Source: Naegleria gruberi (Eukaryota). From it: 7,327 nt of DNA. Each line of letters starts with the position of its first letter. The stretch's first letter is position 1. Positions 1 through 7,327 of the stretch are shown here, piece by piece. Under the pieces are notes generated by a model that saw only the letters and a list, made by a program, of their open reading frames with translations, made no database searches and was not told where the DNA came from. Location: assembly GCA_000004985.1 (NCBI GenBank), contig GG739146.1. One strand, 5' to 3'. A program made the position numbers and the translations under genes.

Positions 1-142
1 ATTGAGAAATTAACATTTGTTGAATAAAATATTATCGTTACAGATTCTTTTCAAATGGAGTTGAGTTTACTTGCCAAATCAAAATTGAAAGATGAAATAC
101 TTTAAATTTTAAAAAAAAACAATTTTAATTTCCCCAAATCTT

Positions 143-168
143 GTCAAACTTGAAGTAAACGTGCTGTA
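143..168. repeat. Copy A of a 26-bp direct repeat, gtcaaaCttgaagtaaacgtgctgta
   Basis: Read directly from the sequence. It matches 367-392 at 25 of 26 positions (C/T difference at 149 vs 373). The flanks diverge immediately on both sides, so the block has sharp boundaries. Confidence 0.8.
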
Positions 169-362
169 AGGTAGTTTTGAAATCTGACTTCAAATTATGA
201 ATCCTCGCATTAACACACCCCTTGGGGTGGCAGCATTCTCAAAAATATGTAGAAATGAGTAAGAACGAGTGGTTAGGTGTTGTTCTATTGAAATGCTTAT
301 TTTGGATTTGACAGCAGAAGAACAACAAAATTTTTTCTAAATAATTTATTTTCTTTCAAAAA

Positions 363-368
363 ACGCGT
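363..368. promoter_or_regulatory. ACGCGT hexamer (MluI cell-cycle box / MCB-type element), about 465 bp upstream of the ATG at 831
   Basis: Exact palindromic ACGCGT in the context aaaACGCGTcaaa. The MCB core ACGCGT is the established binding site of MBF (Mbp1-Swi6) in budding yeasts. A single hexamer is weak evidence. Confidence 0.2.
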
Positions 369-392
369 CAAATTTGAAGTAAACGTGCTGTA
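367..392. repeat. Copy B of the 26-bp direct repeat, gtcaaaTttgaagtaaacgtgctgta
   Basis: Same-orientation copy 224 bp downstream of copy A, 25/26 identical. Its 5' end overlaps the ACGCGT hexamer at 363-368. Confidence 0.8.
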
Positions 393-830
393 TTATTTGT
401 CTATGTTGATGATATTTGTATTAATTGATATGATTCAATAATATTCCGAAGCTTTACATCACTGTACAAGTAGCCACGTAACAAAATTGCGTCCCAACAA
501 ATTCATTTTTTATATTTGCAACGGCTAGCGATGGCGGTACGCAACTAGTAAGAACTAACCACGAAAAGCTTGATACCAATCGGCAGCAAACTGCTGCTCC
601 TGTGGAGAACCCTGATTGGAACCAAGTAACGAGAGGGAGACTCGCTCTCCACTCCTCTTTTACTTTATTCGAAAAATGGTGGTACTTTCTGGAGTGTCCC
701 CATTTGGACATGGGGATGGTCCATTCTCTGGCTGTTCTTATCGAAGTTTACTGAGATAAAGTAGTGTTTCTTGAAAACAACAATTGAATAAACTAATAAT
801 AGAAAGTATGCTCAAAAAAATTGTCATACT

Positions 831-1375
831 ATGGTCGCTAAGAAGCCTCAAGATATTGACTCCTCTTCATCTGATGAAGATCTCCCAGCAGTTGAAGTAG
901 AATACCCCACAACACCAGTGAAAGCAAGAAAACAACAAGCTGCTAAGAAGCTTAGAAAGTTAAAGGCCATGTCACCTGTAGCTAATAGAAATAAGCGCAA
1001 ACAATCTACTTCAGTTTCATCATCTAACAGTGCCTTAGATGATGGTATTTCAACTGTTGTTTCCAGTTCGTTGCTAAGCAATTCAACTTTGTTGGATAGT
1101 TCTTCAACTGCACCCTCTTCGTCAAACAATTCGTCTTCTTCCAATTCAGGTAGAGATAGTTTTGCCAGTAGTTCATCTGAACATGATATCATGGCGATCA
1201 AAGCCCAAATGCAAGAAATGATTGGAGTTTTGAGAACCGTAACAGGAAATATCTCTGAACTTACTAAGAAAGTTCAGGAGAGAGAAGAAGAATCAGATGA
1301 TGATTTTGTTAATCCAGAAGCTATATCTCCAGAAGTTTGGTTACGTCAAACTTATAGAGACCTTAGAAGTTCTTA
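831..1375 (+). CDS. 5' part of a gene for a Ser-rich, hydrophilic protein with basic NLS-like clusters; truncated by the assembly gap (3' end not in the readable sequence)
   Basis: ATG at 831 in an A-rich context (A at -3). The open frame runs uninterrupted to the gap edge. Codon use is yeast-like: Arg is almost all AGA, with TTG, GAA and AAG favoured. The protein begins MVAKKPQDIDSSSSDEDL, has basic patches KARKQQAAKKLRKLK and NRNKRKQ, and a predicted helical, charged segment AIKAQMQEMIGVLRTV...KKVQEREEESDDD. There is no N-terminal hydrophobic signal peptide. The antisense ORF 848-1201 is the mirror of the Ser-codon tracts and is less likely. Confidence 0.6.
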
Positions 1376-4300
1376 NNNNNNNNNNNNNNNNNNNNNNNNN
1401 NNNNNNNNNNNNNNNNNNNNNNNNNNNNNNNNNNNNNNNNNNNNNNNNNNNNNNNNNNNNNNNNNNNNNNNNNNNNNNNNNNNNNNNNNNNNNNNNNNNN
1501 NNNNNNNNNNNNNNNNNNNNNNNNNNNNNNNNNNNNNNNNNNNNNNNNNNNNNNNNNNNNNNNNNNNNNNNNNNNNNNNNNNNNNNNNNNNNNNNNNNNN
1601 NNNNNNNNNNNNNNNNNNNNNNNNNNNNNNNNNNNNNNNNNNNNNNNNNNNNNNNNNNNNNNNNNNNNNNNNNNNNNNNNNNNNNNNNNNNNNNNNNNNN
1701 NNNNNNNNNNNNNNNNNNNNNNNNNNNNNNNNNNNNNNNNNNNNNNNNNNNNNNNNNNNNNNNNNNNNNNNNNNNNNNNNNNNNNNNNNNNNNNNNNNNN
1801 NNNNNNNNNNNNNNNNNNNNNNNNNNNNNNNNNNNNNNNNNNNNNNNNNNNNNNNNNNNNNNNNNNNNNNNNNNNNNNNNNNNNNNNNNNNNNNNNNNNN
1901 NNNNNNNNNNNNNNNNNNNNNNNNNNNNNNNNNNNNNNNNNNNNNNNNNNNNNNNNNNNNNNNNNNNNNNNNNNNNNNNNNNNNNNNNNNNNNNNNNNNN
2001 NNNNNNNNNNNNNNNNNNNNNNNNNNNNNNNNNNNNNNNNNNNNNNNNNNNNNNNNNNNNNNNNNNNNNNNNNNNNNNNNNNNNNNNNNNNNNNNNNNNN
2101 NNNNNNNNNNNNNNNNNNNNNNNNNNNNNNNNNNNNNNNNNNNNNNNNNNNNNNNNNNNNNNNNNNNNNNNNNNNNNNNNNNNNNNNNNNNNNNNNNNNN
2201 NNNNNNNNNNNNNNNNNNNNNNNNNNNNNNNNNNNNNNNNNNNNNNNNNNNNNNNNNNNNNNNNNNNNNNNNNNNNNNNNNNNNNNNNNNNNNNNNNNNN
2301 NNNNNNNNNNNNNNNNNNNNNNNNNNNNNNNNNNNNNNNNNNNNNNNNNNNNNNNNNNNNNNNNNNNNNNNNNNNNNNNNNNNNNNNNNNNNNNNNNNNN
2401 NNNNNNNNNNNNNNNNNNNNNNNNNNNNNNNNNNNNNNNNNNNNNNNNNNNNNNNNNNNNNNNNNNNNNNNNNNNNNNNNNNNNNNNNNNNNNNNNNNNN
2501 NNNNNNNNNNNNNNNNNNNNNNNNNNNNNNNNNNNNNNNNNNNNNNNNNNNNNNNNNNNNNNNNNNNNNNNNNNNNNNNNNNNNNNNNNNNNNNNNNNNN
2601 NNNNNNNNNNNNNNNNNNNNNNNNNNNNNNNNNNNNNNNNNNNNNNNNNNNNNNNNNNNNNNNNNNNNNNNNNNNNNNNNNNNNNNNNNNNNNNNNNNNN
2701 NNNNNNNNNNNNNNNNNNNNNNNNNNNNNNNNNNNNNNNNNNNNNNNNNNNNNNNNNNNNNNNNNNNNNNNNNNNNNNNNNNNNNNNNNNNNNNNNNNNN
2801 NNNNNNNNNNNNNNNNNNNNNNNNNNNNNNNNNNNNNNNNNNNNNNNNNNNNNNNNNNNNNNNNNNNNNNNNNNNNNNNNNNNNNNNNNNNNNNNNNNNN
2901 NNNNNNNNNNNNNNNNNNNNNNNNNNNNNNNNNNNNNNNNNNNNNNNNNNNNNNNNNNNNNNNNNNNNNNNNNNNNNNNNNNNNNNNNNNNNNNNNNNNN
3001 NNNNNNNNNNNNNNNNNNNNNNNNNNNNNNNNNNNNNNNNNNNNNNNNNNNNNNNNNNNNNNNNNNNNNNNNNNNNNNNNNNNNNNNNNNNNNNNNNNNN
3101 NNNNNNNNNNNNNNNNNNNNNNNNNNNNNNNNNNNNNNNNNNNNNNNNNNNNNNNNNNNNNNNNNNNNNNNNNNNNNNNNNNNNNNNNNNNNNNNNNNNN
3201 NNNNNNNNNNNNNNNNNNNNNNNNNNNNNNNNNNNNNNNNNNNNNNNNNNNNNNNNNNNNNNNNNNNNNNNNNNNNNNNNNNNNNNNNNNNNNNNNNNNN
3301 NNNNNNNNNNNNNNNNNNNNNNNNNNNNNNNNNNNNNNNNNNNNNNNNNNNNNNNNNNNNNNNNNNNNNNNNNNNNNNNNNNNNNNNNNNNNNNNNNNNN
3401 NNNNNNNNNNNNNNNNNNNNNNNNNNNNNNNNNNNNNNNNNNNNNNNNNNNNNNNNNNNNNNNNNNNNNNNNNNNNNNNNNNNNNNNNNNNNNNNNNNNN
3501 NNNNNNNNNNNNNNNNNNNNNNNNNNNNNNNNNNNNNNNNNNNNNNNNNNNNNNNNNNNNNNNNNNNNNNNNNNNNNNNNNNNNNNNNNNNNNNNNNNNN
3601 NNNNNNNNNNNNNNNNNNNNNNNNNNNNNNNNNNNNNNNNNNNNNNNNNNNNNNNNNNNNNNNNNNNNNNNNNNNNNNNNNNNNNNNNNNNNNNNNNNNN
3701 NNNNNNNNNNNNNNNNNNNNNNNNNNNNNNNNNNNNNNNNNNNNNNNNNNNNNNNNNNNNNNNNNNNNNNNNNNNNNNNNNNNNNNNNNNNNNNNNNNNN
3801 NNNNNNNNNNNNNNNNNNNNNNNNNNNNNNNNNNNNNNNNNNNNNNNNNNNNNNNNNNNNNNNNNNNNNNNNNNNNNNNNNNNNNNNNNNNNNNNNNNNN
3901 NNNNNNNNNNNNNNNNNNNNNNNNNNNNNNNNNNNNNNNNNNNNNNNNNNNNNNNNNNNNNNNNNNNNNNNNNNNNNNNNNNNNNNNNNNNNNNNNNNNN
4001 NNNNNNNNNNNNNNNNNNNNNNNNNNNNNNNNNNNNNNNNNNNNNNNNNNNNNNNNNNNNNNNNNNNNNNNNNNNNNNNNNNNNNNNNNNNNNNNNNNNN
4101 NNNNNNNNNNNNNNNNNNNNNNNNNNNNNNNNNNNNNNNNNNNNNNNNNNNNNNNNNNNNNNNNNNNNNNNNNNNNNNNNNNNNNNNNNNNNNNNNNNNN
4201 NNNNNNNNNNNNNNNNNNNNNNNNNNNNNNNNNNNNNNNNNNNNNNNNNNNNNNNNNNNNNNNNNNNNNNNNNNNNNNNNNNNNNNNNNNNNNNNNNNNN

Positions 4301-6358
4301 NNNNNNNNNNNNNNNNNNNNNNNNNNNNNNNNNNNNNNNNNNNNNNNNNNNNNNNNNNNNNNNNNNNNNNNNNNNNNNNNNNNNNNNNNNNNNNNNNNNN
4401 NNNNNNNNNNNNNNNNNNNNNNNNNNNNNNNNNNNNNNNNNNNNNNNNNNNNNNNNNNNNNNNNNNNNNNNNNNNNNNNNNNNNNNNNNNNNNNNNNNNN
4501 NNNNNNNNNNNNNNNNNNNNNNNNNNNNNNNNNNNNNNNNNNNNNNNNNNNNNNNNNNNNNNNNNNNNNNNNNNNNNNNNNNNNNNNNNNNNNNNNNNNN
4601 NNNNNNNNNNNNNNNNNNNNNNNNNNNNNNNNNNNNNNNNNNNNNNNNNNNNNNNNNNNNNNNNNNNNNNNNNNNNNNNNNNNNNNNNNNNNNNNNNNNN
4701 NNNNNNNNNNNNNNNNNNNNNNNNNNNNNNNNNNNNNNNNNNNNNNNNNNNNNNNNNNNNNNNNNNNNNNNNNNNNNNNNNNNNNNNNNNNNNNNNNNNN
4801 NNNNNNNNNNNNNNNNNNNNNNNNNNNNNNNNNNNNNNNNNNNNNNNNNNNNNNNNNNNNNNNNNNNNNNNNNNNNNNNNNNNNNNNNNNNNNNNNNNNN
4901 NNNNNNNNNNNNNNNNNNNNNNNNNNNNNNNNNNNNNNNNNNNNNNNNNNNNNNNNNNNNNNNNNNNNNNNNNNNNNNNNNNNNNNNNNNNNNNNNNNNN
5001 NNNNNNNNNNNNNNNNNNNNNNNNNNNNNNNNNNNNNNNNNNNNNNNNNNNNNNNNNNNNNNNNNNNNNNNNNNNNNNNNNNNNNNNNNNNNNNNNNNNN
5101 NNNNNNNNNNNNNNNNNNNNNNNNNNNNNNNNNNNNNNNNNNNNNNNNNNNNNNNNNNNNNNNNNNNNNNNNNNNNNNNNNNNNNNNNNNNNNNNNNNNN
5201 NNNNNNNNNNNNNNNNNNNNNNNNNNNNNNNNNNNNNNNNNNNNNNNNNNNNNNNNNNNNNNNNNNNNNNNNNNNNNNNNNNNNNNNNNNNNNNNNNNNN
5301 NNNNNNNNNNNNNNNNNNNNNNNNNNNNNNNNNNNNNNNNNNNNNNNNNNNNNNNNNNNNNNNNNNNNNNNNNNNNNNNNNNNNNNNNNNNNNNNNNNNN
5401 NNNNNNNNNNNNNNNNNNNNNNNNNNNNNNNNNNNNNNNNNNNNNNNNNNNNNNNNNNNNNNNNNNNNNNNNNNNNNNNNNNNNNNNNNNNNNNNNNNNN
5501 NNNNNNNNNNNNNNNNNNNNNNNNNNNNNNNNNNNNNNNNNNNNNNNNNNNNNNNNNNNNNNNNNNNNNNNNNNNNNNNNNNNNNNNNNNNNNNNNNNNN
5601 NNNNNNNNNNNNNNNNNNNNNNNNNNNNNNNNNNNNNNNNNNNNNNNNNNNNNNNNNNNNNNNNNNNNNNNNNNNNNNNNNNNNNNNNNNNNNNNNNNNN
5701 NNNNNNNNNNNNNNNNNNNNNNNNNNNNNNNNNNNNNNNNNNNNNNNNNNNNNNNNNNNNNNNNNNNNNNNNNNNNNNNNNNNNNNNNNNNNNNNNNNNN
5801 NNNNNNNNNNNNNNNNNNNNNNNNNNNNNNNNNNNNNNNNNNNNNNNNNNNNNNNNNNNNNNNNNNNNNNNNNNNNNNNNNNNNNNNNNNNNNNNNNNNN
5901 NNNNNNNNNNNNNNNNNNNNNNNNNNNNNNNNNNNNNNNNNNNNNNNNNNNNNNNNNNNNNNNNNNNNNNNNNNNNNNNNNNNNNNNNNNNNNNNNNNNN
6001 NNNNNNNNNNNNNNNNNNNNNNNNNNNNNNNNNNNNNNNNNNNNNNNNNNNNNNNNNNNNNNNNNNNNNNNNNNNNNNNNNNNNNNNNNNNNNNNNNNNN
6101 NNNNNNNNNNNNNNNNNNNNNNNNNNNNNNNNNNNNNNNNNNNNNNNNNNNNNNNNNNNNNNNNNNNNNNNNNNNNNNNNNNNNNNNNNNNNNNNNNNNN
6201 NNNNNNNNNNNNNNNNNNNNNNNNNNNNNNNNNNNNNNNNNNNNNNNNNNNNNNNNNNNNNNNNNNNNNNNNNNNNNNNNNNNNNNNNNNNNNNNNNNNN
6301 NNNNNNNNNNNNNNNNNNNNNNNNNNNNNNNNNNNNNNNNNNNNNNNNNNNNNNNNNN
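1376..6358. other. Assembly gap: 4,983 consecutive Ns, with one further N at 6385
   Basis: Directly visible. The length is not a multiple of 3 and not a round number, which suggests an estimated scaffold gap in a draft assembly. The content is unknown. The ORF track shows long poly-X ORFs on both strands (1341-6362 minus; 831-6398 and 1297-6393 plus), which confirms they carry no coding signal. Confidence 0.95.
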
Positions 6359-6468
6359 ACAACTTGGTTTATTGTCAGATTGCTNTAATTTAGTTTAGTT
6401 TTTGCTTTTTGTTAAGAAATCATAGTATGATTGTATTGATTAGTTTATTTAATTTCTGGACCTGCTGA

Positions 6469-6474
6469 ATAAAG
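6469..6474 (+). promoter_or_regulatory. AATAAA hexamer in an AT-rich 3' flank; possible 3'-end processing element for a gene emerging from the gap
   Basis: The motif is present in ctgAATAAAgctt, about 75-85 nt downstream of the first in-frame stops after the gap (TAG at 6391-6393 or 6396-6398, depending on the unknown frame). Yeast polyadenylation signals are degenerate, so support is weak. Confidence 0.15.
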
Positions 6475-6648
6475 CTTAATGCCTAAAAACAGCAGTAACC
6501 AGGCTACAAACTACCTAAGAATAGGTAGAAGTTGTAGTGTGAGCTTTATATCCATTAGTTTATTTATTGTTGGTTTTCTTTTAAGAAACATATCAACTGA
6601 TGGGTAAAAACCACAAACAAACCAACTAGCTGTGACCTTTCAAAAAAA

Positions 6649-7104
6649 ATGCAAAGACCAAACATTTCACAGGATTTAGAGTCTCACATTTCCAGCAGCA
6701 CATCAACAGCTTCATTTTCCAACTTACCTTACGTTAATTCAGAGAAACATCTAATCAAGTCAAATGTCAATGGCAAGTCAAGATGTAATTTACCTACAAT
6801 TCTCTTACTATTATTCATCCTCACAAGTTTGGTGATGATTTTTTATTTGACGTCCAAGCGAGGAGTAAGAGGAGAAGCCAGAGTATTCCCTGTCACTTAT
6901 CTAGATGTCGATTTCACAAATTCTGAAAATTTAAAACTCAACCGAGTGAGAGGTCTTTGTAAAATATTCTTATCAACCTATTATTTGTTTAATTATAATG
7001 AAAAATCACCTAATTATGTTCCACCAACAGTTATTGGTGCTGACGGTGCTCCTGAAGCAAAATATAGTAAGTTTGATGGTTGGCATTTAATTAGTGAAAA
7101 TTGA
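6649..7104 (+). CDS. Putative type II (N-in) single-pass membrane protein, 151 aa as annotated. Ser-rich cytosolic tail, transmembrane segment LPTILLLLFILTSLVMIFYL encoded at 6790-6849, lumenal domain. Possibly the N-terminal part of a Golgi-type glycosyltransferase.
   Basis: ATG in the context ttcaaaaaaaATGc. Codon use is yeast-like (AGA for Arg). One 20-residue hydrophobic stretch has K/R on both sides (KSR before; KRGVRGEAR after), an architecture typical of fungal Golgi glycosyltransferases. The frame ends at TGA 7102-7104 but continues open in the same frame (see 7105-7302). Confidence 0.5.
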   Translation: MQRPNISQDLESHISSSTSTASFSNLPYVNSEKHLIKSNVNGKSRCNLPTILLLLFILTSLVMIFYLTSKRGVRGEARVFPVTYLDVDFTNSENLKLNRVRGLCKIFLSTYYLFNYNEKSPNYVPPTVIGADGAPEAKYSKFDGWHLISEN

Positions 7105-7302
7105 CATGTGAAATGTAAAGCTCATTGGAAGAAGATTGAGAGGACTTTTCAATTTTTATCGGGTGGAGAGTCTAACTATATTGATGATCATGATATTATT
7201 GTTTTCAGTGATGCAACAGATGTTTTATTCATCAATAATATTGAAAATGTCAAGAAAGTATACGAAACTTACTATATCAAGGAAATTGCTAATATTGATT
7301 GA
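7105..7302 (+). pseudogene. In-frame continuation of the 6649-7104 reading frame beyond its TGA stop (65 codons, ends TGA 7300-7302), containing a GT-A/GT32-like glycosyltransferase motif. Interpreted as the remainder of an interrupted glycosyltransferase gene: pseudogene or draft sequencing error.
   Basis: Both the 6649 and 7108 ORFs are in frame 1. The translation reads ...DGWHLISEN*HVKCKAHWKKIERTFQFLSGGESNYIDDHDIIVFSDATDVLFINN.... The track's ORF at 7108 starts on GTG, not ATG, so it is not an independent eukaryotic gene. The pattern R-x-F-x-F-L-x-G-G-(x)-Y-I-D-D-H-D followed by hhh-F-S-D-A-T-D-V-h resembles, from memory, the D-L-L-R-Y-x-x-L-x-x-x-G-G-x-Y-x-D-x-D signature of the Och1/Sur1/Gb3-synthase family (GT32, Pfam Gly_transf_sug) and generic GT-A DxD motifs. 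A stop only about 27 codons after the motif is far too early for a complete GT-A domain. Confidence 0.3.
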
Positions 7303-7327
7303 AAGATAGGAGAGAGATGGCCTATGG

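Follow-up and report, generated by a model that had tools for sequence, protein, structure and literature searches.

The in-frame TGA at positions 7102-7104 of the window (the whole 7,327-nucleotide stretch of Naegleria gruberi DNA analyzed here) lies inside an ordinary spliceosomal intron and is nothing unusual. In the account that we propose, positions 6649-7327 would hold exons 1 and 2 of a single protein-coding gene, split by a canonical 54-nucleotide (nt) intron, and the TGA would be spliced out before translation; the spliced mRNA, together with the downstream sequence of an overlapping contig, would encode a type II membrane protein of 431 amino acids (aa). As a whole, this explanation, i.e., one gene with an intronic TGA that encodes a GT-A-like protein of a Naegleria/Willaertia family, is very probably the correct one.

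Layout of the locus and intron 1

An open reading frame (ORF) scan of the window gave two ORFs in frame 1, one of 151 aa at 6649-7104 (+) with an ATG start and one of 64 aa at 7108-7302 (+) called from GTG, separated by TGA (7102-7104) and CAT (7105-7107). This is the layout given in the initial annotation, which had also described the downstream piece as having no ATG; indeed, a search of ORF 7108-7302 for an ATG upstream of its DxxD motif found none. The same ORF carries IIVFSDATDVLF. From 6649 to the window end, frame 1 contains two stops, both TGA (7102 and 7300), without TAA or TAG, and it is open beyond TGA 7300-7302 as far as the window end; the remaining frames of the window are dense with all three stop codons. 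The N calls previously mentioned for the assembly were also counted and proved to be a gap of 4983 N and one further N.

The features of the window are as follows.

831..1368, + strand: 5' exon of a Ser-rich gene that lies upstream and is unrelated; wrongly fused to 6863-7066 across the N gap in NCBI model P0001
1376..6358, no strand: scaffold gap of 4983 N by base count; one extra single N at 6385
6649..7066, + strand: exon 1, with ATG at 6649; its last base opens a split Thr codon (phase 1)
6796..6852, + strand: predicted transmembrane (TM) segment TILLLLFILTSLVMIFYLT, residues 50-68; top 19-residue Kyte-Doolittle window, mean 2.5
7067..7120, + strand: intron 1, 54-nt GT-AG, phase 1; donor GTAAGT at 7067-7072, acceptor AAAG with AG at 7119-7120
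7102..7104, + strand: intronic TGA; not translated from spliced mRNA, and would end translation early only in transcripts that keep the intron
7121..7327, + strand: exon 2, partial (runs off the window); reads (T)HWKKIERTFQFLSGGESNYIDDHDIIVFSDATDVLFINNIENVKKVYETYYIKEIANID...
7210..7221, + strand: DxxD motif, GAT GCA ACA GAT, D170-A-T-D173 of the 431-aa protein; aligned with VDSYD (Asp112/Asp115) of LH3
7298..7327, + strand: error-laden contig end, by alignment to contig L003

Two stops of the TGA type only in frame 1 had hinted at either a code in which TGA is sense or introns. A ciliate- or Mycoplasma-like code was rejected, the host being Naegleria gruberi and both TGAs being otherwise explained. 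The GTAAGT donor at 7067 and the open frame 1 past the second TGA had both been overlooked in the initial annotation.

We enumerated all GT..AG pairs whose excision removes the TGA and leaves the frame open, which gave 19 candidates. Excision of 7067-7120 scored highest against both reference proteins (306/222), whereas the unspliced readthrough product scored 274/203 against the same two proteins. Among the 19 candidates, only 7067-7120 has a GTAAGT donor, which fits the consensus of the lineage, and its acceptor is AG; its excision yields ...GAPEAKY-T-HWKKIERTF..., a continuous frame matching the homologous proteins. An acceptor at 7093-7094, worked by hand and outside the enumerated range of excisions, was rejected, as an in-frame stop remains. 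The interval is AT-rich (GC, 0.30). TTGAC at 7101-7105, which overlaps the TGA and lies 16 nt upstream of the acceptor, is a possible branch site resembling YTNAY. No polypyrimidine tract precedes the acceptor AAAG, nor do the other Naegleria introns that we looked at have one.

The exons, and with them the two ORFs, share a frame because the intron length of 54 nt is 18 times three. A prior of about 1 in 3 applies to a length divisible by three (3n), and the chance of at least one stop in 18 codons at the local base composition is 77%; thus, a shared frame with one stop is not remarkable. It is the 3n intron with one in-frame TGA that makes a prokaryote-style scan display two ORFs in the same frame, and since this is eukaryotic nuclear DNA, bacterial ORF logic does not apply.

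The junction was compared among homologous loci, as listed here.

Window, N. gruberi scaffold: intron 7067-7120, GTAAGT..AAAG, 54 nt (3n), junction EAKY-T-HWKKIERTF
L001, ENA metagenome contig: intron 1873-1922, GTAAGT..TAG, 50 nt, junction ETPY-T-HWKKIERTL
L004 and L005, two environmental contigs of another relative: intron L004:615-651, GTATGT..CAG, 37 nt, junction TPY-T-HWKKVENL
L002, N. fowleri FDP41_001017: intron 3497-3635, GTAAGT..CAG, 139 nt, junction TPYTHWKKVEK

At the three homologous loci, none of the intron lengths (50, 37, and 139 nt) is 3n, and each intron contains in-frame stops. The L001 interval occupies the same phase-1 position, holds four stops in the exon 1 frame, and shifts the frame; between the window and L001, identity is 58.6% in the intron, with 12 gap columns, versus about 74% at the nucleotide level in the exons. 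The interval therefore evolves as noncoding sequence, variable in length, unconserved in frame, and lower in identity than the exons. No more than three of the four loci share the position exactly; owing to a local indel (TF-T-PYTHWKK), the intron of N. fowleri and N. lovaniensis stands 3 codons upstream relative to HWKK. Removal of four GTAAGT..AG introns (139, 111, 96, and 67 nt) from the N. fowleri locus exactly reproduced the annotated 454-aa FDP41_001017; BRAKER1, which is trained on RNA-seq, had been used to annotate that genome (PMC6831594). The GTAAGT donor was present in 8 of the 9 introns of these loci, all of which end in AG and range from 37 to 139 nt, and acceptors of the AAAG type occur elsewhere too (e.g., CAAAAG in N. 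fowleri intron 3).

At the protein level, the full-length relatives read Y-[T/S/G/A]-HW[K/R]K at the junction, and none has an 18-residue insert (N. fowleri, N. lovaniensis, Willaertia magna, and paralogues in three Naegleria species); the annotated N. fowleri, N. lovaniensis, and Willaertia proteins run through it uninterrupted as Y-[T/S]-HWKK. The initial annotation had taken the anchor ORF and the motif ORF to be one gene and had proposed orthologous loci as a check on whether a sense codon stands at the TGA. The continuity of these proteins across the junction bears out the single gene, and what the homologous loci carry at this site is an intron. A scan of JGI metagenome and metatranscriptome contigs with the exact exon 2 start returned no spliced copy, and a scan of JGI metagenome contigs with protein patterns returned no further loci; neither of two Logan contigs (L006 and L007) reaches across junction 1. 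We infer from the splice signals and the comparative gene structure that intron 1 is spliced in vivo.

Base calls and gene reconstruction

The reliability of the base calls was assessed with L003, a 1237-bp contig from a separate project (ENA ERZ929261) that overlaps the window at 6937-7327. Over 6937-7297 (361 bases), the two differ only by a synonymous T/C at 7179, and intron 1 is identical, TGA 7102-7104 included. As the same sequence is present in an independent assembly, this TGA is not a sequencing error. A tRNA was found on L003 by Rfam, not by ARAGORN.

The last 30 bases of the window, on the other hand, contain 4 differences from L003, namely, three single-T deletions (after 7298, 7309, and 7317) and a mismatch at 7326. 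The corrected reading is GAT TTG AAA GAT AGT GAG AGA GAT TGG CCT ATT (IDLKDSERDWPI), in agreement with IDLEADGEKDWPL in L001 and IDLENDAEKRWPI in N. fowleri, and the reading expected for 7290-7327 is GATTTGAAAGATAGTGAGAGAGATTGGCCTATT. Judged by this alignment, TGA 7300-7302 is a base-call artifact of the contig end whose true codon is TTG (Leu), and L001 and N. fowleri have a conserved Leu at this site. Because the three T deletions add up to three bases, the frame seemed to continue (...ERWPM). An intron as the cause of this TGA was considered and rejected, as the interval has no GT, coding conservation with L001 extends up to the TGA, and L003 reveals the dropped T's. Thus, the base-call error suggested in the initial annotation does not hold for TGA 7102, where L003 is identical, whereas it does apply to TGA 7300, which had been taken there as the natural end of the ORF.

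With these corrections, the gene can be followed beyond the window. Exon 1 encodes a cytoplasmic tail, the TM anchor, a stem, and the first conserved block (ARVFPVTYLD...PPTVIGADG), and its conserved start context, ATGCAAAGAC, is common to the window and L001. Exon 2 continues in L003 up to a second intron of 51 nt (GTAAGT..TAG, L003:454-504), after which exon 3 corresponds exactly to P0005, annotated as a 'predicted protein' on a 782-kb N. gruberi scaffold; one gene is therefore spread over two reference scaffolds. The window and L003 minus both introns give an uninterrupted 431-aa protein that is 45% identical to, and collinear with, its N. fowleri counterpart. Mismatches relative to L001 at codon positions 1/2/3 number 15/9/28 in exon 1, 15/7/44 in exon 2, and 12/7/20 in exon 3, so that third positions account for 28/52, 44/66, and 20/39 of them, respectively.

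The NCBI N. gruberi model P0001 joins 831..1368 to 6863..7066. As the implied intron of 5494 nt is mostly N gap (4983 nt), P0001 is a chimera of two genes. It omits the true start and the TM anchor, and its last exon ends at 7066, directly before GTAAGT. The value of the present analysis for curation lies in the chimeric model, the missing start and TM anchor, the base-call errors in the last 30 bases, and the gene split over two scaffolds; besides, an environmental contig makes the complete 431-aa protein reconstructable. Its biological weight is small, and it offers an example of bacterial-style ORF reasoning turning a short 3n eukaryotic intron into an apparent internal stop.

Alternative readings of the TGA

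The initial annotation had favored one gene with an internal stop, for which a recent nonsense mutation was among the causes put forward: the TGA would replace a sense codon in a once-continuous exon, and the gene would be a pseudogene. Such a history would account for two ORFs in one frame with a single stop between them and a second ORF without ATG, but the 18 codons of 7067-7120 have no counterpart in the homologues, and the intervals of the relatives are not 3n, differ in length, and contain several stops. Furthermore, the strong third-position bias in both flanking exons argues that they are under purifying selection, against a pseudogene, and the spliced gene is an intact 431-aa protein with its conserved motifs. 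We therefore give a nonsense mutation almost no credence. An equally poor prospect is that TGA 7102-7104 is a base-call or assembly error of a low-quality draft. The scaffold is certainly poor, with its 4983-N gap, stray N, and errors in the last 30 bases, but L003 agrees with it over the whole intron and the TGA, and the interval would still be an intron even without the TGA.

Programmed readthrough or recoding of TGA (as selenocysteine, Trp, or Cys) would produce a continuous product of 218+ residues containing SKFDGWHLISEN-x-HVKCKA, and the fact that, between 6649 and the window end, two TGAs are the only stops in frame 1 would suit it. The second of these, however, is a dropped-T artifact at a Leu TTG codon, and the first lies within an unconserved GTAAGT..AG interval of variable length, whose counterparts in the relatives (50, 37, or 139 nt) also hold TAA and shift the frame. 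The readthrough product also aligns worse than the spliced one with the two reference proteins. To this reading, likewise raised in the initial annotation, we also give almost no credence.

A different kind of alternative accepts the intron and supposes that its retention is regulated, some transcripts keeping intron 1 and becoming either a target of nonsense-mediated decay (NMD) or the mRNA of a membrane-anchored stem protein of 151 aa that lacks the catalytic domain. Keeping short 3n introns leaves the frame unshifted, and intron 2 of this N. gruberi gene has a 3n length as well (51 nt). In other eukaryotes, selection acts against 3n introns that lack a stop (PMC2911113), so that a 3n intron with an in-frame stop is consistent with the surveillance of unspliced RNA by NMD. 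Nothing specific speaks in its favor at this locus, however: chance alone would place a stop among 18 AT-rich codons at the frequency given above, and the 3n length is not kept in the relatives. Regulated retention is thus very unlikely, although somewhat less so than the readings above. The related claim that the TGA is a functionally maintained safeguard or switch acting on intron retention, through NMD down-regulation or a catalytically dead 151-aa stem protein, seems to us similarly doubtful; if true, the stop codon in intron 1 would be functionally maintained and not incidental. We retain the reading of an incidental TGA in an ordinary intron.

The encoded protein and its relation to known systems

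In its proposed architecture, the 431-aa protein would have a cytoplasmic tail followed by one TM segment, a stem, and a GT-A-like domain that contains DxxD...H. The upstream piece had been credited with a transmembrane segment from the beginning, and we found one strong hydrophobic segment there (6796-6852). The segment TILLLLFILTSLVMIFYLT is predicted to act as a type II signal-anchor, and equivalent hydrophobic segments are present in L001, N. fowleri, and the paralogues. The protein retains DxxD, YLNSG, EDQ, and HSNGG, and the DxxD is predicted to be a motif binding Mn2+ and UDP-sugar. Both the PDB profile hit and hhalign pair D170 and D173 with D112 and D115 of LH3, and H357 (of HSNGG) is paired with H253; Asp112, Asp115, and His253 of LH3 are Mn2+ ligands (PMC6082870).

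A Pfam scan of the window fragments gave no matches. The initial annotation had pointed to PF04488 (Gly_transf_sug) and PF03407 (Nucleotid_trans), neither of which matched the readthrough, spliced, or full-length product at an E value of ≤10; the relation is instead to PF25342, the PLOD glycosyltransferase (GT) domain. PF25342 aligned with the 431-aa composite protein with an E value of 9.9e-6 and 25.4 bits, which is below the gathering cutoff of 27 bits, and the metal-binding residues DxxD...H are present. The N. fowleri protein scored 14.2 bits, and 6 of 9 family members were matched at an E value of ≤0.1, the best (2e-19) being a distant member. The 431-aa protein is not a demonstrated member of PF25342.

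Searches against structures point in the same direction. A PDB sequence search with a 3-sequence profile gave no matches, and the family profile matched 9dyt (mimivirus R699; E value, 3.7e-6) and, weakly, the LH3 GT domain. With hhalign, the N-terminal GT domain of LH3 was aligned over 158 columns (probability, 95.5%; E value, 1.4e-8). The aligned stretches of the LH3 sequence used there coincide with chain 6wfv_A. An AlphaFold2 model built from eight sequences was poor (mean pLDDT, 48), and the top Foldseek hits to this poor model were all GT-A enzymes, none of them significant (E values of ≥0.08; TM scores of about 0.2 to 0.3).

Judging from sequence comparison, the gene probably encodes a type II membrane glycosyltransferase that depends on Mn2+, uses UDP-sugars, and is distantly akin to the LH3/R699 domain. 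We infer its glycosyltransferase activity and its localization to the Golgi or ER. Only 19 relatives emerged when 1.84 billion representatives were searched exhaustively with HMMER, and those with a name are all hypothetical proteins of Naegleria or Willaertia. The family is a minor lead in its own right, being small, restricted to Naegleria and Willaertia, and akin to the collagen glycosyltransferases of animals and giant viruses.

Among known proteins, the likeness to the N-terminal GT domain of human LH3/PLOD3 (PF25342; PDB 6fxk and 6wfv) includes FSDATDV, which corresponds to FVDSYDV in LH3; further stretches of the alignment pair AE..CWP with AEKNKWPP, FLNSGG with YLNSGL, DDDQ with EDQ, and HGNGP with HSNGG. 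LH3 has a signal peptide, whereas the N. gruberi protein has a predicted type II membrane anchor, lacks the lysyl hydroxylase and accessory domains of LH3, and possesses an additional Cys-rich C-terminal region of about 70 residues; besides, the UDP-stacking Tyr114 of LH3 is Thr in the N. gruberi protein. Among solved structures, mimivirus R699 (PDB 9dyt), a collagen galactosylhydroxylysyl glucosyltransferase (PMC9546862, PMC12279948), matches the family profile best, over the half of the domain containing YLNSG...DDQ...HGNG, and the significant alignment is confined to about 115 residues. R699 is a soluble viral two-domain enzyme, whereas the N. gruberi protein is predicted to be membrane anchored.

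Intron 1 itself resembles the U2-type GT-AG introns of Naegleria, such as those of N. fowleri FDP41_001017, in its GTAAGT donor, AG acceptor, short length, AT richness, and shared phase-1 position. There is no substantive difference between them; intron 1 merely happens to be 3n and to contain one in-frame TGA.

Annotation of the glycosyltransferase-like gene in the reference assembly

The NCBI/JGI gene model P0001 (247 amino acids, "partial") consists of window positions 831 to 1368 joined to 6863 to 7066, the join being a 5,494-nt "intron" made up mostly of the N gap. P0001 is a fusion of a Ser-rich upstream gene with the middle of the glycosyltransferase-like gene, whose true ATG (6649) and transmembrane anchor are absent from the model. 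Besides, exon 3 of the latter gene, which we located at 505 to 1113 on the independent metagenome contig L003 (ENA ERZ929261), has its own annotation as P0005, a 195-amino-acid N. gruberi "predicted protein" on a 782-kb scaffold. In the reference assembly, this gene is thus divided between two scaffolds. The proper place of the 7.3-kb scaffold is probably adjoining the P0005 locus on the 782-kb scaffold.

Compared with L003, the final 30 bases of the scaffold (7298 to 7327) contain three single-T deletions and one mismatch. These base errors give rise to a spurious in-frame TGA at 7300 to 7302; the correct codon is TTG (Leu).

Sequences flanking the coding regions

L003 also carries a gene convergent with the glycosyltransferase-like gene, 27 nt 3' of the stop codon of the latter:

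L003 1140-1228, minus strand, intron-containing tRNA gene, 89 nt (Rfam RF00005, 50.4 bits)

This tRNA gene was missed by ARAGORN, in contrast to the Rfam match.

The AT-rich stretch 5' of the window's first gene holds a 65-nt direct repeat (104 to 168 and 328 to 392; 71% identity; spacing, 224 nt), of which the 3' core, TTGAAGTAAACGTGCTGTA, is perfectly conserved between the copies.

Start codon and intron position in related loci

In L001, a metagenome contig from a relative, the open reading frame remains open for 20 codons 5' of the called start (1305 to 1364), reaching ATGCAAAGAC. Since this is the same start context as that at window position 6649, the true start in L001 is probably MQR..., as in N. 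gruberi. Intron 1 of N. fowleri (L002, 3497 to 3635) and N. lovaniensis lies three codons upstream of that in the other three loci (window 7067 to 7120), giving the junction TF-T-PYTHWKK rather than PY-T-HWKK. This offset could reflect a small shift of the intron boundary, or exonization or duplication of 9 nt.

Protein family

P0003, P0006, P0007, P0009 to P0012, and P0024 form a family of putative glycosyltransferases resembling human LH3 and mimivirus R699, with only 19 representatives among 1.84 billion proteins. All named members are from Naegleria or Willaertia, and each species has several paralogues. The nearest solved relative of this family is a giant-virus collagen glucosyltransferase.
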